A DNA stretch of 62,984 nucleotides from Carcharhinus longimanus (Eukaryota). Made by a program: the position numbers and the translations under genes. How positions within the stretch are numbered: position 1 is the stretch's first letter; each line of letters begins with the position of its first letter. Below, piece by piece: positions 1-62,984 of this stretch. The stretch is taken from the NCBI GenBank assembly GCA_030264375.1, contig JASCQW010000061.1, forward strand, positions 60,977,406 through 61,040,389, in the 5' to 3' direction. Below the pieces are notes generated by a model. It did not search any database. It was not told the DNA's origin and saw nothing but the letters and a program-made list of their open reading frames with translations.

Positions 1-145
1 AGAAAATGCTGGAAAATCTCAGCAGGTCTGGCAGCATCTGTAAGGAGAGAAAAGAGCTGATGTTTTGAGTCCAGATGGCCCAAAGGGTCTTACAGATGCT
101 GCCAAATCTGCTGAGATTTTCCAGCATTTTCTCCTTTGGTTTCAG
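1..145. mobile_element. Fold-back Penelope-like terminal-repeat mini-element (left end may be cut by the window edge)
   Basis: Positions 1-44 are the reverse complement of 89-132 with 2 mismatches. The spacer keeps a degenerate hammerhead stem II/GAAA half (minus strand gggccatctggactcaaaacatcagct). Same family as 7525-7632 and 26986-27062. Confidence 0.7.
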
Positions 146-1688
146 TCTTCAGCCATTTTGATTCACTCCAGATGATAGCAAGAAATGGCTGAAGGCACTG
201 GAAACATTGTGGCAACATACTGAAGATTTGTGTTCTGGAACTTGGCGTGCCCCAGGTCAAGCTGTTCTGTTACAGCTACAACATTGGCATTTCCTCAGCA
301 ATGTGGAAAATTGTCCATGTGTGTTCTGTACACAAGGAAAAGGACAATCCAAACTGCCAAAATTACTAACTCATCAGACTGCTTTTGGTTACCAGTAAAG
401 TGATGGAAGGAACCATCCACAATGTTATTAAGCAATAGCTACTCAGTAATAACCCGCTCACTGATGCTCAGTTTGGGTTCCTGCAGTCACTCAGCTCCTG
501 ATCTCATTACAACCTTCATTCAAACATAGCTAAAAGAATTGAATGCCAGAGATGAGGTGAAAGTGACTGCCCCTGACATCAAAGCAGCATTTGACCGAGT
601 ATGGCATCAAGGAACCCAAGCAAAATGGAGCCAATGGGAATTAGGGGAAAAATGCTCCGCTGGTTGGAGTCATATCTGGCACAAAGAAAGATGGTTGCGG
701 TGGTTGGAGGTCAATCATCTCAGCTCCAGGACATCACTGCAGGAGTTCCTTAGGGTAGTGTCCTAGGCCCAATCATCTTCAGCTGCTACATCAATGACTT
801 TCCTTCCATCATGAAGTCAGCAGTGAGGATGTTCACTGATGACTGCATAATGTTCAACACCATTTGTGACTCCTTAGATCCTGAAGCAGTCCATGTCCAA
901 ATGCAGCATAACTTGGACAATATCCACGCTGGGATTGACATGTGACAAGTAACAGTCATGTCATACAAGTGTCAGGTAATTACCATCTCCAACAAGAGAG
1001 GATGTGACCATTGCCTCTTGACATTCAATGGCATTTTCATTGCTGAATCCCCCACTAACAACAACCTGAGGGCTACCATTGACCAGAAAATGAAGTGGAT
1101 TAGCCACATACGTACTATGGCTACCACAGCAGGTCAAAACTAGAAATCCTGTGGTGTGTAACTCACCTCCTGACTCTCCAAATCTTACCCACTATCTAAT
1201 AGGCATTTGCATGACAGTGTGGTAGAATGCTCTCCACTTGCCTCGACAAGTGCAACTCCAACAACTCTCAAGAAGCTCAATGCCATCCAGGACAAAGCAA
1301 CCTTTTTGAGTGGCACCCCATCCATAAACATTCACTCTGCCCACCACATACAAACAGTGGCAGCAGTTTGCACCATCTGCAACATGCACTGTAGGAACTC
1401 ACCAAGGTTCCTTAGACAGCATCTTCCAAACCTACAACCAGAACCATCCTCAAGGACAAGGGCAGCAGAAACCTGGCAACACCATCACCTGGAATTTCCC
1501 CTTTAAGTCACTCACCATCCTGACATCTATTCCTTCCAAAATTCTGGAATTTGCTCCCTAACAGCATTGTGAAGGTACTACACCACTGGAAAGCAGCAGT
1601 TCAAGAAGGCAGCTCACCACCACCTTCCCAAAGGTAACGATGGTTGGACAGTAAATGCTGGTCTAGCGTAAATGAACTTTAAAAAAAA
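146..1688 (+). mobile_element. 5'-truncated decayed LINE (CR1/L2-group RT) with 3' tail
   Basis: RT motifs occur in broken frames: APDIKAAFDRVWHQG (~570-615), GVP*GSVLGPIIFSCYIND (~740-800), MFTDD (~830-845). The 3' end aaatgctggtctagc..aaatgaactttaaaaaaaa matches the tail of the SINE at 35128-35517. Confidence 0.85.
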
Positions 1689-1879
1689 TCCCTCCTCTAT
1701 AATGTCAGACTTTCTCCAAGAAATTTAATAGTGCAAATGTAGGAAATCCAAACAATATTAAGAGCTTCAAAACAGGAATATTAAACAAAACTTGTGATGG
1801 ATATCATGAGTAACACAACGTTTCATAATTATTTCAGAAGGCAGTCATGGATAATGAGGATTCTTTAAAACTAATCTGG

Positions 1880-2640
1880 GTAATATTGGTATGGAATGCG
1901 TGGAATACTGGTAGGTCTTCAAATTGGAATGAAGTGACAGTATTGCGCCATGAGTGCTGGGCTCAAGTATTTACAGTATTTATTAATTAGTATGATAACA
2001 TAATGGAGAGCCATATACCCAAGTTTGTCAAATAAACCGGGGTAGAAGGCATAGTAGTGTAGAAGGAAGCCTAACATTACAGGGAGACATTGATCGATTA
2101 CGCGAGTGGTCAAAACTGGCAGATGGATTTGAGTGCAGGTAAGTGTGAGAAGGGAGGGGTCTAAACATTCTGGTCCACATCTAGCTTTGGATCTAAAACC
2201 GTACAAAGGAAATATTGACCTTGGAAGGAGTACAGGATAACTGGACCCTATTGTTACTTGGCATTAAATTCTAAGGGGAGATTACATAAAACAGCCTTGT
2301 GTATAAAACAGTCCTAAACACTGATCTGACTGAGGTTTTTAGGATTTAGAAAGGAATTGTTTGGATAGATAAGCACAAAATCTTTTTTTTATTGGCAGTG
2401 GGAAGTAAGGAGATCAGAGCCAGCCTTTTGAGGAATTAGAGAAATATCCTTTATAAAAATAGTGGAAATTTAGAACATTCTGTCACAAAAAGCAACAGTT
2501 CAATTAACAAATTTAAACCTCCGATAGATATTTCCTAGAGTATGAGAGAATGTAGAAGAGGGAGGGGAGGTGAAATTAGGATACAGGACAGCCACTGAAT
2601 GGTGGAATAGGTCCGAGGGGCTGAATGATCTATTTTTTTC
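1880..2640 (+). mobile_element. Old, internally deleted CR1 LINE 3' fragment
   Basis: Degenerate CR1 ORF2 segments (tggcagatggatttgagtgcaggtaagtgtga; attgaccttggaaggagtacag) and a CR1 tail (gaatggtggaataggtccgaggggctgaatg). Confidence 0.7.
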
Positions 2641-4092
2641 TTATTTTCAATCCCAAAATAAAAGATTTGACTGTCTGTGAAGGCAGAGCACAGAAAAACA
2701 AGTTCTAACTTAAAAGGAGGCAACTGTACATTACGTAAAAAAGATAGCAAAATTTGGCAGACTTAAAAATGAAAGCCATAAAGCTGTTGCTCAGAACTTG
2801 TCTCCCATTAGAGACAGATCCACAGTGACTGGATGCTACATTCCACAGAAAACACCTCAATGTGGAAGGTTTGGGTGCGATCCAGCAAAGCNNNNNNNNN
2901 NNNNNNNNNNNNNNNNNNNNNNNNNNNNNNNNNNNNNNNNNNNNNNNNNNNNNNNNNNNNNNNNNNNNNNNNNNNNNNNNNNNNNNNNNNNNNNNNNNNN
3001 NNNNNNNNNNNNNNNNNNNNNNNNNNNNNNNNNNNNNNNNNNNNNNNNNNNNNNNNNNNNNNNNNNNNNNNNNNNNNNNNNNNNNNNNNNNNNNNNNNNN
3101 NNNNNNNNNNNNNNNNNNNNNNNNNNNNNNNNNNNNNNNNNNNNNNNNNNNNNNNNNNNNNNNNNNNNNNNNNNNNNNNNNNNNNNNNNNNNNNNNNNNN
3201 NNNNNNNNNNNNNNNNNNNNNNNNNNNNNTAGAACTCGTGTGAATATGATTCCATTCATTTCACTGTCGTAAAGATCAGATAAATTCTATGCAAGTCAAG
3301 TGATCCCCTATCTGTCCTTGGCTGCCTTTTGACAAATGAACACCTGACACAATGACCACAAGACAGCCTTGTTTGTACTGCCTTATCTAATGTGAGCCAT
3401 CAGTTCACTATCCATAACTGTGGTATTAATCATCCACTGAATGAATATTTAAAAAGAAATAATTCCTATTCCCTAATTGTGCATTTATAGAAAATAACAA
3501 ACAGAGATATCAAGAATAATAAAGCAGAGTACAGATAGCACTTTGATTTTATGAAACCATCTGAACTTCCTGCTAAGTCTACAATCTATTACTCTCGCAT
3601 GCACATAATTATAAATGCTATTGCTCAGCGCCTTGTAAGCCCAGTGCTGTCTAGCTGAGTAATTCTGTTCAGAAGCAAAGAGCACGAGGAATGAAAGGAG
3701 AAGTAGCTATATTGATGAAAGAGATTATTACAGTGCTAGGGAGAAAGGATTAATCAAGGATAGAATCCATTTGGCTAGAGCTACGAAATAATAAGGTTCA
3801 GAATAGAAGGTTCAGAGAAGAGAATCATTTTAGTAAGAAGAATAGGGAGATGCAACATTAAATAAAGCACATCATTCTAAAAGAGATGCTGGAGTATAGT
3901 CATGCATCTGGAACTTAGTAAGATAGAGGGTTATAGGTAAGCCTAGTAATCTCTAAGGTAGGGATATNNNNNNNNNNNNNNNNNNNNNNNNNNNNNNNNN
4001 NNNNNNNNNNNNNNNNNNNNNNNNNNNNNNNNNNNNNNNNNNNNNNNNNNNNNNNNNNNNNNNNNNNNNNNNNNNNNNNNNNNNNNNNNNNN

Positions 4093-4848
4093 GCCAGTGG
4101 CTTTAAAGGAGACTGATGCACACAATGTTCCACAATCCACCGGGGACCTATGCAGCATTTCATAGTTTGCCACATAAAGATACATGAAGGAAGTCACAGA
4201 TGCCCTCTACAGCAAGGCACATGCAAGCTTTGCTCTTGACAAAGACTGTAAGATTCAATGGCTTTCATCTACCTCAGGCTTCCCAAGAGTCCAAAGTTCA
4301 ATCGGCTACACCCATGTGGCTTTACGTTCGCCATGGCCGCAGCCCCGAAAGTTTATCAACCGTGAAGACTTTCATTCCATTAATATTCAGCTGGTGTGCG
4401 ACAATCGATCGGAAGCATAGAGTGCATGTTTATGGGTACCCTGGGAGTTGCCAATAATCGTACCTCCTGAGTCACTACCAGGTGTGTTTGATATTCAAAG
4501 GGCTGACTGTCTACATGGGTAGCTGCTTGAGAATAAGAAGTACCCACTGAAATGCTGGCTGTTGACACCTGTGCCTTGGCCTCAGAGGCTTTGGTGGCCC
4601 ACAGCTCCACATGGTCCCTAATCGAAAAGACCAATGGTACTCTGAAGATGGGCTTCAGATATTTGGAATTCTCAGATGGCGCAGTGCTTACTCTCCCAGT
4701 GGGATTTCCTACATCATCATTGTGAGTTACTCCCTTCACAACCTTGCACTGAAAAGATGTGATCCCTGGTCAAAGGATGAAATAGAGGAGAATGAGAGCT
4801 CCTTAGAGGATGAAGATCAGGAAGCCCAGGGACCTGATAAGGGTGATG
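4093..4848 (+). pseudogene. PIF/Harbinger DDE transposase remnant (HARBI1-like)
   Basis: Translates to KEVTDALYSKA, SGFPRVQSSIGYTHVALRSP, FINREDFHSINIQLVCD, YPGSC, GTLKMGFRYL and SLHNLALKR plus an acidic tail. The order is collinear with Harbinger transposase motifs (GFP..GAIDCTH, NRKGFHS.NVQ.VCD, PGS.HD, LHN). Frameshifts and stops are present, and the first catalytic Asp is lost. Confidence 0.88.
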
Positions 4849-4984
4849 AACAAAGAACAAAGGACAACACAGCACAGGAAACAGGCCCTTCGGCCCAACG
4901 AGCCCGCGCCACCATTTCAACATTGTGAGTCCCCTCTCCACCCATGACCCTTGTCTATGCTTATGGCACTCCACATTGGAAACC
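4848..4984 (-). mobile_element. CR1 LINE 3' end next to a gap
   Basis: gaacaaagaacaaag microsatellite tail followed by acagcacaggaaacaggcccttcggccc, the antisense CR1 terminal hairpin. Confidence 0.8.
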
Positions 4985-5619
4985 NNNNNNNNNNNNNNNN
5001 NNNNNNNNNNNNNNNNNNNNNNNNNNNNNNNNNNNNNNNNNNNNNNNNNNNNNNNNNNNNNNNNNNNNNNNNNNNNNNNNNNNNTTTAAGCGTACACTAA
5101 CGATGTGAAGCACTAGGCTACTCTCGAAACATCCAAGAGCAGCCCTCGCACGACCCACCGCATGTATGCCCCTTGTTGGACAACAAGGCGGACCGAAGCA
5201 CCTGTGGATTAAAAGAGAGAGGGTCAGCTTCCACAGAAGAATGCCATACGCAATCAAGACATGGGAAATGTGCCCATCCTACATTAATAACTATCAGATT
5301 CATTCCAAGAGGATTAAACTGAGGGTAAAGTGAGATGGCCATATCTCTCCTGGCCCTGAATGCCATTCCATTTCAATTGCAGGGATGTTCAACCTGTCAC
5401 ATTGAGAGCCAGTCCTGCATTCACACTTGCAACGTCCAGCCTCATGATTCACCAAGCCATGATCTCTAAGAAAGTCAGTGATGTCCTCTGTGTGCACTTT
5501 GTCTGGGAAGTGAGAGTCCATTCAATTGCCAAAGCACTGCAGAAATTTGCTTGGGGAAGTCGTCACCACATTAATGAGAAACTCCAGCAGCCAATGAGAT
5601 AAGGACATGATTGGGTGTG

Positions 5620-7030
5620 TCCTCCTCCTGTCAATGTCTTGTCCTTTGACACTACCACTGGGGGAGGCTCAACTGCTGCTAATCCCTCAAAGCGGTTGAA
5701 CTCGTCTTTATTAACAAAGCTACCCCACCTTCTTTTTCTTTCATCCTATCCTTCTGAAATGTCAAATGTCATTGATTATTTAGGTTCCAGCTGTTGCACT
5801 TTGCACCATATTTCTGTATTGACTACCACATCATACTGATTTCTTTCTGCTTGTGCCATCAATTCATCCATCTTGTTATGAATGCTGTATGCATTCAATT
5901 AAATTCTTTAATCCTGTCTTTTTACCATTCTTCCCTATACTGACTTCATTTGATGACGTGGTCATGTGTTTCTACACTTTGTCCCTACCTATCACATTCT
6001 AGTTATCATCCACTGCATTGCCACTCTTTACTCTTGGAAGTGCTGGTTAAAGGCTTTTCTCTTTAACTTCCTAATCTCCCCTCATGTGGGCCCTCCCTCC
6101 TGGTTATTTATTTAATTTAAAGCTCTCTCTACAACCCTAGTTATACGATTAGTCCCAGCATATTTCAGGTGAAACTTGTCCCAGTGGTAAGCTTCTTCTT
6201 TTCTAAGTACAGGTGCCAATGCCCCATGAGTCAAAACCCAGTTCTCCCACACCAGCCTTTGAGCCATGCATTCAGCTCTCTGATACTATTTACCCAAAGC
6301 CAATTTTCACATGGCACAGATAGTAATCCAGCGATTAGTATATTTGAGGTTTACATTTTAATTTGGTCCCTAGCTGCTCAAACTCTCTCAGCAAAACTTA
6401 GCCTGACCTGTGTTATTGATATCCACATGGACCACAATCACAGGATCCTTCCAGTCCCATTCCAATTTCCTCTCCAGCATTGAGGAGATGTCTTTAATCC
6501 CAACAGTAGGCACATAGCACTCCATACTCGAGCTCTCAGCTGCTGAGTCTATATCCCGCAAAAATATTGTCCGCTATTACAACTACATTCTTTTTGAACC
6601 CCCTACCTGAATGGCCTCCTGCAACACAGTGCTGTGGTCAGTTTGCTCCTTCACCTCTGCAGTCCCTGCTCTCATTCACAAAGGTTGCAGGAACCTCAAA
6701 CCTGTTGAACAATTGCAAGGAATGAGGTTCCTCCATAGCTATCTTTTGAATCCCCATCTTACAATCACATCCCACAGTCCCCTGTGATGGACCAAATCTG
6801 ACATACTTAGCTCAAGGGTTGTGACTGTCTCCTGGAAAAAAATTGCCCAGGAATTTTCCCCTTTCCTGAAGAATCCCAATGTCCGAAGCTCAGACTCCAG
6901 CTCATCAGCTGGAGCCGAAGTTCCTCAGGCTGCAGGCACTTACTGCAGATGCGTTTGTTGTAGATCATACATACATTTGCCAGTTTCCACCAGCTACAGT
7001 AGCAACTTATCTTCTCCCTGCCATCTTTAT
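5620..7030 (-). mobile_element. CR1 LINE 5' part: ORF1 (SGNH esterase-type) and start of the ORF2 endonuclease, decayed
   Basis: Minus strand reads IRELNAWLKGWCGRTGF*LMGHWH (~6215-6290) and LNAYSIHNKMDELMAQ..YDVVVNTEIW (~5805-5900). Confidence 0.8.
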
Positions 7031-7117
7031 TTTGCATTTATTTAATTAAATGGTTTCAAGCTTAGAATATCACTCAATAATTATCCGTAGTTACGTTATA
7101 GTGTTTAACTAGTTATG

Positions 7118-7446
7118 CTAGGCTGGCACTGTGGTTAGTACTGCTGCCTCACATCTCCAGGGATCCAGGTTCGATTCCTGACTTGGGTCACTGTCTGTGT
7201 GGAGTTTGCACGTTCTCCCAATGTCTGCGTGGGTTTCCTCTAGGTGCTCCGGTTTCCTCCCACAGTCAAAAGATGTGCATTGGCCATGTGAATTGCCCCT
7301 TTGTCCCGGGATGTATAGGTTAGAGGGATTAGCGGGGTAAATGTGTGGGGTTACAGGGATACGGCCTGGGTAGGATTGTTGTCGGTGTAGACTTGACGGG
7401 CCAAATGGCCTCCTTCTGCACTGTAATAATTCTATGATTCTATTCT
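7118..7446 (+). mobile_element. HE1-type V-SINE, near full length
   Basis: tRNA-like head (gtggttagtactgctgcctcac; ggttcgattcc B-box), V-domain (gtggagtttgcacgttctcc..gggtttcctc..ggtttcctcccacagtc) and CR1/HER1 tail ending attctatgattctat. Confidence 0.92.
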
Positions 7447-7524
7447 GTGCTGAAAATTTCATGTAATATTTAAATCTCCTCTGTACCAGTTTAGAGCAAG
7501 ATTAGAGGAAAATACTGTGGAAGC

Positions 7525-7632
7525 CAAAAATAAAAACAGCAGATGCTGAAGATCTCAGCAGGTCAGTCAGCTGTGGAAACAGAAAAGCAGAGTTAACATT
7601 TCAAGTCAAATATGACTCTTCTGCAGAACTCA
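7525..7632 (-). mobile_element. Penelope-like terminal-repeat fragment with degenerate minimal hammerhead motif
   Basis: Minus strand 7630-7591 reads agtt CTGcAGA agagtc atattt gactt GAAA tg tt aact, i.e. stem I, core, stem II, GAAA, stem I'. Confidence 0.65.
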
Positions 7633-7927
7633 AGGAAGAGGTTATTGCAGAAGGTAAGGGGGCATGGAGTTGGGGGTCGGGTGTTAGCGTGGATAGAGGA
7701 TTGGCTGTCAAATAGGAGGCAGAGAGTGGGGGTCAATGGGTGCTATTCGGATTGGNNNNNNNNNNNNNNNNNNNNNNNNNNNNNNNNNNNNNNNNNNNNN
7801 NNNNNNNNNNNNNNNNNNNNNNNNNNNNNNNNNNNNNNNNNNNNNNNNNNNNNNNAATGGCGGGGCAGGCTCGAAGGGCCAGATGGCCTACTCCTGCTCC
7901 TATTTCTTATGTTCTTATGTTCTTATG
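7633..7927 (+). mobile_element. Young CR1 copy collapsed over a 100-N gap
   Basis: ORF2 peptide RLLQKVRGHGVGGRVLAWIEDWLSNRRQRVGVNG before the gap, and tail ..ctcctatttcttatgttcttatgttcttatg after it. Confidence 0.88.
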
Positions 7928-9149
7928 TGATGGGTTACATACTGTGCCAGCTTAGAGGGAAAAGGAACCTAAAACTCCCCAGTTGCGTATCTGTACATCT
8001 AGTTAATGCCTCCAGGTTTCAGCTTTTGGGTCTTGCTGTCTCCGGCTCTCTCCCTGGCACCATTCATTTTTGTATAGTTCAGGACAGCGCCTCCTCTCAC
8101 TGTTGTGTTCCCAGATTTCAGCACTCGGTCACTCTGCACTCAGTCTCAAGTTGCACCTTTGTCCCTACAAACACTGGGTTTGCAGCCAGTGGGAACTGAG
8201 TTGAAATGCCCAAATTCTTTTAAATTTGATGTTTGTAACCCAGTATAAAGCAATTTAATGTCCAATGTTCGCTGTCCAAGTAAAATAATTTATACAGTAT
8301 TCTTAAAGCCAAATATAATTCTAGCTTATGTAATGGGTGAAACTATTCTCCTGAACTGTTACCAAAAAGAATTTGTCTCCTCACCATCTGTACAATATTG
8401 TGACTATAATTTGAGTAGACCTTTTGGAATATGTACTTTGCTTCATACCCAGAGCCATGAGAATTTGAAGAGCCCGAGATACAAAACAAAAATCTCTTAG
8501 TTACTAATAACTAAGTATGGGAAAGTAGTTTAGTGTAAACACAGTAATTAACAATCATATAGGACATTATGACAACGGCAGGGAGCTGACACTAAGTAAT
8601 TTTGCAGTTCAATTGTTTTTGCCTGGGGTTTTTTCACAAATTAAACATGACTCAGAAGAATAATGTTGAATTCTACAATTTTGCAATGCAACAGAAAACT
8701 TACCATAAGTAACTGGCACTAACACAACAAAGAAAATTTAAAGAGCAGGTTGGCTGCTCCCAGTTTAATGCATAAACAATCCTATTTTGGACCAGTGAAC
8801 ATTAAGGATGCTTTGCGGTGCTAAAAATGAATGCATTTGCATGCTATAATGTTCCAAAATCATTGTTTTGAGTCATGTTTAATTTGTACCAATATTACTT
8901 GGTACTCAAATTTTCAAGTTAATCACTAGAAAATCGATAACATCCCAAATCAATACCACCGATCGACGTCTAATTTTCTAATCCATACTTATTGAGTGAG
9001 GCTCCATGATTGGTATGTAGCCACAGATTGGTTTCTAATTAAATATTTTTAAAATTCCACAATTTATGCACAATTTTTAAAACATATCAATGGCTTCAAA
9101 GAATACCCAGAATATAAAATATCCTGCATCATTAATGGTTGAACCTTTC

Positions 9150-9440
9150 ACGATCTGAGATCTGTGGTCTTGATTCCAATCTTGGGTGATTGTTGGTACG
9201 GAGTTTACCCGTGTCTGCGTGGGTTTGCTCCCACAGTCCAAAGATGTTCAGGTCAGTTGCATTGGCCATGCCAAATTGCAGCTTAGTGTCCAAAAATGGG
9301 TAGATTAGGGAGATTAGCAGGGTAAAACGTGGGGATACAGCTATAGGGCAAGAATGGGCCTGAGTAAGATGCTCAGTCAGAGAATCGGTGCAGACTTGAC
9401 AGGCTGAATGGCCTCATTCTACATTGTAGGGATTATATAA
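9150..9440 (+). mobile_element. HE1-type SINE, diverged
   Basis: V-domain (gtgtctgcgtgggtttgctcccacagtccaaagatg) and tail (ggtgcagacttgacaggctgaatggcctc). Confidence 0.8.
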
Positions 9441-9444
9441 TTTT

Positions 9445-9640
9445 ACCTCTCAGCATCCTGACCTTGCACTCTCTTTTTCAGATCAATCTGAAGGTCTACT
9501 TCTTTGGTCAATCTGTTCATTATCCCTCCTAATTTCTCCTTCTTTAGTTTTGTGAGTTTTAATTTTATTATGCCTTGGCCTGTCTAAAGCATTTTTTGTC
9601 ATTTTTCAATATTAATGATGTTATATAAATGCAAGCTATT
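9445..9640 (+). mobile_element. L2 LINE 3' end
   Basis: Ends with the L2-type terminus tgttatataaatgcaagctatt. Similar to the antisense copies at 11212 and 54225. Confidence 0.55.
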
Positions 9641-9654
9641 AACAATGGTTGACA

Positions 9655-9990
9655 TTCAGAATCAATCACAGGATCATTACAGTGCAGAAAGAGGCCAAGT
9701 GGCCTGTCGCGTCTGTACTTGCTCTCCGGATGAGTGCCATTCTCCTGCCTTTTCCTCACAACTCCTGCATGCATTGTTTCTATTCAAATTAGCATCTGAT
9801 GCCCTCTTGAATGCTTCAATTAAAGCTCCCTCTACCATAATTCCAGGCAGCATATTCCAGACCTGAACCACAAGTGTGCAAAAATTTGTCCCTCACATCA
9901 TAGTTGTTTCTTCTGCAAATCGTTTTACACCTGTGTCCTTTTGTTCTCGATTCTTTTACAAATGGAAACAACATCTCCCTATCCACTCCC
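9655..9990 (-). mobile_element. CR1 LINE 3' end
   Basis: Minus-strand ORF VQVWNMLPGIMVEGALIEAFKRASD resembles the CR1 ORF2 C-terminus. Tail agaatcaatcacaggatcattacagtgcagaaagaggcc. Confidence 0.8.
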
Positions 9991-10486
9991 TAGCTATTCA
10001 AGAAGAGAAGTTGTGAAGCCCAGAACAAAAGAATCATTTGACCAAAACAAGGTGGAGTCAGGAGAGTGATCAGAGGGAAGGGAAACGTGCTCATGATTCG
10101 CTTCCTGGATGATAGGAGGGACATGCTTGTGATGGGGAGGGTATTGGAAGCAGATCTCACAGCAGAAGTGGGGCAGAAGCACTGCACCTTCCAATGGAAT
10201 GACCAAGTTGAAAAACAGACCTGGAAGATAGTTGTTATAGGAGGGGAATGTTATAGGAGAAAATGTGTTAAGAGTTGATTACTGCACTTTTGGAACAGTT
10301 AAAAGGGGCACCCTAATAATTTCCCCTTCAGGACATCGAGAGCAAGGCTCAGCTAAGACATGTTAGTTAAACTGAAATGTCAATTGATGGCTTTGAGCAA
10401 TTTAACTCATGGTGCGCAGTCTTACAAAAACCCTTTATGGTTTGGGGCCAAATGGTGAATTGTCATTCAAACCCATTCATCCCTCT

Positions 10487-10650
10487 CGGTGCGGTAGCAC
10501 AGTGGTTAGCACTGCTGCTTCACAGCTCCAAAGACCTGGGTTTGATTCCTAGCTTGGGTCACTGTCTGTGTGGAGTTTGCACATTCTCCTCATGTCTGCG
10601 TGGGTTTCCTCCCACAGTCCAAAGATGTGCAGGTTGGGTTGATTGGCTGT
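10487..10650 (+). mobile_element. HE1-type SINE, 5' half
   Basis: cggtgcggtagcacagtggttagcactgctgc head plus V-domain. Confidence 0.88.
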
Positions 10651-11211
10651 GGACATCCATAGACTGTGGGGAAAAAGCCGGAGCAGCATGTCCCATGAAT
10701 GAATACAGACACATTTTTTGGAGATTTACACAATGCCGGTGCTGCACTCATTGCTATGATCAAGCAGCGACAATGCACCACCCCAGGAATCAGGAGTTAC
10801 ATCTTATCCTTTAAGCCGTGAGTCTCTGTTCCACCGAACTCCCTCTGACCTGCCAAGTGTGGGTCACTTGGAAGGAAAGGATTTCCCGTTGAGGACATTT
10901 CCTTATCGTAGGGCAAGGGATTTTCAGCTGAAATAGAGAATGGAAAATCCTGGAGTAGTTTAAAAAAACAGGAAGCGTTCTATTGGAAAATCCCACTGCT
11001 TGTTTCTATAAGAGATTTCCTACTGATCTGTGAACAGTGCCTGCTGCTGCATTTCCCATTAAATTCAGAGGCAACCTTTATCACAGGATGAGAGCTTTGT
11101 CATTTCTGTTCTGTCGTTCCCTCCAATTCTCTGCACATTACCTTTTCAGAGAGCTAGCTCTTGCTGCAGGAGATTACCAAGGCGGGGAGGGGTAAGTCTA
11201 GGCAGGTTTTT

Positions 11212-11555
11212 CAACAACAATATCATCTATATAGTTCCTTTGACATAACAAACTCTCCCAAGGCTCTTCACAGGATCATTGTAAAATGAGGAACACAGAG
11301 CCACGTATGGATATATTAGGTCAGATGATCAAAAGCTTGGTCAAAGTACATCTTAAGGTGTATCCAAAAGGGGGAAAGCGAGGCAGAGAGGTTTAGGGAG
11401 GGGATTCCAGAGCTTTGAGCCCAGGCAGCTGAAGGCATGGCCACCAGTGGTGGAGCGATTAGCATTGGGAATGCACAAGAGGCTATAATTAGAGAGGCAA
11501 AGATATCTGTGGGGTTGAAGGAGATTACAGCAATGGAGAGGATCAGAAATATACG
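11212..11555 (-). mobile_element. L2 LINE 3' fragment
   Basis: aaaagcttggtcaaag..gagaggtttagggaggggattccagagc..ggcagctgaaggc is shared with 54225-54612 and 56383-56945. Confidence 0.75.
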
Positions 11556-11619
11556 GTGATGGGGAGGGGGGAGAATCACAAACTCTGCCTGAGTCTCTCC
11601 GCTCCTAATGTCAGCACGT

Positions 11620-11925
11620 TAGAATCAGTGAATCCCTACAATGAAGCAGGAGGTTGTTCAGCCCATCGAGTTTGTACCAACCCCAAACCCACCCAAGCCC
11701 TATTTCCACAGCCCCATGTATTGACCCTGCTGGCCCCCCTGATACTAAGGGGCAATTTAGCATGACCAATCCACCTAACCCACACATCTTTGGACTGTGG
11801 GAGCAAACTGCAGCACCCAGAGGAAACCCACGCAGACATGGGGAGATTGTGCAAACTCCACACAGACAGTGACCCGGTCCGGGGATTGAACCCAGGTTGC
11901 TGGTGCTGTGAGGCAGCCGTGCAGA
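11620..11925 (-). mobile_element. HE1-type SINE
   Basis: Antisense V-domain ggaaacccacgcagacatggggagattgtgcaaactccacacagacagtgacc and B-box ttgaaccc. Confidence 0.9.
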
Positions 11926-12702
11926 TCGNNNNNNNNNNNNNNNNNNNNNNNNNNNNNNNNNNNNNNNNNNNNNNNNNNNNNNNNNNNNNNNNNNNNNNNN
12001 NNNNNNNNNNNNNNNNNNNNNNNNNNNNNNNNNNNNNNNNNNNNNNNNNNNNNNNNNNNNNNNNNNNNNNNNNNNNNNNNNNNNNNNNNNNNNNNNNNNN
12101 NNNNNNNNNNNNNNNNNNNNNNNNNNNNNNNNNNNNNNNNNNNNNNNNNNNNNNNNNNNNNNNNNNNNNNNNNNNNNNNNNNNNNNNNNNNNNNNNNNNN
12201 NNNNNNNNNNNNNNNNNNNNNNNNNNNNNNNNNNNNNNNNNNNNNNNNNNNNNNNNNNNNNNNNNNNNNNNNNNNNNNNNNNNNNNNNNNNNNNNNNNNN
12301 NNNNNNNNNNNNNNNNNNNNNNNNNNNNNNNNNNNNNNNNNNNNNNNNNNNNNNNNNNNNNNNNNNNNNNNNNNNNNNNNNNNNNNNNNNNNNNNNNNNN
12401 NNNNNNNNNNNNNNNNNNNNNNNNNNNNNNNNNNNNNNNNNNNNNNNNNNNNNNNNNNNNNNNNNNNNNNNNNNNNNNNNNNNNNNGCTGCGTGGAGGTC
12501 ACTGCTACTCCACCACGTTGGCACTTCAGAAATGGTAGCAGCCTTTTGAGGAACGTACTGCTTGACTCCTTATGAGTACCCACGCCCCCTTTTGAACCTT
12601 TGGATTGACGATCATAATGGCAGTAGTCTGAGCCTGAAAGGCAGCAAGTTACATTTGCATGCTAACAAATAGAGATTCATGACTTCAGTATGGGCTTTCC
12701 TC

Positions 12703-12915
12703 TGCAGCATTCAGATTTCATTTTGTGTCACAATGAATATTAATACATTGGGCTACATTCTACCTGTTCCTGTATAGCATTTAGTTAGTAATGGGGCACG
12801 TAATATAGGACGGGTGTCCACTTCACCACCTTCTCACCATCATATTTAAATAGGTCATCAAGGAGAAATTAGGTTTACTATCAAGCCAAACGACCCTCTT
12901 TATACGCTGCCCATG
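12703..12915. repeat. Arm A of a local inverted duplication (partner 13963-14013 plus 14303-14480)
   Basis: tgtgtcacaatgaat..acattgggctacattctac..ataggacgggtg..atatttaaatagg..aaattaggtttactatcaagc matches the reverse complement of the partner, roughly 75-80% identical by eye. Confidence 0.85.
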
Positions 12916-14013
12916 CCATAACATTTTTGGTGTGGGAAATTGGGTAGGATCAGGCAGCCTGAGTTTTAAAATAATTTCTTCAAAGGCTGGGGGAGATTAA
13001 TGGAGGCTGTTCTTTCTTCAGGGCTGCTATTTGCATATTGGGGGAGCCTAACCACCTCCCCCTCCCCACCCCAAGAATGTACTCCCTTTCTTCCTACCCA
13101 CCAACAGCCTTAAACCCATCCTCTCCCATTCCCCTGCCCCTCTCCCTGACCTGACCAATACCTCAGACTTACCTGTTTTGGGGGATCCCCAGGTCTTCCT
13201 TCTCCTCCTGCAATCTTGGCCACTAATGTGCTTTTGGCACTGCTGGGACTGATGGAGCTGTTTACCAATCGGATTGGCCAGCAGTTGCAGAGGGTGGGAT
13301 TTCCTCCCCAGTAAGGGGCAGAATTGTTTAGCCTGTATGCAATGCATTATGGGCTGGTTTCCACGTCAACAATGTTTCTGGACAGGAGGTGCAAGCCATC
13401 CACACCACACCCCTCCCTCTCCAACCCCCTGTATTTTTCAGCTGATTGTCCACCAATGTTGCATCAAAGTTGAGTCCACAAGTGTTGACCCGAAGTTGGT
13501 CACTACTCCAAACAGAAGTAATGGCTACAGTCTCTGAAAAAAATCATGCACATAGTCAATGCTGCTTAGCATTGACAGCAAACTTTTTGTCAAGCCTGAA
13601 AATATGCCAACATTTAATTGTCCATATCCATCATCCTTTATATGTGTGTGACATTCTATCAAAGTCCCCAGTTGAACCCTCTGCAGCTGACTCATGTGTG
13701 ATCTCATCTTCTGGGGAGCTGGGACTTCACCATCCTTTCCCTCAGCCTAGTTTACAGTCACTCATGCCTGGTGAATTGCAGATCCCACCCTCAGGGCAAC
13801 CCTGTAAAAGTTGTGCAATGTCACTCCCTAAAGTGGTGGTTGTGAGTGAGATATTGAGTCATGCGCTGAAATTTTACTGCCCTGTCTGCCACGGGAATCA
13901 GATTGGGCGAGGGACGGACAATGAGAAGTCCTTTGATGCCAGGCCAAATTTTACACTCTCAAACATGTGTGGTGTATAATGAGTGTCACTTGCCTTGATA
14001 ATAAGCCTAATTT

Positions 14014-14300
14014 TTTATTTCAGCACAAACAGGCCCTTTGGCCCACGAGTTGAGCCGATCACATCAACACCTACCAATCCATAGACCTATCTATAACCCC
14101 CAATCCCACTAAATNNNNNNNNNNNNNNNNNNNNNNNNNNNNNNNNNNNNNNNNNNNNNNNNNNNNNNNNNNNNNNNNNNNNNNNNNNNNNNNNNNNNNN
14201 NNNNNNNNNNNNNNTCTGTGTCCTCTCGTAGCGACCATTTCAACCCGGGGAAATAGCCTCTGAGAATCCACCCTATCTATTCCTCTCAACAATTCTCTCA
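14014..14300 (-). mobile_element. CR1 3' end spanning a gap
   Basis: Peptide LRGIDRVDSQRLFPRVEMVATRGH. The tail cagcacaaacaggccctttggcccacgag is shared with 30637-30713. Confidence 0.85.
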
Positions 14301-14474
14301 ACAATTCCTTTTTGATGGCCTATTTAAATATAAGGGATAGGCTGACAGGACGATGATGGAGTGAGCACCCGTCCTATGTCATGTGTCCCATTGCTAATGA
14401 CATACTCTGCAGGAACAAGTAGAATGTAGCCCAATGTCTCAGCATTCATTGTGACACAATCTGAAGTCTGAATG

Positions 14475-14697
14475 TCTGCACCTCATAAAGGAGAATTGGA
14501 ATCTATTTGCAGCAGGTGTTGGAAGAGGTTGGGGAAGAATTTCTGAGCAGGAAAAACAATGGAAATTGTGGAACAGGCCAGAGAGCATGTGTCAAGTTCT
14601 TTGAAGCCCCACGTGCAGGAGGTAGGTAGGAACCACAGATTCATAGAATCAGAGAAACCCTGTAGTGCAGAAGGAAGCCCACTGAGTCCATGCTGAG
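14475..14697 (+). repeat. Arm B of an inverted duplication (partner 15150-15388): Harbinger Myb start joined to an HE1 tail
   Basis: tatttgcagcaggtgttggaagagg..ggaacaggccagagagcatgtgtcaagttctttga..agattcatagaatca..agtgcagaaggaa is the reverse complement of 15150-15388. Confidence 0.88.
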
Positions 14698-14954
14698 ATC
14701 AAAGGCTGTAAAATCCTGCCCATGGTGTTTCTTTACATCATCAGTCTCCCACTCCCCTTGCACCTCATATTCTCTCACCTGTGCTTGGCCAATTGGCAGG
14801 TCTTAGGTGCAGGATTCGAAAGAAGCAAAACCAGTGGATCATTTGTAAGGATGTGGCTTTTGACAATACATCACACCGTCATTGAATTTTTTATGACATT
14901 GCATTCGGGTCTTCAGAGTCACAGTGCTTGCACTGACCACAATAACGATTTACT

Positions 14955-15013
14955 CCCACTGCCTTCTCAGTGTCTGTCTAGAGCCCCACTGCCTTCTCAG
15001 TGTCTGTCTAGAG
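14955..15013 (+). repeat. Perfect tandem duplication, 29 bp x2 (period 30)
   Basis: cccactgccttctcagtgtctgtctagag occurs at 14955-14983 and 14985-15013. Confidence 0.95.
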
Positions 15014-15047
15014 GACATGGAGAATTTCTCCTCCTAAATCTCTCCTC

Positions 15048-15218
15048 CATGCTAAATTGCCCCTTACTATCCCAGGATGTGTGGGTTAGGGGGACTAGTG
15101 GGGTAAGTATGGAAGTTTACGAGAATGTGGTCTGGATAGAATGTTCTGTTGTCAGTGCGGACTCAATGGACTGACTGGTTTCCTTCTGCACTGTTGGGTT
15201 TCTTTGATTCTATGAATC
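15048..15218 (+). mobile_element. HE1-type SINE, 3' half
   Basis: ccatgctaaattgcccctta..gtcagtgcggactcaatgg..ccttctgcactg..gattctatgaatct. Confidence 0.8.
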
Positions 15219-15224
15219 TAAGGT

Positions 15225-15388
15225 TCCTACTTACCTCCTGCATGACGGGCTCCAGTTCTAGGTCAAAGAACTTGACACATGCTCTCTGGCCTGTTCCGCA
15301 ATTTCCATTGTTTTTCCTTAGAAATTCTCCCTCAACCTCTTCCAACGCCTGCTGCAAATACATTTCAATTCCTCTCTATGAGATGCAG
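15225..15388 (-). pseudogene. Harbinger Myb/SANT ORF start remnant
   Basis: GQRACVKFFDLELEPVMQEV resembles the R.RAP.FS..ELE.LV.EV start of Harbinger Myb-like proteins. Confidence 0.55.
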
Positions 15389-15579
15389 GCTGACAGGAGA
15401 GTGTTAGAAGCTGCTAAGCTTTCACAAACCTGGGCCTCTGGCTGAGGCAATCAATCCTTCATTGGATAGTTAGTGCTGAGATGTACGCTCCTAGTATTTG
15501 AATTAACAGACAGCACGATTTGTGTGCTACTTGCATCAGAATGAACAGAGTCAATATTCTCCCCAATACCAGTGAACAG

Positions 15580-15740
15580 AATCTCAGTTTGACATTTCTT
15601 CTGAAAGTTGGCAGTCATGGCACCTCTGAAAAGCAAACTGCTCTCAGTATTACATTAAAGAGTTAGTTTCAGTTATGTTCTCAAATCTCCAGAGTGGGGT
15701 CTAAATCCATAACTTTCCGATTCAGGCAAATGTGCCAATG
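15580..15740 (-). mobile_element. DeuSINE-like (SacSINE1-type) 5' fragment
   Basis: Minus strand reads ..ccccactctggagatttgagaacataa..gtaatactgagagcag..cagaggtgcc..ctttcagaagaaatgtcaaactgag, a degenerate tRNA head plus the start of the Deu domain. Confidence 0.6.
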
Positions 15741-16459
15741 TCAACAGCAAAGTTAATTTCACCATTATCATCACACTTAAGAGTTAATTGTTGTGATTCT
15801 TGATTGAACTCTACAAGATAGCAAGCAAATGCATTGAAGGTTACAAATTCTAAACACTTATTAAATTAATGCAAATATCGACTTGAATTCATTATTTTGG
15901 AGCAGTGCATTTCTAGAATTGAATAATTAATTTAATTTGTCATACCACTATTCAATTTCAAACTAGGAGAGATAAGCAGGAATTCCACAATGAAGGTATA
16001 AACCACTATCTCTTTGATATACACTGCACACTATTTTCATATAATCCATTATAATTTGACAGGGAAGTCAGTTTTTAATTTCACTACATGTAATTAAGCC
16101 TCTGTCGCAGATTGGCTGATCACTCAGCTATGATTTATAAATCAGTTAAGAAAACTTAATTATTTATCCTACTTTATCCAATATGAAGTTTATTTTAATT
16201 CATGCTCTGAATATAAGATTATAATGTTGAATCACATCTACCCTGAAGAAGGTGGGTTTGTTTGCAAGTGGTTTTATTTTAACTATAAAGAAGCTCTGGT
16301 GTTTATCCATATTCTCCTGGTTTGCTTGAAATTAAACTGTTGTAAAATATAATATTTTCCATTGTCAAGCAGTGATTGCTTTTGTAAAGAATGCTGCGGA
16401 TTGAATGCACTTTCCATTTTCAGATTTGCAGCCCCACCACCCATGTGACACCATCACTA

Positions 16460-17580
16460 ACTGGCCACAATTTTCTCTCATAATCTTCAAAAGCCATGGT
16501 TTAGAGGTCAGAGAACCAGTCTCCATCAGGATTGCAACTTTGGGGCAGACCTTCCAAGATGCTTAGGTGCGTGGGGGAATAACTGACCCTCAAGAGATGT
16601 GTCAGTAATTTAAGTATTGTCAGTGAGGCTGTGTGCCTCATATTTTAGAAGCCTTTTAGATTTAATAGTTGCTGGCATGGTTTTTCAGGACTTAGTAAAG
16701 ACAAAAATTGAAAGGAAGCTGGTTCCAACAGACAAGCTCCTCTTGGGTGTTTTATAGGAGCAAAGGTGGAGTGTTCACCTGTGGTTCCTGGAGATTTGGG
16801 AAGGAACATGTTCAAGGACCCAAATCTTCCTGGGTCCAGAGACTTGCAGGCCAGATGTAACCACTCAAGGTGCGCTATGAAATCTCTCCCAGCGCAATGA
16901 CTGTTTGGGAATTACCCTAGAAATTTGAACTTGCAATTGGAAATTCTCCTGGAACCTTTGACAATGTCTCCAACTTTGAGTTAGAACCAAAGAATTCAGA
17001 CGGTTCCAATTTACTTACCTGAATGGTAATCCTGGAAATGTTAGAATATTCCTGGTCTAACTCCTGAGTAACTAGAAATTGACCCCTTTGACTCTCCCCT
17101 TGACACCCTGACTACCCCCTCCCCCTCAATCTTCTGACTTCCCTCCAACCAACCTGACCCAATCTCACCATCCAGCTCTCCTATGGCCCACTACTGCTCC
17201 CTATCCATTGACTCCCTAACCAATTCCCACTGACGTAACTTAACCCAATGTGGCTACCTGAACCAGCAACTTAATCTGTCACCCACTCTACCCCTACTCA
17301 TTTATCTTACCCACCCTACTTCCTTACCCACATATCTCACCCACCCTTGCGCATTACACCAACTTCATCCATCCTGCTCTTTTACCCACTTACCTCATGC
17401 ACACTACACCCATCCTCCTTACCTTAGCCAGCCTACCCCCATCTTCCTTACCTCAGCCACCTACCCCTCATCCTCCTTGTCTCACTCAGTCAGCCCGCTT
17501 ATACACTTAACTCCTCTCTGTAGCTTTTCAAAGAAGCTTTGACATTAAACTCTTCACTTACCAGAATACAGTAGCTACTA
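16460..17580. mobile_element. Probable non-autonomous Harbinger-type element with C-rich low-complexity interior
   Basis: Starts ggccacaattttc (TIR-like). 17090-17510 is made of degenerate cacccaccct/cctccttacctcagcca units. Confidence 0.4.
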
Positions 17581-17584
17581 AAAA

Positions 17585-19933
17585 GAGACAGAACAAAGAA
17601 AATTACAACACACGAGCAGGCCCTTTGGCACTCCAAGCCTGCACTGACGATGCTGCCCAACTGAACTAAAACCCCCTACTTTTCCGGGGATCATATCCTC
17701 TATTCCCATCCTATTCATGTATTTGTCAAGGTACCCTTAAAAATCACTATTGTATCTACTTCCACTACCTCCCCTGGCAGCAAGTTCCAGGCACCACCAC
17801 ACTCTGTGTAAAACAAAAATTGCTTTGTGCATCTCCTTTAAACCTTGCCCCTTGTACCTATGGCCCCTAGTAATTGACTTTTCTACCCTGGGGAAAAAGT
17901 TTCTGACTATCCACTCCGTCCATGCCCCTCATTATCTTGTAGACTTCTATCAAGTTGCCCCTCAACATCCCTTGTTCCAGTGAGAACAAACCAAGTTTCT
18001 CCAACTTTTCCTCATAGCTAATGCCCTCCATACCAGGCAACACCCTGGTAAATCTTTTTTGAACCCTCTCCAAAGCCTCCACATCCTTCTGGTAATGTGG
18101 CGACCAGAATTGAACATTATATTCCAAGCATGGCCTAACTAAGATTCTATAAACGTGCAACATGACTTGCCAATTATTAAATTCAATGCCCGGCCAATGA
18201 AGGCAAGCATGCCGTATGTCTTCTTGACTACCTTCTCCATGTGTGTTACCATTTTCAGTGACCTGTGTGCCTGTATACCCAGATTCCTCTGCCTATCAAT
18301 ACTCTTAAAGGTTCTGCCATTTATTGTATATTTCCTATCTGTATTAAACCTTCCAAAATGCATCACCTCATATTTGTCCAGATTAAATTCCATCTGCCAT
18401 CTCTCTGCCCAAGTCTCCAACCAGTCTATATCCTTTGTATCCTCTGACAGTCCTCACCGCTATCTGCAATTCCACCAACCTTTTGTGTTGTCTGCAAACT
18501 TCCCAACAAACCAGTTACATTCTCCTCAAAGTCATTTATATATATTACAAACAACAAAGGTCCCAGCACTGGTCCCTGAGGAACGCCATTTGCCCATTCA
18601 GAAACACACCCATTTACTGTTACCCTCTGTCTTCTATGACCGAGCCAGTTCTGTACCCATCTTGCCAGCTCACCTCTGATCCAGTCCGACTTTATCTTCT
18701 GTACCAGTCTGCCATGAGGGACCTTGTCAAAGGCCTTACTGAAGTCCATTTGGACAACATCCACTGATGAGGGTAGGGCAGTGGATGGTGACTACATGGA
18801 CTTCAGTAAGGGCTTTGACAAGGGTNNNNNNNNNNNNNNNNNNNNNNNNNNNNNNNNNNNNNNNNNNNNNNNNNNNNNNNNNNNNNNNNNNNNNNNNNNN
18901 NNNNNNNNNNNNNNNNNNNNNNNNNNNNNNNNNNNNNNNNNNNNNNNNNNNNNNNNNNNNNNNNNNNNNNNNNNNNNNNNNNNNNNNNNNNNNNNNNNNN
19001 NNNNNNNNNNNNNNNNNNGTATCCTTGCTACCCTTGTTAAATAAAGGAACAACATTGGCTGTTCTCCAACCTTCTGGGGTCTCCTCTGTAGCCAGTGCGG
19101 ATACGAAGATTCCTCTCAAGGCCCCAGCAGCTTCCTCCCTTGTCTCTCTCAGAATTCTGAGGTATATCCCATCAGGCCCTGGGAACTTGTCTATCTTAAT
19201 GATCCTCAAGAGTCCCAATATCTCCTTTTTGATTCCATCATGACCCAAACTATCCATACACCCTTCACCAGACTCATCATCCACCAAGTCCTTCTCTTTG
19301 GTGAATACTGACACAAATTACTCATTTAATATCTCACCCATTTCCTCTGGCTCCACGCATAGATTCCCTCCCCAGTCCTACAGTGAGCCAATCCTCTCCC
19401 TGGCTACCGTCTTGCTTTTTATATATGTATAAAAAGTCTTTGGATTTTCCTTAATCCTGTTGGCCAATAAATTTTTGTGACCCCTTTTAGCCCTCCTTAC
19501 TCCTTGCTGAAGTTTCTTTCTACTTTCCTTGTATTCCACACATGCTTTGTGTGCTCCCTGTCTCCTAACCTTGACAAATGCTTCCTTTTTCTTTTTGACT
19601 AGGCTCACAATATCTCTCGTTATCCAAGGTTCCCGAAACTTGCCATATGTTTCCTTTCTCCTCACAGGAATGTGTCGTTCTGAGTTCCTATCAACTTACA
19701 CTTGAAAGCCTCCTATGTGCCAGATGATTTGCCCTCAAACATTTGCCCCCAGTCAACATTCTTTAGTTCCTGCTTAATATTGTTTTAATTAGTCTTTCCC
19801 CAATTTAACACCTTCATTTGAGGCCTATACCCATCTTTATCCATCAATACCTTAAAGCTTACTGAATTGTGGTCGCTGTTCCTGAACTGCTCCCGTGCTG
19901 AAAATTGGGGCTCATTCCCCAATACCTGGTCCA
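17585..19933 (-). mobile_element. CR1 (HER1-like) LINE, ~2.3 kb, 5'-truncated, ORF2 frameshifted
   Basis: Peptides KFPGPDGIYLRILRE, WRTANVVPLFNKG, MDFSKAFDKVPHGRL, GVPQGPVLGPLLFVIYIND, LVRPCLEYNVQFWSP and LERVQKRFTR. Tail gaacaaagaaaattac. Confidence 0.95.
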
Positions 19934-20774
19934 GTGTGGGATGTGGCTTATGCATGGATTCTCTTTGCTGATGTCTCTGCAGTTTCCTACACTGGCTGAG
20001 TTTAGAAGGATCTTTCATCAGAGGAATGCCAGTGGGTATTATTTTTGTCTGATGAGGATCAGAATTAGGGGCTCTAATCCTGATCAGAAGATTTGGGCTG
20101 AAGACTTTGTGAAGTGGAAAAGGAGGTTGAGAATGAGATGATAACGTACAAGAATGTTAATGCAGTTTTTCTAATGTAGATGTATTATACATCTATTACT
20201 CCCTAAGTTTGTCATCCATCTAAATGACTCTGAATGGAAGAAAAAATTAAAGTTGATGGCTGTTTAGTGTCACTGTTTGTAGCATTACTGACCTTTTCAT
20301 ATTTAACCAGTCAAGAAACAGTATGAGTTAATGAACCTATTCTCAAATCCCTTTATCCCTTTATACCTATTCATCAATCATCTACCCAAACTATTCTGGA
20401 ATGTTGATGTGATTTCTGTTACAATCGTTAACTCCGCTTTTGCATTCTACAGCCTCACAACCTGCTGAGGTGAAAAAAGACTTCCATTTCTTTCTGACTA
20501 AAATCTCTGACATCCAATTACATACTCGTGTTCCCTAATTGTAAAGCGCTCGATCTCTGAAAATGGTGGGGGACAAATTCCAACATTGTCACTGTTTTAG
20601 CTTGTGACATAGATGCATCAATGACAGATCTGGTAATGTGATGACCCAACCAGATCTGCACAAGCATTTGGACGACTGCATTTTGTCAAGGCTCTGTTTA
20701 AGGAGGCTCTGCACAATGCCCACTGTGAAGAGATATGCAGCATTTTAAATGGTTAATGATAAAGAACTGCATGG

Positions 20775-22395
20775 AATTTGATTTGATTTGTGATTGTCAC
20801 ATGTATTAGCATACAGTGAAAAGTATTGTTTCTTGCTCGCTATACAGACAAAACATACCATTCATAGAATACATAGAAGAGAAGGAAAGGAGAGAGTGCA
20901 GAATATAGTGTTGTATCACAGATGGGGTGTAGAGAAAGATCGGCTTAATATATGGTAGGTCCTTTCAAAAGTCTGATGGTAGCAAAGAAAAGAATCTGTT
21001 CTTGAGTCTGTTCGTATGTGAGCTCAGATTTTTGTACTTTTTTCCCAATGGAAGAAGGCAGAAGAGAATGGAGCCGGTTCTCCCAGCTGCCCTAGCAGCA
21101 CAGCCAGCTCAGGGACTCAAGTGCAGGCCGTCTGGGAGGCTCCTTGCTGAGTGCATGGCCGCCCCACGTCTCCAGAAATTGGCATGGGGCTATATAAGTT
21201 ATGGAGATGAGAATCCGCATCTCATTAGCGGGCCCAGGGCTGAAAATTCCGGGCCCGCCAGTCTCTCCACCACACTAGGAGTATTTCATTCCAGCTAGGT
21301 TTACAATAGCTCCCCACATGCAGGAAGCTGATGGCCCAACCAAGGTGAACCATGGGGGGTGGGGGTGGTGCCAGGAGGTCAGGGGTACCCACTGGGCAGT
21401 GCCAGCCTGGCCCCCTAGCACTGTCCAAGTGGTAAAGTGGCAATATGCAAGGGAGTACATTGACACTGCCAACTGGGCATTAGGCAGTGCCAAGGGGGTG
21501 CAGGAACTCATCAGGGTGAGCCTTCTGGGGGCATGACCTCTGTAAGGGAGATATTTTTGGGGTGGGGTGTCTCCCTGCCACTCTGCACAAGGATTAGTGA
21601 CAGAGGGAGAGAGGCGAGCAGTCACAGCTGGCCATCGGGATGGTTGGGGGAAGGTCGGCCTGCCAGGGAGTCAGGGCTGCAGGGGTGAGAGAGTGTGGGG
21701 ACTGTGGTGGGGTGGGGAGGGGTGGGTATGGGGTGGCGGCAATCAGGGCTGGTGGGGAGCGAAGGATATCAGGAGAGTTCCAGGGCTCAGCGATTGGGCT
21801 GTGGCTGGTTCAGAAGGGCAGTGGTGGTGAGTTGCTGTGCTGGCCAGCAATCGAGAGGCTGACAGTGCCCATACTGCACATGGGCCAATCTCGGTGCTGA
21901 CAGACGGGCGCATACGCAGTGGCCCACTCAGTGCTATGCTGCTGACCTCTCCAGTGGGAATAGGCCCTGCCCTCTGATTTTTCTTGTAATTGACACTAAG
22001 GCACTCTGCAGTGCACAGAGTATGGGAAATTCATTGTGAAACTCCTGCTGAAAATAACATTGGGATTTACTCCAGTTTTTACATGAAATTGACACTTAGA
22101 ATTCTTTTGGGAGAATCCCATCCACTATGTTGGGGGTGCGTGGGGCCCTTGAATATGCTGGCTGCTTTCTCAAGGCAATGGGAAGTGTAGACAGAGTCAG
22201 TGGATGGGAGGCTGGTTTGCATGATGGGTTGGGCTACATTCACAACCCCTTGTAGTTCCTTGCGGTCTTGGTCAGAGCAGGAGCCATACCAAGCTGTGAT
22301 ACAACCAGAAAGAATGCTTTCTATGATGCATCTGTAAAAAGATGGTGAGAGTCGTAGCAGATATGTTGAATTTCCTTAGCCTCCTGAGAAAGTTT
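20775..22395 (-). mobile_element. Rex1/Babar-type LINE 3' fragment interrupted by a MITE
   Basis: (tttga)n tail at 20777-20791. The body at 20790-21069 resumes at 22124-22395. Homologous to 27643-28235 and 30814-31040. Confidence 0.75.
21070..22123. mobile_element. ~1.05-kb GC-rich Harbinger-type non-autonomous element
   Basis: Imperfect TIRs ggagccggttctccc and gggagaatcccatcc. It cleanly splits the Rex1-type LINE. Confidence 0.75.
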
Positions 22396-22939
22396 GGTAT
22401 CAGATTTTGTTTGACATTGTTCCTGTGACGAGCATCTCATTCTATTCTGTGAAATATATTTATATGTAGTTTGTTGTTGTTAGAGTAACCCTTGGAGTAA
22501 TTCATTGTGCAGAGCACTGAACCTCCTCTATGCAGACTTATTAAAAATCAAATGACATTGATTTGGAGTCTGGAGGAGTGGGACAACTGGCTGCTGATGG
22601 TCCGTGATGATTCCCATCTATTCTCATCCCTCCCCTCACCCACCAAATGCCAGCACTTACCTGAGGGACACTGTCAGTCAAGAAAGGAACCCAAAGTTGA
22701 TCCAACGGCACACACAATTTGCCTTTAAAGACAAAGCATAGCAGCAGCCAGTTTCTGTTGAAAAGCTAGGAATGCATGAAGGCTGTGAGATGTGGATGTG
22801 AGGCCTGCACAACTAATACCAAAATGAAGCTATGAAGGTTAGGTATGAGTTATGATTGATAAGGATTTTTGGTAGGTGAGTGATGATGCTGTGGTGCACT
22901 GAACAACATGTGAGCTCAGTAGTGCTCTTCATGGAATAA

Positions 22940-23170
22940 ACTATTTGAAGATACAGTCAAGACTTTGGCCGCTCAGGTGAGGCCACCAAATGTCTTGTGG
23001 TGCGATATCCAAATCCTTGGAGCTAGTCCCCTGTAATTGACTGCCATGTTTGTTTATCCCTGCTGTCTGATGGTCCTCTGGGCTGTCCCGTGGCTGGATG
23101 GCATCTCTCCTCCTCCCCACCTCCTGAACCAAGGTCTCCAATGCATAAAATCTTGACACATTCTGCAGGA
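22940..23170 (-). pseudogene. Harbinger Myb/SANT ORF remnant
   Basis: SRFYALETLVQEVGRRRDAI, then after a frameshift AVNYRGLAPRIWISHHKTFGGLT, matching the (PRTW.QCRKKFNDL) pattern. Confidence 0.75.
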
Positions 23171-23172
23171 TT

Positions 23173-23405
23173 TCATAGAAACATGGAAACTGAGAACAGT
23201 ACTAGGCCATTTTGCCTTTTGAGCCTGCTTCACCATTCATTATGATCTTGGCTGAGAATTCAACTCAATAGCTTGATCCTGTCTTTCCCCCTTATCTTTG
23301 ATCCTCCTCACCCCAAGGGCTATATCTAACTTCTTCTATACAATGTCTTGAGCAGCTGCTTTCTGTGATAATGAATTCCACATGTTTACTGCTCTCTGGG
23401 TGAAG
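23173..23405 (-). mobile_element. CR1 3' end
   Basis: catagaaacatggaaact tail..gagcctgcttcaccattcat..gaattccacatgtttactgctctctgggtgaagaa. Confidence 0.8.
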
Positions 23406-24801
23406 AATGGGATATAAAGTTCATGTGTGCAATGCATATGTAGCTTTTGTTCTGTACCCAAAAATAGGCTGTAATGAATGTAGACCCTAACTGTTTTTAT
23501 CTGTTCTGTCCCTCCCTTATAAAGTTAATCATCTCCATCAAACCATGACTTCTGACTTCCCGTGACTTCCTAGGAACAGCAGGGAGTGAGATTGGCTGCC
23601 TGCCCTACAGAATTGGACAATTAATTAATATAGTTAAGGCCCCAGGTAATGACCGTCTTGCTGCCTCATCAGGGTTTTACCACTGGCGAAGTACTCCCCT
23701 CCTCAGCCACCATCTCAATGTGGCAGGATATGAGGGAACATCAGAGCAGAAGGTTCCAAGCCCCAAAGTGGGAGCCGCAAATGGACCGACCACATCCTTG
23801 GCCCAAACAATGCACCCAGAGATTTTCCCCTTAGACTTTTTAATAGAAGTGCATGTGTCCATGCTGAGCTGTCCTTGCAGTCCCCAACATGCTTCAGGAG
23901 CACCCATCTTTCCCCAGTGGGACTATCAAGTCCCCAGAGCTGTTGGCTCTCTAATTAGGTTGGCTGCAACAGGAACCCGCCTGCCGTCCTTTATTGAATG
24001 CTGAGCACTGAGGCAGCCAATCAGGAGGCCAGCCCATGGAAGATTGCTTGCCAGTAAGTTCAGGGCTTGTGCTCCCAATTTGGTTCCAACATTGGGATTC
24101 CAAAGCCCACGGCAAAATCTAGCCCCCTGTTCCTTGCTGAGTTGTTGTTGGGGAATGACTCGCTGAACATTCTGAGCAGATACGACCTCTTCCTGAGAGC
24201 TCTTCTCCCTCCTCCCTCTTCCAGCAGCTTTTCCTACTCTGTGTCACCCCACTTAATTCTCAAGTTGCACACAAGTCTGGGTTGTGGGGGTTATCTTTCT
24301 TGCTGCTGATCAGATCTTCAGCTGTGCGAGATTCAGAAAGGACATTAGCTGGAACTTTGACCTCCGTAATAGCGGCATTGGCACCAATCAGCATTACACA
24401 CTGATTAAAGTCAATATCTTTCTACCCAGCATGCTTCCAGCATTCTGCACACACTAACACCCTCACCAAGAGGGCAATGATGTGGCTAGCCCCAGCAGTG
24501 TGTGCATGCTTGCTGCTGTCACCATTTTATGGGAACACAAAGTGAACTTTACCGTATTTTGTCAAAGCATTGTTTCCGAAGGGAAAACCGATAAGAATCC
24601 CATCAGCATGGAGGGCAGAACATCTCACCAAATATTGAGCCCCTTTAACAACTTTTTTTCCCATGAGAAGCATGCCACACTTGTGGCAGTGTGACTCTGA
24701 TTCGCTCGCCCTGGGAAAATCTAACCTCTGTAATCAGCTGGGTGCTCCTTTCAAATGCCTCCCAGCACTTTCCAGTACATGTTCTGTGTCCAGTCAGGGG
24801 A

Positions 24802-25025
24802 ATGGCTACCAGGAAGCCAGCACCAGGATTATCAGAGGGATCTGCTATTATAAATGCTGGATAGTGTGGTGCAGAGGCATGTCATTCTGTAACCAAGTTC
24901 CCACAAATGTTCATCAACCAAGGTCACCACCCCCACCTCAGAGACAGTGACAGTGATCAGGAGGGCCACCTAGCGGCAGAAGAGGATGGGACAACAGTGC
25001 CACAAGAAGATTAATGAATTAATTT
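24802..25025 (+). pseudogene. Harbinger Myb/SANT ORF remnant
   Basis: MATRKPAPGLSE, then MLDSVVQRHVIL*P and QKRMGQQCHKKINEL across frameshifts. Confidence 0.72.
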
Positions 25026-26592
25026 GTGTGCTTTCCCCTATATGATAGCCTTTCCACTAAGCCTCCCTCCCTCCCCTGTCAAGTATAGCCACATCCCAAC
25101 AGTTGTCCCTCTCAACTCCACCTAGATGAAGCACTTCGATCCTAGAGAGCCTCAACAGTCCCCAACCCCACTGCGGCCCCCCCCCCCACCAACTGAGACA
25201 TGAGGTCTTAGTGCAATTGGGTACATTCAATGGACTAGTGTTCTCACCTCATGGGGACCTAGTCAATGCCGTCCCATCATCGCCTTGAAAAGGGGTAAGT
25301 GATGAGAGACTTCACCATAATGCCTTGCATTGGGGTTCACATTTGTGTAATTTCTCTTATGTAGGAATGGATATGATAAGTGGAGTCCAATGCTTGGGGA
25401 CAACATTTCCAAAGGATTAAAAGTAGGTGCCAATCATGTATTGTTGACTTAATTGCCACAACTAACTCATTAAGGAAGGCTCAGGGAGCTGATCAGCCTT
25501 CCTGTTGTGACAAGCGAGACACATCAGATTCATGTAAAGATTGCAATTCGCATGTCAATTTCATCCTTAGAGGGCTTACAAGAACTGCGGATAAAATGAG
25601 CCATCCATCTGGAACAGCCAGCCATCCTGACTCTAATCCCTGACAGTCAAACCTCCACAACCAGTGGTCTTAAACATCCATACAGTCACCCCCTCTGGCC
25701 TGACAGTGCTGCCTGAATGTGGGGTTCATTCTCACTGTAGATGCCCTCCCCTCCAGTGAAAGGGTCTTCAGTGCTTATGAGGCAGGGAACCACCCCTTGT
25801 TAGAGTCCCCCACGCTGACCAGCCCGGCATCTCTTGGAGTCCCACCCAAGAATCTCACAGTCATCCAAGTGCTGACCCTATGAATTCACCTGCTCTCATC
25901 TACTTCCCAGCTGCCACTCAGTAAGGGCAATCCCTCAGTGGTAATATTACCCAAGCCCAGAAAACGGCACACGGGAAGCGATGCCTGCACACACAAGCTG
26001 CCACAGCCCTTTAAATCTCGAATAATCCAGGCATGAAGAGAAGTTAAAGCCTGCAAATGATCTCACCTCTGAGATGCCAATAGGGAATTTCCCCCAGCTT
26101 CAATTGAACTTATCTGTGCCCCCCCGCCATTCTTGCCATTGCCCCCTCTACAAATGCATCCTGAGGGTATTGGCAACCTAAGCACTCAGCTTTGATATCC
26201 CCTTCAGAGGCGAGGTCACCAGATTCTCGTTTTTATCAAGCTATTGGAAAGGTGGGCACCCAAATAATATTCAATGGGGTGGGGTGGGTGGAGGGCAGGG
26301 AATGTTCCAGAGTGAGTGTTCATGTATAATGTGGTAATATGTTAAAATGAGGTTCCTGGCTTTCTGCAATGTATTTCTTATTATGCCACCAGCAAGGGGC
26401 CTGGAATAATGTAAATCACAATTTTGTCAGCGAGAATTGCATTTTTCAAATTTTGCGTCCATGGTAGCATTCCCAGTGACTGCTAAAGAAAACTCAAAAT
26501 CAACTCTTATTAATCACATGGTTAAAGTCCAATGACAGTCACTTTGTTAGATGGCAATTATATTGTAATGCATATTGGTCCGCCTATAAATA

Positions 26593-26700
26593 GGGGGTGG
26601 TGTTGTGGTATTGTCTAGTAATCCAGAGCAATGCTCTGGGAATCTGGGCTTGAAACCCACCATGATAGATGGTGAAACTTGAATTCAATAAAAAGTCCAG
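26593..26700 (+). mobile_element. Head of a tRNA-derived SINE (35128-35517 family)
   Basis: ctagtaatccagagcaatgctctggg..cccaccatgatagatggtgaaacttgaattcaataaaa. Confidence 0.7.
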
Positions 26701-26985
26701 AGCGCTGAGGGAAGAGGAACTGGGAGTCTGTCTTGGAAATAAATCTGTTTTAAGAAGTAGGCTAGCTTCATGTTCATTCTTCCTCAACATGCAATTGTTG
26801 GAACGAACGCAATGGGTCTCAGTGTCAAAAATCCATAACCAGAAAGTTGAATTTCAGGATCCAATTATGTGTTTTTTGTAAATTTATGATTTTGATGGCT
26901 TTATTTCAGATAAATATTTATTCTGTTAAAGGGGAAAGTTTCCTTTGGGGGAAGAGTCTCTATATTGGCATGTAAACTTCTCTTC

Positions 26986-27062
26986 AGTTCTGAAGAAGTG
27001 TCATATTGGACTCAATAACTTCTTTTTGTCTCCACAGATGTTTCTTGACCTGCTGAGTTTTT
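26986..27062 (+). mobile_element. Penelope-like terminal-repeat fragment with partial hammerhead core
   Basis: agtt CTGAAGA agtgtc atattg gactc with GAAA deleted, followed by tctccacagatg..gacctgctgagt. Confidence 0.55.
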
Positions 27063-27439
27063 CTATAATGGAAACTGATAGGCTAAGGCACTTTTAATCT
27101 GTTGCAGTCAATTATCTGGGGAGCAAATCTGTTAATGGTGATGTCAGTAGCCTTATCTGCTTAATTCCTCATCAGTACAAAGCTCTTTCTAGAAGACCTC
27201 ATTCAGTGTGGGTCTCTGTTAGAAATGGAAAGGGTAGAGTTGTCAGGTCTCAAACAGGGTTGATGAGCCTGAGAAAGTTAATCATGATGCCAAGGGGACT
27301 TAGTCATATGAGGCCCATTCAAGGGCAATAACTGATTTACCTTATTTTAAAATAGTTGGACACCCAGATAAAAAGATTCAGAGTATTCAGTGACACCAAA
27401 ATCCAATGTGGTTAAAAAAATAAAATAGTTGTGTTTCTC

Positions 27440-27542
27440 TTAAATCGGCCTCGCAGGTGGAGGAGGTGGTCAAGAAGACGTATGGTGTACTGGCCTTCAT
27501 TAATCGAGGGATTGAGTTTAGGAGTCGGGAGGTAATGCTGCA
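27440..27542 (+). mobile_element. Young CR1 ORF2 fragment running into a gap
   Basis: EEVVKKTYGVLAFINRGIEFRSREVML. Confidence 0.85.
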
Positions 27543-27642
27543 NNNNNNNNNNNNNNNNNNNNNNNNNNNNNNNNNNNNNNNNNNNNNNNNNNNNNNNNNN
27601 NNNNNNNNNNNNNNNNNNNNNNNNNNNNNNNNNNNNNNNNNN

Positions 27643-28235
27643 GCCCATAGACTTTTGTATCTCTTTCTTGATGGAGGAAGGTGGAAGGGAATATGTCTGG
27701 AGTGCGTGGAGTCCTTGATTATGCTGGCTTATTTTCCAAGGCAGTGGGAAGTATAACAGAGTCATTGGTCGGGAGGCTGGTTTGCATGACGGACTGGACT
27801 TTGTTCAGAATCTTTTGTAGTTTCCTGCAGTCTCCTGCAATCTTTGGTCGAGCAAGAGTCATACCAAGCTATGATACAACCAAAAAGAATGCTTTCTATG
27901 GTGCATCTATAAAGGTTCGTGAGAGTTATAGTGGGCATGTTAATTCATTTAGCCTCCTGAGAAAGCAGAGGCATTGGTGGGCTTTTTTAACTATAGTGTT
28001 GGAGGGACCAGGACAAGTAAATGGTTATCTAGACACCTAAAAACTTGAAGTTCTCAACTATTTCCACTTTGTCTCCATTGATGTAAACACTACGCTTCCT
28101 GAAGTCAATGCTATCTGCTTCATTTTATTTACATTGAGGGAGAGAGTATTGTCGCCACCCTAGTTCACCAGATTCTCTATCTCATTCCTGTACTCTGTCT
28201 CATCCAACACACTATGGTGGTGTCATCAGCAAACA
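27643..28235 (-). mobile_element. Rex1/Babar-type LINE fragment
   Basis: Homologous to 21030-21069 and 22124-22395 (agacttttgtat..ggcagtgggaagt..gggaggctggtttgc..agcctcctgagaaag). Minus strand encodes FADDTTIV at ~28210-28233. Confidence 0.8.
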
Positions 28236-30050
28236 AGGCCAAAATGAGGAGAAAGGGAAGGTAGAGAAAAAGAGAGAAGGAAACAAACAGAAAAGCAGAA
28301 GAGGGAGAAATGACAGGAAACGGAATTGGAAAATGTGAAGTTAGAAAAGGAAGAANNNNNNNNNNNNNNNNNNNNNNNNNNNNNNNNNNNNNNNNNNNNN
28401 NNNNNNNNNNNNNNNNNNNNNNNNNNNNNNNNNNNNNNNNNNNNNNNNNNNNNNNGTAGGTTTTGTCTGTATAATATAAAAGAAATAATACTTTTCACGG
28501 TAAACTAACACGTGATAATAATAAATCAAATCTTATTGAATGGCGGGGTAGGCTCGAAGGGCCAGATGGCCTACTCCTGCTCCTATTTCTTATGTTCTTA
28601 TGTTCTTAGAATTCCAGCTTAAAAAGCTAGCAGTTGAAGGAGCGACACCAGAAGGAGAGGAAGGATTTACTTCCAGATCAGAATCCAGGGAGGGAGAGAT
28701 GTTTAAGTTTATACAAACACCTGCAAAGTTTGATGAAAGATATGTGGAAGCATTCTTTATCTAATTGGAGAAGATAGCCAAACAGATAGAATAGCCAAAA
28801 GAAAGATAGACATTGTTATTACAAAGAAGGTTGGCAGGCAGAGCTAATGGGGTGTATGCATCACTGTCAGAAGAAATGTCTGAGGGATATGAGGCAGTGA
28901 AGAAGGCTATTTTGAGTTTATAAGGTGTTGGGTCCAGAAACATATAGGCAGAACTTTCAAAGTGTAAGTAAACAAACTTGGTAGACTTATACTGAATGTG
29001 AACGAGTCAACAAAGCAAATTTGACAAGTGGTTGAGGGCATTAAAAATATAATCCATGAAGCACTAAGAAAAGTAATTCTTTTGGAACAATTTAAAGACT
29101 CACTTCCTTCAGTAGTAAGAACTGATGAGGAGGAACAAAGTGTTAAAAATGCCAGACAGGCAGCAGCGCTAGCAGATGATTGAGTTTGTCCATAGATCAA
29201 AACCTTTATTTCAACACACTTTTAAATCTGAAGACGATGGAAACTAGGAAGGTGAAAAGAAGGCAAGTAGTTATGGAAGAGAAGGGCAGCTAGAGACTCT
29301 AAAGACATTAGGAAGGAAGATGTTGAGAGTGGAAGGGATGTTTTAAAAAAAAAGCTTAAGTGTTTTCATTGTAATAAGATTGGACACACAAAGTAAATGT
29401 GCTTGGAGTTACATGGGAAATCTTTTGGAGCAGTAAAACTTAAGAAAGATGCTGTAAGTTCAGAAATTTTAGGACATGACAAACCAATAGATTTTGTTCA
29501 AGTCAAAAAGAGAACCCAGGTGGAAAAATGTGTTCACAGACTACTCAAAGGAATGATGAAAAGCAGGTGGCAGAAATATTTAAATGCTTCATCGATGAGG
29601 GCAAAACCTTTTCATGAATATAAGATGGAAAATACAATGTTAAGGGATAGAGGGGCTAATCAATATTTAATATTATGGGATAGTGATATTTGTTGTCCTG
29701 ACTAAAATTTTACTGGAAAAAGAATTAGTAAGGGGAATTCATAAGAAACAAAAATACTTAATTGTGTAAGTTAAATTTGGAAAGTAGCTTGAAAACAGGT
29801 GAGGTGACTTTAGGTGGTGCCTATTTCAGGGATTCAGTTTATCCAAGGAAATTAATTAGCTGGTTCACAGATGTGGGTGATGCCTACTGTAGTTGAACAG
29901 CCTGTAGAAATGCAGCCCGCAGAGTTGTTGCAAGTAGAATTTCGTGGTTTGTTGTTGTAACATGATGACAGACTCATAAGTTGAAACAGCAGGAGGAAGA
30001 GTCTAGAAATCTGGGCAAAGAGACTGAAGATTGTTACTAGGCAGATAAAG
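28236..30050 (+). pseudogene. Gmr1-like Gypsy LTR retrotransposon gag-protease remnant
   Basis: Charged coiled-coil, then KFDERYVEAFFI*LEKIA..PKER*TLLLQRRLAGRA..YEAVKKAIL..PETYRQNF and EALRKVILLEQFKDSLP (SCAN-like capsid). Zinc knuckle CFHCNKIGHTK*MC at 29361-29402. Protease LRDRGANQ at 29640-29663 (DTGA-like). Many stops; no RT or integrase seen. Confidence 0.85.
28533..28608 (+). mobile_element. Young CR1 3' tail inside gag
   Basis: Near-identical to the tails at 7856-7927, 37329-37400 and 61294-61364. Confidence 0.85.
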
Positions 30051-30305
30051 GGAAAGGTTAGCTCTGGGAGTTGTTTAAATTCAGATCTTTTGAAACTATT
30101 TAAAGTGTTGCTCACTGCATGAATCCATTCTTGTGTTTAAATGTAATTTTATTTATTTTAAAAATAAATGTTTACTTGAATTTAAAAACTCACAATTAGT
30201 CAGATACATAATTATCTGATTTCATAATCACTCCTCATAATACACCAATTACAGAAACTGTTTTGGCAATTGTTCCAAGTTTCCCCTTTTGGGATTTGTG
30301 CAGTT
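30051..30305 (+). repeat. Putative LTR segment of the Gypsy element
   Basis: Diverged reverse-complement match to 31680-31925 (ttagctctg, attcttgtgtttaaatgtaattt, ctgatttca). It directly follows the protease region. Confidence 0.65.
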
Positions 30306-30397
30306 TGGCTTTTGCTATCAGATGTGCAATAACAAAGAAGAATACTAGAATGGTTGAGTTAACAATTTTAATAGTTAAACACTCAATGAAAGATAGT

Positions 30398-30523
30398 GGG
30401 TGGGATTTTATAGCCTCATTCACCCCAAAACCGTAAAATCCTGCTCGACATCAATGGACCTTTCCATGATCTGTCCCTTGTCCACTCTGATTCCTGCGGC
30501 GGGCAAGATGGTAAAATTCTGGC
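30398..30523. mobile_element. ~125-bp Harbinger-type MITE
   Basis: Termini gggtgggatttta and taaaattctggcc. Same family as 44135-44259. Confidence 0.7.
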
Positions 30524-30636
30524 CAATAAGTTTAGAAGTAATTTGAAACAAACCTTTCTGACTGCCAGGAAGTTTATTGTGGAGATTGATTTCAATATAT
30601 TTTCAGTATGTTTCCTTGGTCCCTTTTACCTCTGGA

Positions 30637-30713
30637 ACAAACATAGAACATAGAACACTACAGCACAAACAGGCCCTTCGGCCCACGAGTTGCGCCGAAC
30701 ACATCAACACCTA
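30637..30713 (-). mobile_element. CR1 3' tail next to a gap
   Basis: aacatagaacatagaacactacagcacaaacaggcccttcggccc. Confidence 0.85.
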
Positions 30714-30813
30714 NNNNNNNNNNNNNNNNNNNNNNNNNNNNNNNNNNNNNNNNNNNNNNNNNNNNNNNNNNNNNNNNNNNNNNNNNNNNNNNNNNNNNNN
30801 NNNNNNNNNNNNN

Positions 30814-31040
30814 ATGTATCAACCGACTCAAGAACAGTTTCTTCCCTGCTTCCATCAGACTTCTGAATGGATCTACCTCCTATTAAGTTGATCTTTCTCA
30901 ATGCCCTGGCTTTGACTGTAATACTACATTCCGCACTCTCTTATTTCCTTCTCTATGAATGGTAGGTTTTGTCTGTATAATATAAAAGAAATAATACTTT
31001 TCACGGTAAACTAACACGTGATAATAATAAATCAAATCAA
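30814..31040 (+). mobile_element. Rex1/Babar-type LINE 3' end
   Basis: Reverse complement of 20777-21020. Ends aataaatcaaatcaa. Confidence 0.8.
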
Positions 31041-31480
31041 TTCCATTTTTTGCCTTTCCTTAACACTTTCAATACCTAGTTGTTTCAGTGTTACTTAACT
31101 TGAGCCCCTTCCAATGACTCAATCCTTAGACAATTCGGTCCTTTGGATATTCCTTTCGATCTCAAGTACTGTGCTACATCTTTAATTACTTCTGATTTCC
31201 ATACCTCTGCAGGTTATGTTAATAGTAACTTAACCACCAATTCTATTAATTCAGCTTTAGTTATCTTTTGTTAGCCACCCAAGACTACATCTTCTATCCC
31301 CAGACAAACCTTTCAATTGTCAAAGCCATTTTGCAGTCTCTGGCTTTAAACTTTCACTAGACCACTCCTGGTTCATTATTCTCCACCCCATATGGCCTTT
31401 AATTTCATCAGTTCCAAACTAATCAAGGAATTATTCATTTAAATTCCTGCAATGAGCCTGTAACTTTTTCATGGCATGAC
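31041..31480 (-). pseudogene. Gypsy gag N-terminus and leader
   Basis: Minus-strand ATG at ~31329 (MALTI..). Inverted match to 31486-31665. A degenerate tRNA-Pro-like PBS may lie at ~31444-31458 (weak). Confidence 0.55.
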
Positions 31481-31485
31481 TAATG

Positions 31486-31665
31486 CTAGTGGAAGTTTAA
31501 AGCCCGAGCTGCAAAATGGCTTTGACAATTGCTAAGGGTGTCTGGGGGCAACAGAAGGTAACTAATGCTAAATTTATAGAATTGATGGTTAAGTTACAAT
31601 TAGCCTAACCTGCATGGGTAAGGAAACCAGAAGTAATTAAAAGTGTGGCATAGTATTTGAGATTG
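31486..31665 (+). repeat. Inverted second copy of the gag start
   Basis: ATG at 31516 (MALTIAKGVWG). Reverse complement of 31157-31360. Confidence 0.8.
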
Positions 31666-31679
31666 AGTTTATATACTGA

Positions 31680-31925
31680 ACTGCCCAAAACCTAAAGGAA
31701 GACTAATAACAGATGCCAAAGCTGTTTTTGCAATTTGTATACAATGAGATGTTCTGAAATCAGGAAATGATATATCCAACCAACTATAATTGTTTTTATA
31801 TTAAAGTAATTTTTTTAAAGAAATTACATTTAAACACAAGAATAGTTTTACACAGTGAATAGTACTTCGAACAGTTCCAAAAAAAAATCATAACTGAAAC
31901 TACCCTCAGAGCTAATCTTCCCTTT
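31680..31925 (-). repeat. Putative 5' LTR segment of the Gypsy element
   Basis: Homologous to 30051-30305 and upstream of the minus-strand gag start. Confidence 0.65.
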
Positions 31926-34439
31926 TCTGTTCAGCAGTGAATTTTACTACACTGTATTCTTTGCATTTTGGGGTGTCCTCTGGGCCTGACAGCAACTGGT
32001 TCTCTGGGTCTGGCCTTGTTTACATTGTTGTTTGGGAGAACCAATGTCTTCTGGAAGTCTAAACAGCTACCCTCACCTTCCCACCCTCAGCTCCTCCTCA
32101 CTTATGCTTCAGTCTTTCCTTAAATAATTTCTTTCCCTTTGATCTATTTATTGTCTCAATCAATCTTTGCAGAAGTGCTTTTATAATTGATCAAGCTGCT
32201 TTCTTTACTTTAGCTCTTCGGGTTTTTTAAAATAAACTTACCCTATATTTGCCTTACTTATTTGCACTTTGTTACAGTTTGTATATATCCCCTTGAATAG
32301 AACAACCCACTTCAAAAGTGCTCCTGGTGTTGGCTCATGTAAAATTATATTGAAGTTCCTCTTGGTTCATTAAGATATCAAAGCCACATCTTACTGTTGT
32401 TTTAGGCTCTTGCAGTCACCCATCTCCTCTGTGATCACTGCCTTCATTCACTGCTGGTTTCCACTGCTTTGAATTTAATATTCCCACTCTTGCATTAAAA
32501 AGCCTTAATGGCTGCACCAGCCCTTTTGCAATTTTCTTCTCCAGCCTTAAAAGCTCCTTTGCCCCAGGTGAATGCTCCTTTTCTTTGATTCCAACTCTGG
32601 TGCATTCCTCCTCCCTCCTCTCCCCAACCTGCTCCTGCATACTGTTCCTAACTTCTTTTCACCAAGCTTTTCATTTGCTTGCTGCCTTATTTCTCAGTAT
32701 GAATAGATCAGACGACAGATGAAAGTTTTTTTAAAAATCCATCTGTTGTTTGAGGCACACGCCGCTCAATACTGAGCTGCTGGATTTAGCACCCATCCCC
32801 TTCACTCCACACAAAGGGCTTAATGTTCAATCACTCATGGGGATGAGTACTTTGAAAAAAAATGTTCCTGCAGATGTGTTAATGTCCTGATGGCCTTGAG
32901 ACACGTTTCAATATTCAAAGCAAGGTATAGCACAGGGGAGGAGCCAGGAACATACTGGCTACCAATTGCTAAGCTGCTCAAGGAGCTTGTTAATAGGTTG
33001 AGGAGGATCAAAAGATGATTTTCAAATTGAAGATCATCAAACCTAAACAGTTGGGTACATGTTAATTGACAGCTGTCAAGTGCAATACAGTGAGCTACGA
33101 ATGTTTAGTTTTGAGGGAAACAGTTTAGCAATAGGGTTTTGTATCAGCTCAGGAGCAGTATCTTTTTGTTGGCTGTTTGATCACTTCTCTGCACCATGAA
33201 GGTGCTGGACTGCTGATGTCCAGGCAGTGGCTGTACTGTACCTTCAAGGGTTGTGATCAGCTGTCAGCTCCTGTGTTCCAGCAATGTTCAGTGCTGCTAT
33301 CTGGATACCAAGCTCACTGCTGGATCAATTAAGGCATCTCCATGTGAACATATGTGATGTAAGGACACATGGCGAGGGGTCTGGATCCAGAAATTACCTG
33401 GGTTTCAGGTTCCCAACCCCAGATTAAAAATTCTGAGAAAAGATCTACGGTGTGGGCAGAGAAGTCCTGACCAAAGAAGTGGGCTCAGATGCTCAGGAAA
33501 CTGGACTCCCATTTTATCAAATTAAATTGGAGCGTGTTCATAACTAGAAAGCTGAATAATTATTCTGATAGAATGCAAAGAGTGCGTGTCAAACGTGATA
33601 TCTGCTCAGTCACCTACCTCCTTTGTGGAAGTCAAACATATTCCTCAGAATATTATCACCAACAAATAACAAACAAGTAAGGGGGAGCATGCAGGGGTAG
33701 TAGGTAAGCATTGATCCCAGAGGACAGCACTGAGCTGAGGGAAGAAGCTGCTATTGCTGAGGATGTGCAGTCTGCTTTAGAATAGATTGAAGGTAACTTG
33801 ATCAGGGACTGTGGAACTCTACAATAAAACAAAATAAAGCATTACCTTCTGGCATTTAATTATCTGAAGATGGAAGAAATGCAATGATATAGCAAATTGT
33901 CCTAATTCAGCATCAGCTTGCAAAAGAAACAAGACATCCATGGGGAATATCCACCCTTTCTAGCAAAATTGTAGCTGTTTGTCATTCATTTCCCATGTCC
34001 CTATAGGCAACAAACAATGGAATTCTAACTGATTGCCAAGAGCAAATTGCATTGGAAGATTGGCATTGATATTGTCACATTCTGAATCAGAAACTATGTA
34101 TGGGAAATGTAAATATGGACAAGAAAAACAAGAACAGTCAGCTTGAAATGATCATGACGCATCAACAATAAAAGCTCAGAAAGATATTCTTATGTTGCGT
34201 TCATGAAAGATAAAAATAGACTTTAAATGAATTAATGCCTTCAGTTAAAAAGCAGAGGAAAGAATTTTACAGAAGCGTACAGGATAGTTGGTTGGGAGCG
34301 AGTCATCAGGGATGAAACTTGATAAATGGAGAATCCCAATCGAATCCACTGCACATGGACTTACTTCTGACTTAATTGTGATGGGTTTGGCACAATAAGT
34401 GTAATCTGTCCTGCAGAAATGGGTTAATAATTGAGTGTT

Positions 34440-34657
34440 GATTTGGTTCAGTTGGTTGGACAGCTGGTTTGTGATGTAGGGCAACACCAACAGTGTGGGT
34501 TCTATTCCTGTACTGGCTGGGATTAATCATAAAGGCCTGATCTTTCAATCTTGCCCCTTGCCTGAGGTATGATGACCCTCAGGTTAAAATCACCACCAGT
34601 CAGCTTTACCTTCTCAAAGCCTATGATCATCTGGGACTATGGTGATTTTACTTTTAT
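34440..34657 (+). mobile_element. Short tRNA-derived SINE, distinct from HE1
   Basis: A-box-like ggttcagttgg, B-box-like gggttctattcc, internal hairpin cctgagg..cctcagg, and end gggactatggtgattttactttt. Confidence 0.65.
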
Positions 34658-35127
34658 CTTAGTAATTATAATATTTAAATGAAGCTGTATACCTCAGATT
34701 TTACCATCAATTTCAATTTAAAGGATGGGTGGGCTGAGTTTCTCGAGGCCTCGAGAAATCTGACAGCTGAATAATGGCTGGAGTGCTGGTGTCAGCAGTT
34801 AAATGTTTGTCAGGGCTGCAAGGAGCAAGGGTGTTCCCTACCTACCCCAGCCAGGCAATTTAGCAAATGTGCTGTAATTTCTCTTCTTACCCTGTAAACT
34901 CTCTTGCCTTGCAATCTGTTTTCTTTCTTCAATTTGGTCAGGGGTTAGGTGAGAAAAGCAGGGTAATAAATTTTTAAGAATATCTGGAGCAACCAAAATA
35001 AGGGAAACTTAAACTCCCAGGCTCTGCCTCCCACAGGTTGCCTTAGAAATAAGGAAGAGATGATGCCCCCTCAGGTATGTGGAATAGGCAATGAAAATGA
35101 GAAGAATCCTTTAAAATATTCATTTTA

Positions 35128-35517
35128 AACTTTTTTATTCATTTATAGGACATCGGCATCACTGGCTAGGCCAGCATTTATTGCCCATCCCCTAATTGCT
35201 CTTGAACTGAGTGGTTTGCTAGGCCATTCCAGAGGACATTTAAGAGTCAACCACATTACTGTGCATCCGGAGTTATGTGTAGGACAGACTAGGTAAGGAT
35301 GGCAGATTTCCTTCCCTAAATAACAGTATTGAATTAGATGGGTTTCTATAACAATGAACAATGGTTTCATAGTCATCATTAGACTTTTAATTCCTGTTTC
35401 TATTGAATTCAAATGCCACCATCTGTGGTGGGATTTGAACCCAAATCCCCAGAGCATTACCTTGGATCTCCAGATTTTACTTGTCCAGTGACAATATAAG
35501 TAACACCACCTCCCTGG
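35128..35517 (-). mobile_element. tRNA-derived SINE sharing its 3' tail with the LINE at 146-1688
   Basis: Minus strand: B-box gggttcaaatccc, body tttagggaaggaaatctgccatccttacct, tail gggatgggcaataaatgctggcctagccag..aaatgaataaaaaa. Confidence 0.85.
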
Positions 35518-36589
35518 GCTGTGGGTCATCCATTAAATTTGGCAGGAGTTCTGCATTTCCAGCATTTCTGGGTTTCCCAACCATTTGCAGACATTTCCCC
35601 TTTCTCCCCAAACCCAGACCACCTTTTCCCCCCATAAATATTGGAACCACCTTGTCAGTATCTTATTGTGTCAGTTCAAATCCAAAGATGCATTTATTTC
35701 TTGCTATGAGATTTTTATAACAATTCTGCTCTGAGACTCCCTCAGCAGTGTGTATTCGTGCCTGTAACTGATTGAACAATAATAATGTTTACTTATGCAG
35801 TACAGAGAAACTCTTTAGCAGAGATATCTCCCCAGATGCTGCTCAGAGGCAAAATCTGACAAAGAAAATAATAATCCAACTAACGTCTACCCTTTATGGA
35901 ATTCCAATTGTGTTTTTTTTTCCTGAATAATGTTAAGTCTCTCAATCATGTACACCAAAGCAAAAAGAATGACAAAAACTGACACAGTCTCAAAAAAGCT
36001 GATGGATCAAAAACAACCCTAAATATAGGCCTGATGACATTTGGAAGAAAGGAGTTGGACTGATGTTGCAGCGGGGGATAGGCTTGTCACAATTTAAACT
36101 TCAGGTTTATCTGACATTCCATGCCTTTTAGTGAACCGGAAAAGTGCAGCTTGCAGTGGCAGAGGACTTAGAACTTACAGCAACAAGAGGTGAGTGATGA
36201 AAATGTGTGATTTACTTTCCAGGGGACTCATGGATACACAGTATCTCCAGCTAGAAATTGCTGTCAATGCAAATAGTGGATGAATGCTTTCTATACATGT
36301 ATGACTCTACTCCGTTCACTTTTTAACAGAGATGGTAAGATTTATTTAAAATAATAGATTCATTCCCATTGACAGTAATTTCTAGCTGATATTCTTTAAA
36401 GGTTTATTTTCTTGCACTGGAAATAAAAACTATTGCACACTACAACCAATAATTTTTTAAAAACTATACAAAAGCAGAACTTGTAGAACTGGGATCTGAA
36501 TTTGTGCTTCCATGTAATTGATGACTTCCAATGTGAGGTTTGAAATTTATTACACACATATTGATCACTCATGTCATTCCTTACATATT

Positions 36590-36770
36590 CCCTTTGATGT
36601 TGACAACGCTAAGATGGATGCTGTTGCCTGCAACAAAGGCTCCTTTATTGGGAGTATTAGGTCATCAGTCATATCTCCTTATGTGGTTCCATGTCAAGTT
36701 GTACTTCCTTTGAAACATCTTGGAGCATGTTGGTACATTAAAAGTGATATTTAAATGGAAGTTGATGTCT
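36590..36770 (+). mobile_element. Old L2 3' tail
   Basis: tgaaacatcttggagcatgttggtacattaaaagtgatatttaaatggaagttgatg. Confidence 0.5.
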
Positions 36771-37144
36771 GTGTTGTTTCTAAAAGCTTTCTGTCTCAAC
36801 ATGCAACTTATCTGGTTGACAATAGTGACAATTTCTAATGCCAATAAAATTGCTGACACATGGGTTAAAACATGTAAGCTCATTTTTTTAATGTTGGACT
36901 TGTAAAGATGGAAGGAGTGCGATTCCAAACAGTAAATTAGTATTTCTAAAGGTAACGCAGAATGGATATAGAGGGAATTTGGCCACTCTCTATTAATTCC
37001 TGAAATCAACAAAAAGCTTCAAAGCAAAATCACCTTGCCAGCTTTTAATCTGATATTCATTTTATCTGTGGATTCTGACTGTGGCCATGGAAACTTTGTT
37101 ATAACTATGTCTAAATAGTTAATTATTGACATGGTCAGTTTTCT

Positions 37145-37400
37145 GTTGGATCATAACAGGTTTGAGGTTCTTGCTTCCAGTCTGGAAGAGGACGAGGCAG
37201 GTGAGGTTGGTGAGCAAACTGCACACGGNNNNNNNNNNNNNNNNNNNNNNNNNNNNNNNNNNNNNNNNNNNNNNNNNNNNNNNNNNNNNNNNNNNNNNNN
37301 NNNNNNNNNNNNNNNNNNNNNNNNNNNNGAATGGCGGGGCAGGCTCGAAGGGCTAGATGGCCTACTCCTGCTCCTATTTCTTATGTTCTTATGTTCTTAT
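37145..37400 (+). mobile_element. Young, probably near-full-length CR1 collapsed into a 100-N gap
   Basis: ORF1-type peptide HNRFEVLASSLEEDE before the gap, and the young family tail after it. Confidence 0.7.
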
Positions 37401-38451
37401 TTGCTTTCTATTAAGATGAGCTCAAGTAATGTAAAATGTATTCTGTCACTTGGTACGTTTCAACATCAGATAGCTGCATTTCAATGTTATAAACAGATCT
37501 GTCTCAATGCAAACTCTATTCAAATAAACAAAAAGGCACTTTCTCAATTCTGTCATGCTATTAAAGTGCCATCTGGCGTCAGCAGTTTATTCCTTACTTG
37601 TCTGCTTTAACAAGAGTTTCATTTGATTTACCTCTGAACTTTTTCATTTAGCATCATTGTAGCAGTCTTATTTCAATATTTATTCAAAACCTCATCACTT
37701 AGAATTTGTGAGATTCCTGAATTTTTTCAAGAACAATTTACAACCTTATTTCAACGTAATAGCCTAAATTGTTATTATGCTGTCATCATCTGAGAAGCAT
37801 TTTGTTCTCTTGTTCTATAAAATCTTGGCGTTGATCATGTTTAAAATTATTTGTGGGGTTTTATTGCACAGCCCTCAAGGATCTCAAGCTATGATCCAGG
37901 CAGTAATATTAATACCAGAAAAGTTTGTGCCCTCTAGTTTGCAGATTACTCAGATCCGCATATGAATAGGGCTGACAAGTGGCTAGATACATCTCTGGTG
38001 CTTCAAAATCTGGATCACTCGACATGAGGGTGTGGTGAAAGGTCTCTCTCCTCAGAATAAATGCTTCTGTGCTATTATTCATTGAAGGTCCAGAGAACTT
38101 CCCTGGCCTTGATTTCCCCAATGAGATTCCTTTGCCTCTTTTTGGAGGCTGGTAGTAGGATTCATCTAACACAGCATACCACTCTGCAAACTGGATTCAG
38201 CAAGGGCCAAAGAATCAGGAATCTTCAGTGTAGCAAGTCCCTGCTCTGTCTGCATCAATGGCTTTGTCTGGGGCAGCTAATAGCCCCAGCTCTAAAGTTT
38301 CCTGAAAACCCCTGATTAAAATTGCGATCTGATTGGATTCTGTCAGAGTTGCATTGGGGTAACAACTGATGGTGACTGAATCAATTCAGTCCCACATTCA
38401 TTTTTGTGCTGCATTTGACAAGACTGAATTTAAGTAAACTATCAAGCTAAA

Positions 38452-38715
38452 AGCCTCCTCAGTGACTCAGTTAGGAAATGTACTGTCCATGGTAAAACAG
38501 AACCATAGTAATAAAAGGTTACCCAATTGTACTAATCTCAGTTGGGGCACTAAACTGGGGATTCAGGTACCTTAGCCTACTTGGCTATTAGATTAAAACA
38601 TGATAAAACAAGCTGCCATTACTAATGACTATTGACTGAGGGACTATAGAGTGGCCAATATCCAGGGAACTATATCTCAGTTTCAATCAGGAGAGGAAGA
38701 CAGAAAAATTCAGGG
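38452..38715 (+). mobile_element. Old SINE-like fragment
   Basis: tRNA-like start cagtgactcagttagg and end ccagggaactatatctcag..caggagaggaagacagaaaaattc. Confidence 0.4.
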
Positions 38716-39309
38716 AAGCTAAAACAATGAAAGAAAGATCAAGCCACAAGCTCCACTTATACCTTAAATCAATGTATTGAGTGGGAGAACATGAACTCCT
38801 CCCATTCTTTACACATAGATGATCTGATAAGCTGCATGAATCAGATTTAAAGTGACAAGGAAAAACTCAAGAAGAATATATTCTAACAATGAGCTGAGAA
38901 TGAAAAGAAAACAATGAACTGTTCATGGAATGAATGCATTAATGGTCACATTGGAAAACGATGTATCAATAGTTAAACAAGAACTAATTGATTAACACGT
39001 TTAATAGTTAACATGAAAAAGAAATTATATTGATGTTAGAAAGTGTTAAAGATTTCTGCTTTTCTTTTTTTTAAGGATGTTGTATTCACAGAATTTTTTT
39101 GGAACTTGAATTGAATTTTACATTGAATTTATAATATATCACTGGTTGTCTCCATATTACTGTAGCAGTAGTTTTGGGAAGTACAAATCTTATCGCCAAG
39201 CAGTTGGAAAGCAAATGAAAGAGAAAGGTGCTAATGTCAATAAAGGTCTAGGAATATGCATTTTGCTCTTATCCTTTGGCCAGTGAGAATATAAAAAATG
39301 AAACTGATA

Positions 39310-39478
39310 CACATAGAAACATAAACAGAGGAGCAGGAGAAGACTATTCGACCCTTTGAACCTGCTCCACCATTCAGTATAATGATGGCTGATCACCCAA
39401 CTCGATAGCCTGATCCTGCCTTCCCCCTGTATCCTTTGATCCCTTTCGAGTCAAGAGCTTTAACTAACTCTTTCTTGG
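39310..39478 (-). mobile_element. CR1 3' tail
   Basis: acatagaaacataaac..aggagcaggag..cctgctccaccattca..ttccccctgtatcctttgatccc. Confidence 0.8.
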
Positions 39479-41524
39479 TAACGTGCTCAGTGGAGTTCTC
39501 CCAAAATAATTCTAAAATTCTGATGGGGGGTAGGCGAGGAGAGAGTGAGGGACAGTCAGTCAGGTCATGCATTGCGGGCCTCTCAATCCCTCCAGCAGCC
39601 CCTGTCCCCATGTGCCTGAATCCTGGCAATCTGACACCGATCCCATGCTTCACTTCAGCTGGCTGCCGACCATTACCGTCACCTCAGTGGCCACGGGCAC
39701 TGTCCCCTCATGGTCATCAATGGCGTTCCACACGGCTGCACCCTCTCCTCACATGATCCGACACAAAGCTTTCTACACCCCCAGTGTGGTTGCATGCTCG
39801 CTCGAGTGATACGCAGAGCTGCCCCCACCCCCGATTCGTCTGCCCAGCTTTGCATTGGTCTCTTTTGAGAACCCATATGAAATCCAGTGCCAAGGTTGTG
39901 TTGAGAAAGGCAGACACTGGCTGACAGGGTTCAGCCTAAGTGGTCTCATGAAAAGAATAGTTTAACTTTGGGGACTCCAAAGATAGCAGCTGTCAAAATC
40001 TTCAACAACCTTTCACTAAGCTCTATAGCCAGACAGAGGTTGATATATTTTTGGGTACTAAGTGAATTGATAGATCAGCAAAGATCTTACAGAATGGCAG
40101 ATTGGCCTCAAAGGACCAAATCGTCATTCCTCCTCTTATTCTTTACGCTCTTTACTTTAAGGATGTTTGTCAGTTCAGTTTGAAAACAGGTCTGACAGGG
40201 AGAACACCCTTCACTGGATCGTTTAGGACATTACAAGAATATCAGATCCTGCAAAGATTGTAGCTGGGACATCTCCTAATTGATTAGCCCAGTTCTTTGT
40301 ACTACTGTGAGCATTTGTTATTCAATGAAGGTGGCAAAGCTCAAGGAAAAGGCTCAGAAATGTGGGAACAGAACTACTTGAAGATGTTGTATCCGTTGAA
40401 AGGTGCTTTGTGAAAAGCCTTGAAGCTAACAGAAGACTGAAGGGCAGAACATTGTTGCAAAGATGCTTGGTCACCAGGTTAGGGAAAACACAGATCATTT
40501 ATTCACAGGTTAAAAATATACAGAGGGTTGCAGCCTCATGGCTGCAATCAGCTCCTGAGATGGCTCAGAGTCCAGAGCCCATGCTTACCAGGGTGACCCC
40601 TCCACCCTGCACCCCGACTAGGGTGATCTCCCGCCCTGCACCCTTAATGGTTCCCCAGTTGATATGACCCTTATTCTGCAGATTAATCTTTAAAGGGACA
40701 ATCGCCACACTTGTATTTATAATTTTCATCCTTGAAATTGAATTTGAGAAACTTCTGTTGGTGTGCAATGAGGTGAAGTGGAAGAATGTATGTTTTCTGC
40801 AAGGCAATCAGTCTCCTGGGTATAATACCTGGATACGTAGATTATCCTGAATTTAGTGTTGGATCTGTCATAGCTATTGTGTTTTAAAATCAAATCTTTC
40901 CGAACAATAAGTAGTCATAATGGCTACTGCTGTAACTCTCAAGAAATTGACAGTTAACGCAGCTATGCTAGTCTGAGCAACAACACACAAAAAGCCATGT
41001 ATCTTGTTCAGTCTTGAGTGTATCCCATTAAAGTGTAACTACTTGCACTTCACCTCCAATTGGCGCAATAACAGATTCTGAAAATGCTTCAATCTTTCTT
41101 GGCAGCTGCCTGGAGAAATGTGGCCTTTTATTGAACAAAACCCAACCCCATTAGATTTAGTGGCATTCTATGCTAACCTAATTAGATGTTGCCAATAAAT
41201 TCAATGTCTGAGTACATCCATTTAATTGGACTCTCAATCAGAAGTCCATCAGTCATCAACTCTTTCAAGTTGCTCTACAATCAAGTCAGTGACAAAGGTT
41301 CCTTTTAACAAAGGTAATTTTTGTATGTTGGTTTGTGTCAGCGTTGGATGTGTATAATTTGCCCAAATTCTTGTGACAATGGTTCATAAGGGTGCACTAT
41401 GATGTTTCTTATAACAATTCCCTTCTGTATTCCATTCAGGATCTGAAGAGAGGATTCTTCTCAGATCTCAGATATTCTGGAGGCGGTACATTGAAGCTTG
41501 GCTGAATGTCATGTTAAAAACTTT

Positions 41525-41660
41525 CAGCCGGGTTCTCTGACCCTGCCCACAGTTAGGTTTCTCTGGTCCCATTGCGTTGTGTGGAGATTTGACTGAGCTC
41601 CAAATTCTCCATTTGTATTGGCAGCAGCAGGGTTTAAACAGCCAAAGAATTTCAACCTTT
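41525..41660. mobile_element. Harbinger-type MITE
   Basis: Reverse-complement homolog of 58975-59112, with TIR-like ccgggttctct and agaatttcaacc. Confidence 0.6.
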
Positions 41661-41904
41661 GCATTTGGAGCTGTAGCCTAATAGTATATCGAGAAATTCG
41701 CAAATGTTTCCTTCTTGTACCTCAACTAGCCCTACGTCCAATGACGGTTAAATAAATAGAAGGAATGGTAAAGTGGGCCCATGGATCACAACAACTTACA
41801 TTTACATGGCAGTCATAAGATAACATGAAAACATCGAGGTTCTTTAAAACGAAGACGGGAGAAATATCATGGAGAGCCCAGTTGTGGACTTGCCAACTCT
41901 AAGG

Positions 41905-42040
41905 GCGTTCAGATGGTCAGTGGATAGGCATATGGATAACATTGGAATAGTTTAGGTTAGAGGGTCATTAGATTCATTCCACTGGTCGGCGCGACATTGA
42001 AGGCCAAAGGGCCTGTACTGCGCTGTAATGTTCTATGTTC
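41905..42040 (+). mobile_element. Short young CR1 3' end
   Basis: Near-identical to 46210-46324. Ends gggcctgtactgcgctgtaatgttctatgttc. Confidence 0.85.
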
Positions 42041-42344
42041 ATGAAATAAAAGGGACAGTGAAAGCAAGGATATGAAGTTGGCTAACTAACAGGAAACAGA
42101 GTGTAGGATGAACAGTTGTTTTTCAGACTCGAGGAAGGTATGTAGTGGGGTTCACTGGAGATCAGTATTATTGTGTCTCCAGATGACACAGAACTTAGAA
42201 GTGTTGTGAACTTTGAGGAGAGCAGTGATAGATTTTAAGACTGGTGGAGCAGGCAGACGCATTTCACATAAAATTTAATTTAAAAGTGTGAAATGATACA
42301 TTTTAATAGGAAGAACATGAAGAATCTGGAGGAATGATGATCCA

Positions 42345-42715
42345 TAAGACCATAAAATATAAGAGCAGAATTAGACCATTTGACCCATCAAATTTGCTCC
42401 ACCATTCAATCATGGCTGATAAGTTTCTCAAACTCATTCTCCGCCTTTTCCCACAACCTTTGATCCCCTTTCTGATCAAGAACCTATCTATCTCTGTCTC
42501 AAATATACTCAATGACGTGGTCTCCACAGCCTTCTGTAGCGTGGAATTCCACAGATTCATTACCCTCTGGCTGGAGAAATTCCTCCTCATCTATGTTTTA
42601 AAGGGTCATCCCTTTATTTTGATGTGGAGGCTGTGCCCTCGGATCCAAGTCTCTCCTATTAATGGAAACATCTTCCCCACGTCCACTCTATCCAGGCCTT
42701 TCAGTATTCTGTAAG
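42345..42715 (-). mobile_element. CR1 3' end
   Basis: MRRNFSSQRVMNLWNSTLQKAVETTSLSIFETEIDRFL, with a cataagaccataa tail. Confidence 0.88.
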
Positions 42716-42849
42716 TTTTCAGTGAGATAAAGTGGTGTTGGGCAGTGTCTGCTGCCTGACACATTGAGGCCTATCAATTCTTCTAAAGGATTCTTTGAGA
42801 ATGCAGTCTGGCGAGCCTAACTAAGTAGGCAAAAATTTGACAGATGTAC

Positions 42850-42890
42850 TTCAATGTGGACAAATGTAATTTCAATGTGGACAAATGTAA
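42850..42890 (+). repeat. Tandem duplication, 20 bp x2 (period 21)
   Basis: ttcaatgtggacaaatgtaa at 42850-42869 and 42871-42890. Confidence 0.92.
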
Positions 42891-44134
42891 GGTTATCCAC
42901 ATTGATCTGAAAGACAGAAATCGTACCAAAAAATGGCAGAGCGTTGTTTCCGGTGAGAAAGTTGGCATGTTTCTCTCCAAACAAACAGGCTGGTTTTCTC
43001 TCCAAATCTTATTGCACACTGCCTAAAAGTCAAGGGGCATGTTTCAGGCTGTCGTACAGGGGGCAGGGCCTTAACATGCCATCAAAACCTTGCTGCTCAA
43101 AGATAGGGATACCATCTTTAAAGGGTGTCCATCATAAGCTGTATAAACCTCACCCCAGCTCACCATGGAGGTGTCAGGGGTTCCCCTCCACACCCCCAAT
43201 TGGAGTTGGCTTCTTTTACCTCCACCAGCCCCGATCACTCTCATCTCGCTCCCCCCATCTCCACTGTGATTCCGCACCCACCTCCACTCAACACCCATCC
43301 CCCCAAGTGGCCATTGCCAGTATCCTCAGCTCCTCTGTCTGGTCCTGATACCACCACATTTAAATGAATACCCTCTTCCCCATGAGGCTCCCCCTGCGGC
43401 CCGTGCTTTGGCACAGATTGGTACTGCCAAGTTGACACCTTGCCTGTCAGTGCCAACCTGACAGTGTCAAGAGACAGTGCAGAGGGTATTGTCAGGCCAC
43501 TGACTGACCAAGTCCCTCTCCCCTGGGGTTTATACTTATCTTTCAGCCCCCAGGGAGACCACCACGACAGATTCATGTCAGCGCAGTGTCAATATATGGT
43601 GGTGGTCAATATCTGGCAAGAGGGCGAATAAATAATATTTACATACATTCAGATCAATTCAAAGCAGGTCATGTACTTAATGACACTGCCTGTGAGGGGC
43701 GGGGAAGATCAACTTCCAGACCTTGAGCCTTCACAGGCATTTGCACAGATCACAAACACAGTCTCAGAATTGCCCCTTGTGTATTTCTTAAATGGAGAGA
43801 GGCTGGTAAGTGCTGAACTTCAGTGGGACTGAGTGCCCTTGTTCATGAGTCACTGAAAGCTAATATATAGATACAGTAGCAATTAAGAACATACATGGTA
43901 TGTTGGCCTTTAATACAAGAGGATTTGAGTATAGGAATAAAGATGTCTCACTGTAATTACATAGAGCCTCGGTGCATGCACAGTTCTGCTCTCCTTATGT
44001 AAGGAAAGAAAAACTTGCTATAAAGGGAGTGCAACGGACATTCACCAGATTAATTCCTGAGATGGAGGAATTGTTCTGAGGAAACATTAAATCAAGTGGA
44101 CCTTTATTCTCTGGAATGTAGAAGAACAGAATGT

Positions 44135-44259
44135 GCGCCAGAATTCTACCACCCCACCCACCGTGGAATCATAGCAGCTGAAGGGCGGACAATGAAAACA
44201 TCCGTTGAGCTCGGGCAGGAATTTCCAGTCTTGCTTGAGTGCTGCCGTAAAATCCTACC
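44135..44259. mobile_element. ~125-bp Harbinger-type MITE inside CR1
   Basis: Termini gcgccagaattctac and gtaaaatcctacc. Homolog of 30398-30523. Confidence 0.72.
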
Positions 44260-45719
44260 TATGGTCTCATTCAAATGCACAAAATTGTTATAGGGCCTTG
44301 CAAGGTGCATTCAGGAAGATGTTCTGTGGCTGGAGGGTCTAGAACCAGGGTACACGGTCTTGGAATAAGGAGCAGGCAGGCTATTTAGGACTGGGATAAG
44401 AAGGGATTTTACAGGGTGATGAATTTTTGGAATTCTCTGCCCTGGGGGCTGTGGAGGTTCAGTCATTGAGTAAATTCAAGACTGAAATGTATAGATTTTT
44501 ACATATTAAAAATATCAAGGGGAATGGGGATGGTGCAGGAAAATGATGTTAACGTAGAAGATTAACCATGATTTCATTGAATGGTGGAGGGGACGTGAAT
44601 AGCCTAATGTTCCCCTCCTATTTGTTGCATTCTTTTAAGGTAACAGTGCTCTTCTCAAAGCAAATTTTATCTGTTGTAGCCGTAAAACCGTCTTACTCAA
44701 TGTTATTGTTCTCAGCATGAGAACCTTCGAACAACTTTTAAGACAAAAAATGCTGCCAGTTCATAGCAGGTCTCACAATGCCTGTGGAGATGGAAAAGGA
44801 TAGTTTGTCTGTTTCTATTTATGGGGGCACAAATTAATCCCCAGTTAATGCCCACCACCTGCATACAATTAAACCCTATTAATATACAATTAACAATCCC
44901 TTCTGCTTTTACATTTTGCCTATTTCAACCTTGGTCACTTTGCAATTGTCTCTTCCCAATAGCTATTACATCAAACCTGTTAGTTTCTATTGATTCAACT
45001 AATCTGTTTCAAATGTGTTGTATAATCACTTTAATGAGACCCATGACGTGGATCTCTTAAAATACAAGATCCCAGATTAAGGCAGTATTGGCTTCTCCAA
45101 TCAGGCGTCCCTGCATGTGTACACAATGTGGAGTGTCAGGGTTACTGGCACTCTGGGTTTATACTCTGTATAAAGAAGTACCTGGCTGAGTGTTACTTAT
45201 TATGCAAATACAGCTATATTTGATGTAGGAACGTCAGCCTGCAAGTTCAGATATGAAACCTTTAACTTTGACTTTTCTTGAGGTTTCCCTGATGTCACCT
45301 AAGTCACTCATGCCTGATTCCATATGAAACTCTCTTTCCCTTCCTGATGCACACTGATCGTGTTTACCCAAAATACTGCTGCATTCCAGAGCTTAGACAT
45401 GTCTGCTGCTTTTTAATTTATGCTTTCTTGAACGCTGTCACCCCTCTTATTAGTTTAAAGTACTCTCTACTGCCCTGGTTATTTAGTTTGCCAGGATGAG
45501 TTCCAGCTCAATTTAACTGGGGTGCATCCCAACGGAGAAGCTTTCAGAACATTGTTGAGATTTTTGTGTGTTTCACCTGAAAAGAAACAAAAAAATTCCC
45601 GTTTTATCTGTTAGAGTTTAAATTAATCCTGCCTGGAAAATTCAGAATTATGAGGATACTTTAGCTGGCTATCTTTTGCATGTTGAAGCTGTGTATGGTG
45701 CAGCCTGTGGTTCAGTGGG

Positions 45720-45845
45720 AGTATTGTTGCTTCTGTACATTGCACCAATAACCACCGTTCAAAACTAATTAATTGATTATGAAGCATGTTGTGGATGTTT
45801 TGGAATCATGAAAGGGGCTACATAAATGCAAGGATATTCTTTCTT
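45720..45845 (+). mobile_element. L2-type or DeuSINE 3' tail
   Basis: ttcaaaactaattaattgattatgaagc..atgaaaggggctacataaatgcaagg. Confidence 0.55.
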
Positions 45846-46209
45846 ACCGTAGTCCAATAGTTAAGATAAATTAAAACACTTCTAAATGTGTTGAAATGTT
45901 CCATGGATTCCTTTGTTTGGTTGCAAATGCGTTATGGTACTTGCTCACAATTGAAGCCCCTGGCGTGGTCGGGGACAGAGTCCAGGCAGTGCCCGTGGGA
46001 TGGGGCACTGCCAGTCTGGCTTCCTGACAGTACCCACTGGGCTCTAAGGGTGTAATGCGATGGGGCCTAATGGGACAGCACCTGGGGGAGGGGGAACAGG
46101 GCCAAGGCANNNNNNNNNNNNNNNNNNNNNNNNNNNNNNNNNNNNNNNNNNNNNNNNNNNNNNNNNNNNNNNNNNNNNNNNNNNNNNNNNNNNNNNNNNN
46201 NNNNNNNNN

Positions 46210-46324
46210 GGCATATGGATAACATTGGAATAGTTTAGGTTAGAGGGTCATTAGATTCATTCCACTGGTCGGCGCAACATCGAGGGTCGAAGGGCCTGTA
46301 CTGCGCTGTAATGTTCTATGTTCT
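46210..46324 (+). mobile_element. Young CR1 3' end after a gap
   Basis: Near-identical to 41928-42040. Confidence 0.85.
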
Positions 46325-47289
46325 AGATCAGAGTTGGAAGGCGGGGGTTGACGAGGAATGAAGTGAAACACACAAGGGATGACACCAAAAACAAAATCAG
46401 AAAAGGAGAGCTCTCAGGAGGTAAGGAGGAAAGAATGTAATACAGCTATGGAACTGAACAGATGGTTCCAGTAGGTAGGAGACTGTATAAACATCCTCAC
46501 ATGTGGAGCACAGAGAGCAAGAGATTTGGAGGGTGGTATGAGAAGAATGTAGGATTTTCAGGCAGGAGGAGATAAGCAGGATATGATAAAGCAATAAAAG
46601 GATTTGAAAACAAGGTTGGGAATTTTGGAATGAACATGCTGAAGCGTGCAATGCCAGTGGAGCTTGGAGATTACCCGCCTCTGGATAGAGCCTCACATTC
46701 CTCTCCCAGCCCAAGAGTTAAAATAAGGCTGGGTACAAAAGTGGTGCAACTCAGAGGGCAGGACATTTCCTTTTATTTTAACCTCATGCGGAGCCCATTC
46801 TCTTCAGGTGCAGTCAGATTTCAGTTTGTTTTGATGCAGACAATACATTGCCTGTAGGATAGCATTGAAAAGCATAACATGCTGAGTGTTATTTGCGTCT
46901 TAGTCCCTTTGTCTACTGATGATCTTGTTTACTTGTTTTTGTTTGCTTGATTTACTTTCTACAAAGGAATTCCCTGGTTCCCAGCAGGAATGGAGTTTGC
47001 AGGAAGCACAACACTAATGTTTGGCTAATCTAAGCTGATCTTTGTTGAGGGACCAAAAACTTTGTCCCAAAACAAAAGGAGCAAAGAGCTGTTCATTGGA
47101 ATCGGTGGCACAATATTCATTTATGTCAGGAATACAACACCACTTGCAGCCCCAGCTGCCTGCAATGTCACAGTGGCATTTGTATATGGTTTCCTGGAAT
47201 CTATAAAACTGGGACATACTCCTATAGTTTGTGCAGGATATAAAATGAAGAGTACATTTTTAAATGAATTGCAGTTATATGCAAATAAT

Positions 47290-47471
47290 GATAAGTAGTC
47301 TCACAACACCAGAATAAAGTCCAACAGGTTTATTTGGTAGCACAAGCTTTCGGTGATGAAGGGGCAATGCTCCAAAAGCTTGTGCTAACAAATAAACCTG
47401 TGGGACTTTAACCTGGTGTGGTGAGACTACTTATTGCGCCTACCCCAGTCCAACGCCGGCAACTCCACATC
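47290..47471 (+). mobile_element. Fold-back Penelope-like mini-element with central degenerate hammerhead motif and probable TSD
   Basis: Arms 47291-47353 and 47372-47434 are inverted. The centre reads gTGATGA a ggggc aat gctcc aAAA gc tt gtg. Flanks are atgcaaataat (47279-47289) and atacaaataat (47472-47482). Confidence 0.82.
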
Positions 47472-48019
47472 ATACAAATAATATGCAAATTCATTTTGAC
47501 AAGTGCAATGAGTTTAAAATCAAAAATACTCACTGACTGATGTCCAATTTAAATAATTACTTTGAATATTTTTAGAACTTCAGGGCAGGGAAACACTTAC
47601 AGCTTCCCTGCTTTACCTGTGGTAATATGACCATGCTATGACTTTATTACTGATGAATCATACTGTGTCTGCCAGCTATTAATTCTCCTTACAATCTTAT
47701 ATAACAAGAATATAAATTCATGACCTTGCTGAAGGGCAATTCTCTACAAAATAAGTATTTTTGCATTGTTGCCATCACGCATTTTCTGCAGAAATTGTAT
47801 GCAGTGTTGTCCTAAATAGGGAAAACTCCTCATCACCTGAAAGATTATGGTCTGGATTTTGCAATTTTAATAATGGTGAAGCTGTCAGCATTTGACATCA
47901 TTTCCCTTCTGAAATTGACAGCTGAAAAGTCCGCACAATTGAACATAGAAGTTCAGATGATTCTATGCTTCTCCAGAGGCATTCAAGCTCCAGAATTCAG
48001 AACGTGAGCAGCAGCTGAC

Positions 48020-48630
48020 ATCCCTGAGGTGCATCCGGGAGGCTGAGACTAACATGGATAACTCATTTCTGGAGGTGGTCACAGGTTAAAAGTGAGAAAG
48101 CAAGTGGGAAACTGGCAGATTGTCAGGGAGCAACAGGCAGACAGTGCAGGACTACCCTGTGTGCATCTTGCTCCCTAACTGATGTTTGGTTCTGAATGTT
48201 GGTGAGGATGATTGTTCCTTTGGGGAATATAGCCAGAACCAAGTCCATGGCACCATGGGTGGCTCTGGAAGATTGGGAAAGCAATAGTGATCAGGAATTT
48301 GATACATAAGGGAACAGATACACATTGCAACCACAGATGTCAGTCTAGGATGGTGTGTTGCCCATTGTGAGAGACTCCATGATGCTACTTAGAACAGCAA
48401 AAACGCTTTGGGAGGAAGGGCAAACACCTAGAGGTCATGGTTTATATCAATACCAACAATATCAATTGAAATAGGAATAAGATCTTGCAGAGCTTAGGGA
48501 GCTAGGAAAGAGGTTAATAAGAAAGTCTTCAAGGTAGTAATCTCCAGAATACTCCTAATACAACAAAGATGATAGAGCAGATAAATGCATGGCTGATGAG
48601 ATGGCTTAAGAGGGAAGATTTTAACATGCC
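48020..48630 (+). mobile_element. CR1 ORF1 (esterase-type) remnant
   Basis: AIVIRNLIHKGTDTHCNHRCQSRMVCCP resembles the AIVIGDSIVRGTD..SRMVCCLPG motif. IEQINAWLMRW also present. Confidence 0.75.
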
Positions 48631-48749
48631 TGTGTGAAGGAACTAAGATCTCACACTGTACAATGTATTGTGTATATATATAGGTAGCCTAATGGCTATT
48701 TCTAAAATTTTAAAAACTTGACAAAAACTTCTCAAAATAGCTGAAATTA

Positions 48750-49199
48750 TGGGCCTGATTTTACCATTGCTTTGCGCTCGTTTTCAGGCGTGAAAACTTG
48801 ATAAAGTTAGGCATGAGGTGAGTAGTGTGATCCACGCCCACATCCGTGCAGATTCCCACTTTACCAAGGCCCGAAAATGGTCACAATCGGAACAGTGCCT
48901 GAAATGGGCGCAATGTCAATTTAAATGTATTTGCATGAATTTAAATTGACTTAATAAGCTGTATGCCCAATCTTAACTGCATTTCCCCCTTTACTATCGC
49001 ATTCGCCCATCCAGATTCTGCACAAAACAGATTTGCTTGGCAAAGGTCTGTTTCGGGCACTCCAGCTTCCGAAGAGGTAAGTTCAGAGCTTCCAGCAGCT
49101 CTCTAACTCTGATCAGTGGTAGAGAGAGGGAGGTGAGCCCGATCACTCTCTGGTGGGGAAGGAGGGCGGCGGAAGAGGTGGGTCAGATGTCTCTCTGAT
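48750..49199. mobile_element. Terminus of a Harbinger-type element running into a gap
   Basis: Starts tat gggcctgattttacc, with a CpG-richer subterminal region. Confidence 0.5.
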
Positions 49200-49807
49200 N
49201 NNNNNNNNNNNNNNNNNNNNNNNNNNNNNNNNNNNNNNNNNNNNNNNNNNNNNNNNNNNNNNNNNNNNNNNNNNNNNNNNNNNNNNNNNNNNNNNNNNNN
49301 NNNNNNNNNNNNNNNNNNNNNNNNNNNNNNNNNNNNNNNNNNNNNNNNNNNNNNNNNNNNNNNNNNNNNNNNNNNNNNNNNNNNNNNNNNNNNNNNNNNN
49401 NNNNNNNNNNNNNNNNNNNNNNNNNNNNNNNNNNNNNNNNNNNNNNNNNNNNNNNNNNNNNNNNNNNNNNNNNNNNNNNNNNNNNNNNNNNNNNNNNNNN
49501 NNNNNNNNNNNNNNNNNNNNNNNNNNNNNNNNNNNNNNNNNNNNNNNNNNNNNNNNNNNNNNNNNNNNNNNNNNNNNNNNNNNNNNNNNNNNNNNNNNNN
49601 NNNNNNNNNNNNNNNNNNNNNNNNNNNNNNNNNNNNNNNNNNNNNNNNNNNNCATCTATACTGTTCTACTGGAACTTCATTACCATTGCCAAAAGATTGC
49701 AAGACACATATCTAATCATGTGAAGCTAAAACCACTGAGATAGTGAATTACCCAACATCGGTTTTTAGCCTACTGATCTCTGTGAACAAATACCTCTTTG
49801 GATTTCC

Positions 49808-50030
49808 ATAGGAGAGAATCCCTATAGTGCAGAAGGAGGCCATTCTGCACTGATTCACTGATAGAGCATGTCACACACACAGAACTATTCCTGTAACTAT
49901 ATGTATACTCTAATCCCCCTGACCTACACATCCTTGGACACTAAGGGGCAATTTAGCATGGCCAGTCTTCCTAACCTGCACATCTTTGGACCGTGGGAGG
50001 AAACTGGAAGACGTAGAGGAAACATATGCA
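49808..50030 (-). mobile_element. HE1-type SINE, 3' part
   Basis: gaatccctatagtgcagaaggaggcc..ggacactaaggggcaatttagcatggcc..catctttggaccgtgggaggaaactgg. Confidence 0.82.
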
Positions 50031-50409
50031 GTCACTTCAATTCAGGACTCTGGAACCAATGTGAAACAATAATTCTTTTCCCTGGGTCATGCCCCACAAA
50101 TCTCTCTTTTCTCTATCCCTCTTTTATTCTACAATTGAAAAGGGAGCAATATTGTGACTGCCCCTTCCACTTTTGAGTGGGTGCAAAATAAACTAACCCT
50201 TTGAGTTCATCCTATCTTGAGTTTACTGTAGTGTTATTAATAGAAATTGGATTACATTAAACTTAGGGATTGGGAAATACACCATAGCTTACAAAGGAGG
50301 AAGCAAAGAAAAGCACCTTTCTGTTTATGCATGCGTGGTGAGAAGATAAATCAATGTGGTTTAAATTAACCACACTTACTCCAGCTCCTGTCAGTAACAC
50401 CTGAGACAG

Positions 50410-50870
50410 TGGGCAAAATGTTACCAAAAAGTGGCAGTGTGTTGGTTCTGGTGCATAACAGAATGTTTTCCATCGACAGTGGACAAATCTTATGTCTCAT
50501 TGACAATAATTTTTATACCCATGAGTTTCATGCTACTCCAGTGACATGTTCCCTGTGATTCACCTGCCCCACAATGATTTAACTGCTGCAAGAACTGGGG
50601 AGCTCCACACAAATGGCTTCCTAGCACTCTCCAGCACTTGTTTCACAATGACTGCAGGGGATGGCGGGCAAAAAGGCAGCACTGTGCTTTTCGGAGGGAA
50701 CCCTCACATGGATGCTGGATGGAGAGGAACAGAGGTAAAACACACTCTACCCTAGCTCCAGAAAACATCCCAACAACAGGGCCACCACACTTGCCTGGGA
50801 TGTAGTGGCATTCCAGGTCACTGCAAGTGCACTCCAGAAGAGGACAGTGCAGCAGTGTCAGAGGAAGTGA
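50410..50870 (+). pseudogene. Harbinger element terminus plus Myb/SANT ORF remnant
   Basis: TIR-like gggcaaaatgttacc at ~50411. A single frame at 50661-50870 reads MAGKKAALCFSEGTLTWMLDGEEQR*NTLYPSSRKHPNNRATTLAWDVVAFQVTASALQKRTVQQCQRK*. Confidence 0.8.
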
Positions 50871-51134
50871 TTTAACTTTGTAGCAATTGTTTATGCCTGT
50901 TATGGGATGGGTCTTTCTAGGTCACTTCAGAGGACATTAAAGTGCACAATATGGGACAGGAATCACAATTAGGGCAGATCAGTAGGAGTGACAGATTCCC
51001 TTTTCCTGAGGGACATTGGTAAATCAGTGGGCTTTCATGATTATTTTTCTGATATTGGCCTACAAATTAACTGATTTACTAATTACTGCCATGCCCATTT
51101 TCAATATAGAGAAAAGATTTCATCAAATCCCGGA

Positions 51135-52092
51135 TTGGATCCAGACAAATGTGAGGTAGTGCATTTTGAAAGGTCTAACAAAGATATAAAATGTACTGTA
51201 AATGGCAGAACCCTTAAAAGTATTGATAGGCAGAAGGATCTNNNNNNNNNNNNNNNNNNNNNNNNNNNNNNNNNNNNNNNNNNNNNNNNNNNNNNNNNNN
51301 NNNNNNNNNNNNNNNNNNNNNNNNNNNNNNNNNNNNNNNNNAATGTACTGTAAATGGCAGAACCCTTAAAAGTATTGATAGGCAGAAGGATCTAGGTGTA
51401 CAGGTACACAGGTCATTGAAAGTGGCTGCGCAGGTGGAGGAGGTAGTCAAGAAGGCATACGGCATGCTTGCCTTCATTGGCTGGAGCATTGAGTTTAAAA
51501 ATTGGCAAGTCATGTTGCAACTTTATAGAACCTGAGTTAGGCCAGCCTTGGAATATAGTGTTCAATTCTGGTCGCCACACTACCAGAAGGATGTGGAGGC
51601 TTTGGAGAGGGTATAGAAAAGAGTTACCAGGGTGTTGCCTGGTATGGAGGGCATTAGCTATGAGAAAGGTTGGAGAAACTTTGTTCTCACTGAAATGATG
51701 GAGGTTGAGGGGCAACCTGCTAGAAGTCTATAAGATTATGAGAGGCATGGACAGAGTGGATAATCAGAAGCTTTTTCCCAGGGTGGAAGAGTCAATTACT
51801 CGGGGGCATTGGTTTAAGGTGTGAGGGGGTAAGGTTTAAAGGAGATGTACGAAGCAAGTTTTTTTACAAAGAGGGTGGTGGATGCCTGGAACTCGCTGCT
51901 GGGGGAAGTAGTGGAAGTAGATACGATAGTGAATTTTAAGGGGTGTTTGGACAAATACATGAATAGGATGGAAATAGCGGGATATGGTCCCCGGAAGAGT
52001 AGGGGGTTTTAGTTAAGTCAGGCAGCATGGTCGGTGCAGACTTGCAGGGCTGAAGGGCCTGTTCTGTGCTGTAATTTTCTTTGTTCTTTTTC
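51135..52092 (+). mobile_element. CR1 (HER1-like) 3' fragment, same family as 17585-19933
   Basis: DKCEVVHFERSN..TVNGRTLKSIDRQKD and the rest of the ORF2 C-terminus. Tail gctgtaattttctttgttcttt. Confidence 0.92.
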
Positions 52093-53402
52093 CTTTGTTA
52101 TTTAGATTATCTGTCTGGTTTCATATTAATGTTCTGGGAGGGACATTTTTAATTACTGTGGGTTATGGTGGGGATGGGCACTCTGTGTGTTTAGCTGCTT
52201 GTAGCATCTTGACCAGCTGCAAGCATGCTGTAATGTGTACTGATTTTTTACATGAAGTGACCACAGGGATGAAATGAGTACATGTGAAAAATGTACAGCC
52301 AAGAACAGTTATTCCTTGCCATCAGTCAAAAACATCTCAGCACACTAAACCTGATATCTTGATGATTTACTGGCTGCAGAAGACCTGCATTAAATGAGTG
52401 AAGAATCAAACAGCAACATTGGACTCCATTGTCGATATAGGGCATTTCATTTACTGATACTTAATATCCTAATCTTCGGGTTTTTGTTTACACGCTAAGT
52501 TATTTTAAACAATTAGTAAGCGCTTTCAGCTGACATCAGTCCTCTGTACCTGGAAATAACATTTAAACATATCTGACCTTCACTGTGTTAAAATTCATAA
52601 TTCCTTACAATCTTTTATTGTCATTAGATAATTTTAATATCAAAAGCTTTGCATGGAAGCTAGTCCAAACAAGTAAGTGTCGAATGTGAATTCTGCATAA
52701 AGTATGGACATTTTTATGGCAACTATTTTTCCCAGATGTAATTATGACAGCGCTCAATAATCCCTGTAAGGTAAACTACAGCTCTTATCATTTAATTGTT
52801 TGTTATTTAAAATTGGAGTATTTATGAAAAAATAATCTTGATGTGCTTTTCTGTTCAAGCATTAGAGGAACAGACTTCACTTCAGGGCTGCATAGTGACA
52901 GCTAAGCATACCTTTTAACTGACAGCACAGTGAAATGGAAAAATGTCACTTGAGGACAGGGAATGAAATGTGTAATTTCGGATTAGATAAATCTTTTCCC
53001 CAATTTCATTGGATCTCCCTTAAGGATTTAAACTCAAATTGAACACTTTAATTGTTTACCTATTAAATGCAATGAAGTGCCTCAAGCAGTATCTGTTCTG
53101 CCAGATATACGGCAAATACAGCAACTGACAATTACTCAGTACAAAGAACAAAAGGTAATCATCTGCTTTAAGTCTACCACAGTAGTGTTCAATTTTTTCC
53201 AACCTGAGGGCATTCTTTATGAATAGTAACACATTCTCAGGATTCCCCGTTTTAACATTCAAAAGACTCTGAATCTTTCTTAATTACTGTACTGTTAATT
53301 TCTTTCAATGTTGCTAAGTAAAGGCATGGGTACTGGATCCTTGGAAGGAAGCAGTTGACATGTGGCACTGCTTTTAATGAATTGGAGATTTGAACTCTTA
53401 AT

Positions 53403-53561
53403 CAGGGTGACCAACTGTGCAAAATATAGGTCTGTCAAGACGCTAGACGTTTAGGACAAAACCAAGTTCTGGGAAGTCTAAGCGGGGTCTAAACCAGGAT
53501 ACGGGATGAAAAGCTAAATTATACAATTGTCCTGGAAAATCCTGAATGGTTGGTCAACCTG
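53403..53561. mobile_element. hAT (Blackjack-like) MITE
   Basis: TIRs cagggtgaccaac and gttggtcaacctg (12/13 match). The 8-bp flanks ctcttaat and catttaat (6/8) fit a decayed hAT TSD. Confidence 0.75.
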
Positions 53562-54224
53562 CATTTAATGTAATGTCACATAGAACAATGGTTCTCAAAC
53601 TGGAGTTCATAGAGACTTTCCAGAGGACCTGTGATAGTATTTTGCTGGCATGTGAGTGAGAGAAAAGCACAAGGGATGGGTAAAAAAAGAGAAGGGTAAA
53701 AAAAGAGAAGAAAGAATAAAAAGGCAAGTCACTCACTTTGTAAAAATTCATGGTGTTTAGTGGTAGACCCACATGAGTGGTTTACAAAATGACCACTCTG
53801 AAAGCTCACAAACACTCATTTATTTTTATGGTGATGGATGTGTCCACTGGCATGATTTTCAGCAGTCAGATTTGCATTTACTTTCAGCAGAATAGTAGAG
53901 GAAGGAAGGCAGGAGGTCAGCTGCTGCTGTGATACACACATCCAAATTGAATGCACATGTAGTTAGTGCCGTTATCATACTGCCTGCTCTGCTGAGAATT
54001 TTCAGCATTTTCTGCTGATGTTGTATTAATTTCTTGTTGGTTTGATTTTCGTAATCATGAAAAAGCTGTAACTTAACTTATTTAAATCTTTCACTATATT
54101 GTGATAATATAAATTCCATACGTGAATAAATCATACTGAAAAACTGAGCTGGATTCGACTTGTGAAATATAGCCAGGAATGTCACATTCAGTTGAAAGTT
54201 CTGTAATAGAATTGAAGGGAAGGA

Positions 54225-54612
54225 AACAACAATGTGTGTTCATACAGCAACTTTAGCAAAATAAAACATTCCAAAGGACTTCACAGAGACATTTTAAAAC
54301 AAAGTATGACACCCAACACCCTTACTTCCCAAAAGTAGGGAAGATGAACAAAAGCTTGGTCAAAGATGGAGGTTTAAAGGAGTATTTTAAAGAGAAAGTA
54401 AGTTAGGGAGCCAGAGAAGTTTAAAGAGGGAATTGCAGAGCTGAGGCCTAGGCAGCTGAAGACACAGCCTACCAATGATCAACAAGCTGGAATTAGAGGA
54501 ATGCTGTATCTTGTACGGTTGAAGGGTTAGAAGAGATTAGAGTGACAGGAGCAGAGATAGAGGCAGGCCATGGAGGCATTTAAAAAGAAGGATAAGAATT
54601 TTAAAATTGAGT
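54225..54612 (-). mobile_element. L2 LINE 3' fragment
   Basis: Homologous to 11212-11555. Confidence 0.78.
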
Positions 54613-54857
54613 TATGGACCAGAATTTTCTGACTGTTCAGCTGGCAGGATCTTCTTGCCTCCTAGACGGTGAGCCCCCATCACAGCTTTCCTGGTGGCAT
54701 GGAGTGGCAGGACCAGAAGATCCTGCTGCTGGCAAATGGCGTGCCATCTACTGCCACAGGGGGACCAGAAATGCTCCCTTCACCCCCATAGTTTAACAGG
54801 GAACTAATGAGCACAGGGATGGTAGCTGAAATTGTCCTTTAACTGCTACTATAAGTT

Positions 54858-55172
54858 ATTCCATAGAATCCCTACAGTGCAGAAGGAGGCCATTCAACTC
54901 ATTGAGCCTGTGCCATCCACAATCCCACCCAGGCCTTATTCCTGTAACCCCACACATTTCCTCTACTAATCCCCCTAACACTGCGGGCAATTTAGCATGG
55001 CCAATCAACCTAACCTGCACATCTATGAACAGTGGGAGGAAACCAGAGCACCTGGATGAAACCCATGCAGACATGGGGAGAATGTGCAGATCCCACACAG
55101 ACAGTGACCCAAACCAGGGATCAAACCCGAGTCACTGGCACCTTAAGGCAGCAGTGCTGACCACCATGCCAC
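54858..55172 (-). mobile_element. HE1-type V-SINE, full length
   Basis: Antisense tail catagaatccctacagtgcagaaggaggcc, V-domain, and head ggcagcagtgctgaccaccatgccac. Confidence 0.92.
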
Positions 55173-55799
55173 TACAAAGTAATCATCTGTTTTCTTTAAA
55201 AAGCTATTAAAATATTCCACACATAATACTCTTGTATTGTGTAATTTACAGCATTATAATTTAGATTGGATGTTGGTGCTAGAAAAGGCGTCCTTTTACC
55301 AAAACAGTTTAACAAACATTGCCTTAGAATACATTAATAGAACTATTGATTTATGCTAACTGAGTCAATGGATTATATTGTGATTGTTTATTCAGTATTA
55401 TTAGTCTTCTGGAGTTTGATTTCTAAAGTGTGTGAGTAGTCACACAGAAAGTCAATACGGTCAAGAAGGTGTTCACAGGTGCCGTCATGTGGGGTGGAAG
55501 TGTAGCCAAAGAGGGGACTAAAGGGATTCATATGGTGTGATTTTAGTGGAGGACCTTCAATTCAGAGGAGTTTCTGAGGATATAACAGACATTTGTGAAG
55601 CTAATGGAGTTGGCACTGCTGTGCCAAAGTGCTACGGTTAGGATTGCAGTGTCTGGGAGGGATACAGGTTGTTTGAATGTGGAACATTGAGGGAAAAGTG
55701 TTGGGGTGTGACAATGATGATGGTACAGTAAGTGTAATACAATAGTTGTGGAGGTTAGTAAGTTTGTAGGGATGCTTTATCACAGACACCATTCTCCTC

Positions 55800-56160
55800 T
55801 GCAACAGCTGTTCAGAAGTTCACAATCTTAATATGCTGTTCAACAACAAACAAACTTTCCAAGCATTGGCTTTCTCCGCCACAAAAACTGCTTACTTCCA
55901 CCTCCATAACATCACCTATGTCTGCCTCTGCTGCTGAAATGTTCATCTAGGCCTTTGATACATTTCCAACGTTCCAACTTACTACAGCTATCCCAATTAG
56001 AGCTTCTGGAATCTATTGTCACCTCAGTTCTTCCCGATTGAAAACCCCCTGCAATGCTTAGAAAGCATACTTGCCATACTCGCGACTCATCCACTTTCAC
56101 CAAAAAATCAAATACTATCTCCTACTTGGAACAACATCCTTCACATATTCCTCTATATCC
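55800..56160 (+). mobile_element. Old L2 ORF2 fragment
   Basis: SATKTAYFHLHNI..SAAEMFI*AF resembles the L2 motif TKTAYFHLRNI..AAETLIHAF. Confidence 0.6.
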
Positions 56161-56382
56161 TGGTCTCTTAAGGAAAAGATGAGACAGATCAATTACACAA
56201 TTAGAGAAAATGCTATCTGTAATCAAAGCCATTGATTTACAATTTGCATTCCATTAGAGTTCAAGTCTCAATATACAACTATAATTCAGATGGTTTTTGC
56301 AGTAAAATTAGAATTAGTTTACTCAGTCACTGAAAATCAATGGCCTTGGGATAATATTACATGCAGTACTTGCATATCACAA

Positions 56383-56945
56383 CAATTTGCATCTATAACA
56401 TAGTAAAACGTCTAATGGAACTTCACGAGTGTAATCAGACTAAAATTGGCACTGAATTAATGAAGTAGACTTTAAGACAGATAAAAATTTGTCTAAGGTA
56501 GATTTTAAGAAGCAGCTTAAAGGATCAGTGAACGGCCAAGAAACAGAGTGGATTAGGGAAGGAATTCCAGAATTTTAGTCCCTAAGCGTGCTGAGGCTGC
56601 ATGTTCTCCCCATGTGTGTGTGGGTTTCCTCTGGGTGCTCTGGTTTCCTCCCACAGTCTGAAAGATGTGCTTGGTTAGATGGATTGGCCATGCTAACNNN
56701 NNNNNNNNNNNNNNNNNNNNNNNNNNNNNNNNNNNNNNNNNNNNNNNNNNNNNNNNNNNAAGGCACAGCTGCCAGTATTGTGGCAAAAGAAGTTGGAGAT
56801 GCGCAAGAAGCTACAAGTGGAGGAGGGCAGATTTGTTAGAGGGTTGTAGGGCTGGAGGAGGTTACACAAATGGGAAGGGGAAAGGATGTGGAGGGATTTG
56901 AACACATAGATGCGATTTTTAAGTTTTGAGGCTTTGGAAATGTAA
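56383..56945 (-). mobile_element. L2 3' fragment interrupted by a plus-strand HE1 piece (56597-56697)
   Basis: L2 antisense blocks flank a V-domain and a gap. gctgagg before and aaggcacagc after are contiguous in the other L2 copies. Confidence 0.72.
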
Positions 56946-57649
56946 GTTAGTGAGCTTAGAGATGAGAGTTTAGAAGTGGCAAGCATTGTTTTGGATGAAC
57001 CCAAGTTTATGCAAAGTGGAAGACCTGACACGGTGCTTAACCTAGCAACAAAGAACATGCCTAATGCAAAAACTGTCTTCCCACATACACCATTCTTTTC
57101 TCAAGATTTTCAATTTGATGTAGTCACAGTATGGCATTTACTCAGAATCAATTTTTCCTTTTTTTTGCTTTGTTTCAAAAATAACAAAAGACAATTTTCT
57201 AACAAAAAGAATCTGAAAGCGGATAAGGCCAGCAACTGGATTTTCCATTCTACTATGAGGAATCCTTTATTTAATTTTATCTTTTGTTACAAGACATATA
57301 TGAGGAAAATATACAAAGGCTCCGGAGGCTCTATAGAGACAAATCTTTTGATTGGATGTGAAGTCTTTTCATATCAAAATTGCTCCACAATCATCATTTA
57401 GTTAATTTTCATGCTGAGTAGAGTAAAGCCAGATGCAGCTTTTCAAATAGAACAATCTGGTATAAATACGTATTTCATTCCATAATGCTCATGTGCCCCA
57501 TTTGCAGACATTGGTGTCATATTAAAAGCAAAATTTAGGGCCAATTTTTTTGGCATTCTCCTGACGTGCTTCAACAACTAGGGCAATGCAGATTTCTGAC
57601 AGGCAAATTTGTTCTCATCCAGAGTTTAAAACAACATTGATGACTTTAA

Positions 57650-57955
57650 GTGATGCTGGCGTCATGGTGTCATATCACTGGACTAATCTTAGAGGCACAA
57701 GTTAATACCCTGGAGGCATGGGTTCAAAGCTTATTATAACTATTGGTGGAATTTAGAATTCAGTTAATTAATGAATTGATCTGAACTCATTCATTGTTTT
57801 TTAAAAAGACATATTGGTTTATTAGTATCTTTCAGGTTAGGCACAGCAATGTGGTTGATTCTTAACTGTCCAGCAACTCAGTTCTAGGATAATTAGGAAT
57901 GGAAAACAAATACTGGCCTTGTCAGCAGTGCCCACATCCCAAGAAAAAGTAAACA
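57650..57955 (+). mobile_element. tRNA-derived SINE (35128-35517 family)
   Basis: tcactggactaat..atgggttcaaa..cacagcaatgtggttgattcttaactg..aattaggaatgg..ctggccttgtcagcagtgcccacatccc. Confidence 0.75.
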
Positions 57956-58974
57956 AAAATAGAAAGCCATATTTTGACAAGGAATGATTGTAAAATATTC
58001 CATTGATTTCCTTATTCATTCATGGGTTGTGGGTATCACTGGCAGGGCCAGCATTTAGTGCCTATCCTTAGCCCATCACCAACTTGCACTTTTGATGTCA
58101 CAAAACATTCCACAAAGGCTCACATGAAGAAAATTGGACGCTAAACAAGAACTGTGTGAAGAGTCAGAGCAATTGACTGAGTCAAGCAACTTGGCTTCCA
58201 TGAAGCGTTTGAGGATGGGAAAAACTGTAGCAAAGCAGAGAGATGTATGTGGCAGTAAATTAGAGGGAAAGCATGGAAAGCTTTGGAAACAAGGATCTGG
58301 ATTTGAAATGAATGATGGGGCATGGATGTCAGATGAGCAGGATTAAAAATGGAAGAGTTTTGTTGTTTTAGAGTCTGTATTGGATGATGAATAAAGGGAT
58401 TAAAGTAGTCAAGCCTTACATTGACACTGGCATGGATGATGGGCTCAATGGCAATGGAAGTGCATTACTAAGGGGGCTGAACAATATTGTGGAAAAAAAG
58501 TAACCAATTAGCTAAAAAATGGCTGTGGAATTTGGACCCCAGTTTAGTGTGAACCTGATTACAATAGATTCAGTCTCAATCTGCACAAGCAGCTGGGACA
58601 GAGGATGTGGTGCAATGTTTCTGGCAGGCATTGAAACATAGATATTTTCATTATTAAGCTAAAGTAACTGATTTTGTTATAACTTAATATCTGATGGATA
58701 ATTTCAACAGCACAATAATAATCATGAAGTTGAGAGTGATGACAGAGAAGTAAAGTTGGGGGGGGTGGTGGTGGGAGGGTGAATGGAGGGATGGGAAGCA
58801 TCATCATTCAGATAAAAGCTATATCAATACTTAGAGTTAATATACAGGCCAAGGAAGCAGTTCGTAGATTAGGAAAAAGAGATTAAAACTTGAGGAGAAG
58901 AAAATACAGAAGATGTCTTTCTTTTGTTGAGACGGGTAAAAGATACAATGATGAAATAACAGGTTGGATCACAG

Positions 58975-59112
58975 GGAGAGCAGGACCTCTCCGGTCTTGC
59001 ACGCCCCATCACCACTACTGGTGAGAAAGGAGAATTCGGCGTCCAAATTTCCATTCACAGCAGTGGGACTGGAGAATCCCAGCTACGGGTGAGGTCAGAG
59101 CATTCCGGCGGT
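58975..59112. mobile_element. Harbinger-type MITE
   Basis: Homolog of 41525-41660. Confidence 0.6.
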
Positions 59113-59254
59113 CATGGAGGAAAGTAGAGACCAAGTAGACTAAAGACCTCAGACTGGCAAAACAAGAAGCGTCCACTCACAATCACAAGTTATTTTGAGT
59201 GAATGAGTGTGCTTTGAATGAAAATAAAATAATAATGAATGTTTAAAAGCAAGG

Positions 59255-59535
59255 AGTCACTTGCTTTTGGAGATGGAAATGAAGAGAATATTTTTCTCTC
59301 CAGGAGTCATGAGTCTCTGGAACTCTCTCCCTCAAAAGTCAATGGAATCTGAGTTTTTGAATATTTGTAAGGCAGAGATTTTTGATAACCAGGGGAGGAG
59401 CAGGAAAAAAAGGTTTCCTGGGATAGGTAAGAATGTGGAGTTGAAATTTCAATCAGGTCAGCCATGATCTCATTGAATGGTGGAGTGGGCTGAAAGGGCC
59501 AAGTGGCTTATTCCCACTCCTAATTCATATATCTG
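59255..59535 (+). mobile_element. CR1 3' end
   Basis: EMKRIFFSPGVMSLWNSLPQK plus tail attgaatggtggagtgggctgaaagggcc. Confidence 0.82.
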
Positions 59536-59604
59536 TCCTATTACTGAATATTCTACAATTCTTGACTTTTACAGACCTACTGTAAAATGGTTCAGAATTT
59601 CTGA

Positions 59605-59862
59605 AGTTAAAGTAATTAGTCATAAGTAATTCTTACATTAACACTGCAATGCAGTTACTGTGAAATTCCCCTAGTCACCACAGTCCAGTGCTAGGAGCAA
59701 CACACTGTCACTAGCACATCTTTACAGTGTGGTAGGAAACTGGAGCAAACCCACACAGACATGGGGAGAACATGCAAACTTCACACAGACAGTGAACCAA
59801 GCCAGGAATTGAACCCAGGTCCCTGACACTGCGAAGCAACAGTGGTAACCACTGTGCTATCA
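59605..59862 (-). mobile_element. HE1-head V-SINE with an alternative (non-CR1) tail
   Basis: HE1 head and V-domain at 59710-59862. The 3' part reads ..ctaggggaatttcacagtaactgcattgcagtgttaatgtaag..tatgactaat instead of the HER1 tail. Confidence 0.75.
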
Positions 59863-60734
59863 TCCTCTGCTCTTTCCCCAGTGCATCCTGTAGGAAGCAC
59901 ATCAGAAACCCAGTTACATGCTATACATCCAAACAGGTTACGGCAGGGAAGTGTGAGCAGTTTTGAGAAATTGCTACACAATATACAGACAGAAATGGAC
60001 TTTGTATTTTTCTTTCCCCAATGTTTAAATAAAATGCAAGCACTAGCTGAAGCAGATCTTAGGAAGAATATTGAGAATCTAATTCTTCGTGGTCTAACAA
60101 AGACTCTATATTTTCCACCCAACATTGATCTATCTGACAGTTTGACTCTAATTTATTTAATGGGGTCATTCTGTCTCCTATATAGTAATTACATGTGGAA
60201 AAAAAACTGAAATTTCAGCATTCATCCTGTGCCCTGACCAACAGCTTGAAGAGGAATTAAGTTCTGACTGATCGCTCCTGAACAATGCAACACTCTTTTC
60301 CTTATTGAACTATTTATCTCTGCACTGATCTTTAATATAAAAAGTCCTGAGCCATGCAAGCATTTCACAAAAATGTAGAATTTTTTACTGCAATATTTTC
60401 CTAGCCACTTTTTTTGATTTTAGATTTCTGACACCCTTTTATATAGGTGGGATCTCCCAATTCCCTTCCTCCCACTCTCCCATGTCATGTTTTCCAATGG
60501 TGGAGGTAGCTCACCATTGGCCATCAGTAGGATCTTCCAATCCTGCTGATATTTACAGCGCTTTGTGTGACTCACTCTTCACACCACCAGGGAATCTATC
60601 ATGCAGGGTTGCCTATGACAGAACCATGAGACCCTGCTGGCAGAAAGAGGTGCAGAATCCCACCCATATATTTCTTACCAAACTGATTAGCTTAACAAAC
60701 ACTCTTCCTCAAAAGCTATGGACGGTCCCAATTC

Positions 60735-61055
60735 TAATTCTCTTTCCACTCCTAGTGGTACACTAAGGCAACCTTTTGTCCATTCCTCTAACTCGCAATT
60801 CCCCAAGCAGCTCACTAGTCTGTCACCAGGGATTGATAGATTGAGGGGCATCACTGCACATCAAGCATTGCTGACCAGGAGTCTCTCCTGCCCTTACTGT
60901 CAACCATTGCTGTGTTGGAAGGATTTGCAGGTTGATACACTCAACCTGTTTGGCCACATTATAAGCACATCTTTCTTGGTCATCAAGTCCTGGGGTGGGA
61001 CTTGAACCTAGAGTTTCTGACTCAGAAGTAGAAACACTCCCCATTGTGTCACAAG
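60735..61055 (-). mobile_element. tRNA-derived SINE of a further family
   Basis: Minus strand head ..cttctgagtcagaaactctaggttcaagtcccacccc (B-box), and end gttgccttagtgtaccactaggagtggaaag. Confidence 0.6.
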
Positions 61056-61124
61056 ATTTCCTTCTATGGAAGTTAGATCAATTGAAATTTTCACAACTCA
61101 GATTGAGGGGCTTTTGTTAGAAGA

Positions 61125-61365
61125 ATAAGGGGAGATCTCATTGAGACGTATAAGATGATGAATGGGATGGATAGGATAGAGGTGGAGAGACTCNNNNNNN
61201 NNNNNNNNNNNNNNNNNNNNNNNNNNNNNNNNNNNNNNNNNNNNNNNNNNNNNNNNNNNNNNNNNNNNNNNNNNNNNNNNNNNNNNNNNNNNNTATTGAA
61301 TGGCGGGGCAGGCTCGAAGGGCTAGTTGGCCTACTCCTGCTCCTATTTCTTATGTTCTTATGTTC
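61125..61365 (+). mobile_element. Young CR1 3' fragment spanning a gap
   Basis: aggggagatctcattgagacgtataagatgatg (RGDLIETYKM) plus the young family tail. Confidence 0.88.
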
Positions 61366-61593
61366 AAAGTAAATGCAATAATGTGAAATATATGGAACTG
61401 AGGTACAAATCAACCAAGATCTAACTGAATGCCCCAGTGGGATTGAGGGGCTCAAAGTCTTGTTCCAATATAATCGTAGTTAAGTTCATTTAACCAACAC
61501 TTATATTTCGGCAAAAAAAAATGCCTAATTTGTAACATAGCAGGATATATATTTACCAAAAATGATAATAATTAGAGAGCTCACAGAAGAATC

Positions 61594-62247
61594 AAGAAGG
61601 TGGAGATGCCAGCATTGGACTGGAGTGGGCACAGTCAGAAGTTTCACAACACCAGGTTAATGTCCAACAGATTAATTTGGAATCATGAGTTTTTGGAGCA
61701 CTGCTCCTTCATTAGGTGAGTGGAGGCATATATAAACAAAGACACAATTGCAAGGATATTGAGATTGGAATGTGAAGAATGGTTGGAATGCGAGTCTTTA
61801 TATATAATCAAGTCTTAACAGGTACAAATAGTGTGCGTGGAGAGAGGGATAATTACAGATTAAAGAGTTGTGAATTGTCTCAAGCCAGGACAGTTCATAG
61901 GATTTTGCAAAACCAGGCAGTGTGCTGGGGGTTACAAGTAGTGTGACATGAACCCAAGATTCCAGTTGAGGCTGTCCTCATGCATGAGGAACTTGGCTAT
62001 CAGTTTCTGCTTGGCGATTCTGCTTTTTGCTGTTGGTATCTGTAAAGACATGATTGCCTGTAAAGGCTTGCATTCCAACCATTTTTCACATTCCAATCTA
62101 TAATTATCTTGCAATTATATCTTTGTTTATACTTGCTGTGTTTGTGAACTAACCTCCACTCACCTGATGAAGGAGAACAGCATTCCGAAAGCTCATGGTT
62201 CCAAATCAACCTGTTGAACTTCAACCTGGTGTTGTGAGATTTCTTAC
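61594..62247 (-). mobile_element. 5'-truncated Penelope-like element: GIY-YIG C-terminus, 3' pLTR and inverted 5' pLTR, with TSD
   Basis: Minus 62023-61932 encodes SRIAKQKLIAKFLMHEDSLNWNLGFMSHYL*. Arms 61634-61825 and 62036-62247 are inverted. The direct repeat acagaagaatc sits at 61583-61593 and 62246-62256. Confidence 0.88.
62161..62197 (+). ncRNA. Minimal type I hammerhead ribozyme motif (putative)
   Basis: cac CUGAUGA a ggag aacagca uucc GAAA GC UC aug. The core boxes are intact, stem III is the palindrome AGCU, and the triplet is CUC. The closing pair of stem I is a C:A mismatch. Confidence 0.65.
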
Positions 62248-62907
62248 AGAAGAATCTAGGGTTGAGCTAAAGTTCTTCACAAGCTATCCCTTTATCTAAA
62301 CAGAATTTTCAATGACTCTTCATTAGTGTTTCCAATTCTCAGTGTTGCATATCAATTTCTCAAAATACATAGCTTTAATTCTCTGGAACATATCAAAGTT
62401 TGCCAATCGCTCAGGCTTTAGGAATGATGAGTTTGTTTTTTCCTAATTAAACCACAATAAGATTGAGCATAAGCTTTAGAATGTCTTGAAATAACTTAAT
62501 TTCCAGTGCATCTGTTTTTAACAAATTCACTTGTCATCATTTCACATTTCCTACTGCGGGCTTATCTCATATTTAACATCTTCCAAAGGAAACAAATCAT
62601 ATACTTATTTTCAAACTGTTTTCACACAGCATTTGTTGAGTTGCATATTGACTGCCTAATCAGACATATTTGCAGACTCATTTGAATTGTTTCAGGTTTA
62701 GATAGACACAGTCAGGCAAGTTTTTTAAAAATTATTTCATGGGATGTGGCATCACTTCTCAACATATTTGGCTTGAGGGCAGAATAAAAAAAATGCTTCA
62801 TTATGTCTGACCAAATTTCTCAATGGTTTTCCAGCAAGGAGGGCCTGAATAATTGGAGAGCAAGTGCTACAGAATTACAAGCTTGCATCTTCTTTATATG
62901 TTCTCTT

Positions 62908-62984
62908 GGTTACAGATAGTGTGACATGAACCCAAGATCCCAGTTGAGGCCGTCCTCATGTGTGCGGAACTTGGCTATCAGTCT
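62908..62984 (-). mobile_element. Second Penelope-like GIY-YIG C-terminus (continues beyond the window)
   Basis: 62984-62910 reads RLIAKFRTHEDGLNWDLGFMSHYL*. Confidence 0.85.

What the first reader, a model, noticed from the sequence alone, without database searches (positions are those of the whole stretch)
61583..62256. TSD-flanked Penelope-like element with back-to-back hammerhead-bearing inverted pLTRs
Seen in the sequence: an 11-bp direct repeat (acagaagaatc) brackets ~190-210-bp inverted arms that enclose the last 30 codons of an endonuclease-like ORF. Each arm carries a hammerhead motif. The plus copy (62161-62197) has intact CUGAUGA/GAAA boxes; the minus copy (61684-61718) is mutated to CUaAUGA/aAAAa. 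Established: 5'-truncated PLEs often have an inverted pLTR, and PLE pLTRs carry minimal type I hammerheads with a palindromic stem III thought to work as dimers. Inference: this is one complete insertion of a shark PLE family, and read-through RNA would form a long hairpin with a self-cleavage motif. The class is known, but I cannot tell whether this family has been described.
Basis: partly seen in the sequence, partly recalled or inferred. Interest (0 to 1): 0.7.

Follow-up and report, generated by a model that had tools for sequence, protein, structure and literature searches.

The report
Old two-armed shark Penelope retroelement insertion
This is an old, cut-short copy of a common Penelope-like jumping gene in a shark-like genome, laid down in the known mirror-image layout; its two self-cutting RNA motifs are damaged and likely dead, and the ends of its sister copies suggest the element was likely copied from both sides of the DNA cut.

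Summary
The structure is real but ordinary for its class. A 5'-truncated Penelope-like element (minus strand, about 61597-62026: last 30 codons of a GIY-YIG ORF, pLTR, 37-nt tail) is joined head-to-head to an inverted, tail-less pLTR piece (62030-62247), between target-site duplications. The family has thousands of candidate copies here, an RT + CX4CxxC + GIY-YIG ORF (Neptune type) and shark relatives. The layout is published (PMC3846280, PMC8557442), and this scan noted it before in other genomes (75 notes, at least 15 genomes). The arms differ by 17%, and the junction is shared by related organisms with up to about 9% flank difference. Both hammerheads are damaged. In a read-through RNA only one is sense, and it is predicted to be buried in the hairpin, so local self-cleavage is unlikely. 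Family counts add mechanism: 55 of 58 scored pairs have one tailed and one tail-less end, 39 of 58 have duplications, and the tail-less arm reaches further in 19 of 39. This favours priming from both cut strands. Arm 5' ends cluster at a TATA/Inr-like start, not at the hammerhead cut site.

The parts
61583..61593 (+). Left target-site duplication (exact 11-mer; in register it extends to about 61596 with one mismatch)
61597..61633 (-). 37-nt tail, the long (L) 3' end, present on this arm only; in full-length copies it runs directly into the ORF's ATG
61634..61931 (-). 3' untranslated region / pLTR of the element body; 61634-61831 is the part mirrored by the other arm; about 17 nt are missing between the TATA-like box and the Inr-like site
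61683..61719 (-). Damaged minimal type I hammerhead (G5, G12, G15.2 and G1.1 read A)
61932..62026 (-). Last 30 codons and stop of the RT-GIY-YIG ORF; 5' truncation point near 62026
62027..62029 (.). Head-to-head junction, a few unassigned or overlapping letters
62030..62247 (+). Inverted pLTR piece ending at the short (S) 3' end, no tail
62155..62160 (+). Inr-like TCCACT; its A (62158) is the predicted transcription start, about 30 nt after a TATA-like box that is damaged in this copy
   Evidence: sequence; family 5'-end cluster; Inr/TATA consensus recalled, and TATA + TCACT described for rotifer pLTRs in PMC3846280
62160..62198 (+). Minimal type I hammerhead with intact boxes, predicted cut after C62194; first stem I pair broken (C.A)
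62246..62256 (+). Right target-site duplication; its first two letters overlap the S end

Best explanation
This is a decayed, 5'-truncated insertion of a Neptune-type Penelope-like retrotransposon with an inverted second arm, a one-sided tail and a target-site duplication, likely made by reverse transcription primed from both ends of a staggered cut. Shown: family identity, ORF link, arm layout, end types, duplication, and damage to both hammerheads. Inferred steps: (1) the GIY-YIG endonuclease nicks both strands about 10-15 nt apart, leaving 3' overhangs; (2) one 3'-OH primes RT at the long site (tail end, at the ORF's ATG), the other at the short site 37 nt upstream; (3) each cDNA stops at random or runs off the RNA 5' end at the Inr-like start just before the hammerhead; (4) the two cDNAs are joined head-to-head and filled in. 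The copy has since decayed, likely neutrally, and likely has no ribozyme activity.
For: Family and ORF: (5357, 6276 and 2683 first-look candidates, 40 scored each). RT: Pfam RVT_1 E 5e-9 for shark relative P0002. Endonuclease: 18 of 24 aligned members hit Pfam GIY-YIG; the profile hits T4 EndoII and I-TevI; the top fold match is I-TevI, prob 0.98, E 0.07. End rule: 55 of 58 scored pairs are L+S against about 50% expected, p 1e-13; all 39 pairs with a duplication are L+S. The S arm reaches more than 20 nt further 5' in 19 of 39, the L arm in 7, and 13 are within 20 nt. In those 19, neither arm can be a fold-back copy of the other. Arms share a subfamily in 20 of 22 testable pairs. 5' ends: 38 of 116 truncated arms start at -12..-4 from C3, 27 of 97 after removing query-selected arms, against 5 of 97 around the hammerhead cut site. 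In vitro, an anole PLE cuts and extends both strands, starts RT at two sites that bound the tail, and needs no hammerhead cleavage (PMC11167929, parts 1-2 of 4 read).
Against: Loci are the best hits of a few queries, not a random sample, and 16 of 74 pairs were dropped for an unscorable end. 19 of 58 pairs show no clear duplication; 2 are L+L and 1 is S+S. 115 of 263 ends had no inverted partner within the fetched locus, so twin priming is not shown for every insertion. In this very copy the tailed arm is the longer one, so fold-back cannot be excluded locally. No empty site was found. The shark L055 domain itself has no Pfam hit and no fold hit at E<=0.001. The transcription start is inferred from motifs and cDNA ends, not from RNA. 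Cut geometry and dimer action are untested.
Confidence: 0.7

Rival explanations
1. Same element, but the inverted arm arises by fold-back or self-priming: one cDNA, or an antisense template as proposed in PMC3846280, snaps back and copies itself, and the endonuclease trims the tail from one end.
For: It gives the same layout when the tailed arm is the longer one, as here (400 vs 218 nt). Published as an interpretation of palindromic junctions (passages). Arms usually share a subfamily (20 of 22).
Against: In 19 of 39 duplication-bearing pairs the tail-less arm extends further than the tailed arm, so neither can be templated by the other. The anole enzyme extends both target strands from sense RNA. 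An antisense-template version is not excluded by these counts.
Confidence: 0.15
2. The insertion was kept because a read-through RNA uses it, as a long double-stranded hairpin (editing or small-RNA source) or as a self-cleaving element.
For: Predicted hairpin z -18. The junction is present in related organisms with up to about 9% flank difference.
Against: The arms are 17% diverged, more than the 12% mean of sister pairs. Both hammerheads are mutated, and the sense one is predicted to be buried in the duplex. Thousands of similar copies exist, and persistence is expected for a fixed neutral insertion. No host gene was identified in the window (long ORFs only).
Confidence: 0.05
3. Two independent insertions, or a later rearrangement, brought a body and an inverted pLTR together, and the 11-mer is coincidence.
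For: The family is very abundant, with two further copies in this window. The arms differ by 17%.
Against: The repeat sits exactly at both element ends. Mismatched pairs reach such a score in 10 of 348 cases. The L+S pattern and the near-zero junction gap match the family rule.
Confidence: 0.03

Closest known systems
Pen2a_Av / Pen2_Av insertions of Adineta vaga (PMC3846280, passages read)
   Same: Inverted pLTR, tail on one end only (31 bp there), TSD (8-10 bp there), TATA box plus TCACT Inr-like site in the pLTR
   Different: Here the tail is 37 nt and ends at the ATG rather than inside the ORF; duplications are mostly 10-17 nt; the ORF has the CX4CxxC linker; shark host; this copy keeps only 30 codons
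Neptune-clade EN+ Penelope-like elements (PMC8557442, passages read)
   Same: [quoted passage not shown]
   Different: No tree was built, so Neptune versus Nematis is not formally settled; duplications were 65% AT and no (TA)n target was evident in the 39 printed
PAc, Poseidon element of Anolis carolinensis (PMC11167929, parts 1-2 of 4 read)
   Same: Two RT start sites bounding the tail; both target strands cut and extended; hammerhead cleavage not needed; no RNA ends at the cut site
   Different: In PAc the ORF starts at hammerhead stem II and the RT starts lie over 100 nt inside the ORF; here both lie before the ATG, with the long one at it. The paper's text as read does not derive the inverted two-arm product
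Minimal type I hammerheads of metazoan PLEs (PMC4209133, parts 1-2 of 4 read)
   Same: CUGANGA, extra base after A9, G10.1-C11.1, palindromic 15.2-16.2, short stem I; pairs on opposite strands 100-700 bp apart were already noted
   Different: Both local copies are damaged; cleavage was not tested
LINE-1 twin priming (recalled; PMC2837659 seen only in the search listing)
   Same: Both target ends prime cDNA, giving an inversion flanked by a TSD
   Different: In L1 the second primer lands at a variable internal site and the pieces do not overlap; here both start at fixed sites 37 nt apart and duplicate the same pLTR

Membership tests
EN+ Penelope-like element | Single ORF with RT followed by a C-terminal GIY-YIG endonuclease | tested here: met
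   RT in family copies and P0002; GIY-YIG by members, profile and fold; the window holds its last 30 codons. Pieced together from several broken copies; no intact copy was seen
EN+ Penelope-like element | [quoted passage not shown] | tested here: met
   VYLIRCRKGCPEAWYIGET...H...H in L055, L034 and P0002
EN+ Penelope-like element | pLTR present both upstream and downstream of the ORF | tested here: met
   pLTR + tail run into the ATG in 9 of 24 loci examined; the same pLTR follows the stop
EN+ Penelope-like element | 30-40 bp tail at one end; inverted 5'-truncated copy | tested here: met
   37-nt tail on the left arm only; 55 of 58 pairs L+S
EN+ Penelope-like element | Target-site duplication proven by an empty site | tested here: inconclusive
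   Duplication present and enriched over control; 5 of 7 runs laid cover a flank and all 5 run into the element end
Neptune clade | CX2-5CxxC linker before the endonuclease | tested here: met
   CHSNLCKTC / CHSNLCKKC; the paper assigns this motif to Neptune and Nematis
Neptune clade | RT phylogeny groups with named Neptune elements | not tested
   No named reference set was at hand; no tree built
Minimal type I hammerhead ribozyme | Core boxes plus stems I and II and a palindromic stem III, at family level | tested here: met
   81 of 188 arms keep the boxes and 22 keep all features; non-CpG variation in the boxes falls on N7 and H17; 12 of 80 distant loci carry the motif against 0.05 hits per shuffle
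Minimal type I hammerhead ribozyme | Intact core and stems in this copy | tested here: not met
   Minus copy: core mutated. Plus copy: first stem I pair C.A, and the motif does not fold alone (z +1.17) or in context
Minimal type I hammerhead ribozyme | Self-cleavage as a dimer or with the element's protein | not testable with these tools
   Needs a bench assay
Non-LTR retrozyme | Tandem head-to-tail units, each with a complete hammerhead, non-coding | tested here: not met
   Arms are inverted and an ORF remnant is present; definition from bioRxiv 10.64898/2026.07.22.740005, part 1 of 5 read

The most novel reading that the evidence does not exclude
This family's fossil insertions record a fixed, asymmetric twin-priming reaction. 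One RNP, perhaps a dimer, cuts a 10-15-nt stagger and always starts one cDNA at the ORF's ATG and the other 37 nt upstream. The many 90-130-nt arms are complete copies of the uncut 5' leader, from a TATA/Inr start through the hammerhead. This would explain the inverted pLTR and one-sided tail of Penelope elements without fold-back, and would show in vivo that the templates used are not hammerhead-cleaved.
Probability: 0.5. Interest if true: 0.55.

Novelty: new member of a known kind. Interest (0 to 1): 0.22.

Why it matters
The copy itself matters little: it is one decayed stub among thousands, in a published layout. The family counts bear on an open question, how Penelope-like elements make inverted ends and one-sided tails. 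They give testable numbers: one long and one short end per two-armed insertion, duplications of about 10-17 nt, and cDNA ends at the likely transcription start rather than the ribozyme cut site. Five paper searches (open-access library only) listed no paper that describes this shark family or states the twin-priming rule. Repbase, Dfam, subscription journals and the papers' supplements were not seen, and the family may well be catalogued there.

Tried and rejected
Rfam scan: no hammerhead family at E<=10, only two chance snoRNA hits. Pfam on single shark endonuclease pieces: no hit (table A); membership rests on relatives and the profile. PDB sequence search with P0002: nothing below E 0.4. 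Search for an empty site: 7 of the 23 listed runs were laid; X15 and X19 gave no contig along the flanks, the other five ran into the element end. No RNA holder listed. A 5'-end peak at the hammerhead cut site was sought and not found (5 of 97). 'Core more conserved than flanks' fails inside the genome: core columns 0.92-0.99 apart from N7, CpG-G12 and H17, against 0.85-1.0 downstream; neutral decay predicts this. Arm-to-arm distance (mean 0.120) was only slightly below arm-to-other-locus distance (0.146), so one shared RNA template could not be shown. Retrozyme, MITE or DNA-transposon readings were rejected because of the ORF remnant, unequal arms and tail. No host gene was identified (long ORFs only; not a gene search).

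Full report
Observation. The direct repeat, the inverted arms, the 30-codon ORF end and both hammerhead-like motifs are at the stated places. The arms are 61634-61831 and 62030-62247, with 34 mismatches in 198 paired columns and 20 gap columns. The right copy of the 11-mer begins with the last two letters of the arm, and the repeat extends to 14 nt with one mismatch. Rfam reports no hammerhead here. The left arm alone carries 37 extra letters (61597-61633), the tail.

What it is. The right arm finds 5357 first-look candidates in the own genome, 40 scored, the best at 83-87% identity. Walking upstream through sister copies gave an RT, a CHSNLCKTC linker and a VYLIRCRKGCPEAWYIGET endonuclease whose end matches the window's 30 codons. 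The closest named proteins, at 72-89% identity, are from Mustelus, Heptranchias, Scyliorhinus and Chiloscyllium, so the host is shark-like. RT support: Pfam RVT_1, E 5e-9 for P0002. Endonuclease support: 18 of 24 aligned members hit Pfam GIY-YIG, though not the shark one listed first; the profile hits T4 EndoII and I-TevI; the model (pLDDT 80.8) ranks I-TevI first at prob 0.98, E 0.07. In 9 of 24 loci at the 5' end, the pLTR and tail run straight into ATG GCT/ACT ACC, so the tail is the 37 nt before the start codon. These are the marks of a Neptune-type EN+ Penelope-like element (PMC8557442, passages); no tree was built.

Age. The arms differ by 17%, against a mean of 12% for 28 sister pairs. 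Contigs of five runs from four coded organisms (D, E, F, G) follow the right flank with 6/446 to 59/655 other letters and end 14-23 nt or more inside the element. One run also crosses the left junction. The insertion is therefore old and shared. No empty site was seen in 7 runs laid of 23 listed, two of which had no contig along the flanks.

Family rules. I scanned 174 genomic loci plus the window's last 2984 nt with a profile of 24 natural pLTR ends. The loci are the best hits of six queries, not a random sample; seven repeat loci were removed. Of 263 3' ends, 127 are tailed (L), 114 tail-less (S) and 22 unscorable. 148 ends form 74 head-to-head pairs, 16 of which were dropped for an unscorable end. 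Of the 58 left, 55 are L+S, 2 L+L and 1 S+S (p 1e-13 against independence). Duplications scoring >=8 flank 39 of 58, against 10 of 348 mismatched controls, and all 39 are L+S. Matched lengths are 10-17 nt, and the S-to-L register has median 13. The S arm reaches over 20 nt further 5' in 19 of 39, the L arm in 7 (this copy among them), and 13 are level; several long pairs had unassigned middles, so their reaches are lower bounds. The arms share a subfamily in 20 of 22 testable pairs.

5' ends. Of 116 arms truncated inside the pLTR and away from a locus edge, 38 begin 12 to 4 nt before C3 of CUGANGA, the mode being the A of TCCACT. Without the arms selected by the query, it is 27 of 97 (27 of 92 within -100..+70, p 1e-13), against 5 of 97 around the predicted cut site. 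A TATA-like box lies about 30 nt upstream (consensus recalled, and the same pair of motifs is described for rotifer pLTRs in PMC3846280). I read this as cDNA running off the capped 5' end of uncut RNA; this is inference, as no RNA run was listed.

Hammerheads. The family motif is a minimal type I hammerhead as defined in PMC4209133 (parts 1-2 of 4 read). Within the genome the core is no more conserved than the downstream flank, but non-CpG variation in the boxes falls on the tolerant N7 and H17. In 80 distant PLE loci from metagenomes the motif occurs 12 times, 11 on the coding strand, with wholly different stems, against 0.05 hits per shuffled set; the motif is thus likely under selection in active elements. 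Of 188 arms, 81 keep the boxes and 22 keep all features; neither window copy does. The minus copy has lost G5, G12, G15.2 and G1.1. The plus copy has a C.A mismatch next to the cut site and does not fold as a hammerhead alone. A read-through RNA is predicted to form a hairpin of -312 kcal/mol, in which the sense hammerhead is 89% paired to the other arm and stem II has probability 0.0. The two motifs, on opposite strands, cannot form the dimer in one molecule.

Mechanism. For this layout, the top strand reads duplication then cDNA from L, and the bottom strand reads duplication then cDNA from S. That is what a staggered cut with 3' overhangs gives if both ends prime RT (inference). Fold-back of one cDNA gives the same picture only when the tailed arm is the longer one, and fails for 19 of 39 pairs. 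The anole Poseidon enzyme cuts and extends both strands, starts RT at two sites that bound the tail, is predicted to be a dimer, and does not need hammerhead cleavage (PMC11167929, parts 1-2 of 4). Against: sampling bias, 19 pairs without a clear duplication, 115 ends without an inverted partner in the locus, and no bench test. An antisense-template version of self-priming (PMC3846280) is not excluded.

Comparison and novelty. Inverted pLTR, one-sided tail, TSD and TATA/Inr are described for Adineta elements and generalised in PMC8557442; opposite-strand hammerhead pairs 100-700 bp apart are in PMC4209133. This scan holds 75 notes with these words in at least 15 genomes, several proposing priming from both cut ends and one a fixed stop point; I reached my reading before seeing them, and they are not independent support. 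Five paper searches listed no description of this shark family; Repbase, Dfam, subscription papers and supplements were not seen. Verdict: a real, old, ordinary member of a known kind; interest 0.22, mostly for the family-level mechanistic counts.

Noticed in passing
window 47292-47475: A second, smaller head-to-head insertion of the same family: S arm on the minus strand, tailed arm on the plus strand starting at the hammerhead core, and an apparent 11-nt duplication with one mismatch.
   Followed up: partly
window 62908-62984: A third copy, the ORF end on the minus strand, 91% identical to 61930-62004, runs off the end of the window and has no pLTR after its stop. Its extent was not determined.
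   Followed up: partly
L021:1154-1713: This copy matches the window across the head-to-head junction (61806-62246, 80%), so it has nearly the same two truncation points; possibly a second junction hotspot.
   Followed up: no
P0005, P0008, P0009, P0010, P0012: Shark gene models named NOXP20-like, septin 5a, XRCC5, PPP1R12A-like and USP8 contain pieces of this element's endonuclease; likely annotation artefacts or exonised copies.
   Followed up: no
L184-L203, pLTR-ORF junctions; pLTR just upstream of the hammerhead: At least three subfamilies differ by a short indel after the hammerhead, and one (as in the window) has ACTAAC, a branch-point-like word (recalled), before the Inr-like site. In D. 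virilis an intron ends at hammerhead helix I. Not tested.
   Followed up: no
L250 (minus strand, about 970): A metagenome contig with a 60%-identical RT carries an inverted pLTR hammerhead almost like the shark one.
   Followed up: no
window 61295-61365 and 59472-59530: Ends of another very high-copy repeat lie beside the element; RT-like LINE fragments are scattered through the window.
   Followed up: no
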